Below, piece after piece: positions 1 through 64,000 of a stretch of 64,000 bases of DNA. A model generated the notes under the pieces. That model was not told the DNA's origin and made no database searches. It saw nothing but the letters and a program-made list of their open reading frames with translations. The stretch spans positions 1 through 64,000 of the forward strand of contig NW_021834346.1 in the NCBI RefSeq assembly GCF_006345805.1, given 5' to 3'. The position numbers were made by a program, and so were the translations under genes. The first letter of the stretch is position 1, and each line of letters begins with the position of its first letter. The stretch comes from Octopus sinensis. Its lineage: Eukaryota.

Positions 1-364
1 CATTTCGATAAATCTTTGACGAGAATATCCGAATTTTGTATTTATTTTGAGAAAATAAAATAGAAAGTGCAGGATACTAAAAATCAGCGACGTCGCTCCA
101 CAAAACAGAATATATTCTTTCCCATGTCTAATAAATCTGTCATTCAAGCTGGATGTAATTAATACTGAAACTGAAATGATCTAAAATGGAATTTTTTATT
201 TACAAATGTCCCGATTTGTATGAGAAAGGAAGAAGTCCTGATATGTCCGAGGTCACAACGATTTGGTGATCTTTGTTGTGTAGTAATCATTATCAGATAT
301 GAATATAAAATATATATTTGAGTTAATTAATATACTTAGGTAAAATCAAGTATAATAAATATAA

Positions 365-485
365 TAATTTATTCTATTTCTTCTTTTCATCAATTCTTTA
401 TTTTTTAATCTTTCGTTTATTTATTTTAAATAAATTTATTTTTTGAAGATTAATTAAATTGAGTATTTGTAAAATATCTTCACTA
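365..485 (+). repeat. Partial copy of an AT-rich dispersed repeat family
   Basis: Shares TTTGAAGATTAATTAAATTGA..T.GTAAAATATC with copies at 4075-4600, 22350-22750 and 58495-58790. Confidence 0.65.
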
Positions 486-719
486 TATTTATATTTTTAT
501 AGTATTTTTGATTATTTATTGAATTTTTTTGCTTTAGTCAAAAACTGAGTATTTTTGATCAAAAAATTAAGTACATATCGAATTTTGTAAATTAAAGTCT
601 TATTTTTTTAATGTAAATTATTTAGTTCGAATTGCTTAATTATAGTCAACTAAACTATCCTAATGGGTGTATTTGAATAGCTTTGCTTATATGTTATTTT
701 ATTTATTTTGATTTTTTTA

Positions 720-1230
720 ATCCAAAGACTACGGCAAAAACCGAACAAACGTCACGTGATCCCGATGGACTCAACCAGGGACCTCATCTTCGCTCAGTGA
801 TCTTTCCACCAGCCCACACAAGATCGAACCGGGCGGCTGACCGCATTTGTCGGGGCGTTTGGAAACAGACTGAGGTTCAGCTTGAGTAGTTGAAGATACC
901 CGTTAGAAACGTGATTCCTTCGACACCAAGATTTTTTAATAGAATGACCGGGATTTTGCCCGAGCTGTGAGAGTACGACGTTTTCGTGGAGTCAAAGTAT
1001 TCTCCACCTCTTTTACTGAGAGGAGGAGCGGATCCGCCCGTTTCTTTAGGCTTCTGTTTCAGGGAAGTGAATCCGATTTCCTGTGTTCCTTGTGTGCTGT
1101 TTTTGCGTATAATTTGATGAGGTTGTTTAGATCTTTTTGATCATATTCTTCAAAAGATTGGGCAGCGTCACCCCTGGCCACGTTCCGAATGGCTTTAAAT
1201 ACTTTACAAATTTGAATATTAATACAATAT
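720..1230 (-). mobile_element. Decayed LINE ORF2 3' end
   Basis: Minus-strand frames end ...AKMRSLVESIGIT*, like AKMRTLLREAGIT* at 8141-8389; several frameshifts and stops. Confidence 0.55.
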
Positions 1231-1571
1231 TGAATTTTTAACAATCACTTAATTTTGACCCGTGCATATGTTCCGGACCAGTGATTAACAGCATCAAAAA
1301 AAACAACTTTATTCAATAAAAATATCTTATTTAAAAACTAATTAATTTTACCTTTTTTATTCTTTAAAACATCGATCATCCTATTCGGAAGTGATTGATA
1401 AAGATTTTCTATATGAGCATTTTCTATTTCATCCCATTTTGTTTTTGTAATTCTCAAGAGTTACTGGAGATCTTCTGGTTCTTTTTCACCTATTCTTTGT
1501 ATAAGAATACACTGTCATAACACTGACAACTGTCAAAACACTAATAATCCACATTAATATAATAATGTTAG

Positions 1572-1990
1572 ATGTTTGTTAAAGTTGATGCAGAGTACAA
1601 TCTACTGAAATTTGTTCTTGAACGTCAAGACGCAGATATTTCGAAAGTTAAAAAATTCCGACTAAAAAAGAAAGCTGAAAATTTTATTCTTATTGACGGA
1701 AAGGTATATCTGCGAAATATTAATCGACTTCACAAGCTCATTATAGCTTTAAAAAGTTCAGAAGAAATGAAAATCATTGCTTAAGAAATCCACGAAACAA
1801 ACCATTGTGGGCATAATGCTCTGGATGGACTTTGCACTGTGTTTTTATACAATCAAACGCCTCATTCATACACAGGTAAATTTGTGCTTTTATTTTTTCG
1901 GTGGGTGTTAGTCCGTTTCAAAGATATCGAGGGATCCCGGGCTACAAAACCATTGAGAAAAATACTGTAACGGAGACAGACGGCGGCGAA
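1572..1990 (+). mobile_element. Internally deleted Ginger2-like integrase remnant
   Basis: Zinc-binding-type IHETNHCGHN and VSPFQRYRGIPG match the Ginger-like copies at 33-36 kb (SPFERYRGISG); catalytic core missing. Confidence 0.6.
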
Positions 1991-2426
1991 AAATTGGAAA
2001 GTGTGCATAATATTGCTGAATCAAAAGAGCCAGACGGTAAAGACATTCACGAAAAATGTAATAAAGCTTTATAATTTTACAAAAGGTGAGTACGAATTTG
2101 ATTTTCTTCGGGTAGATCTGACTTCTGTTTATTATGAAAGGATGAATAAAATGATGGGAATCCATCGATCGAACTATGGAATTGATCCTTTACTACGTCT
2201 GCAAAGGTTTGAGCATTTTTACAGAGATGCTGTCACTATTGTTGCAAAATTTTACAACAATTTTGTCAATGTTAAAAACATTGAAAGACTAGTAAGGAAG
2301 GTGCATTCTAAACACCTTAAAAAGATACTTAAAAATAATTAGTTAATGGTTTCTTTGAAAAATATTTGATTGTCTTATTTTTGACAAAAATTGGCATTGA
2401 TGGCAGCTTTCAGTCTGGACTCGGTT

Positions 2427-3173
2427 TCATTCTCGGCTCGCAACATAATGGTCGACGTCTACTAACTCTATAACGTCAGCCGTTATGGGATCGTCAACCA
2501 CATGCATGTTAACATCCGGAGGAACGTGCCAGCCACGAGTGCTAGGATGTGAATCGCTACGAGCTTCCTCGAATGAGTGGGAAGTGAAAGAGTTTCTAGA
2601 AAGAAAAAATCTAAAATCTTTACGAAAATTCGAACTTGAGCACCCTGAATGAGCGTGTGAATAGTTAATTTGTGTGGTCTTTGAGAGTCGAAAGTCCTCG
2701 ACAAAACATCTCTTGATTGTTTCATTGAAATTATAGTGGGTGCTGAAATGTTCACTAAGAAACATCCAAACAAGCATAGTGAGAGAATAGTGTCTGAGAA
2801 GCTCAATGGTATGATCCCAAGAGTTTTCATATGCTTGCAAACTATCATAAGTGGGAGTGATGTAACGATCCAAACAGTAAAGAAGTGCGAAATAGAGCAC
2901 ACAAATAACTAGGAAGGTTAAAAGACCAAACAAACCAATTCTTAAGAGCTTAAGAATAAGTGAGAAAAAAGACTCGGAAAGAAAGCTTGTTACATGGGTA
3001 GGAAAACTCAAAAAAAGAAACAAGATAGCTCTCACAAAATTTTAGGACAAAATGAAAAATGTGGCAAGAATGGGCTAAACAACGTTGAAAAAGAGAAACG
3101 CGACAAGCGACACGCTTGGGTATTCACACGGTAGGCCAGCCGTCCTCGCAGGCTACCTGAATAGGGCTGACAT
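2427..3173 (-). pseudogene. Intronless multi-transmembrane ORF of unknown family, 248 codons, interrupted by three TAR stops
   Basis: ATG at 3173 is in frame with ORF 2427-3035: MSALFR*PARTAGLPCEYPSVSLVAFLFFNVV*PILATFFILS*NFVRAILFLFLSF...; several hydrophobic segments; GC higher than flanks. Confidence 0.45.
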
Positions 3174-4074
3174 TATTTATGGGTTTTTCGCAATTTGTTT
3201 TCTTTCCAGGCGATTTGCACTCAGAATCTTTCCAGATTCTTTGTTATTGTTATTGACTTTGACTTTAGGAACCATAACAATGTTGAAACAATACACGAAA
3301 CGTACAATAACGAAAATTTATCCAATTGCCCGTCAATTGTGGTAATTATTATGATAACGAGGTTATAACTGTTAAAGTACTTTTCAAAATCTGTTAATTG
3401 CACACAATTCCAAATATGATAATAGCTTTAATTTTGATTCATGTTAGATAATGATATATTGGCATTAATTTTAAAGAGAAAATCTTAGGATGAAATGAAT
3501 TCCTTTATCGAAAATAATTAGGAGTTAATCATTGTTAATATTCTCGCTCGCGTATTTATCGAGGATATTCTTGATATGTAAGATTTTTGCCTGGAAGGTA
3601 TCAATGGACTTCTTGATGAGTATTAGAACATTCACGTTGTTTATTTTAACCAAAATACAGAAAATAATTTTTTGATTTTTCTGGCGGAAAGGTTTTAAGG
3701 ACCTCATCATTGAGGATATTCTATATATGTTAGTTTTTTTGTGGTAGATTTTTGTAGGATCTCATCATTTTGGGGTTGTTCCCCATTTTTGGCGAATTAT
3801 AAGAGGAAATATAAGTTACCTACTCCTACATTAAATACACCTACATTACTTACACTACTTACATTACCAGAGTTACCTACACGGTATACTGAAAGTACTG
3901 TAGTTATTGATTCCACTGATTTTGTCAGATCTTGCACGAGCAGCCTTTGTAAATGTGGACTTGGTAATGCCTAAAAATTTATTATGCTTAAAATGTAGAA
4001 AAGGCATTATGGAAGAATCAAAATCTAGCCTAGATGAATTCAAACAGGCTAAGGATAATAAATGTTATTTATTT

Positions 4075-4600
4075 TATTTTTTTAATTTTCTTAATTTTTG
4101 AATTAAATATGATATATTATTCACACGCTAAGCACGCTATATTCTTCTTGTGTTGTGGATTTCTGTTGTTAATTATTATTTTATTTTTTTGTACTTTAAT
4201 GTTTAATTTTTATAATATTTTCGTTTTTTATATGTTTGAAGATTAATTAAATTGACTACTGGTAAAGTAAAATATCTTGGATAAAGGTTTATTTTGCAAG
4301 TGAATTTGTATTCATTTTATCAATTAATTAATCTCCATTCATATGGATTTTTTAAATTCAATTTATTTATTTTGTTATTTTTATTTCAGTTATTTTGCAT
4401 TCTGTAAGTCCTTCCTTGGTTGCTCAGATTTATCGAACGATTATCTCATTTATTATTCGTTCCGAATTATTATCTACGCATTCGATTATTTTATTTGAAT
4501 TTTTTTATTTCGTAAATCTTTTATTCGTGTGTCAATCTCGAATCTTTTGTTTAAATTTACGTGTTTTCTTATTGTTTCAATACTAAACACATGTTGAACA
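4075..4600 (+). repeat. AT-rich dispersed repeat family, longest copy
   Basis: Aligns by eye over about 400 bp with 22350-22750 (e.g. CCTTGGTTGCTCAGATTTATCGAACGATTAT) and about 300 bp with 58495-58790. Confidence 0.85.
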
Positions 4601-4640
4601 CATGTCGTATATTTTATTTGTTTTTTAACTTGCATAGCAC

Positions 4641-4745
4641 ACCCAGCACAAACAGTCACAGCTAACTAATTGAATTTATTTATTTATAACCCCCAGGCTT
4701 GCACAACATGGCAAACCCAGCACAAACAGTCACAACTAACTAATT
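4641..4745 (+). repeat. 31-bp direct repeat pair
   Basis: ACCCAGCACAAACAGTCACARCTAACTAATT at 4641 and 4715. Confidence 0.85.
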
Positions 4746-4789
4746 AAATGAAGGAGCAAGGAACGAAGGGATTGCTTGTGCCGATCAAC

Positions 4790-5137
4790 ATTAGCCTCCA
4801 AATTTCATTACAGCCATCCGTCTCCAAAGAGAGGTGGGGAATTTCTGGTATGCCCAGTTCCCATTTGTCAGCCTCCTACCGTAGCTCACCGCACTTCATT
4901 TGAATCCGGACGGGTTTTTTGCATAATGGAGATTCTTCATCGGTAATGTAATCAGGGGAACGTAGGAGGTCCCCTTTCGACATCTGTGTCGTGCCAGATG
5001 GACTCGTCGCCTCACGGGTGGGGAACGTTGACAAGATTTGACCCGGGCTGAAAACTTGGTTCCATCGGATTCGAACCCACGACGTTTGAATTCCAACATC
5101 CATAGTCTTCAGCCACTTGGGCTTGAATGAAGAAGCC
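4790..5137 (-). mobile_element. tRNA-derived SINE, copy 1
   Basis: Minus-strand head has an A-box-like TGGCTGAAG and B-box GGTTCGAATCC, followed by an about 270-bp body repeated at 5163-5494. Confidence 0.75.
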
Positions 5138-5162
5138 AAGTAAAGAAGGAACTGTCTTTGCC

Positions 5163-5494
5163 ATTAGCCTCCAAATTTTCAATACAGCCTTCCGGATCCA
5201 AAGAGAGGTCGAGAATATCTGGTGTGCCCAGTTCAGCCTCCTACCGCCGCTCACTGCAGATAATTAATCTTCAAACAAATAAAAAACAAAAATATTCGAG
5301 ATTGACATAATGGAGATTTTTCATTGGTAATGTGATCAGGGGAAGGTAGGAGATCCCCTTTCTATATCTGTGTCGTGCCAGATGGACTTGTCGCCTCACG
5401 GGTGGGAACGATGACAAGACTTGACCTCAGCTGAAAACTTGCTTCCTTCGGAATTGAACCCACGACATTCATATTCCAACATCCATAGCGTAGT
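5163..5494 (-). mobile_element. tRNA-derived SINE, copy 2 (tandem, diverged)
   Basis: Direct repeat of 4790-5110 with B-box variant GGTTCAATTCC and a foreign patch at 5261-5307. Confidence 0.75.
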
Positions 5495-5799
5495 CTTTAG
5501 AAAAGAATTCGAAAAGAATGAACCTTAATGATGACTTAATTTTACTGCCGATTCTGGAGTTGTGGAAAAAGGCAACGTAACTTGTCTTAGTGGCTTATCA
5601 GACATTTTTTTATCATATTTGATTGGGATTTTTGGAGAATGCCGTTTCAATATCTGTCTCAAAGGAATTAATGTCGAACTCCATATGGTACAGTATTCTG
5701 ATTTTGATGTTTCTGTTGATGTAAATCCCGTTTACAAAGAATGTGTCAGATTCAAAGTACGGTTATATGAAACCTGAGATCCACTTGTTTTGATTTATA

Positions 5800-6200
5800 C
5801 ACCAGTTTTTGATGCAGTATGCTCTGTCTATTCCTTCAGGAGACATTAATATAAAGTATCTTTGTGGACATTCATATTCAATCTTGTTTACTCCTCAATG
5901 TGGATATTAATGTAGATTCATGTAGCTATAAGCTTTATTTCAGTTTCATTGTCCGACGTAATGTCAAGATTACAAATTCTAGGCAAAGAATTTGTCTAAA
6001 ATAATCCAAACTGAGTATAACAGTACTTGGGGAAGCTTTTCTGACAAGTCTACTACAATAAGTTCATCTATCCTGGAGTTCATTACCGAATGTAGCCATT
6101 GTGACTCTTCTTGAGAAAGTCGTTGGTTTTTAAATACTCTTTGTGTCGAGGTGGAAACATAAACTATTTAACAATTGGGAGTTTAAAATCACTCATGTCA
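5800..6200 (-). mobile_element. Ginger2-like integrase N-terminal remnant
   Basis: Frameshifted ...GVNKIEYECPQRYF matches HGGVNKIEYECRQRYF in the element at 34263-36113. Confidence 0.55.
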
Positions 6201-6411
6201 GATCTTTTTACGATTTAAAATACAATTTTTTCATTAATAGTAAATCTACTATACTTTTCATTGATTATTGTAAAATGCTAGATTTTAAACAAGTCTTTAT
6301 ATAGCCTGTCTAAAAAATCTTCCAAAAATTTATTTTTCAGTCATCTTTAGAAATTTGATACTCTGACAACTCATTCTGATAGGCCACGAACAAGTCACAA
6401 ATACTCTACAA

Positions 6412-7245
6412 CAGCGTTTCCCAACCTTCTTGTGCTCGCGTTACCTAAAACTAGGTTTTTTTCCTTGGCACTTAAAAATCAATATTCATAAAGATGTTTT
6501 TTTAATACATATATTCAAGAAACTTGACAAAAATTACCAAAAGTAATTGTAATAACTAATGAGACACTTGTGCTGTTTATGTGTGCACACAAAATTTCCA
6601 GACGGGGACGAATTTGCGACAAACAACGCGGAGGTCATCTTCAACTGATAACAACCTGTTTCTGGTTTTGTATTTTATGTCGACGAGACAAGAGAAAGCT
6701 GTTCACACTTATATGATGTTGAGAACTGAAGCAATATTTTGATTGTTTTTTCTAAAAATTGAAGGATAAGAATCTTTTATCAAAATTCAGAACTTATCTG
6801 TCGTCATTTCAGTAAATTTAATTTTTAATGTGCGGTCATATCGAAGCTGACAATCCAATTCTTCTAGATGAGATATAATACAATCACTAATATTCTTATC
6901 TTTGTATTTAATACCTTGTATGCTTTGCAATAATTTGAAAGAATTTTACTGCATACAATACACCTTGGTAGTGGCAATGCACAATCTCCATTCCATGTAA
7001 ATCCATAGTTCAAATATTTTTCAGAATAAATTCGTATTTTTTTGTTTTTGTTATTCGCCGAAGATTGAGGATGTGAACCACCAAAAAATTGCTCATAACT
7101 AACTATTTTAATTTTAAAAATTTTCAAGTTTTTTTAATTGAATTAAAATATTATTATACAACTATAAATAATTTTTAATTTTAAATATTAAAGATCTCGC
7201 GGCACCTAAAACCAGACCTCGCGGCACCCCGGTTGGGAATCGCTG
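6412..7245 (-). mobile_element. Non-autonomous Buster-type hAT element
   Basis: TIRs CAGCGTTTCCCAACC / GGTTGGGAATCGCTG; perfect 8-bp TSD CTCTACAA; same family as 29799-36262. Confidence 0.93.
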
Positions 7246-7379
7246 CTCTACAAGAAGAATTCAAAAAAACCAATTTATCACACTAAAAGTCATAATAATT
7301 TTATGTTTATCTAAATTAATTGCATATACAAAAATTAATTAAAATCAATATAAGGCACATTTGGAAAATGTTAGGAAGA

Positions 7380-7800
7380 CGTTCGCTTATATATTTGAAA
7401 ATTAAGAATCATCAGATATAATCTCCAGTTTATCCGCGTAAATCAACTCATAATATATTGTCATTTGATGGATGATCTGAAATCTCTGAGTGCAGCCTTA
7501 AGATAAATACTAAATAGAACAGGAGACAACGAATTCCGAGGAGTTTTAAAAAATTGAAGACGGCATTTTCGATTTTGACATCTAGCAGCAAGGAAATCAT
7601 TCAAACATTATCCGTGTCTAGAATTGTATTCAGAATGTTAATAAGTAGTCCCTTGTGTACAGAGTTGAATGCACGAATCGTGTCAATCCTTAGAACCTCT
7701 ATGCTTTTTTGTATTTCTAGCATATTGTGCCAGACCATCTGTGCGTCCATACTATGTCGGCGGTTGATCTTTTTTCCTTGAAACCGCTCCGTCTAGGTGA
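7380..7800 (-). mobile_element. Decayed LINE reverse transcriptase (RTE-like)
   Basis: Minus-strand motifs RSTADIVWT, RAFNSV, LSPVLFSIYL and YADK, with stops and frameshifts. Confidence 0.65.
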
Positions 7801-8140
7801 TAAGAATTTGTGACTCTCTATTTGATTCAATTTAATTCAATAATAAAGAGGGTTTTCCGTAACACCGATAATATAATTATTGGTCTTAGACTATTTGCGA
7901 GACCTCTAGGTTTCCCAGGTTTTGGTATTGGAATAAGCCATCATCTCTCAATTTCAAGATCGTTTTTGTCTTCAAAATCTTTATTGAGTATAATGGTGAT
8001 TATTTCACCCAATTCAGTTGGCAAATTTGAATTTTATAATTGGCAGATAAAAATAATTTTTCTTATTATTAAAGAATTTTATTTTGACTTTATTATTATT
8101 ATAAAACCAAGATCACCGTCCAAAAAATATAACTAATTAA

Positions 8141-8490
8141 TCAGGTGATCCCGGCTTCTCTAAGGAGGGTCCTCATCTTTGCCCGGTACTCCTCCCTAGT
8201 ACCGACACAATTTCTATGAGGGAGCAGTGGTGGAGTCTTAGGGCCTGTATGACCATGGTTCCTTCCCAAGATTTCTTTAAATGAGGCGATGGATAGGTGT
8301 TCATTCGGTCCTTGTAGTGCTTTCAGAAATCTTTCTGGAGTTTTTTTTCGATTTTTCACTGAGAAAATTTCCCCACGCCCCACAACCATAGCTAATGGAG
8401 GGTTCGATGTATTGCCGGTAGATTGATTGGCGTGTGGGGAAGCTGATCCACTTTGTAAGAGTTAAAAAATGTAACCAAATTTCCATTCAT
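8141..8490 (-). mobile_element. LINE ORF2 3' end
   Basis: YRQYIEPSISYGCGAW (post-RT motif) ... YRAKMRTLLREAGIT*. Confidence 0.7.
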
Positions 8491-8515
8491 ATCTCTTCAA
8501 TAAAAAAATAATAAT

Positions 8516-8785
8516 TGTCACAGGTCTGAAGGGACCCCCAGGCTTGAAGGGACCCACTTTGAATCAAAAAGGCACAAGTAATTAGCAGAAATAAATTATA
8601 AGTAAAAAATAGTTTATGAAATTAAAGCACTACTAATGTGATTATAATTGTACTAATTTAGAAATATTTTGGGGTCACGCAAGTATATACGATTGCTCCT
8701 TTTGGATATTTTTATTATTAAGTATATGAAATATTTTATTAGGGTAGGTCCCTTCAAGCCTGGGGGTCCTTTCAAGTTTTTGACA
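8516..8785. mobile_element. Ginger2-like MITE, 270 bp
   Basis: TGTCA...TGACA termini, about 40-bp imperfect TIRs (GAAGGGACCCCCAGGCTTGAAGGGACC) and 5-bp TSD ATAAT. Confidence 0.88.
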
Positions 8786-9699
8786 ATAATTAGTCCGATT
8801 TCCAAATATTGCAAATTCATACAAATTAGCCAAACAAGTTCGTAGAAATGAATCAAAACCAGAGAACACAATGGCAATGTTAGATCGGAAAATCTTTATT
8901 TTAATAACATAGTCATTATCTAAATAGTTTACAAAACAAATATTACGAGTTAAATTAAGACTGGAATTTGTTGTCCTTATTGTGTTCGAACCTAACAAAA
9001 TTCTATTCAGGTAGGGAGGATAGCGCACCGACTGTCGTTTAAGTTTAAAAATTTCAAAGCAAACTTAGAAAATTATAATCCATTATTTCAAAACCGCTAT
9101 GAATTCAAGACAGGAATAAAATAAGAATTTAAAAATAATTTTCTCAAGGAACTTTTAATTGTGTAATTTATCAGATAATTAAGACATAAAATTTTAACAA
9201 ATAGTTTTTCAGTAAATTAGTCACAGAAATCATAAAATTTATTAAATAGTTAATTAAATAAAAATCTTCGTTGTAATCAAAAGGATAGAAATGTAAATAC
9301 GTGAATCAGAATACGTGAATTTCATTGAGAAATTAAACCATCAAATAAAATACTATCCAAAGTGTCTTAAACCCGGTTACTCCACATAAGACTGTATGCA
9401 TTATATTCACCAACTTTTTGAGTTATTTAACATTGACAGACTAAAAAATACCATGGAATTATTTCAGCTCATTTACTGCATTTAATTCTGAAATTAACTA
9501 ATCAATTATCTAATCACTATTCTTCTTCCTTGCTTTTCAGTCTATATAAAAACATAATCAAGTCACCAATTATTGACCAAAAATTTGAAAATTTTTGGAG
9601 TTTTTTTATTAAAAATATTTCCCTCGTCATCAGATCTATCAACGTTTTTAGAAGGCTAATTTCACTAGGAGTTGAGAGTTTTTAGTATTTTTATTTATG

Positions 9700-10080
9700 T
9701 ACTTTTGCGATGCCATGGATCACGACAAAGCTTGTGCAGCATTGGAAACAATAAAAGTTATTAGTTCGGTCCATTTCTCTCTATCTTGGGAGACGTCTCG
9801 TAATAAGTCAAAATCGTCCCCGTTCTTTAAAATTTTCCCTACACTCCGAAGGTCTCTGTCCAGGGCGTCCACGAAAAAGAGAGCTGTTAGTTTAGAAATA
9901 GTTTTCCATAGCGGTGTTTACCAGTGCCATCAAATTTATTCTTGAGATGTCTCCAAATAGCCTTCATCATCATGCTGCAATTTCGAAAGAGATTGGTTTG
10001 CTTGATATCCTGATTTAAACTGTTTTAATGCTGAGCCTCGAATGCAATTTGGAAACTAAAGTAAGCCGAGGTTGGCCTCT
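9700..10080 (-). mobile_element. RTE-like LINE 3' remnant
   Basis: RGRP...DLLRDVSQDREKWTELI resembles the RTE C-terminus. Confidence 0.55.
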
Positions 10081-10374
10081 ATATATAGAAAAATCCTAGA
10101 TTGAAGTGAGAGTTAAAGAAATAAAATACGAAATATTTAAACGAATGAATAAACTTATTTAATGGTTTATAAAACGATCACCAACTTCCTTCGACTCTGT
10201 CTCGACAGCAAACATAGGGGCTCCCCTTTTCTTCAATAAAAAAGAGGCACTTCACTGTCAAAAGAAATCTTCGAAAAATTTTGATGCAGAAATTTTGCAA
10301 AAATTGGTCCAATTATCTTTATATATACAATTTTTTGTGTCTGTTCAACAGGCTTTTTGACTTAAGTTCTTTTA

Positions 10375-10720
10375 ATGGCCGACACGGATCAACAATGAGG
10401 CACTTTACTAAAAGTGCTTAGCGCGACCTGCGACCTGGGATGTGATGGAGCCCCGATGAAGACTATTTGGATAATCTGGATATGGAGGAATACTTTGCTG
10501 CAAGTGAATAAAAATATCGGGGGAGCCCGCGTATTACACAAACAGAGGTGCTATATGCAGATTTCAAATCAATTAACCGCAGGCTTAATTCAAATTAAGA
10601 TGGAGCTTTTTTGGCCTTGTTACGTTTAAAAAACCCAGCTCTCGCAAATATTGTAATGGATCATTTCTTTACATAAACAAATAAAGGATTCCGTGGAAGT
10701 CAAAGAGCGACATTGCTGAC
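10375..10720 (+). mobile_element. RTE-like LINE remnant
   Basis: WPTRINNEALY.KC...RLFG resembles the RTE post-RT region; decayed. Confidence 0.45.
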
Positions 10721-10739
10721 CATCTTGAATATATAGATA

Positions 10740-12724
10740 CAGTCAACCCTCTCTATAGTGAACCCTCTCAATAGTGAACAGGCCATATTAATGCAATCTA
10801 CAATAACAAATATTAGTAATTTTCATTAATATATTTATTATAAAATGAATACCACGTTTAAAAATGTATAATATCATTTATTTAAATATATTTGTGTTCA
10901 CTATTAAAGAATAGTGAACGTCAAATTCTTGTGAACATAAAAATATTAAATTTAATATTTTTACATATATATTTAAAATTCTTTAAAATGAATAAACTAC
11001 ACGTTTTACAGTTGTTAGCATGGTGGAAAATCGAAAACGCCTGTCATTTTTTCAAAAGAAGGAAATAATCAAATTTTATCATAAAAATAGACATTACACA
11101 CAGCGCGATTTATCCCTTTATTTCAATGTTTCTCTGGGCTGCATAAACAAAATTTTGAAAAATTCTGAAGGAATACTTAATGTTCAAGATGACCAAAAAA
11201 AGAAGAAAATTTACTTGCCCAAGTCTCAACCATTCGACAGAGATCTATTTGAATGGTTCGTTAAAAAACGATCATTTGGATTTACAATCAATGAATATCT
11301 TTTGAAGTCCATGTCTCTAAAAATGGCGAAAGTTTGTAATATTCAAGGATTTCAAGCATCAAATGGATGGCTTGAGAAATTTAAAAATCGATATTGCATT
11401 GCTTCCCGTGCTTTATGTGGGGAAAATCAATTTGTTGAAACCTCTGTGATTGAAAATTTTACAGAAAGCCTCAATAGAAAATTAGAACAATATTGTTCTA
11501 AAAATATTTTTAATTTGGACGAAACTGGATTGTTTTTTAAACTTTTGTCGAACAGAACATTAGCTGTTGACTCGGACAAAAATCTGTCTAATAAACCGAT
11601 AAAAGAAAGAGTAACTGTTATGTTTTGCGTTAGTATGATGGGAGAAAAACTTGACCCATTTGTTATTGGAAAAGCCAAAAATCCACGCTGCTTTAAAGGA
11701 AGAAGAAATTTAATTAATAATTTACAAGTGGAATACAAATCAAATAAAAAAGCATGGAAGACATGGTTATTTCTCAGAATGGCTCATAGATTTGAACAAA
11801 AAAATGATTTTGCAAAAAAGAAAAATTCTAATTCTACTTGATAATGCGACTGTACACTCACGTGATTTAGAGTTCAGTAACATCGAACTCTTTTTCCCCT
11901 CCAAATACAACATCGAAGTTACAACCCCTTGATCAAGGAATAATAAAATCATTCAAAGACAGGTATAGACAACTCCTATGTGCACACTTGATTGAATTTT
12001 ATACTAATGATGACAATGTAGATCACGAAAAAGTTACAGAAAAGTTGAAGAAATTCACTCTATTGAATTGCTTGATATTCATAAATCAAGCTTGGTTAGA
12101 AGTGTCAGAATTAACAATTACAAATTGTTTCAAGAAAGCATTTGAAAATGCGTTAATACAGAACCTGACAGAAATAGAAGAAATAGATGATGAAAATTTT
12201 TTGATTCATGAAAATGATCAATTTGACGACGAAAACTTTATACAAAACTTTGCGAGAAAACTAAAACAGCAAGACCAAGTTGAAGAGGAAAATGAAAAAA
12301 TTTATGTTCCGACACTATATGAAGCTAGTGAATATGCGAAGGCGCTTGAATTTTGGTTTCTTGAGAATGATTATGAACAAAGACGAAAAGTATACGAAAT
12401 ACAAAAAATTTTAAGAAATTATCAAACTAATCATTCTCAAAAAATCACCGATTACATGATTAAAATCTCTAAATAATCTTTGTAATTTTTTTTTTAATGA
12501 AATCAATGTAATTAAATGTGATAAAGTTAGTTAGAGGACTTCCCCGCTTCGTAAATGAGAGAAACAGTTACCTCGTACGATGGCAAGGGAAATCCTCAAG
12601 GAAATCTTTGTAATTATACTTTAATATTGTTTATTGTTATTTGGATTCTTTTTGTTCACTATAGACAATAGTGAACATGATGTTTTGACGTGGACATTTT
12701 GTTCATTATAGAGAGGGTTGACTG
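10740..12724 (+). mobile_element. Full-length Tigger/pogo DNA transposon with frameshifted transposase
   Basis: TIRs CAGTCAACCCTCTCTATA / TATAGAGAGGGTTGACTG and TA TSD. ORF 11020-12476 has CENP-B HTH (ASNGWLEKFKNR) and DDD motifs NLDETG, LLDNA, QPLDQG; frameshifts near 11760 and 11895. Confidence 0.95.
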
Positions 12725-12804
12725 TATATTAATGGTTCTACATCAATTAAAAATTTATTGTTAAAACCGAACAAGAATGATTAGAGTAATTATTGTTAGT
12801 AAGT

Positions 12805-13222
12805 TTATTTAGCACCCTAAAACTTAATGAATATAAAATACATACATAAACGATTACGTCGTCCATGGGTTTTGTAGTTTCAGTAGATTTAAATTTGGTC
12901 GTTTCTTTAAAATAGGTCAATTAATGAGGCCAATACCAGTTGGATCTGGCTCTTCAAGTTCCCTTATTGCTATATCAACTGCTGGTGACATTGCATTTAA
13001 CCCTGAATTACGATGCTTATATTTTATCAGTTATTTTTTTACTTTCGGAATGATTTTGTTTTTTAACGCTTTAAAGAAATTCAAAGCTATAGATGGTTCT
13101 AAGTTATATGTTGAAGTTTGTTTCCCGTTTCCAAGATCGATTTCAACGTACATTGTACGCACAAGAAAAAACAGAATTGAAAAAATCTAGGTATTAAAAA
13201 AGTGAAACACCAAGAAAATCAT
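12805..13222 (-). CDS. Small secreted protein, paralog 1 (5 exons, 101 aa, unknown family)
   Basis: Exons 13222-13211, 13186-13043, 13015-12937, 12904-12846, 12816-12805; GT-AG introns of 24, 27, 32, 29 nt. MIFLIFSILFFLVRTMYVEIDLGNGKQTSTYNLEPSIALNFFKALKNKIIPKHRNSGLNAMSPAVDIAIRELEEPDPTETTKFKSTETTKPMDDVIVYGAK*. The frame is preserved in paralog 2. Confidence 0.8.
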
Positions 13223-13529
13223 GGTATTCAAGATTGTTCTATATTTTATTTATTTTTTCGATTTAAGGTTATATTATTAAAAAATTTCGCATAATTATAA
13301 AAAAATTAAAATATAATAATTTTATTATCAGTTTTCATTGCCAATATTAATTCTAAGTTTTAATATAATTACTGCGGCAGCAAAAAATTAGATTATCAAG
13401 CTAAAATTTTTAATTTATTCATTTTACGATGAAATTATTTTTAATATTTAAATTTCTTTTTTTTGATTTATTTTAAAGTAATTTATATTATTCCCCTAAA
13501 AAATTGATTTTTTATTTTAATAAAACAAA

Positions 13530-14110
13530 GAATCGCGATCTCTCTCAGTGTCGGGCTGAAAATCTGCCAGGCGCACAAATGCCGCTGTGGGGGAACTGTT
13601 GACAAGTACGGTTTGCACCCCCTCGCCTGCCGTCGGAGTGCCGGTCGTGCCCCCCTTCACAGTGAACTCAACTCGATCATATAGAGAGCCCTTGCTTCCG
13701 CCGGCGTCCAATCAATCCTTAACCTGTTGGACTGGATCGAGAGGACGGCAAACGCCCAGACGGCATGTCCACCTTTCCATCTTCTCTTATTTGGGATTCT
13801 ACCTGCTCGGACACGTTTTCATTCAGAAATATTGCTCTGTCCGCCGCCGATCTTGGGAACGCTTCGAGGCAGGCCGAGGATCGAAAGATTCTCAAGTACG
13901 GCAAACTTTCCAACTCGCTGTTCTTTACTACAATCGCCGTGGAGTCCTCCGGGATCTTCGGCTTTAAGACACTTCGCTTCCTTTGCTCGCTCGGTCGACG
14001 GATTTCAAGGACAATTCACAATTCAAGAGAGTCATCTTGGTTCCTGGAACGTCTGTCGATTGCTGTGATCCGAGGGAACGTAATTTATATAGATATCGTC
14101 AGCATTTGAA
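13530..14110 (+). mobile_element. CRE-clade non-LTR retrotransposon 3' fragment (CCHC finger + RLE endonuclease)
   Basis: CRCGGTVDKYGLHPLAC...[14 protein letters not shown]...LIWDSTC...AVESSG...ERLSIAVIRGN. Confidence 0.8.
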
Positions 14111-14493
14111 TTTCGATTAATTTCAAAACTAATCAAATAAAACTCTTAAAAGTATTAAAACTCCTAGATTGAATAAGAAACAATATCAATCTTCAAAAAT
14201 AAGCAAAATATGGGATTCATACAGATGAGATATCTGTCATGTAAAATGATCAAATTAGGCATAATTTTGCTTAAATCATTTTGAGTAAAAAAGACTGCTT
14301 TCCTCCATTATATGCAGGTAAAAAATTTTATTTTTAGATAAAATAAGAATGTTGCGAAGTAAATAATGTCCAGTTATAATTTTGTGTCAATATTGGAAGG
14401 TAAATGTTTTAATTGACTATTTAACCTATTATTTTCTTCAATATCTTCAAAAATATATTGTTTGTTCATTTCACAACACGAGATGACAATATA

Positions 14494-15160
14494 CAGTGAA
14501 CCCTCGTAAATTGGTCATTTTTGGTACATGAAAATTTTAAGGTTAATTTGAGAAAAAATCAATACTTTAAAAATTAAAATAAACACTTTTAAATTTAATT
14601 AAAATAAAATCTAATCCCTAATTCCTTTTTATTTGCCCGTTTTAGGTTTGCTTTATATCTTTAATGGAATAAGCTTGTAGTATAATGCAGTTTCATCCAG
14701 ATTATAGATTTGATTAGGTTATACAATTTAGAAATTTTTTAAAATTCTTGACGAAAAGAATTAATGTCAACTACTTTATCACTTCGCATCTCTCCGTGTA
14801 ATTTTAGCATTCTAAAATCGTGCATCTTTTTGAATTTTGCCAGAAATCTTTTAGAATTTTTAAAGTTATTAAGTTCTAACTCTTCGGCAAAAGCGCAGCC
14901 TTACACGATATTAAGGAATTATTTAAAAAACCGCCTAAAAATTAGTCGGACAAATGCATCATATAATCGTAGGCGCATCTTAGTCGAAATTTGGTTTTCT
15001 TCCTTGTGGTTTATAATATGTGTTTTTTTTATAAAAAGTGAGCCGAGTATAACATTCAAGATAAATTTTGGAAGATATGTGATTAAAAATAGTTTATTTA
15101 CTAGTTAAAAAAATAAATTTAAAAAATTATTTAAAAATTTGTTAATTTGCGATTGGTTAG
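14494..15160 (-). mobile_element. Deletion derivative of the Tigger family at 19856-21674
   Basis: One TIR (TA-CAGTGAACCCTCG) and internal sequence colinear with pieces of 19856-21550; the other end is lost. GATGACAATATA is repeated on both flanks (14482, 15161). Confidence 0.85.
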
Positions 15161-16089
15161 GATGACAATATATTTTAGATCCCGCTCAAATTCGTCAGGA
15201 ACAAGTTAAAATAACGTCTTTTCTCTTCAAAAAATTAAGTTACATCTTCGTAATGTTATTCTACAATTTTGAAAATAGACTTAACAAGGTCAAAAAATTT
15301 AAAATCTTGGAAGCTCAATGTTGTATTAATAGGAATATTGTAGGTCTTATAGTTGATGTTTGATTCTGAGTGCAAATTCTGTTAATAAATTATCAATAAA
15401 TGTTCAAATACTAACAGATTTATTTTATAATAAAATCAATATGCTAGGTGTAGTTTTAAAAAAGTACCACAGTAGAAATAGCATATTTACAAATACAATG
15501 CGATAATTGAGGTTGATTTTATTTGGGAGAAAATCTCTATTTGAACTAAAAATAAACAAGAAACGAGACAGATATTTAATTAGTAACTAATAAAAATGAT
15601 AAAGAAAACAAAAATGTAAGTAAGTTTACTCACTTAAACAAATAATTCTTATAGAAATTAGAGAAAATGACTAGAAAAAAAGTATGAGACATCATTTTTG
15701 GTTTGTTGAATCTAGATGAAATAAAACATCATATTCAACTGTCAAAAGTGGATTTTTATATTTTTATTATATAAATATAACTAGCATGAATAAAACTCAG
15801 AAATTCCAGATCTACTAGTAGTCATTGTTCACAAAATATAATCAAAATATTGTTTCATTCAATGAAAACAATTCTTATTAACGTTGTAGTTAGTTATAAA
15901 TCCTTTTGAAAAAAATCAAAAAATTATCAATCTCCTTACCGATGATAAAAGTTAAAAAACAATGCATTGGAAGATCTTTGTAGGAAAAGATTTTTTTATA
16001 ATAAAAAGCAAGATCATTTGATACTTTGTTTGAGGAAGCAATATTTGCCAATTTCAGTATCACTAAAGCAATGTGATGATTCAAATCAC

Positions 16090-16740
16090 ATTGTTGCTGA
16101 TGCGGCTAATAAAAGATTTTAAGTCGATCCTGATTGATTGTAATTGGCTGATATATTCAAAAAGTTAAACAAACTTAATATCAAATTGCAATGACACAAT
16201 ATCGACTATATTCATTGCAAAGAAGCTATTATGTCATTTTAGGGAAAACTTGAACTTTATTGTATTAATATTAAACGGAACGAGTTATCACAATTTCCAA
16301 ATTTATCAAAATTGCAAAATATTCTATAGGACGAGGATTTACAAGTTTATATATCATCTCAAGAATATATACATCAATTTTAAACACAATATAGAAATTT
16401 TTCAATTGCATTATCTCGCTATCAATTATTGATTCATTCATTATGATATTTTATACAGTTGAGATCTAGATCCTAGAAGAGACAATAGATTTGCAATCTG
16501 ACATCATGGCAATTCAAGGTTTTGAAAAACATTAAAAAATGTTTGTATACACACTGATTTACCAAACAAATTTCCTAATCTGTGGACAAGGGGTCAATTT
16601 TTTATTGCTTTTCCATCAATTTATTTTGTTGAATGCGGCTTCGTTAAGTAGTATCTCTTACGAAAACGAAAAAAAGACTTTTGGTTGTCAATAAAAGTGA
16701 TCTACAAATACCATTGTAAAATATTGAGCTTGATATAACT
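16090..16740 (+). mobile_element. Buster/SCAND3-like hAT transposase remnant
   Basis: LADIFKKLNKLNIKLQ...FLGKLELY...QFPNL. Confidence 0.7.
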
Positions 16741-17183
16741 AAGTAGGTAAAGGGAATATGAATTGTTTTTTTTAAAATTATTTATTAAGGTTTGATTTTT
16801 TAACAATGGCCATGTTGTTCAGTATCACCAAATTTTTTATTGACGGAAGAAGAGAAGGGTCCTCGCGTAAACGAAGTGCTGAATATCTTCGAAGATGAAG
16901 CGAATGTCTAAGCGGGTCAATTTGATTTTTTCAGCTGTTTGCAAATCCCCATCATCGCAAGAATCACTCAAACTCCTCGTATCAGTTGGTTTTCGAGAAG
17001 GATACTGCTCAAAAAACCATTTTCTAATTCGTCGGGATTTTCTGTGACAAGCAAAGAATCAAAGTTCATGAACTCATTTTGTATCGGCATGTCGTGAGGA
17101 AAGTCCAATTCTGTTACAGCATAAAGGGAGTGGTAGCCAAACTTATTGAGCTGTACACCGGAGCGGCTAAAATTTTCAATTTA

Positions 17184-18380
17184 CAGTAAACCAAAATAAA
17201 AAACGAACACTACATTTTTCAAAAAAAATATCTAAATAGAATTTTAACAATATATAAACAATAACTAATATTTTTATTTTTGCAAAAAAAATATATTTAC
17301 CGCCTTTTACGGCAAAAGTATAATCTGAACCAAAATAAAAAACGAACAAAATTTTATTTACAAATTAAAATTTAGTATGCCCACCACGTGTCGCAATTAC
17401 AGACAATATTCGTTCACTCTACCAATGATTTTGCATAATCTACTCCTATCTCATTCCAAATTTTTGTAATTCTTCAAAAAGTTCCTCTTTTTTGGAATAC
17501 GATTTCCCCCTTATTTTTGCCTTCATATAGCTCCATACGTGTTCAATGGGGGTTAAGATCCGGGCTTTGCGCTGGCCAAGGTAGCAATTCGATATTATTA
17601 GTCTCAAAGAATATTTTTGCAAGCACACATGTGTGTTTTGGGTCGTTGTCCTGTTGAAAAATTTGATCAATAATCCTATTTTTCCAGAAATGGCAACAAA
17701 TTGTTTGCCAAAATGTTAACATACAATGATTCATTCATTATTTTTTTATCCAAACCAGATTACTAAAATATTCAGACGTTAATGCACCACATATCATCAC
17801 ACTTCCTTTTCCAAATTTTACGGTTTCAATAATATTACGTGAAACAAACTTTTCGGATTGTTGTCTCCATACAAATCTTCGTCCGTCGTTGTTTACTAAG
17901 TTGAATTTGCATTCGTCGCTGAATATAACGTGATTTCAATAAGTAGATGGTAGCATATTCCATCTTTGACAGATTTCCATTCTTCGTTCTTTGTGTTTTT
18001 AGTAAGATGTGGTCTTTTAGTAGGCGGAAATGCTTTTAAACCTCTTTGTTTTAGTGTATTTCTAATTGTTTCAGGTGTTACATTTTTTCCAGTTTCTTCT
18101 TTCAGTGCCTTCGCATATTTTACGCAATTAAAATTTGGATCTTCAATCCTTGCCTAATTGATTTTTTAATATCTTGTTCATTTAGGAGCCGGGGACGACC
18201 AGAACCATATTTTCTTGTGCTTGGAATATTTTGTTTATATTTTCGAATTGTTTTCGATATGGTATCAAGTGATCTTCTACACCATCTTTTAGTTATACGT
18301 TGTATTACGTTGTATTTTTTTTAATATCAAATATTTTTCTCCTCCTTTTTATCGATATTTAAATATTTTTCTTTTTATTA
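17184..18380 (-). mobile_element. Tc1-family transposon, one end lost
   Basis: TA-CAGTAAACCAAAATAAAAAACGAACAC terminus with an internal copy near 17326; motifs IFSDE, FQQDNDPKH, WPAQSPDLNP. Confidence 0.85.
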
Positions 18381-18399
18381 CTCAGATAAAACGGAGCTT

Positions 18400-18720
18400 A
18401 CAATGTTTACGCATACTGATCAAAGACCCGAAAATCACGGAGAAGGCAAAAGAAAGTGGGCTCGCTTCTAGGAAACTCTGAAAATGTTATTCACAGGAAA
18501 ATCTTCGCTATTAAGTGCATTGAAAATAACATTGGTTATATGGAGTCACAAGAAGAAAATAAGACTAAATAACAGGCTCGGGAAATATAAAGCTCTTGTC
18601 ATTCCTGTTCTTAATTATAACTCTGGCAGGTGGGAAATCTCTAAATACACAATGGACAGTTTTTCTTTATTATCTATGCTAGATTTAGTCGAGACTTCCT
18701 TTCTAGGATGTTCTATCTGA
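18400..18720 (+). mobile_element. RTE-like LINE remnant
   Basis: RLGKYKALVIPVLNYNSGRW post-RT motif. Confidence 0.5.
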
Positions 18721-18789
18721 CTACGCCGCTAATGTTATTTATAACCTTAGGTGTGACCCTAGGTGTGTAAAAGAATCACTTACAACGAA

Positions 18790-19070
18790 TTGTCTTCTTC
18801 CAGAAAAAAATATTTTTGACTAACAGCCGAGAAGTTTAGAAAAGTAAGAATAAAAATGGTTCCGCATGTCGCGTCCCAAACAAGCAAATTTCCACATTTG
18901 AAGGGAAAGATCGTCATTTCATCTGAGCATTTCCCGCCTTCGCAATCAAGCCCAACAGATTCAAACATTAGCCGCATCGTATACTCTTTTAGAGATTTCA
19001 TTAGAAACTTCCAGCACTGTAATTGCAGGAGACGGGATGAAGATAATGTAGCTGTTCCGAGACAATGAAA
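18790..19070 (-). mobile_element. CRE-clade fragment
   Basis: MFESVGL...MTIFPFKCGNLLVWDATC. Confidence 0.7.
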
Positions 19071-19301
19071 TGTTTAGTATAATAACTATTTTTTGTATTT
19101 AGATAATTGACCCTACCGATCCGAACATTAACAATAGATAAACTAAAAATCACTATTAGTTTTCAAATTTTTTGAAAATGTTCAAAATTCAAAATTGTTC
19201 CAATTTCTCGATTTGCTAAAATTTTGTCTTATTTTTAATCAATTAATAATTTATTAAAGCCGAACAAGACTGGTTAAAATAAATATTGTTAGTAAATTTA
19301 T

Positions 19302-19755
19302 TTAAGCACCCTAAAACTTAATGAATATAAAACACATACATTAAGGATGAAGTTGCCAAAATATTTTGTAATGTCAAATGTAAAATCAATTAATGACGAC
19401 AATATATTATTCTTTGTGAATTTAGATTTGGTCGTCTCTTTAAAATAGGTCAATTAATGAGGCCAATACCAGTTGAATTTAAATTTTCAATTTTCCTTAT
19501 TGCTATATCAACTGCTGGTGACATTGCATTTAACCCTGAATTACGATGCTTATATTTTATCAGTTATTTTTTTACTTTCGGAATGATTTTGTTTTTCAAC
19601 GCTTTAAAGAAATTCAAAGCTATAGATGGTTCTAAGTTATATGTTGAAGTTTGTTTCCCTTTTCCAAGATCGATTTCAACGTACATTGTACGCACAAGAA
19701 AAAACAGAATTGAAAAAATCTAGGTGTTAAAAAAGTGAAACACCAAGAAAATCAT
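19302..19755 (-). CDS. Small secreted protein, paralog 2 (5 exons, 113 aa)
   Basis: Same four intron positions and sizes (24, 27, 32, 29 nt). MIFLIFSILFFLVRTMYVEIDLGKGKQTSTYNLEPSIALNFFKALKNKIIPKHRNSGLNAMSPAVDIAIRKIENLNSTETTKSKFTKNNILSSLIDFTFDITKYFGNFILNGA*. Exon 4 is 39 nt longer than in paralog 1 and stays in frame. Confidence 0.8.
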
Positions 19756-19855
19756 GATATAAATTATTCAAGATTGTTCTATATTTTATTTATTTTTTTG
19801 ATTTAAGGTTATATTATTAAAAAAAATTTCGCATAATTATTAAAAAATTAAAATA

Positions 19856-21674
19856 CAGTGAATCCTCGCAAATTGGCCATTTCTGGTACATAGAGATTTT
19901 ATGGCCAATTTGAGAAAATGGCCAATTTGAAAAAAATCAATATTTAAAAAATAAAATAAACACGTTTAAATTTTATTAAAATAAAATTCAATCCCTAATT
20001 CCTTTTTATTTGCTCTTTTTACATTTTCTTTGTATTTTCTTATTGCAGTAATCAGCGAAACATCATTCTCATTTTCTGCATTACAGTAAAGTTGCCTTTC
20101 TATTCTAGTTAATGTCTTTGCAATATCTTTTCTATCGAGTGGATATATGATTTTTGTCTCTTCGTCGCTAATTTCAGACTCTTGATCCTCTTGTAAACAA
20201 TTTTCGTTTATATCTTGATCTTCTGTGTTTTCGATATTTAGAAAATCTTCGCTCATTAGAGGATCGAAAATGTCAGTTCTTTCAATTTCAGTCTCATAAT
20301 GTTCAATTAATGTATTTTCGTGATTAGATTCATTTAAAATCTTAAAACATTTTGAATAGTTTCAGTAGATACGTCATCCCAAGCCATATTAACAAACAAA
20401 ATTGCATCTTTTAATGTCAATTTTTTGTATGAATTGTATACAGAAATATTTTCAGTCTCCAGCAAATCAGTTAAGTACTGTAGCTTTCTTCTCATGAAAT
20501 GAGTCTTGAAGGTTTTTATAATTCCAATATCCATTGGTTGTAGTAATCCAGTAGAATTTTTAGGAAAAATAAAATCTTAATACAATCCAAGTTTTGAGGA
20601 ATAGAATGTGCAGGACAGTGGTCTATTAGCAATAAAATTTTCTTCTTTTTAATTTTAAGCTGGAGATCAAAGCTAATAATCCAATCAATAAAAATAGATC
20701 CAGTCATCCAAGCTTTCTGTGAGCTATAATATGAGACAAGACATCCATAGTCAAAATTTTAAAACATCTAGGCATTTTTGGTTTTCCAATCATCACAGGT
20801 TTCAATTTATGACTTCCGGTCATGTTTGAACAAAGCATAATAGACACACGGTCTTTAAAATTTTTGTATCCTTGGAATCGGTTTCTGCATACGCTTTTCG
20901 ATGGAATAAGCTTGTAGTATAATGCAGTTTCATCCAAATTATAAATTAGATCAGGCTTATACGATTTAGAAATTTCTTTAAATTCTTCACGAAAAGAATT
21001 AATGTCAACTACTTTATCTGTTCGCATCTCTCCATGTAATTTTAGCATTCTAAAACCGTGTCTCTTTTTGAATTTTGCCAGAAATCCATTAGAATTTTTA
21101 AAGTTACTAAGTTGTAGCTCTTCGGCAAAATGCGCAGCCTTACACGATATTAAGGAATCATTTAAAAAACCACCTAAAAATTGGTTTTCAATTAATACCT
21201 TTAGACTCTATTGTATCCATCCATTCGATCAATTTTTCTTCAAGCGTAGGAAATTTTGGTTTGTGAGCAGCTTTATACGAATTTTGATAGATTTTCGAAT
21301 CCCGTAAAATAGAGTCTTTATTAAGCAGTAGATTATTGATCGTCTTTCTCGAGATCGTCTTGTGGAATAAATGTGAGAATCTGTCAGCCAGAAGCTGACA
21401 CGAAACACTGTCATTTTCTTCCTTGTAGTTTATAATTTGTGTTTTTTCAAGAAAAGTGAGCCGAGTATAACGTCCACGAGAAATTTTATAAGACATGTGA
21501 TTAAAAAAATAGTTTATTTTCTAATTAAAAAAAATAATAATTCAAAAATTGTGGCCAATTTGAGAATTGGCCAATTTACTAAGAAAATTAATTTTTTTCT
21601 TAGTAAATTGTGAAAAAATTGGCCAATTTAAAAATGGCCAATTTGCGAGGTGGCCAATTTGCGAGGATTCACTG
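19856..21674 (-). mobile_element. Full-length Tigger/pogo transposon (second family), decayed ORF
   Basis: TIRs CAGTGAATCCTCGCAAATTGGCCA, TA TSD, subterminal TGGCCAATTT repeats; motifs YNLDETA, LLIDHCPAH, MDIGIIKTFK. Confidence 0.95.
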
Positions 21675-22349
21675 TATAATAATTTATAAATTTCAAAATT
21701 GTGGCCAATTTAAAAATTACCTAAGACAGTCACTAACCCAGGTTCCGCCAGTGACAAAAATTAGATTCATCCAACCTGGATGAAAAAAATCACGTGCAGG
21801 AGTACATTAATTTTTTTCTTAAAAAAAAACTGTCACGTAATCAGATGTAATTAAAAAAATGATAAAAAATTATCCTATATAACACAGTCAGTGGAAATTC
21901 TTTTAGAAAACTCGCAAACATTGTTTGATTTTGTCTCTTAAATCATACTAATCTTTCATAATAGAAGTTTAACACCAGCCGCGAATAAGCTATATTTATA
22001 AACTTTAGAGTGTTAAGTTCACAATACTTTACGGTGAGTACTTGCATCTTATAATAATCATGTCTAATAAATCTCGTTTGAAGCTTCTTGATAGAAACTT
22101 TCACCATAAGAGGATTAAATGATGAACTTAGTACCTGGGGATTTACAAAAAAATCATATTTGTCGCTGGATTCTTTCAAAAAAATCAGTTAGGAAGAATC
22201 ATTGGCATATATTGGCCACACAAAATATCCAATGAAAGTCTTTATAAAATGTGCAGTTTGCGGCCTATAAATATTGATCTGCTGAAAAGCCGTTGGATAA
22301 ACCGAAACCTAGTCTAGTTGAATTGGAACAAAATGACAATATTCAATGT

Positions 22350-22750
22350 TAATTATTTTATTTTTTAAATGTTCTTAATTTATCAAATTAAATACAATAT
22401 ATTTTTCACGTGTTTGTGTTGTCTATTTCTGTTGTTAGTTTTTATTTTATTCTTTCTTGCTATCAATGTTTTATTTTCATAATATTTTCGTTTTTTATTT
22501 GTTTGAAGATTAATTAAATTGACTGCTTGTAAAATATCCTTGATAAAGGTTTATTTTGCAAGTGAATTTGTATTCATTTTATTAATCTCCATTCATATGG
22601 ATTTGTTTTAATTCGATTTATTTATTTCTGTTATTTTTATTTCAGTTATTTTGCACCATGTAAGTCCTTCGATTCCTTGGTTGCTCAGATTTATCGAACG
22701 ATTATTTCATTTATTATTCGTTCCGAATTATTATTTTCCCATTCGATTAT
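22350..22750 (+). repeat. AT-rich dispersed repeat family copy
   Basis: Colinear with 4075-4490. Confidence 0.85.
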
Positions 22751-22799
22751 TGGTAATCTACAATTTTATTCAATGCTTTATATCTTATTCTAATTCTAT

Positions 22800-23890
22800 T
22801 ATTAATAAAGAAAGGACAAGAGAAAAATCGTCCTTGGCAGATAGCCAGAGTATTGCCTATGGCTATTGCTTCGTTCGGTTAAATACCGGTGCTCACACGG
22901 GTCGCCGGTAACCCTTTCGATTAATGAGCCAATCCGCTGGAGTAGGGTCCGAGTAGAAGGCCCCTGTATTCCTGACGTCTCAACAGTCAGGGGGACAAAC
23001 ACTCTGCCATTCCCAATTCCAGCGTATTTCTCAACCTTTCTCTTCTCAGCCCGTTCAGACGGGGCTCCTGGATTTTCGATACATAACTTGATATTCTGAT
23101 TGGAAAAGGATTTCACGCACGTGACGTCCCAAACCAGACACTTTCCCCTCTGAAATGGAAATGTGGTCATCCCATCGGGTCTTCTGCCGTCCTCTACGAA
23201 AATCCCTTCAATGTATAAATCTCGGAGAGCATTCAGAGTTGGGAGGAGAAATCTCCAGGCCTCTCAGAAAAGGAGCGATCCCATGTAGTAAGCCCATCTG
23301 AAAAAGCACCGTCCAGGCAAGATCCGAAAGGTTTGAGTAGGATCTCAGAGGCCAGGTTGTTGCACATCGAAAGGTAGGATAGATATGCCAGAAGTGCCAA
23401 ATCGGATGCAGTACGGATTCCCGCACCTCCGAATCTCAGTGGGAGCGAGCATTGGGCCCATCCCGGAGCATCGAAATGGACGTTGAGGATGGATTCAGCA
23501 GCTTTTTTCAGAATGGCGTTGTATGGAAGGAAGGAGTAGATCCATTTGCAAGATACAGGGATTGCTTCTGAGGGTGAAGATAAGTTTCGGCAGATGGATG
23601 CTGTTCTTCAGGAGGAAAAAGGAAGTGTGTGAGTCCAGGATAGATAGGTTGGTTGAAAGTCTTTGAAAGTATTCGGTTTTGACAGAAAGCATGCATCAGA
23701 GCTTTGTGTCGGACAGGGATCCACCGAGAAAGGTGACATCATCGATTGGGGTAACGTTGGCGCCAGGGAGGGTTGCTCTGAGGCGGGCCACAGCGGATTG
23801 GAAGTCGGCCTCCGAACAGGAGACATTGATGATCTCGGTCTTAGGATAAATGGAGAAAAGAATCTGCAACTTCTTCAAAAAAACACTTTC
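22800..23890 (-). mobile_element. CRE-clade retrotransposon, about 1.1-kb 3' portion
   Basis: DDVTFLGGSL (RT end)...RPDGMTTFPFQRGKCLVWDVTC...VETSG...RYLTER. Confidence 0.85.
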
Positions 23891-23899
23891 TAGTTTTTC

Positions 23900-24300
23900 T
23901 GTCTATTCCACCAAATGGCCTGGTCGCCAATGACCTCGATGGTACTTTCTGTGAAAAATGACCCCGCGAAGAACTGTTGTGACTTTAGAAAAGACCTCCT
24001 CATACCGCACGACCTGTCCGCGAGATTCAAGGAACTCCGACAGCCAGCGCCTTAGACACGGAGAAATCCTACACGTGGCGAGGGAGCTCCGGAGGCCGTC
24101 GTGGGACACCGAGTCGAATGTTTTTTCAATGTCAAGACTAACTAATATACCACACTCTTTTCTCTGGAGGGCGCACTTCATTTCCGAGGACACCTTCCAC
24201 AAGCAGTCGCCGCACGAATGGCCCTCTCTGAAGCCCCATTGGAACTCGGGGAGGCTATCCGCTACCAGAATGATACTTGTGTATTACAACATGAGATGGA
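23900..24300 (-). mobile_element. LINE reverse transcriptase fragment
   Basis: LDIEKTFDSVSHDGL...WLSEFLESRGQVV...VLRGV. Confidence 0.8.
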
Positions 24301-24489
24301 GCCACTGTACTTACTTTCTTAATTTTTCTTCAAATAAAGTTTTAGTGAACAAAATAAGCAAAACATTAATCAGAACATGTCTTATATAATTGATAAATTT
24401 TCAAAGAGAACTGAATTCCTAATCAAAAACTTGCCTATTAGGTTTCAATAATTAATTTTTTAAAGCAACATCTTTCCACAATTTTTTTA

Positions 24490-24730
24490 TTATTAAACAA
24501 TTCGCGGTTGAGACTTCCGGTTCCTTGGGCAGTAAGGCAATCAGCTTCGTTCAGGAGATCGGGTCCCGCATGTCTGCTATCACAGGCGACGCCCGCGAAT
24601 CGAGATGGTTTTTTGAGCGGATATCCCTTGCGATAGTACGCTCTAACTCTTTCTCGATCGCGTCGGCTTCCCGCCCATGAAGCTTTTAATTAATTAACTT
24701 GTAGTTATTATCAAATAAAAAAAAATTAAA
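24490..24730 (+). mobile_element. CRE-clade extreme 3' end with A-rich tail
   Basis: AVETSGSLG...TGDARESRWFFERISLAIVRSN...* then AATAAAAAAAAA. Confidence 0.8.
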
Positions 24731-25399
24731 ACAATCAAAAGAAGAAAAAATGGATACTTTTAGGCATCTAGAAAAAACTATATATAGACCCTGGTTTTTT
24801 TATACTTCAAAAAAATTAAGTAGCTGTTGTAGAATTTAAGCAAAATCCCGTTTCATGTATGACCTATTAGAGATCATCCTCACATTCCAATCAGAAAATC
24901 ACAAAATATTTAAATGTATTAGTAAAATCAATTTAATGAATGTCAATTTTTAATTCCCCGATGTAATAAAATTATTTTCTGTCATTAAATTACTTGAATT
25001 AAGTGGGACTGCAAGATTTATAGATTTAATAGAATATCTCTTATTTCTAATATATTCACGAAAAAATCTAATCTATATAACATGAGAATTTACATGAATA
25101 TTGCTGAAATAACAACGAAAATGCTGAAGAATAATTTTAAAATGAATATTTTAGTGAAAATCATTAAATGTGAATATTTAATAATAATCAATAAGAATTT
25201 ATTTGTTGCAACTATGAAACCTAGACGAAAAATCACTTAATAAAGTTGATTATATTTAAATTAAGTATTTTATAGATTTTAAAAGCTAACAAAAGTTTTA
25301 TTTTTATGAATAATTAAAAAAATAAAAGCCATAATTTAATATCTCTCTAGTTTAGAGATTAAGCAATAATAATAATTTTGTTTAATGTCAGAGGAATCG

Positions 25400-25750
25400 C
25401 TAAATCTTGAAAAAGAACAGCATTGTGCGAAGATCTAAAAAGATACAAAGTCTCTGTTGGATGTTTACAGAAGACAAAACTGCATGGGGAATTAGAAGAG
25501 AAACTGTCGGGCTATCACTTCATCTCATTCCGAAGTGAATGCAGACACTTTGGTCAAGGATTTGTCCGTGAGAAGAAACCAACCATTATTAGCCCAGGAT
25601 CTTTGCCGAGGACAGTGAAAGAGTCGAAAAGGTTTACCACCTTGCACTTTTCTTTCCACCATGAAGCAAGTCGGTCTTTGCCAGAGTGACGGAAAGCGTC
25701 CTGGCGGATAACTACCTTTCTTTTTAGAGAAAGCAAGTCCCTTGTTTGAA
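25400..25750 (+). mobile_element. RTE-like APE endonuclease fragment
   Basis: LKRYKVSVGCLQKTK...GYHF...GQGFV. Confidence 0.6.
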
Positions 25751-26279
25751 TGCCATTAGTGTTGCTTCAATATTATCAAAGATGAGCAGCAACTCGGTTT
25801 TCATCAGTTTTCATGCTGAAGAGCAAAATATGTGTGCATTTCATACGCTTTCAAATTTGTCGCCTTCGAAACTTATGGAATCTGCGACTTAACTTCTTCC
25901 TGACACTAAAAAGCGGCATGTAGCCAACCTAAGAGTTCTTGCCAATCCAGCAAACAACCGGACGAAATCAAGAAACGAAAGAACCGAGTTTGTTTTCTGA
26001 TTGTGGTCTACTCTAATAAGACACCAGATGTCCCTTAAACAAAATAATGACACCTTTCACCACTATTTATTTAAGTGGTTAAACAATTTTTCAATAAATC
26101 GTACAGCGTAGCTTTGTTTTTATGCTAAGTATATGAGCCATAAATACACAACTAATTTATTGGAAATAGACAAGTTAGTCTTTTCAGCTTTCCAAGATTT
26201 AAACGATAATTCAATTCCATTCAATTTCATTGTTAAAAAATATTGCGTTAAAAATTGCTGTAAGACTTAACTCGAGCTC

Positions 26280-26390
26280 GTTTAAAGCATCAATTGGGTG
26301 GTTGGACCGTTTCAAAAGGAGGCATGAACTATTATTCAAAACTCTTGATGGAGAGGCCATTTTGAAAGTAGACTGACGGATGAGCACTTG
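26280..26390 (+). mobile_element. Tigger CENP-B HTH fragment
   Basis: ASIGWLDRFKRRHELLFKTLDGEA. Confidence 0.65.
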
Positions 26391-26949
26391 AATGATTTTA
26401 TTTTACGACATGTGGAAAATAAACAATTATTCAACCGAGAAGAGGATAAAATGTTGTGATAGAATTGAAACTGAGGAAATTAGAATGCTTGACATACTAA
26501 ATAAACTCGAATATAATAGGTACACAAAATTTCCCGAAAATCTTATTTTCCATATAACAAACTCGTCACTAAATTAAAAGAGGAAGATAAGGAGAAATGA
26601 GAAGAGCTAAACGAAACCAAGAAAACGAAAGAATCGAAAACCAAAATTTACTATTAATTTAAAATGAAATTAATCTAAAAGTAAAGGAAAAGAAAATTTG
26701 AGGAACAATTACAATCTATTATATTTATTCATGATTAGTTTTAATAAATATTAATGTTGTTTATTTACCTAAAAAAATAAAAATCAGATTCCATATTTAA
26801 ACCATTTGGTAGAAATAAAATAAAAAATAGTAAAAATACAAAAAATGTTTAGAATAGAATAGTTTTTTTATTTTTCCAGACCAAAACCCAAAAAACAACG
26901 AAAGAACATTAATAAGGAGATTAAAAAAGACAGCGAAATGTGTCTTTCC

Positions 26950-27550
26950 ATGCTAACCACAATTATAATTACTTAATATAACTTTTCTCCATGACTATCT
27001 GGATCGTGAGCACAGAGGATTCTAGCAAGTCTTTTAGCTTCCCGTCAAGTTTTACACAATTAGGCAGCTTCAATGCGAAAAGTCTTGTTTTTTCGAACAG
27101 TTCGATAAGGTAGTTACTCTCCTCTGTACCGAACCAGCTCTGTAGCGATATGTGAGTACTGGCTGTAAACACGTAGATGTACGTTTCCGGATCCAGATAT
27201 AACTTGTTAGGCTTTTAAAGATCCTTAAACTTTTTTTTAATCTGATTTGCAACTTTGTCGGCGTACGAACCACGACAGTTGATAATTAATCCATGATAAA
27301 GTAAATTCAAGCTCTTGGATAGATCACCCATAGCATAAACACACGACGCCGCACAACGATTCCCTTTCCGCATCAATGAAACGGTGCTCTTCTCAGGTGC
27401 TATGGTCGAGCCCTTTTCTGCTGTCCACTTTTTTAGCATGACAATGTATGACTTCAGATATCCATGAACCAGATTTATCAGCATGATGCCCCTTCCAAGT
27501 TATACACACCCCGATAGGCAGTTTCCACACGAGCATAAAATTTTTTTCCA
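26950..27550 (-). mobile_element. Decayed LINE RT/post-RT fragment
   Basis: LKKWTAEKGSTIAPEKS resembles the RT thumb region; frameshifted. Confidence 0.5.
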
Positions 27551-27779
27551 GGCATTGATAGATCTGTTAAAATTTTTTACAAATAAAATATATAGCAAGA
27601 AAATTTAAGTACATTTATATTTTTTTAAATATATTTTTGAAAACTCGTGGTTTTTATGTCAACGTGTGTCAAAATTCGAAAATGGAATGAAGACTATGGT
27701 CGCGTTTTAACAAGATTTTATATTCTCAGACTTGAAATCAAGGAATTTCTATTTGAAAAAACTCTGAACTACTTGATTG

Positions 27780-28050
27780 TTTCAAATCTCCAGATTTTGT
27801 TATTTTTGTGGCATATTTAGCTGACATTTTCAATCACCTTAAAGAGTTGAATCTTTCAATTAAAGGGAAAGGGATAAGCATTATTAATCCTTCTGATAAT
27901 CTAAATTCCTTCAGAAATAAACTTTTGTTATGGACTCTCCGTATTTAAGGCAATAATTTGTCCAATTTTCCAACGTTTGATAAAGTTGCTATTGATTCCG
28001 ACTTGAATTTTGATAAAACTATTAAAAAAGAAATCAACAATCATCTTGAA
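27780..28050 (+). mobile_element. Buster-like hAT transposase fragment
   Basis: AYLADIFNHLKELNLSIKG...FRNKLLLW. Confidence 0.7.
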
Positions 28051-28064
28051 TTCTTGGTATTTTT

Positions 28065-28225
28065 TTAATTTTGGCCGTCTCAGCCTTTTCCGCAGCGAAC
28101 CCGGGGGAAGTGGCAGATGACATGATTGTCGATGGAGAGAAAGAGTCGATGCACGTAGCATCCCAGACGAGGCACTTGCCTTCCCGAAAAGGAAAGGTTG
28201 TCATTCCCTCCCTCCTCTGCATGTT
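28065..28225 (-). mobile_element. CRE-clade fragment
   Basis: GMTTFPFREGKCLVWDATC...AAEKAETAKIKK. Confidence 0.75.
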
Positions 28226-28339
28226 ATCTAAAGCTCTGGAAAAACTGATACTCAACAAAGTCAAACATTTCTTTTCTGACATGAATTTCCAAGATAGATG
28301 GGAAATCGGCGGCCTCGCATTTTGCCACGCTGACTAACT

Positions 28340-28900
28340 TTATCTCAAAAGGACTAACGACGAGGAAGAATCTATACAAAAAGTACAAGTTCGAGCTCGA
28401 CGTATTTTCCAAATATAGTACCTCAAGGCTTGTCTTTATCTCAAGCTCTTCTCAACTTAAACTTATCGGATCTCCCGATGCTAAAAGGTGAAGATTTAAT
28501 TGTTCTATCATATGCGGATAATATTTTGATTGCCCTTCACAAACGAGAATTCGGAACAGCCGAGGTAAAGCTGTAAAATTACCTCTACTAGTAAACCGCC
28601 CAGGAAAGTCGATTACTACTCTCCTTACTTTAGCGAAGAGACTCGAAAAGTGGGAGTAAAGATGTGTTTATTGATGTGGAGATACCATTCCAAAAATCTC
28701 AAAATATTTTGGGAGTAACATAGACGCCCATATATCTTTCTCACCGCAAGTGAATGATGTGATCACGAGATGTATGAAGAAACTCAACATACTCAGAATT
28801 TTTCTTCGGAAATGCAGACAGTAGACGAGTTTACCACTCGCCAAACCGTCTATAAGCAATACATAGAAGCCACAATTAGTTACGCTCGCACAGCTTTAAG
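28340..28900 (+). mobile_element. LINE RT fragment
   Basis: SQGLSLSQALLNL...YADN...RCMKKLNILR...YKQYIEATISY; same family as 58100-58490. Confidence 0.7.
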
Positions 28901-30776
28901 AAATACGATTAGCTACATCAGTGATTCTTAACGGAGGCGCTGAAATTTTATTTTTTAAATTATTATAAATATGTATTCGTTTTTGTAAAACATTATCACG
29001 TGCTTTTCTATTAATTCTAAATTCAAATTGTCTTGTTTTTGCTTAAACAAATATTAATATTTTTTTGTTAATTGTATTTAATATTTTATAGGTGTCTAAT
29101 AAAAAAATATAACGACGTATATATTCGAGTTAATATCTAAAGTTTGGAGTGATATCCTACGAGCATAACAATTCACGTCCTATAGGTCTCCTATATAAAA
29201 AGGTTTTACAAGTGAAGGAATGAAGCCCTCAAGAATGCTAAATCATTTTAAGATTTGTCATCCTGAGAAACTTGATGCGGATATTAATTATATTTCTAAT
29301 TTAAATATAATTATGAAAATCGTTTTATGATTAATCAAATATTTACAGAAAATTCGAAGATGCTTGAAAAAGGCCAATTTGCATCATACAAAATATCAAA
29401 ATTGATAGCGTAATCACGAAAACCTTATACTCTTGGAATTCTTGAATATTATCAGCTGTCAAAGAAGTGTTAAATTTAATGGTTGATTGTGATTCTGAAC
29501 AGCTAATTTCATCAATTCCTTTGAGTAATAGTTCAGTCTCTTCCAGAATTGATGAGAGAATTATCATGTTTTTTATTAAAAAATACACCTCTATGAAAAC
29601 ACTATTAAGAAAAAAAATTTTATTAATTTTCAAGTCTACAAAAATTTGGGCTTATTTTTTATTATAATGTTTATCAGGTCGAAAAATTAACGGTGAATGT
29701 TTTTTTTGCATTGAGAAACTATATGAAACTTCGCTTTAAAGATTTAGCAAATTAAAAAATTTTTTGATTTGTATATAAATCCATTTGAAACTGTAAACCA
29801 GCGATTCCCAACCGGGGTGCCGCGGCACTTTTGGTGCCGCGAGGTCTGGTTTTAGGTGCCGCGAGATCTTTAATATTTAAAATTATTTATAGTTGTATAA
29901 TAATATTTTAATTCAATGATCAATTTAATTCACTAACGTTATCAAAATGATCAATTTTATTAAAAAGAGGCCTCTTCTTTATCGATTATTTAAAAATTTG
30001 TGCCAAGATTTTGATAAAGAAAATACCACTCTATTATTCCACACAGACATCAAATGGCTTAGTCGAGGGAAAATTTTAGCCAGAGTATATGAACTAAAAG
30101 AAGAAATGTACCAATATTTTCGACAGTTAAATAAAATTTACTTTGTTTCATGTTTCGAAAATAAAGAATGGTTATTAAGGTAATTCTGAATAATTATTCA
30201 TAACATTTTTATAGGTTGGCGTATTTGACTGATATATTCAAGCATATAAATTCGTTAAATAAGTCTTTACAAGGAAATTTTAAGAATGTGTTAACTTCAA
30301 CTGATAAAATCCTTAGATTCAACAGAAACTAAATATTTAGAAGAATCATGTAAAAATTAATGATTTAATCATTATTTTCCGTCTCTTAATATTGAAATAT
30401 ATGATTGGATTAGAAATCCATTCTCCGAATCATGTGACTATCAACTTTCTCTAACAGAAGAGGAGGAGCTTTGTCAACATTAAAAATTAAATTTACTGAA
30501 ATGAAGACAGATAAGTTCTGGATTTTGATAAAAGATTCTTATCCTTCAATTTTTAGAAAAGCAATCAAAATATTGCTTCAGTTCTCAACATCATATAAGT
30601 GTGAACAAGCTTTCTCTTGTCTCGTCGACATTAAATCAAAAACCAGAAACAGGTTGTTATCAGTCAAAAACCAGAAACAGGTTGTTATCACCTCCGCGTA
30701 TGTTTGCTGCAAATTCGTCCCCGTCTGGAAATTTTGTGTGCACATAAACAAGCACAAGTGTCTCATTAGTTATTAT

Positions 30777-33700
30777 TAGGGCAACCACAAAGTTGACCTA
30801 AAAAAAGCAAAAATTGACCTCCATAAAGTCAACAAAATTGATTCAAAAAAGATGAAAGTTGACCAGAATGTAAACCTAAAAAAAGTTTTTCAGATAATTT
30901 TTATGCAATATTTTTTTCTAGAAACATGAATTATATAGAATCATATAATATTTGACGTTTTCAGTTTTAAAATTTCGGTCTTTGGCCAAAATTTTATGAA
31001 GAACTGAAAACGAGCGCTCTACTGAACACGTAGTGGCCTGACACTGGAGTAGTTGAAACTTTTCCAAAGGCAAAAAAATTCCATCTCCGTTAACAATTTT
31101 TAAAATTTCATTCGTGTTCAATCTCTTTTCGACATATTCATTTATTTTACATGTATCTTTTTTGAAATCGAGTTTTCTCAGAAAATTGTATGCTTTTTGG
31201 ATAGAAAAGTTCCTTGACTCAATTTCACTAAGAACATCAACGAGTGGGGAATATTGATTCCATATCTCCTTAAATCATTAAGAAGTCCTTTATTTTTTAT
31301 TGATTCCATTGCTCTCCAAATCAATATGGATTCTCCTTTTAGCGAATTGCATATTTCCAACACTCTGGGAAAATTTTCCCCATAGTACTTGATTGCTCGG
31401 AGCCAGCTTCCCCATCTAGTAACAATAGGTTCTGGAGGTAGTCCTATTTCAGCAAATAGTTGCCTTCGACTATTATTTTTCAAAACAAGTCTTTTTATAG
31501 AGGCAATTAAGTTATCCACTACAGGATAATTTAGTTTTATCCTTAATGCACAATTGTGAATTAAATGTGCAATACATGTTACGTGGAATAAATTAGGATA
31601 CAAATTTTTTAGTGTTTTTCCTGCTGAAATCATATACTTTGCCGCGTCGGTTAATAACAAATAAAAATTTTTCCTCTCAACATTTGCACATCGAATCATC
31701 CACAATCTGACATAGAATTGACGCATTAAGCGAAGAATTTAATGGTACACAACCAATAAGATAGCTGATTTGGGGATCCGTTTTTTTCCCAATAAGAATA
31801 TTTACATATTTTTCACTACCAGCGTCAGTCTCATCCACGATTAAAAAAATTTTTTCATTAATTAATGTCGCGCGCAATGAGATGAAACGCGTGCCTAAAG
31901 TGAAACGCTGTGAACCTTGAGAAAACCACAAAAAACCTCGAAAATAAAATTAACAATCTTTGATGAAAACAGGAATAAACCGAGAAATAATTTTTTATTA
32001 TTATCGTTTGAAAGATTAACAATTTATTTAAATAATGGTAGCCAATTTAAAATTACCAAAAAGTTAAAAATATTTTAACCTGAAAATTTACCTGTCTAAA
32101 TTTTTTAACTTGTGATTAAATACTATTTTTTCATTTCCATCTTGATTTTATTTTAACTCTATTATTTGAAATTAAATCTCAACAGTAAAGATTTGTTGAT
32201 GATAAAAAGATTCTAATTTTGCTTCTTCGTCCTTTGATTTGTATCAAAATCTTTTTTCAGCTAACACATTATTTCAATTGCAATTTCTTTCAAGTTAAGT
32301 TCTCGCCGCTGGAACTTAACTATTTTCGGTGTTAATTGTTAAAAAAAAATCAAAACAAAAAAAAAAAAAATTTCTTTCAATGTTTTTGAAAAATTTCGTT
32401 CCATTCTTTCAAGATATTTGTCATTTATGATAGTTTGATTTTCATGTTCTTCAATTAATTCATCATCATTATAATAAGAAATGTTATATCCTCTTGTTCG
32501 GAAAAAAGCCATAAATGGTGACATATTTATAGAAGAATGAATTGAAATATTGTACTGATATACAATTTTTTCTAACACGTCCACCCATTTTTTCTGTTTG
32601 TCTGTGAGTTCTTTTTGAATCCATCTGCAAATGGTTTGATTGCAACGCTCCACTTGTCCCTGTGATTCTGGATGTCTTGGACGTCCCCTTTTATGAATTA
32701 TTTTAAATTCTTCACATAATGACGTTATTTCTGAATTAACAAATTCTGTTCCGTTGTCAGACTGCAGAATTTTTGGTGGACCATAGGAAAGAAATATAGT
32801 TTTCAATGATTCCGAAACTGTAACTGCTTCTTTATTTTCTATTTTTTTAGCAAAGCAAAATTTTGAATAAATATCTATGACATTCATAAGATATTTATAG
32901 GAATCATTTATATCTGCATAAAACGAAAGATCGACTAAATCAATTTGATAGCTAAAAATAAGCTATTGAATGAACCGTTCTCGAGGTTCTTTGGCTACTA
33001 TGTTGACTAGTGGATATTTTGTCTTTAAGGGCTGACTTCGCTGACATTTGTGGCATGATGATATTACATCCCTAATTATGTTTCGATTGATTATGCAAAA
33101 ATTATTTTTGCAATACTCTTCCATTTTATTAAATCCATAGTGATAAATTGAATGAATCCTTTCACAATGCAGTTTCATGGATTCGAAATCATTTGAGGCA
33201 ATTACCAATATTTTGTTTCCATCAGATTGTTTATAATATAGCACACCTATCATTAGATTTAATAGTACCTCCAGAATTTACGAAATTTCTACATTTTTTG
33301 AGAAAACGAAATCTTTTTAGTCTTGAAAAATCTTCTGGTATTGTATTATTTATTAAAAAAATCAAGAATATTCTTATACTCCTGATCATCCTTTACAATG
33401 TTGGCAAATCTCATTTCGATAATATTATCTCAAAGTGCGCAATCATCTTTAATATTGACTTGATAATTGTCAAGAGCTTAATTGAAGGTTAAATTCAAGG
33501 TCACGGCGTTTCACTTTAGGCACGCGTTTCATTTATGGCGCGTGACAATTAACAAGCTGATTATCTCATCGACACGTCTTTCGGCCAAAATTTTGACATT
33601 ATTTCGGCATTTGGATTCTAAAGGGTAACTCGAATCCGATAGTATTAAAAAAATTGATTAATGCAGGATTCCTTAGTTTATATAAAAAAATATTTGCTGA

Positions 33701-34255
33701 AACAAATGCTTCAGTCAGATTTAGTAAAAAATCATTCTTATTAACAGTGGTGGGAAGAAACGTTTGAATCGTCTTTTTAGATTCGTTTATATGTGAAATA
33801 TGTTTCTGTGTAAATCTGTGTTTTTCAACAAACCATTTTTTATGGCATGTTACACAAATATCGCATAAATTACAATATAATGCTCCACCCGGGGTAATTG
33901 AAAATTCATTGGGAAATTCTTGGATAATTCTCTAGGCTTTCGAGTACATAGATTTTTTCGACTTAGGCATCACAACAACAATGAAATAATAGTCAGCGTG
34001 GCTGAAAATTTGATATTTATATTTTTTTAAAAATTTTTAAACGGAAAATTAAAAAATGACACAAAAATTGACAAAGTTGACCTAAAAATGAAAAAATTGA
34101 CAAAGTTGACCTAAAAAATGAAAAAAATTGACAAAGTTGATCTAAAAAACTTTCAAAATAAAAGTTTTTTTAAAATAAAAATTGTATTTCTAGTATTTTT
34201 ATGAAAGAATAATTATTTATTGTTGCGTTGACTTTATTGACTTTTGGTTGCCCTA
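30777..34255 (-). mobile_element. hAT element (second family) nested in the Buster element
   Basis: TIRs TAGGGCAACCA / TGGTTGCCCTA, 8-bp TSD GTTATTAT, subterminal TTGAC repeats; motifs LIVDET, LLTDAAKYM, TCIAHLIH, CSVERSFS. Confidence 0.92.
31866..33547 (-). mobile_element. Ginger2-like DNA transposon A, splitting the hAT transposase
   Basis: About 55-bp TIRs (TGTCRCGCGC...ATGAAACGCGTGCCTAAAGTGAAACGC) and 5-bp TSD ATTAA; retroviral-type integrase with HHCC, VID, QSDNGTEF, SQGQVERCN. Confidence 0.92.
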
Positions 34256-34262
34256 GTTATTA

Positions 34263-36113
34263 TGTGACATGGGCGGCTGGATACGTATGGGCAACCGGTT
34301 ACCTGACGTGACCTTGAAGCTTAACTTAATGTCAATATTGTAATTAATATTAAACTTCAAAGAATAATAACTTGTTAATTATTTTTTAAGTCTGGACATT
34401 GGCACAATCGAAATTTCGCTCATCGAATTTTTTATCTATTAAATTTAAATGTTTAAGCTACCTCAACGCGATTGTTCGATAAAATACTGATAATTTCTGC
34501 AGATGGATAATATGGAGATTCAAACTTATCCAGTCGCAACGAAGGATTTGTTCCAAAGTCTTTTTTAACTCGAACCTAAACATTAATTTTTATGCATACC
34601 TTATCACCAACACTAAATTCATACTTACTATTGTGAACATTCATTTTTCTGTTCATCGCTTTGTAATAATTAGAATTAGGATCAATGGGGTTGATTTCGA
34701 ACTGAAATCTTTTCGGACTTGTAAACGAATAATTACAATCATCTACATATAGAAATTCAAATTACATGAATTTTCAATTGGACTCGGACAATTGTTTGCA
34801 TCATCGACTTGATCAGGACTCAACAAATCATTACTTGAATTATCTAAGGAATAATTTTATAATTACAACCATAAAATATTGTATTTATTCCACTTATTCC
34901 CCGGTATCTTTCAAAAGGGCTCTCATTAGAAGATGAGTGGACAGAAATGTTATAACTGTACACTGCATTTTCTAATTTTTCCAGCCACTTTTTATTATCA
35001 TTGTCGATCATTTTTGCCATTTTTCTTGTAATTGACTGGTTGAAGCGTTCGACAATCCCTTGTGAGCGGGGATTGTTTGGCCTTCCGTGAATTCGTTTGA
35101 TATTGAATTCCTCACATAGATTGGTCATTTCACGATTCTTGAATTCAGTCCCATTATCGGACTGAAGAAATTGACACGGACCATTTAAGAAAAATAATGA
35201 TCTAAGGTTTTCACAAACTTCATTTGAGGACTTAGTGTAGAGCGGCCTCGCAAATGCAAATCTATAAAAATTGTTAAAAAAACTAACCTGCTATATACGT
35301 CAATGACCGTTAAAATCCATTTAAAATTTTTATTTATAGTAGAAAAACTTTTCAGATCTATAAGATCTATCTGAAATCTTTCATTTGGGCAAGATGCAAA
35401 GACATGGTTATTTATATCTCCAATCTAGGATTTAAAAAAGTTAAAACTTTTAAGGGTCGCGCAAATTTACAAATTTCACAGTTTCGAATGACTTTTCGAA
35501 TAATCTCGTTTTTAACTGTGAAATATCGTTGTCGACATTCATATTCAATTTTGTTAACTCCTCCATGCGAGAAGTCATGCAAACTTTTAGCAACGATCTC
35601 CATTTCGGGTTCATTGTCTAGACAAATCACTAGCTTGTGATCTGAATTCGCACATTTAAGATACAATCTATACATTTACAATTTGTATGATACCTTTCAT
35701 TAATTACAGTAAAATTTTCAATTTTCTTAACTAGTCTATATTTTTTTTGCTTTGTAAGATATTCGGGAAATTTATCCTGTAAAGCATCTTTTAAAATTTG
35801 ATATTCCAAACTATTCTTTACATAACCTTTGTACGAGGACATTGCTGCAAAATATACTTGCACGCTAGAAATAATTCAAGAATTTAGGTTTTCCATCAAA
35901 AAAAAATTAATTTCTGATAATTAAATTCTACAAATATAATTTTTTGTCAAAATGAGAGAGTCTTTAGCTAATTTAGTAAATTATTAAATGATAAGAATTA
36001 GTCGCGGTTTAATTAAAAGATTTATAATTTAATCCCATCAATGTCATAATTGCACATTTCAAGGTCACGTCAGGTATCACGCGGCCCATAGGTATCGCGC
36101 AGCCCATGTCACA
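34263..36113 (-). mobile_element. Ginger2-like DNA transposon B
   Basis: TIRs TGTGACATGGGC / GCCCATGTCACA, 5-bp TSD TATTA; integrase VID|QSDNGTEF|SQGIVERFN with a 26-nt intron at 35262-35287. Confidence 0.92.
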
Positions 36114-36839
36114 TATTATAATTACTTTTGGTAATTTTTTGTTAAGTTTCTTGAATATATTAATTAAAAAAACATTTCAAATGAATATTGATTTTTTAAG
36201 TGCCGGGAGAAAAAAAAACTCAGTTTTAGGTACCGCGAGCACAAAAAGGTTGGGAAACGCTGCTGTAAACGTTAATCTATCTCAAGAAATAACAGAAAAT
36301 TTATTAAATCTGAAATATGATTTTGAAGCTAAAGTCATTTTTAATAAACATGGATATCATCAATTCTGGATTACATATAGAATCGTAAATATGGAATGAA
36401 GTTTATTTCAATCTTCTATACGGGAGTCTCTTTAAACTTTCGTGCTCCAGCCCTTGAGAAGCAAGATCGTCAATCATGAAATAACTGAACACTTACGCTG
36501 GAAAAATTATTTAGAGACCTGAAGGAACACCGAATCATCAAGTGAATTCGAAACTTGTTAATTTGCTCAAATCGAAAGGTACTTTGGAAAACCGCAAAAG
36601 AAGATGTCATGTCGAGTCTATTAAATACTGCCTGAGATTGAAAAAATCAAATCTATTATCGCAAAAATGGCCAAGTCTGAGGTCGAAAGTAAATGGAGGT
36701 CAGAATGCCAAAAAATTAACAAACGAAATGCTAATTTCTGGAAAATATCCCGATGTCTTAGCAAAAATGATGCCAAGGGAGTTGAAATCTCGCTAAAAAA
36801 CCAGATGATAAATACATTCGCTCTGATCTCGTCCCGGAT

Positions 36840-37330
36840 GCACTCAGAGATCAATTCAGTCGGGTAAACAAGATCGATTCCGCCGTTCCTTTCTTCTACA
36901 CATGCCACGAGCACCCTTGTCCAAGAGATTCTCCAACCCGTTACCGAATCTTCTATGGACTCAAAGTCAGTCTTTACGGAAAGTCGCTGTCTTGAGTTGT
37001 CTCTTGAGCTTCCGCAGAATACGCACACACAGAAAGAATGTGACAGGATCCTCTGTGACCAGGTGCCAGAGAAGTTCCAGACGCCTCCCTCGACATTCGC
37101 CCTGAACGACATAATCAAGCGGATTCTCGAAACTGTCGGATTACCATTACAGTTGGAATCGGTCGGCCTGGTTCGGGAGGATGGTAAACGTCCTGATGGC
37201 CTAACAACTTTCCCCTTTGAAAATGGCAAGTCTCTCATCTGGGATGCAACTTGTATGGACACCTTCTCTGCTGGTAACATCTTTACGTCAGTCGGAAAGC
37301 CGGAGCTCTCTCATAAACACAAACTCATGT
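36840..37330 (+). mobile_element. CRE-clade fragment
   Basis: QKECD...LNDIIKRIL...[34 protein letters not shown]; a related snippet lies at 38290-38360. Confidence 0.8.
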
Positions 37331-38648
37331 GAAGGTTCAACAACAGTCAGTGATTACGAAATGGTTATTGTCACCTTCAGCCTGGCAAAGAAACATAACA
37401 ACATTACAAATAATATTATTGAGAATACAAGAAGTGGATACACAACAGGAAAACTGACCTAGGGCACAACTGAAGAGGAATTGGAGAAGCTCGACTCGTT
37501 TTACAGAAATTACAAATATAAAAAAATAAACAATAAAATACTGAAAAAGATCAAAGTAATGTAGAATGAAACTAATTTAATTGAAAAATCGACAAAGAAA
37601 ATTAATGAATTGATAATATAAATACAAATTAACTGGCAAAATAAACTTTATTCAAAGAACGACATTCGTTTGTATGGTGTGTTGGGTGATATGATCTTTA
37701 CGTCTAACAATGGGGTGGTTCCTCAAATGTCGCAAAATCTGTCGTTCTGCAGTTCTGGCACAAATGTTGTTTTATGATGATGAAGAGAACGAGTAGTCGA
37801 CCAGCCAATTCTACAAGAATATTCGGGTAGACTGCAGTTTCGAAGTTTTCCTCAACCATTTATGTAAAATAGACATTAGAAGATTTTGTGAATGTTTTAT
37901 ATGAGGTACCTATTTAGAACTTTACAATCGGAATGAATTATGCTCTGTTTTACTTGGTTTTGCCATTGATTTGTCGGGTTTGAATCGATGTGAGTTCACT
38001 GTCCAGCTGCTCTCAAAGAACGAGGAGATATGGAGTCCGATGACGACTACGACCTCCTACTCTGCCTCTGAATGTGTCCGATTCAGATGCCTATGAGGAG
38101 TCACCATTCCCCAAATGACGAAGACGATCATACGGATCACGTGGTTTGTGTTTTTTGAAAAAGTCCAGCAGTGCGACAACCGACGGGATTATATGACGAC
38201 TAAAAAGACTCCGACGCCAGTGTAGAAAGAAATTAATTTAATTAAAAAAATGCAATTGCTTTTGGGCAATTGCCGTCAAGACTTTCTGTGTTTTTGGGGT
38301 CTCGAAACTGTCGGATTCCCATCACAGTTGGAACCGGTCGGCCTGGTTCAGGAAGATGGTTTGAGTTTGTTAATTATTCCTCATTAACACTTTTATATTG
38401 TTAAGCATTTACTTCCTAAATTTACATTATATATGTATCCTACATGAATAAAATTAGTGATTAGTTTAATGCAATTTACTGGGGGCATGCGACATTTATA
38501 GAAGATTGGTTAAAAAATCCCCATACAAAAAGTCACGATTAAAAAATTTGCGAATAAAAACGTCGTCGATTTTGCTCTTAAGAAGAAAAGGACTGAGGTT
38601 CACCAGATTCCATGTCATTGATACGTCTCTGTACCGTGTTGTTACTCA

Positions 38649-39173
38649 GTGGAATTGATTGTGTTCGATATTGAAAAATACGCATCAATGTTTGACAAAG
38701 TTAACGAATTTTTGATTGTTAAAGATATACCAATAACGAATATAGTTGTCTATGCAACTGATGGAGCACCTTCCCTTAATACAGTTATTTCTTCTATTAA
38801 TCTCATCGAAGTGGGAATCACTTCCCAGGACCGCCTGAAGCAGGTTGAAAAATGCCATAAATACGATATATTGGCAGGAGAGTTGTCCATTCTTTACCAC
38901 GCTCAAGTGAAAATAATTCCACTGGTTTTGACTTGGGACGGGCTTGTTTCCAAGTTTTATAAGAACTACGTTGAAAAGTTGGCTATCGAAGACGCAACTC
39001 AGTCTTATATACAGTCAGTTGTGTTAAAGAAAACACTGATTGTTGAGCACATGCATGGGATCAGAATCACTGATGAGATAAATTCAGCAAGTAGCCTCTT
39101 AATTGAAGCAAGTCATTCGTACGAAGATAATATGGAGAATGAGGGACTTCCTCCTCTAAAAGGAGGAGATTAA
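38649..39173 (+). mobile_element. Chimeric open frame: hAT fragment fused to an R4/Dong-like LINE RLE domain
   Basis: IPITNIVVYATDGAP (Buster-like) joins near 38780 to LIEVGITSQDRL...KYDILAGEL...IIPLVLTWDG...YIQSVVLKKT. Confidence 0.65.
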
Positions 39174-39599
39174 CCTTCAGCGGACAACGATCGGATTAAC
39201 ATCAATTAAATAATATTAAGTTAATTAATCTATGTATGTTCTATTTTAATAAACATTAATTTCTTTTATTAACAAACTTAAATCAAACTTGCTAAATTCA
39301 TGCCTTTTTCTACCAGCTTTGTGTCTATAATGATGAAGATTTTTAATACATACAGAAGTAAGGTAGCCATTAAAGTGGGAATGTTTGGGACTTATATTCT
39401 CTCTTTGACACTGTGGATGAATTCCTCGAAGACCCAAAGGAAGGGTGCCATCCTTGCTGTTGAAAAAGCGCGTGGTACACACCTAGAGACCATAAAAAGA
39501 TACGTGTCGACTAAGTATGGTTTGGATGATACACAGATTAATGTGAAGGAGTTGATCAAACTTCAGAGGGAATCCCTAATAAAAAAGATCAATCTAAAA

Positions 39600-39990
39600 G
39601 TTTTCCAGAAGACTCTCTTTAGCATCCTGGACAACCCAGACATCCTGGACAGGGATATCCTCACCATTCTCTCCCTCGAGTTCAACATAGTGGAAATATT
39701 TGTGGAGTGGGGTGTTGGTGGGATCAAGACCGAAGGAACTGTATGTGGAAATGCCTCTGATCTGGCTGATTCCAACAGAAAATAAAGATTATAAAGATTC
39801 ATTGTACGTGTGTCCGGTTTATAAAACACTGAAGAGAGCTGATGAATCATGTAGTGGAGGAAGGTGTAGGCACTCTGTCCATCACGGGACATCCAATCAA
39901 CTTTGTTTTCTCCATAGATCTACGTAGTTAGAAGAAGCCAGATTAATGGATAAAGCTGGGAATGGTCATGATATGCGCTCTGAACTGGCG
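39600..39990 (+). pseudogene. Axonemal dynein heavy chain C-terminal fragment (DNAH1-like)
   Basis: RPKELYVEMPLIWLIP...YVCPVYKTLKRA|GTLSITGHPINFVFSIDLRS*KKPD*WIKLGMVMICAL; 28-nt intron remnant 39842-39869 with a mutated donor; stops at 39929 and 39944. Confidence 0.85.
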
Positions 39991-39999
39991 ATACACTTC

Positions 40000-40800
40000 G
40001 CAGCTTTCCGCGATATGTTCGAGATCTTTTGCAAATTTGTTGGAAAATGTGTTAATAATATTTCCCTGAAGTTTTTTTCCAAGTGTTTTTTTATTAATTA
40101 CCTGCAGAATTCAATTTTTCATTAGGCAGTAGGTAGACTTTTACTCAAGATCAGGAAGAATTTGGAAAAGTATCAGTTCACTTTTATAAGCAGTTGATAC
40201 AAATCTTTTTCTGATTGGCTTCTTGCGAGGTAAAGCCTTTTTGTTTGCAGGTTTCAAGTGAATTCATTGATGTAAAACGATATTACATAAATTTTTTTCA
40301 ATTTGTTCAAATTTGGGTCTCAATATCGACGAACCCAGTGTAGTAGCTACAGAAGGATAATTCGTGTACATTAATGGCTTTAAATAACTTGTGAGAGTTT
40401 AATTTTGTCTTTTTTGATTCCCAAAAGACTTCGCTTTTCAATACGTGACGTTATCTTTTGCACTCAAATGTATTTCTGTGACCTGGATCGCATCAATAAA
40501 CCATAATTTTTATTATTCATCATAACTTTTGGGTACTTTGTTCAGACTTCCATTGAGAAGGTTCATTACAAATGCAAAGATTTGGGGCAATAAGGAATCA
40601 CGTTGAAGTATACCTCTTTCTATTTTGACCTCTCGATTACGTTCTGATTCGGGGTTTGCTTAATTCTCCATTTTGTGGCATGGTTCTTCACGAAATTGAC
40701 AATCCAGTGAGAAAGTTCAGTTTTTAGAGATCTCAGGAATCTTCGGCAATGCCGTGACTCAACTTCTCACTGACATTGGTAGGAGAATCTTCTCGAAAAT
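40000..40800 (-). mobile_element. R4/Dong-like LINE RT remnant
   Basis: ATKWRIK...EVKIERGILQRDSLLP resembles the RGILQGDSLSP motif of RLE-type LINEs. Confidence 0.55.
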
Positions 40801-41779
40801 ATAAATAAAATTCATATTTATTAAAATTAAAATTATTACACTATGGTTAACCTATTTTTAAAGGTATTATAACACGCTAATACATGTGGTTGGCTTAGTT
40901 TGTTACTGTTTTGTGTGTACTTTGATACATTCTTATTTAATTTGATTTGTAAGGAATAAATCTTTATAAACTTTCATTTCCTGATTACAGAATTTGAAAT
41001 TTTATCATTTATATCATTTATTTTGATTCTATTCCTTCAAATTCATTTTCTTATTATTTTGACATTTTTATATTGGTTTTTGTATACTTATGAATTTGTT
41101 TACTTCATCTTTATTCTGATTTATCTATTAACAAGAAATCTATTAAAAATAACGAAGAATCGAAAAAGATCAAATAAAACTAAAATCTATCAGTAGCAGG
41201 CATCGAGAAAAATAAAGTTTTCGATTTTCTTCGTTTTCTGGCATGTCTGGCTATATCGTAGCCCATCAAAATCACTAAAATGCTTGTTGTCGAATGTCAC
41301 AGGCCGGAATTCTTCATCACTCGTTCTTATTGGAAATTGCATTCCCATAAAGATGTAGATTGGGATATTCCGTTTAGATTATTGTGCCAAATGAATGGCG
41401 TTTCGCCTTCAAAAACAAATGACATAGCCAATTTTGCTAGCCTAAATCGTTTCATCCGAGACGATGAATCCTCCGAAAGAAGATCACAGGGATTTTCTTG
41501 AAATTCTTTGATTTTCTGTAGGGATTCTTTTGTTATTTGCACTAAACGCATTATACACACTTGATAAAATGATTAAAATTTATTCATAATTTATTAATAT
41601 TTATAGATATTTTTTCTTTTCAAATGAAATTATTATTGTTTTACGTATTTTTAATTTTTTTTGTTTACATGCGTAACGCTTCCGGCGCCGTAACGCTTCC
41701 GGACTGCGACATCGAATAATTCTCCATGACAAGAATTCGACACAACGGATGTGTTAATAACTGAATGGATCTTATTAAA

Positions 41780-42340
41780 GAGCCATATTGTCGGTGAATT
41801 CCGATCCTTACCGATTCATCGTGTGTCCTAACTTACCACAGTTGACATAGTACCTCTTCGTAGGTGGCTAGGGGCATGCCTTTCGACCATGCTCCCCACC
41901 GCAGGTCAGGCACTTCGCCTTCTCAGGACACTTCGTGCTTATGTGCCCGAAACCCTGACACCGAAAGCATTGGGTGGCTTTCGGGCGGGGAACGGACAGC
42001 ACGAAGCCTCACGTAGCCGATCCTCGTACCCAGCAGTATGAGGCGCTTGGCTTTCGCAGGAACTCCCAGCTTGACCTCCACCACTTCAAGAGGCCGGTAA
42101 CCTTGCTTGAAGCGTGCAATGGCAGAGGCATTAGGGTACTCCCGCTGCAGGTGCGCTAAAAGGTCGTTATCCTCGAAGTCCCGACGGATCCAAGGAGGAG
42201 GACTCTCACCTGCCCTACCTTGAGCTCCCCTTCGAAGCTGGAAAAGTCCTCACACTTCTCCCACCCAAGCAGGAATTGAGTGGGCTCCCTATTCAGGACT
42301 CGATACCGCCTAGATGGCTGTATCGAGCCCAGAATAGCTA
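41780..42340 (-). mobile_element. LINE ORF1 zinc-knuckle remnant (I/Jockey-like)
   Basis: QCFRCQGFGHISTKCPEKAKCLTCGGEHGRKAC...VNCGKLGH. Confidence 0.75.
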
Positions 42341-43435
42341 AAAATTTTTAATGTTTAAAGAGTTATATACATCTTTTAAAATTGGTATTTCTTTATTTGA
42401 TAGTTCTACGCACTAAAATGCGGGTACAGTGTAATTTTTAATCTTGATTCACCTTTTTTTTATTTTAACTCTGGAAGAATCTTTTTAAGCATACAAATTT
42501 TATTTTTCAACAAACACTAAAAATGATAAGAACCGCTATATTATTGGCCTTCTTCTTTCTTTTGAAAGTATAGCTTCGGCATTACAATATAGGGAACATG
42601 AATTTGCGACTTTCGCGTGATTGCATGAAGGAAAATCTGGTAACATTCAGGAGATTTCATAGTTGCTTTTCTGAAATGCATTGAGTTTTTTTTTAGTTTC
42701 GAGATTTCACGGGTATTAAAATTTTTAAATCAGCAAAGGTTTTACAAACAATTTATACATCCTTCTCGGTACTCGCAAATTAAAAAAAATTTTGGCGTAG
42801 GACACAGAGAATAGGGACTCTGGTGCTAAAGCAGTTTGTGCTTTGACTGTACGTGGTCATGACAAACCGATTTTACAATCCGTAGAGTTTGAGCACAAAA
42901 CTACTCTTTTTGATTAATTATGTGCAACTATAATTTTTTATAATCTCTCTAAGTTGCCCAACATAACTCAACACATGCATAAACAACAGTCATAACTAGA
43001 TAATCAAATGCGAAGACCGTAAGAAAAATTGATTTGTGCTAATCAATATACACCTAAAAATCTAAAATACAAGTTTCCTTATTCAAAAAGAGGCCTAGTC
43101 CTCATGTTCTCAGCTTCCTACCCTCGCTGACCGAATTTCTTTTTACACACGGGTTTTGTCAGAAAGATTTGTAAATCCGCTTAGTCGTACATTCTAAACT
43201 GCATGCTTTAATCAGATCTTATAAGAACAAGTAAAAGAATCGAGTCGTTCATTTTTTCGTGTGTTTGTTTTTCCATTAAATTTATCATTTCAGCACGAAC
43301 TTTGAACTTTTCCAATCAATATGAATAATTCTGAAAGCTTTCCATTATTTTAATCAGTTTTCCCTGACGTACAGTGTCAAGGGCTTAAGATAGATACGAT
43401 CAAGGATCACTAGAAAATATTTTCTTATTAATAAA

Positions 43436-44051
43436 TGTCACCGTCTTGAAGGGACCCCCAGGGTTGAACGGAAAATTAAGAATTAAAAAGGCAAAAGTAA
43501 ATGGCAGGCATAAATTATATGTAAAAAATAGTATTTTAATTATTTTTATAATAATTCTAATGTTTAATTTATTATTTTAGAATGGCTTGTCTAAAATTTT
43601 ATTTTTACATATCAAATTATGACATGCAATGCGACATTGTGACCTTACTCATGAGGGTTAGGGTTAGGGTAGGGTTAGGGTAGGGTTAGGGTAGGGTTAG
43701 GGTAGGGTTAGGGTAGGGTTAGGGTTAGGGTAGGGTTAGGGTAGGGGTAGGGTTAGGGGCAGGATTAGGGCTAGGTTTAGGGCAGGGTTAGGGTCAGGAT
43801 TAGGGTTAGGTTTAGGGTAGGGTTAGGATTAGGGTTAGGTAACATCTATGAAGTGGTGGAAATGGGTATAAGTGGGTTTACGATTGGTTACTTTACTTTG
43901 TTTTTAACTATATATAATTGGCTTTGTAAATTGTAATGACATTCATTTGAAATATTTATTATATTATTTATAATTAGTCTATTTATTTTTCTGAAATTAA
44001 GGCAGTACTAATGTAATCCTTCAAACTTGGGGTCGTTCGATGCCTGTGACA
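43436..44051. mobile_element. Ginger2-like non-autonomous element carrying a telomere-like tract
   Basis: TGTCAC...GTGACA termini and 5-bp TSD ATAAA; TIR and internal motifs shared with the 8516-8785 MITE. Confidence 0.87.
43654..43840 (+). repeat. Interstitial telomere-like repeat (TTAGGG/TAGGG alternating)
   Basis: About 187 bp, mostly (GGGTTAGGGTA)n, degenerating rightward (GGGC, GGATT, GGTTT variants). Confidence 0.95.
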
Positions 44052-44181
44052 ATAAATACCAATTCAATTAAAATAGATCTTTTTGATAAAATTTATCTTT
44101 CTCAGACTACCAAGACTTTCTAAAAGTAATAAATTATTAAAATTAGAATCTATCCAAATCTTTAACTAAGTTTATAAAAAA

Positions 44182-45878
44182 TATGACGGGTTGGATAATG
44201 CCTCCTCAACGTTATTTGAAAAATAAATATTTTTTCAAATTAATTTTTATTAGATTTTTTGATTTTCTTAATTGTTTTTTTAAATTAATCTTGCGTGCAG
44301 ATTTGTTTTGGTTATCAAAGTTTTTCAATTTGAAAAAATAATAAGTATAATTGATCAAATATATATTTCAGAAATGGTCTTACTCAACCTTACCAAACAT
44401 GAACTTGAAGTAATCAAAAATATTCAATTAGATATTTTTTATATGGACCGATTTCAGAAATCTAAAAAAGATACAGAAAATTACAGGACAGTTAATTTTT
44501 GAAGACGAAGGGATAGTATACATAAAATACAAAAACCAGAGGTTACGCTTTTTCTCCCAAGACGAAAAGGAACTTAAACTAAAAACTATCGAGATGATCG
44601 TTACATAATTATTATAGAATGAATATATGAGGACACATTTTGGAAGAGAAAAGTTGCTTTCGATACTGAGAAAGGAAGTTTATGCAGTAACCTGATACGA
44701 AATTACTGCTGTGATCTCAAAATGCGTTCACTGTCAGGTGCATATGTATTGAATTATTTTTAGTCAAAAAAGTTGATGGCCACTAAGCCAACAATAACTC
44801 CTATTATTGCAAGAGGGCCTAAAGATCGCTATATTGCAGATTTAGTGGATTTAAGAAGGTATGCTAGCCTTAATAGCGAGAATGGATGGGTATTTCTTTT
44901 TGTATAAATTGTAGTTGGTTGTGATTATAGATTCATTTTCCAAATTCGCAGCTGTAAAACTTGCCAAACGGAAATCAGCGGAGGAAATTACTAGAAAATT
45001 AAAGAATATTTTTTACATGATTGGTCCCCGATACAGACGGATAATGGGAAAGAATACACAAAATCATACACATAAGTGGACACCATAAAGCTCCATGGAT
45101 TCAGGGTCAAGTAGAAAGGCAAGTTATTTATACATTTATCTTTAGATTCAATCACTCGATCAAAAGGTGGATTAGCACCACTAGTGCTTCAAATGGGTCT
45201 TTTATCAAGAAATCATTTAAAAATATAACATGGCAAAGCATAAAACGACAAAGACGACACTTTTTGAAATTTTTCAATCGAAGATAATTGGATCCGATTA
45301 TTTCGAAAACGAGGACGATTGTTTGAATCAACAGTGTATATGAAAGCCATCTTTTCGCCGGAGAAAAAATGAAAAGGAGGCGGAAATGGAAATTTGATGA
45401 AGATTTAGCCGTAGGAGATAATTTCCTACTCAGACACGATATTGATGCAAATCCGAATAATCGAAAATACCCCTTGTATGATCAGATCGATTCAACTATA
45501 TACCAAATATTCGAAGTTGATAAAGACACGTGCGCACTTAAAGATGAATGACGATTCATTCAAACATGTACACAAAAGTGGTTTAAGAAAATATGACTCT
45601 CATATAAATTTTAAATAATAAAAATTCACGAATTTTTAATATTTGTTTTTAAATGGTAGACTTAATAAATGTATAATTATAATAGAATACGTTATTGATT
45701 CGGAAAAATTGGTGATTTCGGTTCTGCCGATTCTTGGTAAAATTCGTTCAATGAAAAAAATTCATAAAAACTTGAATAAATCGACTTAATCCATTATCAA
45801 GTTATTTTTAATTAATTATCAGGTTATTTTTGTTTGATTTTAATAAAATTTTAAAGAAGTATTATCCAACCCGTGACA
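44182..45878 (+). mobile_element. Ginger2-like DNA transposon C with three tiny introns
   Basis: Right TIR ATTATCCAACCCGTGACA and degenerate left TIR; integrase HHCC, IADLVD, IID, QTDNG, QGQVERFN; introns 44738-44763, 44890-44914 and 45119-45145 (GC-AG). Confidence 0.85.
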
Positions 45879-46437
45879 AGAAATCTTACATTTTTGACTA
45901 ACCATTAATTTTCTGGAGCGGTTTCTTAAATTAAAGAAGTAGCTCCAGAATGTTTTAGCAGTCACTGTAAGACTTTCTAGAAGTAATACATTATCAAAAT
46001 TAGAATCTCTCCAAATCTTTGACTAAGTTTATTACGAAATCTTACATTTTTGACTAACCATTAAATACTTATAGTCTGACTTATTCTTTTAAATGGGAAT
46101 TTCTGGGCTTTCATAATCTTTCTCACATCAACAGTCCAGTGTAATCAAGAACCCTATCCCTTGATCTCTAAAAACATTTGATTATCTGAATTCAAAATCA
46201 ACATATTTTAGGCTTTTCTTGGCCTTTATAAAAATCGAACCCGGACCTCTTGGTTACTGAACTTCAATTGATAAAAAGAAATCTTTTAATTTATCGAATG
46301 GGAATTCTGTTAACAACTTACAATTAATGTCGAAATAATAAAATTGATCCATAAAATTAATAATGTTTTAATTAGTATTTTTGAAATAAATTTTGGTTTC
46401 CAATGACAGTTTTATTAATTTTTTGAACAAATATTAA

Positions 46438-48885
46438 ATGGCAAAAGTAAAAAAATATCGAAGTCTTGAATCCGAAACATTTAATAAACTTGAAGAAGAA
46501 TCAACGCAGGAAATCTTCGAGACACCAACTCAGGACGAAATCATCTCAGAAAATTCTAACAAAATTGAGGAAGCTTCTCCTCTTATTTCCTTACTCATCA
46601 AAGAGTATTCCTCAACAATCATTATTAGTTATGACGGATTCGAAGATGGATTCCTTGAAGGATTTGGAAAAGTTTTTTACACGGATGGGCATGTCTACGA
46701 AGTTTCAGAGAACTAACATTTAATCATAGGGGACCTTCATCAACGGTCAAATGGAAGGAAAGGGAACTTTAGTTTGGCCAGATGGGGTCACCTACGAGGT
46801 TTAATGAATTTCTAATAACATCAGGGAGATTTTAAAATGAACGAAATGACAGGAATTGGAAAATATACATGGCCTAACAACAAGTTTAATTCAAATCAAG
46901 AAATGTCCCTTTTAGTGTGTACGAAGGACAGGTCATCGGAGGAAAGAGAAACGGAGAAGGGAAATTCACATATGCGGATGGGTCGTGGTATTTGGGAGGC
47001 TGGCTCAACGGGAAGAAACATGGAATTGTTGACTTTTTCAAAAGAAAACGATAAATAGGGGCAGTTAAAACATGGAAATGAAGAATACGACGGAATGTGG
47101 AATGATGACTTACCACATGGTTACGGAATCCGTAAATATAGCAACGGAGATTGTTATCAAGGCTATTTTATTCACGGATTTCGTCATGGAAAAGGAAAAA
47201 TGATTTGGAAAACTCAAAAACAGACTTATTTTGGCGATTGGAAACATAATTTGATGGTTTCTATAATTTTATATTGTTAGAATGGAAAAGGAGCCCATAT
47301 TTGGTACCTTGGAAACACACAACGGAAAGTAACACACAATAAATATGTTGGAGGATTCTTAGCTGGTCTAAAAAGTGGTTTTGGAATTCTGTATTATGCG
47401 GACGGAGCAGTATTTGAAGGACATTTTTTAAACGACAAAAAAAATGGAAAAGTTAAACATTAAATGTGACTTCTTAGGGGAAGATAACCTTCAAAAATGG
47501 ACGGTATTTTGACGGTGAATTCACAGATGACCAACTCCTCAACATTTCACTTGTACCGGCTGATCTCGTGGGAGAGATATCCCAACGAGTAGTGGACGCC
47601 AAAAATCCACTTCCGCTAAGTTTTTATAAAGTTAACAAATTTAAGTAAATTCTGATTTTAATGAAAAATTGTCGACAATTTCTCTACATTTTAACATTCC
47701 CATTTTAGAAGAACTTTTGGAGTCAGTTTTCAACGACAAACATGTCCTCAAGTCGGTAAGTATTTCAAATATATTCAGATCCTTCACGTGATTACGCGGC
47801 ATTTAAAAATTCTTGGCGACATATTCCAGTCCTATGGTCGCCTCGGTCTATTAGACAGTCAAGAGGGGACTTTCATGTGCCGCAGATACCAGTTTTGGCA
47901 ATTAATGAAAGACTGCGAATTTGATAGTCCCGTTTTATCATTAGCAGATTTGGCAATGGCAGTTTATTCAGGTTTTTTGATTTTATGCTTAAAAGTTTAG
48001 AATCTCAAGATAAGGAGGCTATTGTAGATCCCTGGGACGAAATAATATTTCAGACTTTCATTTCCTATATTGTGATTCTCGCTCAAAAAATTATTAATGA
48101 CGAAAATATGTTTTTTAATATTTTTTTATTTTCTGAGACCCTGTGAAACGAGTACGACTGTTGATTGAAACTAAAATAATTCCAAACGCATTTAAATCTT
48201 TCAAAAAAGGCATTTTAATAATATTTATGTTTTAGGAACAATTTTTAAAAATCAAAAAACAGTCGAAAATGTATTTCAACATTTTGAAGCAACGTCTTTG
48301 ATATATAAACAAGATTTTCTCAAGGTTTACTCTTAAACTCTCCAAGTTGTTTTAGAATGGGTCCGATTTTAAAACAAGTCGAGATTTTTTAATATTTATT
48401 AAAGTGAGTTGTTTTTGAATGTTTTTAGAACTTGAATTTGTTTAAAAGTGGTTTTACAGCAATCAATGTTTTGAGTGTCATGGCCGAGTATGACCCATTT
48501 CTGGTGGACAGTCACAACCATTATTCGCTTGAAAGAACTGTGGGTCATCGAAATAAAATTTTAGATCACATTTCTTGAATTTTTTGAGTTTCTTGTGGGA
48601 TTTTCGGAAATTTATGTTACACAGGAAGTCTTAGACCAATCAATGTCCAGTAAAATGTCGGGGATATCATTAGAGGTAGTTATAGTAGTTTTGGATTAGT
48701 TAAAGATTGAAAATTTTGATAAATTTCAAAATTTGGAAATTGACGTTCCTAAAAAAGAGGAGGTGGATGAAGAAACTGAGAAATTTAACTTTTGGACACA
48801 TCAACTTCATTTTTTCTTTATGAATGTTTTTTATCCTGCGACAGAAAACTTTTCTCGCATCAGAAAAAATGCACGTGATCTCTAA
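46438..48885 (+). CDS. RSPH10B: Radial spoke head 10 homolog B-like MORN-repeat protein, about 16 exons
   Basis: MORN repeats (YEGTFINGQMEGKG; YQGYFIHGFRHGKG) then QFWQLMKDC and ITFLEFFEFLVGFSEIYVT; about 15 introns of 23-32 nt; the junction near 48110-48140 could not be put in frame. Confidence 0.8.
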
Positions 48886-49598
48886 CTGGTGTTACCACTA
48901 TAATTAATAGATATTAATATTTATTTTAACAATTTAATTAATAGATATTAACTTTTTATTATAAAAATTAATTAATATTATGATCTTTAATTAAAAAAAA
49001 ATTTTACCAAATAATGTAAAAAAAGTTATAAATCTTTAAAAGTAGACTGTCTTTGTTGACTCATGGTAGACTTACCCATAAGGAATTAGGTGCAAGGACT
49101 TCAGAGTTTGAAACAATTCTTCCAAAAATTGTTTTTGACTAAAATGCAGACCTTTAAAGAATATTTTTATAACTTTGGGTATAATTAAATATTTTAAATT
49201 ACAGTTGAAATCTGTTTTTATTTTTCTATGCTATTGTTTTAGTTTTTATAACCGAAAAAAACCTTAGCTCGGAATCGGATTATTCCCTTTGGGGCCTAAA
49301 TGGAAAGGTCACTTGAGACCGGTATGATCACCACCGTTTAGTCTTTATAAAGTAAGAGTACTCTTTGGAATTAGTCATCCTATATGACTTGTATATGCAG
49401 TCTAAAAAAGGGGTTTTTTGATATAAGAAAAAAATTAACGTTTTGTTATCTTAAAACCAAAAAGATATTCATTTTGAATTTCATTTAACAATTGGCGTGC
49501 TCCGCAGAAACTGTCATTCAGTATGCACTGCGGCGTCGTTAAGTTAGCACTTAGACTCTCGACTACTCTCAATCACCAACCCTTGCCAGCATCTAACT

Positions 49599-50128
49599 CA
49601 GCGGTTCTCAAATGCGGCCCAGGATTTTTTTTCCGGCCCCTCTAGAGTAACTAACTTTTTTAATTTTTTAATAATGTTTAAATTTAATTATTCATTCTTA
49701 AGGTTAAACATATCCATAATTGGTGATTTCATTAATCAATTTGAAGCACGTTTTGGGGTACATTTATATAAATTTAATTTTTAGAATTTTAAAGAATTCC
49801 TTCCTTTAATGAAAATATTCGCAACTCCGTTCAGCGTGGAAATTAAGGATGCGCCTGCAAAGTTTCAACTAGAACTCATAGTTTACAACATGATATAGAA
49901 CTGGCGGCATTGTTCAAAAATGCGTCCATTATTAATTTTTACGAATTAATTCCTCAAGACAAATTCAAAAATATAACACACAATGCATATATGAATCTAC
50001 ATATTTATGCGAATCAATATTTAGTAAAATGGAAAATATAAAAATATATAAAATATTTTTTGTGCGGCCCGCGAAGCTAATCTTAATTATCGATTTGGCC
50101 CTTGAGCTAAAAAAATTGAGAACCCCTG
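49599..50128 (+). mobile_element. Non-autonomous hAT (Charlie/Buster-like)
   Basis: TIRs CAGCGGTTCTCAA / TTGAGAACCCCTG; perfect 8-bp TSD ATCTAACT. Confidence 0.92.
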
Positions 50129-50339
50129 ATCTAACTTTATTAACTTTATAAAATTTTCTTAATTAAATTAGAAACCATCACTTTAAATTTATCGAATATT
50201 TTGAAACATAGGCCATAACACTCATTCCTCCTTATCTAATCTCTTTATATCATCATATTGAATTTTTAAATAGAATAAAATAATTACAAATTATCATAAT
50301 TGATGATTCTATGATTATAAGTAAAAAAATATTTATGCT

Positions 50340-50655
50340 GATTAAAAAATAATTATCTTTATGTAAAAACAACATTACCCCAACTCCGCTTGACCAACTT
50401 ATTAAGAAAGATGGAAAGGGTTTCTTGGCCCTCCAACAAGACCACCTGCCAAAAGACTACAACAATAAGAAGCACATCACCCCAATCCAATTCCTCAAAA
50501 AAACTGCTCCCCGCCCGTCCCGCACTTGCGTTGGGTCCAGAGTCCAACATCGAGAAAAGCTGAGAAAGATTTTGAGGATTGTTGGAATCACCTAATTAAT
50601 TACCCTAATTAACTGTTGGTGATTCTTGGGTTAAAATAATAATAATAAATAACAA
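50340..50655 (+). mobile_element. LINE 3' end with (TAA)n tail
   Basis: ...HREKLRKILRIVGIT*, short UTR, AATAATAATAA. Confidence 0.65.
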
Positions 50656-51319
50656 TTTAATATGCTTTTGAACATCAACTAACTTGACCGTGAATATATC
50701 CAATAATTTGTCAAATCTAAAAAGAAAATATGTTCAACATGGTGTACTTTTGAAGAAAAAATGTTCCATTCATTTGATATAAGTCAATGTAAATGGGCTA
50801 TGGCATATTTCGTGTCATAAAAGTGAATAAGCTAACAAATAATCATCTTTTGAATAATGCAAATGAAAATTATCGGCAAACTTAAATCAAATGATAATGA
50901 ATAATCGTGGATTTAGTAACCACATAAAACGATTAGTGTAAATTATGACATCCACAAATTGACACAGCATTATATTTTTTGGTCAAGTGAGTTTTCAAGG
51001 AAGTCTTGCACTGTTTGCTAATTCTGGGTACTCATTATAATTTATTCAACTTCCGCTTATTCAGTGGAAAATTAGAAAGTTAAGAATACAGCACTGAGAA
51101 TCTAATTATAAGAGAAAAGTGAAGTTTGACACTCGAAAATAAGTGTATTTTTATCAAAATGTATAAATAAAATAAAATTTTTGTGATTTATGGCGTAAAT
51201 AGGACATGTTTTATAAACGAAAAGATCGTATTTTATTGAATTTTCACTTGAAATTGTCTGTTTTTGATTGTATTGAATAATTCTCGGCAATTTTAATATT
51301 ATTTTTGACTTAAACTCAA

Positions 51320-52077
51320 ATGAATTCAAAACAGTCTGACATCTTAGAGTCAGAAATTGGAAATAGTAAAGACAACATTAAAAAACAAATCAAAGAGTGA
51401 CAGATTTAATAATTTTTCTAGACATCATTTATTCGATAATTTAAAAACTATGTTAAATGCATTGGAATCAATGAAATCCTCGAAATCTGACCTTTACGAA
51501 ATATCAAAATCTTTAATTGATGTATGCCAAAAGACATCTCAAGGATCATCCGAAATTGATAACTTTGTATTTGTGATATTTTTACATCTTTTTAGATGAT
51601 AACAGCAATTGGTTCGTTTTGGTGCCAACTTGTGGAGTTGAACAAAGTTGGGAACTACATTTCAAAATTTAATCAGCTCAATGTTGATTATTATAAAAAT
51701 GAACTAAAAAATAACATTGTTAGAACCACAAATTGTACGAACATGGTTCGATACTTGATCACGTCAATTTAAATAGGACAATAAATTCAAATCTTTGAAA
51801 AAGAAAAGCAGAAAAAAAAATCTTTCAAAAAAGATAACGACACAACTTCGTTTTTGGTTGTTTAGACATGCTGAGGTTGAAGTCCGTCATAAATTATTGC
51901 AGCATCCGTATCCATCCGAAAAGGAAAAGGCAGATCTCTGCAAGAAGACTAATTTGACAAACGAACAACTGAATAACTGGTTTCTCTCAGAAAAAGAATT
52001 TAAGGTTTATTAATGCCAGGAGGAGACTATTGCTTCAAAATTATATAAGGAAATATAAAAAAGTACATCTTATGTAA
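51320..52077 (+). CDS. Meis/PKNOX-type TALE homeobox protein, 6 exons, 206 aa
   Basis: Introns of 25, 29, 31, 27, 25 nt leave 207 codons. MEINOX-like EIDNF|MITAIGSFWCQLVELNKV; homeodomain LRFWLFRHAE|HPYPSEKEK...LNNW|FINARRR. Confidence 0.92.
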
Positions 52078-52269
52078 ATATATTTTAAGAGGAAATGAAA
52101 GTTAATTAAATGTTAATTTTGACTTACTAACCCATATCTTTAATTCCTTCTTTTAAATTTAAAAATTATAAAACAAGATAATTAATTTTTTAAACCCACT
52201 AAAAAACCTACAACGCTTCCAGCATAATTAATAAAGATAACACATTAACAATATTCAACATGGGGATCT

Positions 52270-52530
52270 CTTACCTTCCGGGCTTAGCGTGGCGTTACGG
52301 GGTCCACCATGTCAGTTGGAAATTCCTTCGGATATGGCAACGCTCAGGAGGCACTTAATGCCTTCCGAAAAGGACTTAGCTTCTCAGACCCTGGGACATC
52401 GTCGTCTCAGGCCGATCTTGCGGGAAGGATTGAACCTTTCAGAAGGATCTCCCTCGTTTGGATCGGCGATCACGGGATTAACTATAATTAACTGGCTTGC
52501 CCGTATTGGTCTTTAAATAATAATAATAAT
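52270..52530 (+). mobile_element. LINE 3' terminal fragment between convergent genes
   Basis: GC-rich island whose frame ends ...IINWLARIGL*, immediately followed by (TAA)n. Confidence 0.55.
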
Positions 52531-52551
52531 AACACAAATGATATAAAATAG

Positions 52552-53886
52552 TCAATCAGACAAAAATATCTCATCTGGATTGACATCCCCATCACACCCT
52601 GTATCCCAATAATGTCCCTCATTGGGATCACTCACCCCAAAAACCTCACAAAACCTAACTGTCTGCCAATTAGGTCTAAATCTCCCGTCCGTTACCAACC
52701 CCCTCTTGATATTCTCCACTCCCAAGTCACTCATACAACTAGTCCCCAACAAATCCTCGACTTCCTGTGTCCTAACAATAATTCCCAACACACACTCAAT
52801 TCGCGGAGACACTTCCAAATCTCTAAAATTCATTTTTTGGTATTTTTTAAGAATCTTCAACCATTCCAAATCATATTTGATTTCCATGTCTCCATTGATG
52901 ACATTTGAAGGAATATCCACCACCTTAAACCCCTCAAAAAACCACTTTACCTGCAAAAATCGACGACCAGGCAAACATTTGTCCAATGCCAAAAATCTCG
53001 TTACGTCATCACTCGCCTGTGAAATTGAAAATGTTACGTAACATCAGAATGCTGGACTTGTGCAGCAAAATGGACATGGTAATGAGCAGAAAACCAAAAT
53101 GAAGGTTTTTGTTCGTACAAAATCTTGTTTAAGGGACCACTTCCGAAGGTACCGTTTTTTATATCTTCATAGAAGAACGGCTTCCTTTGAAGTAGTAGAG
53201 ACAAGTCGCCATGAGGACATATCGAAGAAGGCCAATCATGTGATAACATAATATCAATTTTTGACGAATTCTATTTATATTATTTTTTTATTAATTATAT
53301 AATTAAATTAAACATACTTTTAATAAAAGGTTTAGTTCATTTTGTCTGTAGTGGTACACACTCCTAATCGAGGACGGGTTATATGGCGGATATTCCCAAC
53401 GCTTTAGACTGTAATTCCTCATATTAAAAATCCCAGATAAGCCTGCAATTCGAATACCATTAATATTAATAATTCCCACATAGCCTAACAATATATATCC
53501 CCAATACCCATATAGTATATATTTGGGGCCACAAAACCACCAAATGGGAGTTCTTGTAAGTAATTTGAGGCCTCGTGGTTCCCTCCAATAAATATTGTCA
53601 AAATTGGCGCTGTTTTCTGGCCGCTGTAGTATCTTAAACATTTTATTTAATTATAACTTGTGGAAATCCATCATTTTTCTATATTTTTGGGGGACCGACA
53701 TTGAGTCCAAGTCAGAACTATAGAATAGTATTGTTTTATCAATTATTACGGGCATCTAACTGCTTGGAAGTCTCCACATATTAGGATTAGGTCTATTTTA
53801 GTAGATTTTAACTTTTCTAAGTTCTGTACTGTTTCATAAATCTCGTCTAATGCACCGTGACCACAACCAACAACAGCGACTTTCAT
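52552..53886 (-). CDS. DBR1: RNA lariat debranching enzyme, 7 exons
   Basis: [55 protein letters not shown]; introns of 32, 25, 23, 47, 26, 27 nt. Confidence 0.97.
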
Positions 53887-53989
53887 TTTAAATTTATTTT
53901 TTTTAACTATCTTTTTTATTTAAGTTCTAATTTATTTTAATAATATTTATTAATATGCTTAAGACACCCTTGGTACTTTTTTGAGGGTA

Positions 53990-54900
53990 GGAATTCCATA
54001 TATCTGAAAGAGCAGGGAATATGTCTGTGGGAGTGTACGCTGATAGTCCCTCAGTGCACATTCACCTGTCATCAGGAGGTTGATGGCTCTGAATTCATTG
54101 GGATCTCTCATATTGTTGATTCTAGTAGGAATAGACCTGGAAGAATTCTATGATTGATTATATCAAGTTTTTTTTCCGGCAAAACATTGGAGAATTTGAT
54201 ATTCTATATGCTGGGCAATCAACTATCTTGTTTCTAACGTATAAAACAAAGAGTAATTGGATCGAAAATGCAGAGAAAAAAATTCAAAAATTAATGGACT
54301 ATCAAAAATAGTGAAGAGCTACTGTAACCAAACATTCCAACAAGTTATAGAGAGATACACGACAAATCATTTGACGATATTTAAACTCCTTGCACATAAT
54401 AAGGATATGACTGTAAAAATATTGAAAATAGTCCGACAATTTTCCTAAACTGTTGGCTTGGAAATGAATCATTAAAGTCGAAGGATACTGTGACTAAATC
54501 TTGTAAACTTTTTGTGCAATAAACTGTTGCTATATAATTATTATATTGCCTTGATCAACATCGAACTTTTTTATTTTTATTTAATTAATTCCCCAATCGA
54601 AACACGAGAAACTGAACAAATAAAGTCACATAATCCCAACACGTTTCTATAGGGTCTTTATCCTTGCCAGATTTTCCTCACTTGAGCCCGCGCAAGTGCG
54701 GCTTGAATGTATAGCCCTGGTCACCGCGATTGCATTATATCTGTGTCCATATTAAAGCATGAGATCTTCCATGTTCCTAGGAACCGTGAACGTCTTTCTA
54801 GTTTAGCGCTCCGTGAGTGTAAGGGCTCTTTTCAGACTCGCATCAAAATTAATTTACTCAATAACGTACATGCGTACCAGTAACAAAGCACTGGTTGTAT
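53990..54900 (-). mobile_element. Decayed RTE-like LINE remnant
   Basis: FLGTWKI (APE start-like) and DPNEFRAINLL (RT start-like), with many stops. Confidence 0.45.
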
Positions 54901-55149
54901 AAAGACCCAAGTACAGGATGTTTCCAGACATTTAATGGCCAGAAAGACATTTTAAGACGTTGTTTTTCTTTTCAAATGTCGTTAAGACGTTGTTGACTTG
55001 AAAAGAGAAGCACATATGAGTCTCAAGCGTAATTCATATGATATTTTAAGTTCGGCAAAACAAAATTTTGTGGTTGTTCAGTGTAAGATGCACTGACTTT
55101 TTCCAAGTTTTTTATCCCCCGGTAAATATGGAAATCACTGACTTTTGAT

Positions 55150-56330
55150 TACAAGTGAATAGGCAGTTAGCAATGAATTAGTTATCTAATATATTCAAGT
55201 TTTGTCGTAGACTTAATGAAGCAGCCAGGATATCTAAATCTTTTAAAAGGCTAACGATGTTGTCGGTGTAGGAAATCAGGACGTCGACGTTTTCATTATT
55301 ACGGTGAAGACAGATCAGCAATAAAGGGGTTAAACAGTGCAAGCAAGCGCAGGGAATCTTGCGGAACTCAGTTTGGGAGAAGGCGTGACCCAGAAATCTA
55401 TTCTCCCATACAAACTCGTCTTCTCTGACTACTGAGGAAGCTTAGTAGCCATGACTTGAAATTGGCAGGAATTTTTGATATGAATATTTTTTGAATGACG
55501 TGTTTTTTCGATATTGAGTCGAAGAGTAGACTTCTCTTCCTTAAAACCGTATTAAGGAGGAATTGTCAGGGAATGGTGTGTAAAAACTTTGTTCTTTTTC
55601 GGTATTTTTGGTTTCAGGTATGGGCGTAAATAGGCCATTTTCCATAATGAAGAAATTAAGTTTTTGTTGATGGAGTGATTGTAGATTTTGGCTAGAGCCA
55701 AGATATTATGGATTCTAAGATTCTTCAGTAGAATCATTTGGATTTCGTCAGGTCTGCTAAAGTGTTGATTTATGATTTTTACTAACTCCATCACATCCTC
55801 ATCCGTGAAGGCTGTGGTTTCCGGGTTCCGTTTTGGTTTTTGCACATTGATTCAAAAGGAGTAGACTTTTGATAGTCTTTGTGCAAGATTTTTACGTAGA
55901 ACTTCATGATATTGTTGAGCTCCTTTTAGGTGTAGTGACTTTTTAATAGACATTTCTCAGCACAAGTTGTTTTGCAAATAACCTTCCAAGTTTAAGCCGC
56001 CGAAATATTCCTGTTCATAAAGGAGAAGACTCGAGTTCTTTTAAATCCTATAGTTTTATTTTTCTGGTTCGAAACCTTCAGTCAGAGTTCAGCTTCCATA
56101 GTTGGATGGGCTGACTTTTTAAGTTGGATTCTTTCTTTTTTAAGCCTACCGTACCAATTTCTCTTGGAAAGTTGTTATAATGTTGAAAAAAAGACATAAA
56201 ACGACCCTCCGTAATAGAAATGTTGACGTAATTGATTATTCTGTCAAGAGAAGTGTAATCACCCAGAGAAAAGTTCTGCAAGTAATAATCAGCTTGTTCT
56301 GACAAATGTTCTAACACGGATCCTTATACG
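55150..56330 (-). mobile_element. Decayed LINE ORF2 (RT)
   Basis: FTDEDV...PDEIQMILLKNL...IYNHS...WKMA; VPQDS; YTDN. Confidence 0.75.
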
Positions 56331-56400
56331 CGTCAATTACAATTAATCTACAAAATATTTTAATTTAGTTTAACATGATCATTTAATTACAACCTTGTGC

Positions 56401-57470
56401 ATGCCAGTGATAGTGCCTATAACAATTGTCTTAATTTTACTCATATTCGTAATCTACAAAACTCAGCATTCCTCCAAGAGATGCACTAGCACTACAAAAC
56501 TGACTGGCAAGACCGTTATTGTGACAGGAGGGGCAGTCGGTTGGTCGTACTTTCACGACTTAGGGATCGGATATGAAATTACCAAGGATCTGGCTAGAAG
56601 AGAAGCCCGAGTGATCATGGGTTGTATCAACGTCCCAGTAGCAGAACGAGTTGCTTCAGAAATTCCGAAATGACAGGAAATTCAAACATTTCTGTAGTCT
56701 CGTTGGATCTTGCGTCGTTCGATTCCGTCCGTGAATTTGCTGCAAAAATTCGTCAAGAGGAAGAATGTATATACGCACTCATCCACAACGCTGGGCTTAC
56801 TTGTACGTTAAATACCATGCCTACTTTCAGTATTCAGTCACGTGGAAACCGTGGATGGACTCGAAACGGTAATGCAAGTCAATTTTTTCTCTCCATTTTT
56901 GTTAACCCATCTTCTTCTCGGTTTTTCTCAGTTTTAATTCCAGACAAATTGGTGGCCGGACAGCCCAGCAGAGTTGTATTTGTCAGTTCCATGGCTCATA
57001 AAATATCGGGAAAGATAAAGCCTGAGTTGCTTAGCGGGACTGTATTTAACACATTCAAACAGTATGGAAACAGTAAACTATGTCAAATCTATTTTTGCCA
57101 ATACATGGCTCAAAATATGCTAGAAAATGGTTCCCTGTCCTGATTATTTTGACAGTCTCTTTCAATGCCGTTCACCCTGGAACTGTCAATACTAATTTTT
57201 TTCAGAATTTCCCGTTCCCGTATATAGTGGGAAAACTGGCGGCACTGTTCGCTAAGGTTTTCTTACCATTTGAATTTGTAGACACCCGAACAAGGTGCTC
57301 AAACTGTAATATATGCGACGGTGGACGAAGGACTTCAAGTTTCTGGCAAGTATTTGGAGGACTGCCAACTTTCCACACCTTCCAAGGAAGCTTTCGACCC
57401 GAAAATGCAACTTGCAGTGATCGAAGCAGCCAACGCCGTCACGTCTATTAATAAAACAACTTTGTTTTGA
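56401..57470 (+). CDS. Short-chain dehydrogenase/reductase, RDH11-14-like, 6 exons, with one apparent frameshift
   Basis: N-terminal TM anchor, TGGAVG|IG, LDLASFDSV, HNAG, YGNSK, VHPGTV, TPEQGAQT; introns 23-28 nt; 1-nt frame break near 56665. Confidence 0.9.
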
Positions 57471-58099
57471 ATTAATATGCTTTATTACACCGACGCCGTG
57501 GTTTTTCCATGTTTTATTTAAGCGTGAGAATAAATAATAAAAGTAAAGAATTTATTCTGGTTTTCCTTCATCTGAATTCATATCTAAAATAAAACACCCG
57601 TGACGACTAGTGTAGTATTGACGTCGAAGGCCACTAGATTGAAAATGTCAAATATGTGTTTTAGATTCTCCTTTCCAATGATTTCAATGATCTTTTTATA
57701 TGTGTCTTCGCACTAAAAAATTGATATATTATATAATATAAAAAATTTGAGAAATTAGAAAACCAGTTTTTTGCGTGCACCTGTACGTGCTGATTATAGA
57801 CACAAAAATTCAAATAACATGCCTTATATTTAGAGTATGATAAAATAAAAATTACTCTAGTTGAAAAATTACTGAAGTTTTGGGGCGTTATAAATACAAT
57901 CTCTTGGCGGAAAAGCTGTTGAACTTCTTCGACGTTTAAGCAAAAACAATTTCGAAAGGAGATCTGGAACAAAACTTTCGGGTATGATTTAATTGGCGGA
58001 ATGTTGCAAATAAGTAAATTTTCAATTGGAGTGGGTATAGTAATTGCAGAAGCCTCCAAGCATCAATTTCGGTTTAGTTTAGAATTAATACGCCCGTAT

Positions 58100-58490
58100 G
58101 TCTTTCTCGCAGCAAGTGAATGATGTGATCACGAGATGTATGAAGAAACTCAACATACTCGGAGTTTTCTTTCAAAAATCCAGACAGTAGACGAGCCTCG
58201 CAACTTGCGAATCGTCTATAAGCAGTACCGATTGGGAAAAACTTTCGAAAATTCAATCAAGAATCTGCAAGAACCAAACAAAAAACTTAATGCTGCAACT
58301 TTTGAAGAAATCTTGCGAAGAAATGGGGGGATGACATTCGCAATGACACACCTGCCGTGCCCCTACAGAAAATGTGCGGGAATAAGGAAAGAAGTCAGGG
58401 AAAAATGAGGACCCTCCTTAGAGAACCTGGGATCACCTGATTGGCTATTTTGGGTTTTTAGACGGTGTTTTGTGCTGAATAATAATAAAT
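58100..58490 (+). mobile_element. Internally deleted LINE 3' end with (TAA)n tail
   Basis: Near-identical to 28740-28860, then REKMRTLLREPGIT* and AATAATAATAAA. Confidence 0.7.
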
Positions 58491-58494
58491 TTTT

Positions 58495-58790
58495 AAAAAT
58501 AAAAATGTTCTTAATTTATAGAATTAAATATAATATATTATTCACGTTTAAAGCACATTATATTCTTTTCTTCTGTTGTGCATTTCTGTTGTTAATTCTA
58601 ATTTTATCATTTCTCCCAATCAATGTTTTATTTTTATATTATTTTCGTTTTTCATATTTTTGAAGATAAATTAATTTGATTACTGGTAAAATATCCTCAA
58701 TAAAGTTTATTTTGCAAGTGAATTTGTATTTATTTTATCAATTAATTAATCTCATAATATGGATTTTTTAAATAAAATTTATTTCTATCT
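58495..58790 (+). repeat. AT-rich dispersed repeat family copy
   Basis: Colinear with 4075-4370. Confidence 0.8.
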
Positions 58791-59512
58791 ATACTTTTTT
58801 GATTTTTTAATATTTTTTGTCACGGGTTGTATAATGCTCCGGGTTTAAAAAATTCACAAATTTTTATTATCTAATTTTTTTTATAAAAGTCATTTTTTTC
58901 TACGACTTCTATGTACATTTTTGGCTAAATCGTCATTCAATTTTTAAGCTTGCGCACATCTTTAGCCATTTCGGATATTTGAATTGATTCTATAGAAGAA
59001 GAATATGGTTTATTTAATACAATAGCTCCAAAAGAAAAGTGGCCGAGGAATTAGAGCTTAGGGGGCTTGATAACGAGAGCCACCAAGGTCTCAACTCCGG
59101 GAGACTGTCTTATCTCCCTCAGCGAATTCGAGTTTTTGCCAGGATCGCGTCTATCGTGTCAACACTCCGCTCATGCAGGTCCTCCAGCGGACTGCTGAGC
59201 TCCAGGCCGAATGCCAGTTTGATGGCAAATCGTCTGGTTTTTCGATATAATCAGGTTCCCATAATCCTCGAAAGTCGGTTTTTTGTCACGACCCATTGAA
59301 ATCGACCCATTGATTCTATAATACTACGGGTATTTTCAATTATTCGGATTTGAATCAATATCATGTCTGAGTAGTACACTATGTCACCGGTTTTATAGCC
59401 CACCGGGTTGGATAACCCACGATCGAAAAAACTATCAAAAAAATATAAATATAATCTAAAAATCATCTGAAAATATAATTAACTTTGATTTTCTTCTTTT
59501 TATTAGTTTTTA

Positions 59513-60792
59513 CAGTGCATGACAAAAGTAACCGGACAAGCCAAAATTTCCATTATTTTAAGTCATTTTAAAACTTTTTTCACATAAATCACCCTTTGTA
59601 CATTAATTTACACGAAAAACAATTTTTTACATTTTTAATTTAATCTTTTTTTCAATTGTACATTAAATTTAAAATTTTTCTTTTCATATATGCCCAGACG
59701 TGCTCAATGGGATTGAGATCAGGTGACTGGGCGGGCCATGAAAGAACTTTGATTTGATTTTCGTTGAAATATTCCGTCACAATTTTGCTTTGTGGCAGGG
59801 AGCATTGTCCTGTTGGAATGTGAAATCCGTTAAATTCATTTTTGCTGCAGATTCCATCAGGTTATTCGTCAACAAATTCACATATCGTCCACTGTTTAAC
59901 GTACCATCAAAAAAAAACTAAATTCCCCACTCCGTTGTATGAGATACATCCCCAAACCATTGTTTTACATTTCCATGTTTTACAGTTGGCAAGATATATC
60001 TAAATAAATATCAAATCAACTACTTTAAGGATTCCCCTTTCTTTCGGTAAACTATTCGAGATTTTTTATGCATAGATAATTGAAAAATTGATTCGTCTGA
60101 GAAAATTGTTCTCTTCCATTCTGCGTCCGAAATCATTAAAAAAATTTTAGATATGTTCCATCTATCCTTAACATTTTTTTTGGAGAGAAGGGTCTTTTCA
60201 TGGTTAATCTCCCAAAAATAATTATTTTCATTCAATAAACGAATTATTGTCCTTTTGGAAATGTCTTTTCCAAACTTTTCATGTACAAAGGAACGTAAAA
60301 CGTTTGAACTTTCATATGGATTTTCTACACTATGAGCAGTTAGCTCATCAGTTTCAATCTTAGAAAGTATTCTAGCTTTCCCAGAAACTGGAAGTCGTGA
60401 AATTATCATATTTTTCTTGTATTTTTCAAAAAATCGTGGATCGTCGATTTTTTGGTACAAGTAAGAGTGCTAATGCGTCTGATAGACATTCCTTGATTTT
60501 TAAAAACAATTATTTGTCCTTAAAACAAAATCTGACATGTGCTTACCCCTAAAAAAAAGGTTAAAAAAATGTAATTTTGGCGAAAAACTGAAAAGTGTCC
60601 GGTTACTTTTGTCACCTACATTTAATAAGTGTGCTTTAAATTTAATGGATTATTCAAAAAAAAAAATTAAAAAAGTAAATATATTATTTAATAAATATTT
60701 TAATTAATAAGAAGCTATTTTTTTAAAAAAGCATTAAAATTGGCTTAAATAATGGAAATTTCGGCTTGTCCGGTTACTTTTGTCGTGCACTG
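59513..60792 (-). mobile_element. Tc1-family transposon, both TIRs present
   Basis: TIRs CAGTGCAYGACAAAAGTAACCGGACAAGCC and TA TSD; extra internal copy of the TIR core at about 60597; motifs IFSDES, QDNAPCH, WPAQSPDLNPIEHVW. Confidence 0.93.
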
Positions 60793-60859
60793 TATATTTC
60801 TGCCTGTTGCATAAATCACACATCATTCATTTGTGCTTTACATTTTTAAAATAAATAAA

Positions 60860-60990
60860 AGTTCCTTCGCAAGCTCGGAGCCATAATCTCAATGCGCACC
60901 CATGATCCTCGGGAGGCGGACTGGCTAATGCAACGGTTCTCGATCGCCATTATCCGGGGAAACTATTTATTTAATGCGAGTCAATAAAAA
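60860..60990 (+). mobile_element. CRE-clade extreme 3' end
   Basis: KFLRKLGAIISMRTHDPREADWLMQRFSIAIIRGN...* then A-rich tail. Confidence 0.8.
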
Positions 60991-61031
60991 ATAAGAATTA
61001 ATTCATTTAAAAAAAATTCAAAATTTTAATC

Positions 61032-64000
61032 AAATGCACGTTTGATACTGTTTCTCCATGAAAAATAAAGTAAATGAAGAACAATCTACTTAAATGCACG
61101 TTTGATACTGTTTCTCCATGAAAAATAAAGTAAAAGAGGAACAATCTACTTAAATGCACGTTTAATACTGTTTCTCCATGAAAAATAAAGTAAAAGAGGA
61201 ACAATCTACTTAAATGCACGTTTGATACCGTTTTGCCATAAAAAATAAAGTAAAAGAGGAACAATCTTTCTTAAATGCACGTTTGATACCGTTTCTCCAT
61301 AAAAAATAAAGTAAATGAGGAACAATCTACTTAAATGCACGTTTGATACTGTTTCTCCATGAAAAATAAAGTAAAGAGGAACAATCTACTTAAATACACG
61401 TTTGATACTGTTTCTCCATGAAAAATAAAGTAAATGAGGAACAATCTACTTAAATGCACGTTTGATACTGTTTCTCCATGAAAAATAAAGTAAAAGAGGA
61501 ACAATCTACTTGAATGCACGTTTGATACCGTTTCTCCATAAAAAATAAAGTAAATGAGGAACAATCTTTCTTAAATGCACGTTTGATACCGTTTCTCCAT
61601 AAAAAATAAAGTAAATGAGGTACAATCTTTCTTAAATGCACGTTTGATACCGTTTCTCCATAAAAAATAAAGTAAAAGAGGAACAATTTACTTAAATCAC
61701 GTTTGATACCGTTTCTCCATAAAAAATAAAGTAAAAGAGGAACAATCTACTTAAATGCACGTTTGATTCCGTTTCTCCATAAAAAATAAAGTTAGTGAGG
61801 AACAATCTTTCTTAAATGCACGTTTGATACCGTTTCTCCGTAAAAAATAAAGTAAAGAGGAACAATCTACTTAAATGCACGTTTGATACCGTTTCTCCAT
61901 AAAAAAAAAGTAAATGAGGAACAATCTTTTTTAAATGCACGTTTGATACCGTTCTCCATAAAAAATAAAGTAAAAGAGGAACAATCTAGTTAAATGCACG
62001 TTTGATACCGTTTCTCCATAAAAAATAAAGTAAAAGAGGAACAATCTTCTTAAATGCACGTTTGATACCGTTTTCTCCATAAAAAATAAAGTAAAAGAGG
62101 AACAATCTATTTAAATGCACGTTTGATACCGTTTCTCCATAAAAAAAAAGTAAAAGAGGAACAATCTAGTTAAATGCACGTTTGATACCGTTTCTCCATA
62201 AAAAATAAAGTAAATGAGGAACAATCTTTCTTAAATGCACGTTTGATACCGTTTTCTCCATAAAAATAAAGTAAAAGAGGAACAATCTAGTTAAATGCAC
62301 GTTTGATACCGTTTCTCCATAAAAAATAAAGTAAATGAGGAACAATCTTTTTAAATGCACGTTTGATACCGTTTCTCCATAAAAAATAAAAAGTAAAGTA
62401 AAAGAGGAACAATCTAGTTAAATGCACGTTTGATACCGTTTCTCCATAAAAAATAAAGTAAATGAGGAACAATCTATTTAAATGCACGTTTGATACCGTT
62501 TCTCCATAAAAAATAAGTAAAAGAGGAACAATCTTTCTTAAATGCACGTTTGATACCGTTTCTCCGTAAAAAATAAAGTAAATGAGGAACAATCTTTCTT
62601 AAATGCACGTTTGATACTGTTTCTCCAAAAAAAAAGTTAAAGTAAAAGAGGAACAATCTAGTTAAATGCACGTTTGATACCGTTTCTCCATAAAAAATAA
62701 AGTAAAAAGAGGAACAATCTATTTAAATGCACGTTGATACCGTTTCTCCATAAAAAATAAAGTAAAAAGAGGACACAATCTCTTTAAATGCACGTTTGAT
62801 ACCGTTTCTCCGTAAAAAATAAAGTAAATGAGGAACATCTTTCTTAAATGCACGTTTGATACTGTTTCTCCATAAAAAATAAAGTAAAAGAGGAACAATC
62901 TAGTTAAATGCACGTTTGATACCGTTTCTCCGTAAAAAATAAAGTAAATGAGGAACAATCTTTCCTAAATGCACGTTTGATACCGTTTCTCCATAAAAAA
63001 TAAAGTAAAAGAGGAACAATCTAGTTAAATGCACGTTTGATACCGTTTCTCCATAAAAAATAAAGTAAAAGAGGAACAATCTACTTAAATGCACGTTTGA
63101 TTCCGTTTCTCCATAAAAAATAAAGTTAGTGAGGAACAATCTTTCTTAAATGCACGTTTGATACCGTTTCTCCGTAAAAAATAAAGTAAAAGAGGAACAA
63201 TCTAAGTAAATGCACGTTTGATACCGTTTCTCCATAAAAAATAAAGTAAATGAGGAACAATCTTTTTTAAATGCACGTTTGATACCGTTTCTCCATAAAA
63301 AATAAAGTAAAAGAGGAACAATCTAGTTAAATGCACGTTTGATACCGTTTCTCCATAAAAAATAAAGTAAAAGAGGAACAATCTATTTAAATGCACGTTT
63401 GATACCGTTTCTCCATAAAAAATAAAGTAAAAGAGGAACAATCTTTCTTAAATGCACGTTTGATACCGTTTCTCCATAAAAAATAAAGTAAAAGAGGAAC
63501 AATCTACTTAAATGCACGTTTGATACTGTTTCTCCATGAAAAATAAAGTAAAAGAGGAACAATCTACTTAAATACACGTTTGATACTGTTTCTCCATGAA
63601 AAATAAAGTAAATGAGGAACAATCTACTTAAATGCACGTTTGATACTGTTTCTCCATGAAAAATAAAGTAAAAGAGGAACAATCTATTTAAATGCACGTT
63701 TGATACCGTTTCTCCGTAAAAAATAAAGTAAAAGAGGAACAATCTATTTAAATGCACGTTTGATACCGTTTCTCCATAAAAAATAAAGTAAAAGAGGAAC
63801 AATCTACTTAAATGCACGTTGATACTGTTTCTCATGCAAAGAAAAAAGAGTAAAAGAGGACAATCTACTTAAATACACGTTTGATACTGTTTCTCCATGA
63901 AAAATAAAGTAAATGAGGAACAATCTACTTAAATGCACGTTTGATACTGTTTCTCCATGAAAAATAAAGTAAAAGAGGAACAATCTACTTGAATGCACGT
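61032..64000 (+). repeat. 60-bp tandem satellite, about 49 copies, running off the window
   Basis: Consensus AAATGCACGTTTGATACCGTTTCTCCATAAAAAATAAAGTAAAAGAGGAACAATCTACTT. Confidence 0.98.

Follow-up and report, generated by a model that had tools for sequence, protein, structure and literature searches.

Mosaic divergence between two copies of a candidate orphan gene in a genome with ultra-short introns

Introduction

Short-tract ectopic conversion in small multigene families leaves mosaics in the sequences concerned. The locus described here, a unit (U) present twice in a 64-kb window (the whole stretch of DNA that was analysed, 64,000 nt), resembles such mosaics in that near-identical and divergent segments of tens of bases alternate and in that the divergence extends beyond replacement sites to synonymous and untranslated ones. 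It differs from them in having two members and no donor copy in the window, and in that its conserved islands coincide with predicted introns. Error-prone double-strand-break repair and replication template switching leave templated insertions and clustered changes. U shares with these a 39-nt segment that includes a 17/19 copy of nearby sequence, and multi-nucleotide differences within ~150 bp; unlike them, it has a 19-bp patch of substitutions with no local template and an indel that keeps the reading frame.

Among secreted peptides, snake venom PLA2 is an example of 'accelerated evolution'. Conus toxin superfamilies (PMC3862624) and mussel MgCRP-I (PMC4558851) are further examples of secreted peptide genes, with a conserved pre-pro region and conserved introns beside a hypervariable mature peptide. 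U is similar in that its N-terminal part and introns are conserved and its C-terminal coding part is highly divergent, and the product predicted from it is a small protein whose N-terminus is hydrophobic. Unlike conotoxin and venom-type genes, U has two copies, no cysteine framework, a 3' tail that is 12.5% diverged and a dN/dS that is not significantly above 1. Antigenic-variation and cassette families need many donor paralogs; U has variable segments bounded by identical runs of 39 and 36 nt, as such families would, and is seen in two copies in the 64 kb. An analogy with antigenic variation or recognition systems would be drawn from two copies and a candidate gene model whose spliced product has no homologue.

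Animal introns below 30 nt have been reported solely in myxobolid myxozoans and Dicyema japonicum, species in which the splice signals have shrunk to approximately GTa...AG (PMC13644364). Genes of these animals (PMC13644364, PMC6736024) are matched in the window by two genes, encoding an SDR protein and DBR1, with GT..AG introns of 23-32 nt, and by the candidate introns of U, which are of the form GTG/GTA...AG and lie in the same size range, with splicing of U being predicted. The window differs from the two published genomes in GC content (32.7%), which lies between them.

Results

Two copies of U in a transposon-rich region

U (~600 bp) was identified by self-BLAST and alignment in two copies in the 64-kb window, 6.5 kb apart. 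Copy A (12742-13322, minus strand) is uninterrupted. Copy B, delimited by self-BLAST, alignment and nhmmer, occupies 19238-19855 with its last 9 bp at 21677-21685 (minus strand), and is the copy that carries 19340-19495 (minus strand), the interval for which a first-pass annotation had claimed that exons diverge far faster than introns. A pogo/Tigger-like DNA transposon of 1,819 bp (19856-21674, minus strand) interrupts copy B, 9 bp from an end of the copy and ~100 bp upstream of the copy B ATG. Its TIR of 23 bp is perfect (CAGTGAATCCTCGCAAATTGGCC), its TA target is duplicated, and its transposase is fragmented. The counterpart of this insertion in copy A is an empty TA site at 13312-13313. 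A second pogo-like transposon (10740-12724, plus strand; TIR CAGTCAACCCTCTCTATAATGAAC, TA duplication) stops 17 bp before the start of copy A, which is the minus-strand 3' end of that copy, and an internally deleted pogo relative (14494-~15130) lies 1.2 kb from copy A. The pogo/Tigger-like elements form two families with different TIRs, and all members are flanked by TA. Inclusion of the pogo element in the duplicated unit was considered and rejected, given the empty TA site in copy A and the 1.2 kb that separate the other pogo copy from copy A.

The homology borders of U are sharp at both sides, and the surroundings are mostly transposon remains. On the minus strand, AATAAA is found ~12 nt before the end of U homology. 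No third or partial copy of U was detected within the 64-kb window by nhmmer or low-stringency BLAST, and DNA-pattern scans of metagenome contigs and prokaryote genome contigs returned no copy. U had no Rfam or tRNA match and no similarity to other repeats of the window, and its ends showed no convincing TIR, TSD, LTR, poly(A) tail or tRNA-like head. U was accordingly not classed as a transposon of any kind considered (DNA transposon, MITE, LTR, SINE, Helitron), as it has no TIR, TSD or LTR.

One copy of a diverged three-copy repeat family with a '...WDxTCxDTF...' motif (13500-14110, plus strand; 18780-19100, minus strand; 36621-37280), which resembles a retroelement protein as judged by eye, adjoins each U copy. 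The two adjoining copies lie on opposite sides of U and in opposite orientation, which places them outside the unit. The motif TCAATTAA(T) is present at the extreme end of U (the plus-strand left end; 19240-19250 in B, 12742-12750 in A) and again inside U, twice in B (19386-19396, 19450-19460) and once in A (12917-12927). Its recurrence could be due to chance, the DNA being AT-rich, or the motif could serve in recombination or binding.

Ultra-short introns in the host genome

A retinol-dehydrogenase-like SDR gene (56401-57470, plus strand) requires five GT..AG introns for read-through, of 24, 28, 23, 26 and 25 nt (56540-56563, 56803-56830, 56921-56943, 57130-57155 and 57257-57281). Its spliced product matched animal RDH11/12/14 over 97% of its own length (E = 6e-40). 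The gene for DBR1, the lariat debranching enzyme (52555-53886, minus strand), has first introns of 32, 25 and 23 nt (53749-53718, 53657-53633 and 53507-53485). Very short introns are genuine in this genome, and the candidate introns of U (24-32 nt), which fall within the 23-32-nt range of the eight SDR and DBR1 introns, are of normal size here. The host is an animal whose ultra-short introns resemble those of myxobolid myxozoans or Dicyema, and is probably a parasite.

A control search with the SDR product gave a best protein-database match of 44% identity, from which it follows that the source genome and its relatives are absent from the protein databases and that null searches with U mean 'orphan' and not 'not a gene'. 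Look-ups of exact proteins for ORFs of the window gave no record. Near 56655-56665, between '...VASEI' and 'EMTGNSN...', the SDR gene contains a frameshift for which no intron accounts; it reflects either a pseudogene or a residual assembly indel.

Candidate genes on the two strands of U

A five-exon minus-strand model was rebuilt exactly in both copies of U. It runs from a candidate ATG at 19755 (B) or 13222 (A) to the stop, with the frame restored by GT..AG introns of ~20-35 nt; the four candidate introns measure 24, 27, 32 and 29 nt. In copy B, candidate introns 1 and 2 are at 19743-19720 and 19575-19549. Candidate intron 3 (32 nt; B 19469-19438, A 12905-12936; GTATTG...AAAG) holds an in-frame TGA and sits within a 39-nt run (19475-19437) that is identical between the copies. 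Candidate exon 4 (B 19437-19340, A 12904-12846) measures 98 nt in the former copy and 59 nt in the latter. It is followed by candidate intron 4 (29 nt; B 19339-19311, A 12817-12845; GTATGT...TTTTAG), through which the frame is open in both copies, so that this intron is not required to keep the ORF. The predicted spliced products are of 113 aa (B) and 101 aa (A), have an N-terminus that is hydrophobic as judged by eye, and lack cysteine altogether. No homologue of the 113-aa product was found among 5.8 billion proteins, in Pfam or among PDB sequences. An alternative intron of 74 nt that would place the patch of substitutions inside an intron is possible in both copies, and was rejected as longer than every verified intron.

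ORF lengths were compared with those of dinucleotide shuffles of U (n = 150). With up to four introns of 20-35 nt, the best possible minus-strand ORFs of U reached 130-134 codons; none of the 150 shuffles reached 113 spliced codons and one reached 101, the 99th percentile being 90. Real 618-bp segments of the window, which are mostly transposon-derived, gave spliced ORFs of at least 113 codons in 20% of cases. With splice signals this weak, the splice sites of U do not confirm the gene model, since such models are easy to build. One minus-strand frame, the same in A and B, remains open throughout the diverged exon 4, including its 39-nt indel, and no plus-strand frame stays open there in both. 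Codon-position composition (purine-rich position 1, G-poor position 2) was slightly closer to that of the SDR gene on the minus strand. A likelihood based on SDR-trained codon usage was tried as a strand test and set aside as too weak to decide: in cross-validation on the SDR gene itself it barely separated sense from antisense and thus had little power. GC content in U decreases from exons to introns to flanks, and is lower in the candidate exons (0.29-0.34) than in the exons of two verified host genes (0.38-0.43). U most likely carries now, or carried recently, a small orphan minus-strand gene.

On the plus strand, an uninterrupted ORF of 88 aa is present in both copies (B 19457-19723, A 12924-13190). 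The two versions are identical except in the patch, where residues 7-13 read GSGSSSS in A and EFKFSIF in B. An intronless ORF of 88 codons was reached in 0/150 dinucleotide shuffles. No homologue was found in 1.84 billion representative proteins, and no Pfam family was matched.

Distribution of differences between the copies

Copies A and B differ at 40 of the aligned columns of U, and the differences were counted by feature of the candidate model. The 5' flank has 3/91 differences and 2 indels. Exon 1 (0/12), intron 1 (1/24), exon 2 (2/144) and intron 2 (0/27) are nearly invariant; exon 3 has 8/79, all at 19476-19494. Intron 3 is identical (0/32), exon 4 differs at 17/59 columns in addition to a 39-nt segment present in B only, intron 4 at 1/29, and exon 5 at 0/8 with a 1-nt indel. 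The 3' tail has 8/64 differences (12.5%) and a 3-nt indel. Several of the A-B differences are homopolymer-length indels.

The resulting pattern is a mosaic. The 5' ~470 bp are roughly 98.5% identical between the copies, and in the 3' third identical islands alternate with segments that are 12-40% different (6/298 differences in the 5' part versus 34/271 in the 3' part, P = 6e-7). The clustering reported by the first-pass annotation is real: for at least 8 of the 40 differences to share some 19-column window, P = 0.003, and for the two identical runs in the diverged 3' third, of 39 and 36 nt, P ~1e-4. The first of these runs coincides with candidate intron 3, and the second with exon 5 together with most of intron 4. 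They bound the variable segments, which is a description of the pattern and does not by itself demonstrate recombination.

The individual counts in that annotation were also all borne out. Apart from the patch, three scattered differences separate the copies from the ATG through intron 3; intron 3 is identical and intron 4 has a single difference; and the lengths of exon 4 differ by exactly 39 nt, with the frame open in both copies. Exon 4 had been called unalignable after its first codons, which does not hold, as one 39-nt gap yields 71% identity over the 59 common columns. The headline that exons diverge faster than introns is true of exon 4 and of the last part of exon 3 but not of exons 1-2, whose conservation equals that of the introns (2/156 versus 2/112, Fisher P = 1); it is further weakened by the divergence of the non-coding 3' tail, which the annotation did not mention. 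The observation is thus real and statistically sound, though narrower than its title and modest; it was partly confirmed, and the interpretation given to it partly supported.

Substitution rates per exon were estimated on the two copies by the Nei-Gojobori method. Exons 1-2 gave dN 0.008 and dS 0.031. Exons 3-4 gave dN 0.226 and dS 0.145 (4 synonymous changes over 30 sites), a ratio of 1.56 that is not significantly above 1 and depends on just those 4 synonymous changes.

The 19-bp patch and the 39-nt segment

The patch (B 19476-19494, A 12943-12961, minus strand) contains 8 substitutions in 19 bp, all of them amino-acid-changing in the minus frame, as had been annotated. The minus-strand reading is KIENLNS in B (19474-19494) and ELEEPDP in A (12941-12961), and under the predicted minus-strand model the N-S-T sequon that the first-pass annotation described does arise in B. 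All 8 sites are G/C in A and A/T in B, likewise in agreement with the annotation. Read on the plus strand from A to B, the changes are three G>A, three C>T, one C>A and one G>T; on the minus strand of B, the 8 sites are four A and four T. A general AT-decay of copy B was rejected as the cause, since differences outside the patch are balanced (14 G/C>A/T versus 12 A/T>G/C).

No second copy of either version of the patch, and no donor for exon 4 of copy A, is present in the 64-kb window. The patch of A had no local template match (P = 0.98 direct, 0.70 inverted). The patch of B matched sequence 57 nt away at 12/13 positions, which in this AT-rich DNA is not significant (P = 0.24), and an internal 60-nt tandem repeat as the source of the patch was dropped on that ground. 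The idea of an internal repeat was kept for the 39-nt insert alone. The 39-nt B-only segment (19378-19416, minus strand, with a placement that depends on the alignment) contains TCAATTAATGACGACAATA, a 17/19 copy of TCAATTAATGAGGCCAATA (19450-19468), which lies 64 nt away and consists mostly of candidate intron 3. In shuffles, a partial copy of this quality had P = 0.011-0.018.

Two specific mutagenic processes were considered for the patch and rejected. A deaminase-type cluster (APOBEC/RIP-like) does not fit, as both strands are hit and two of the changes are transversions, so that strand coordination is absent. Mutagenesis of the kind driven by diversity-generating retroelements does not fit either, as the patch is not adenine-specific and no dedicated reverse transcriptase lies beside either copy. 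A local process of mutation, complex or, as the first-pass annotation had proposed, targeted, agrees with the data, but the patch does not fit the deaminase and retroelement forms.

Discussion

We tentatively prefer, at somewhat less than even confidence, to read U as a two-copy, probably minus-strand orphan gene-like unit whose 3' third was rewritten by a few multi-nucleotide events. U would be a lineage-specific unit, present twice in a transposon-rich region, and the differing segments would have arisen from a few such events and not from site-by-site selection on the protein. The events may have been short-tract ectopic conversion from family members outside the window, complex repair, or both. 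One such event is still partly visible in the 39-nt segment, part of which is a copy of sequence 64 nt away. The mosaic with its statistics, this local partial duplication and the tiny introns of the genome are results; that U is a gene, which strand it uses for coding, and that conversion is the cause are inferences.

Two features of the divergence point in this direction. Synonymous sites and the 3' tail have diverged along with the replacement sites (dS 0.145 in exons 3-4 and 8/64 in the tail, against 2/112 in the introns), which is not what selection on amino acids alone would give. Whole segments differ, and not just their replacement sites, which argues for events that replace or rewrite stretches of DNA. 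The diversifying selection proposed in the first-pass annotation is accordingly compatible with the dN/dS of 1.56 in exons 3-4 but is insufficient alone, and the segmental conversion that it also proposed agrees with the data, although neither the window nor the external scans supplied a donor. The non-random split of the mosaic (6/298 versus 34/271, P = 6e-7) and the nearby 17/19 template for the 39-nt indel favour the preferred reading as well. Its gene component draws on the ORF lengths relative to shuffles, the preserved frame, the codon composition, the gradient in GC, the AATAAA close to the end of U homology and the finding that tiny introns do occur in this genome. Several results weigh against it. 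The window has neither a donor for either version of the patch or for exon 4 of A, nor a third copy; random conversion tracts do not explain why the islands coincide with predicted introns 3 and 4; the gene has no homologue; and on the other strand there is an ORF of 88 aa that is just as intact. Weak splice signals also make GT..AG pairs easy to find, 20% of window segments match the ORF length, and the codon-usage test has little power.

A possible though rather unlikely alternative is that U does not code at all, and is instead an uncharacterised mobile element, part of such an element, or a pair of dead pseudogenes. Its ORFs would then be relics or due to chance, and the patches would be ordinary complex mutations (templated filler indels, replication template switches) in AT-rich DNA. 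The sharp homology ends amid transposons would be expected of such a repeat, as would the presence of open ORFs on both strands with no homologue on either, the ease with which spliced ORFs of equal length arise in real segments of the window (20%) under weak splice signals, and an insert of 39 nt partly copied from nearby; the GC of the candidate exons (0.29-0.34) is also below that of real host exons (0.38-0.43). Set against this, U showed neither TIR nor LTR ends, nor a target duplication, a poly(A) tail or a tRNA-like head, and it is unlike the other repeats of the window. Its ORFs exceed those of essentially all shuffles on both strands (0/150 at 113 codons or above, 1/150 at 101 or above, and 0/150 for the 88-codon ORF), and its frame survives both an indel of 39 nt and a divergence of 29%.

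The interpretation put forward in the first-pass annotation, a small secreted protein family with active diversification of the C-terminal exons around fixed introns, is unlikely. The drivers would be positive selection, cassette conversion from a pool of paralogs, or targeted mutagenesis, and U would then resemble antigenic-variation or venom-peptide genes. It is the sole reading that naturally explains the coincidence of islands and introns, in which the identical islands at the borders of the variable segments correspond to predicted introns 3 and 4. That 8/8 changes in the patch alter amino acids, that the indel is a multiple of 3 with the frame open in both copies, that dN/dS is 1.56 in exons 3-4 and that the N-terminus is hydrophobic are all in keeping with it, as is a host that is probably a parasite with tiny introns. 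Diversification of this kind is nevertheless poorly served by a sample of just two copies, by a dN/dS computed on 4 synonymous changes, and by synonymous sites and a 3' tail that have diverged as well. The predicted products have no cysteine framework, known domain or homologue, part of the extra exon-4 sequence of B copies what is mostly the model's own intron 3, and a transposon sits 100 bp upstream of the copy B ATG.

A more specific proposal, that U belongs to a small secreted family in a myxozoan or dicyemid whose 3' exons are repeatedly rewritten, by short-tract conversion or exon-targeted mutation, around fixed introns of ~30 nt, is decidedly unlikely. Were it true, these exons would form a cassette for recognition or host interaction with no described counterpart in myxozoans and dicyemids.

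It is very unlikely that the intronless 88-aa ORF is the real gene and the minus-strand model its antisense shadow. In such a gene the patch would lie near the N-terminus. The plus-strand ORF is uninterrupted in both copies and longer than in any of the 150 shuffles, both differences outside the patch are synonymous in its frame, and third codon positions coincide on the two strands, which permits overlapping open frames. A plus-strand gene would, however, have neither homologue nor Pfam family and a slightly poorer fit in codon-position composition than the minus strand, and it leaves unexplained why the minus strand keeps an open, frame-preserving stretch through the diverged region. An assembly artefact, in which reads from near-identical family members were mixed into a chimeric consensus during long-read assembly or polishing, is extremely improbable: the SDR frameshift near 56660 fits residual indel errors and several A-B differences are homopolymer-length indels, but consensus errors do not typically take the form of 8 clustered substitutions or of a 39-nt segment, and both copies lie in distinct contexts with clean transposon junctions.

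What U signifies depends on which of these readings applies. As a two-copy repeat with patchy conversion, U would be an ordinary by-product of repeat evolution, and would illustrate how easily gene models arise where introns are 23-32 nt long and splice signals minimal. If the gene is real and has more members, the contrast between a conserved N-terminus with conserved introns and rewritten C-terminal exons would point to a secreted family that evolves fast in a strongly reduced parasitic animal, of relevance to host-parasite interaction. It would also bear on how the splicing of tiny introns constrains adjacent sequence.

Other features of the window

Further transposon remains were found on the minus strand (32339-32887, 31178-31726, 17446-17734 and 60020-60460); the types among them were a retroviral-type integrase core (rve), a DUF659 (hAT-associated) fragment, and Tc1/mariner-type DDE_3 and HTH_Tnp_Tc3_2 fragments. 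A 202-aa ORF (2427-3035, minus strand) gave a weak match to the Pfam nodavirus methyltransferase family (E = 7e-5), at 23 bits and thus below the curated cut-off of 30; it may be an endogenous RNA-virus-like fragment or a chance match. A ~60-bp tandem repeat array (60999-64000) comprises at least 36 copies, which are 62-91% identical to a reference copy, and reaches the end of the window. The 150-aa 'ORF' at 63383-63835 is a translation of this repeat.
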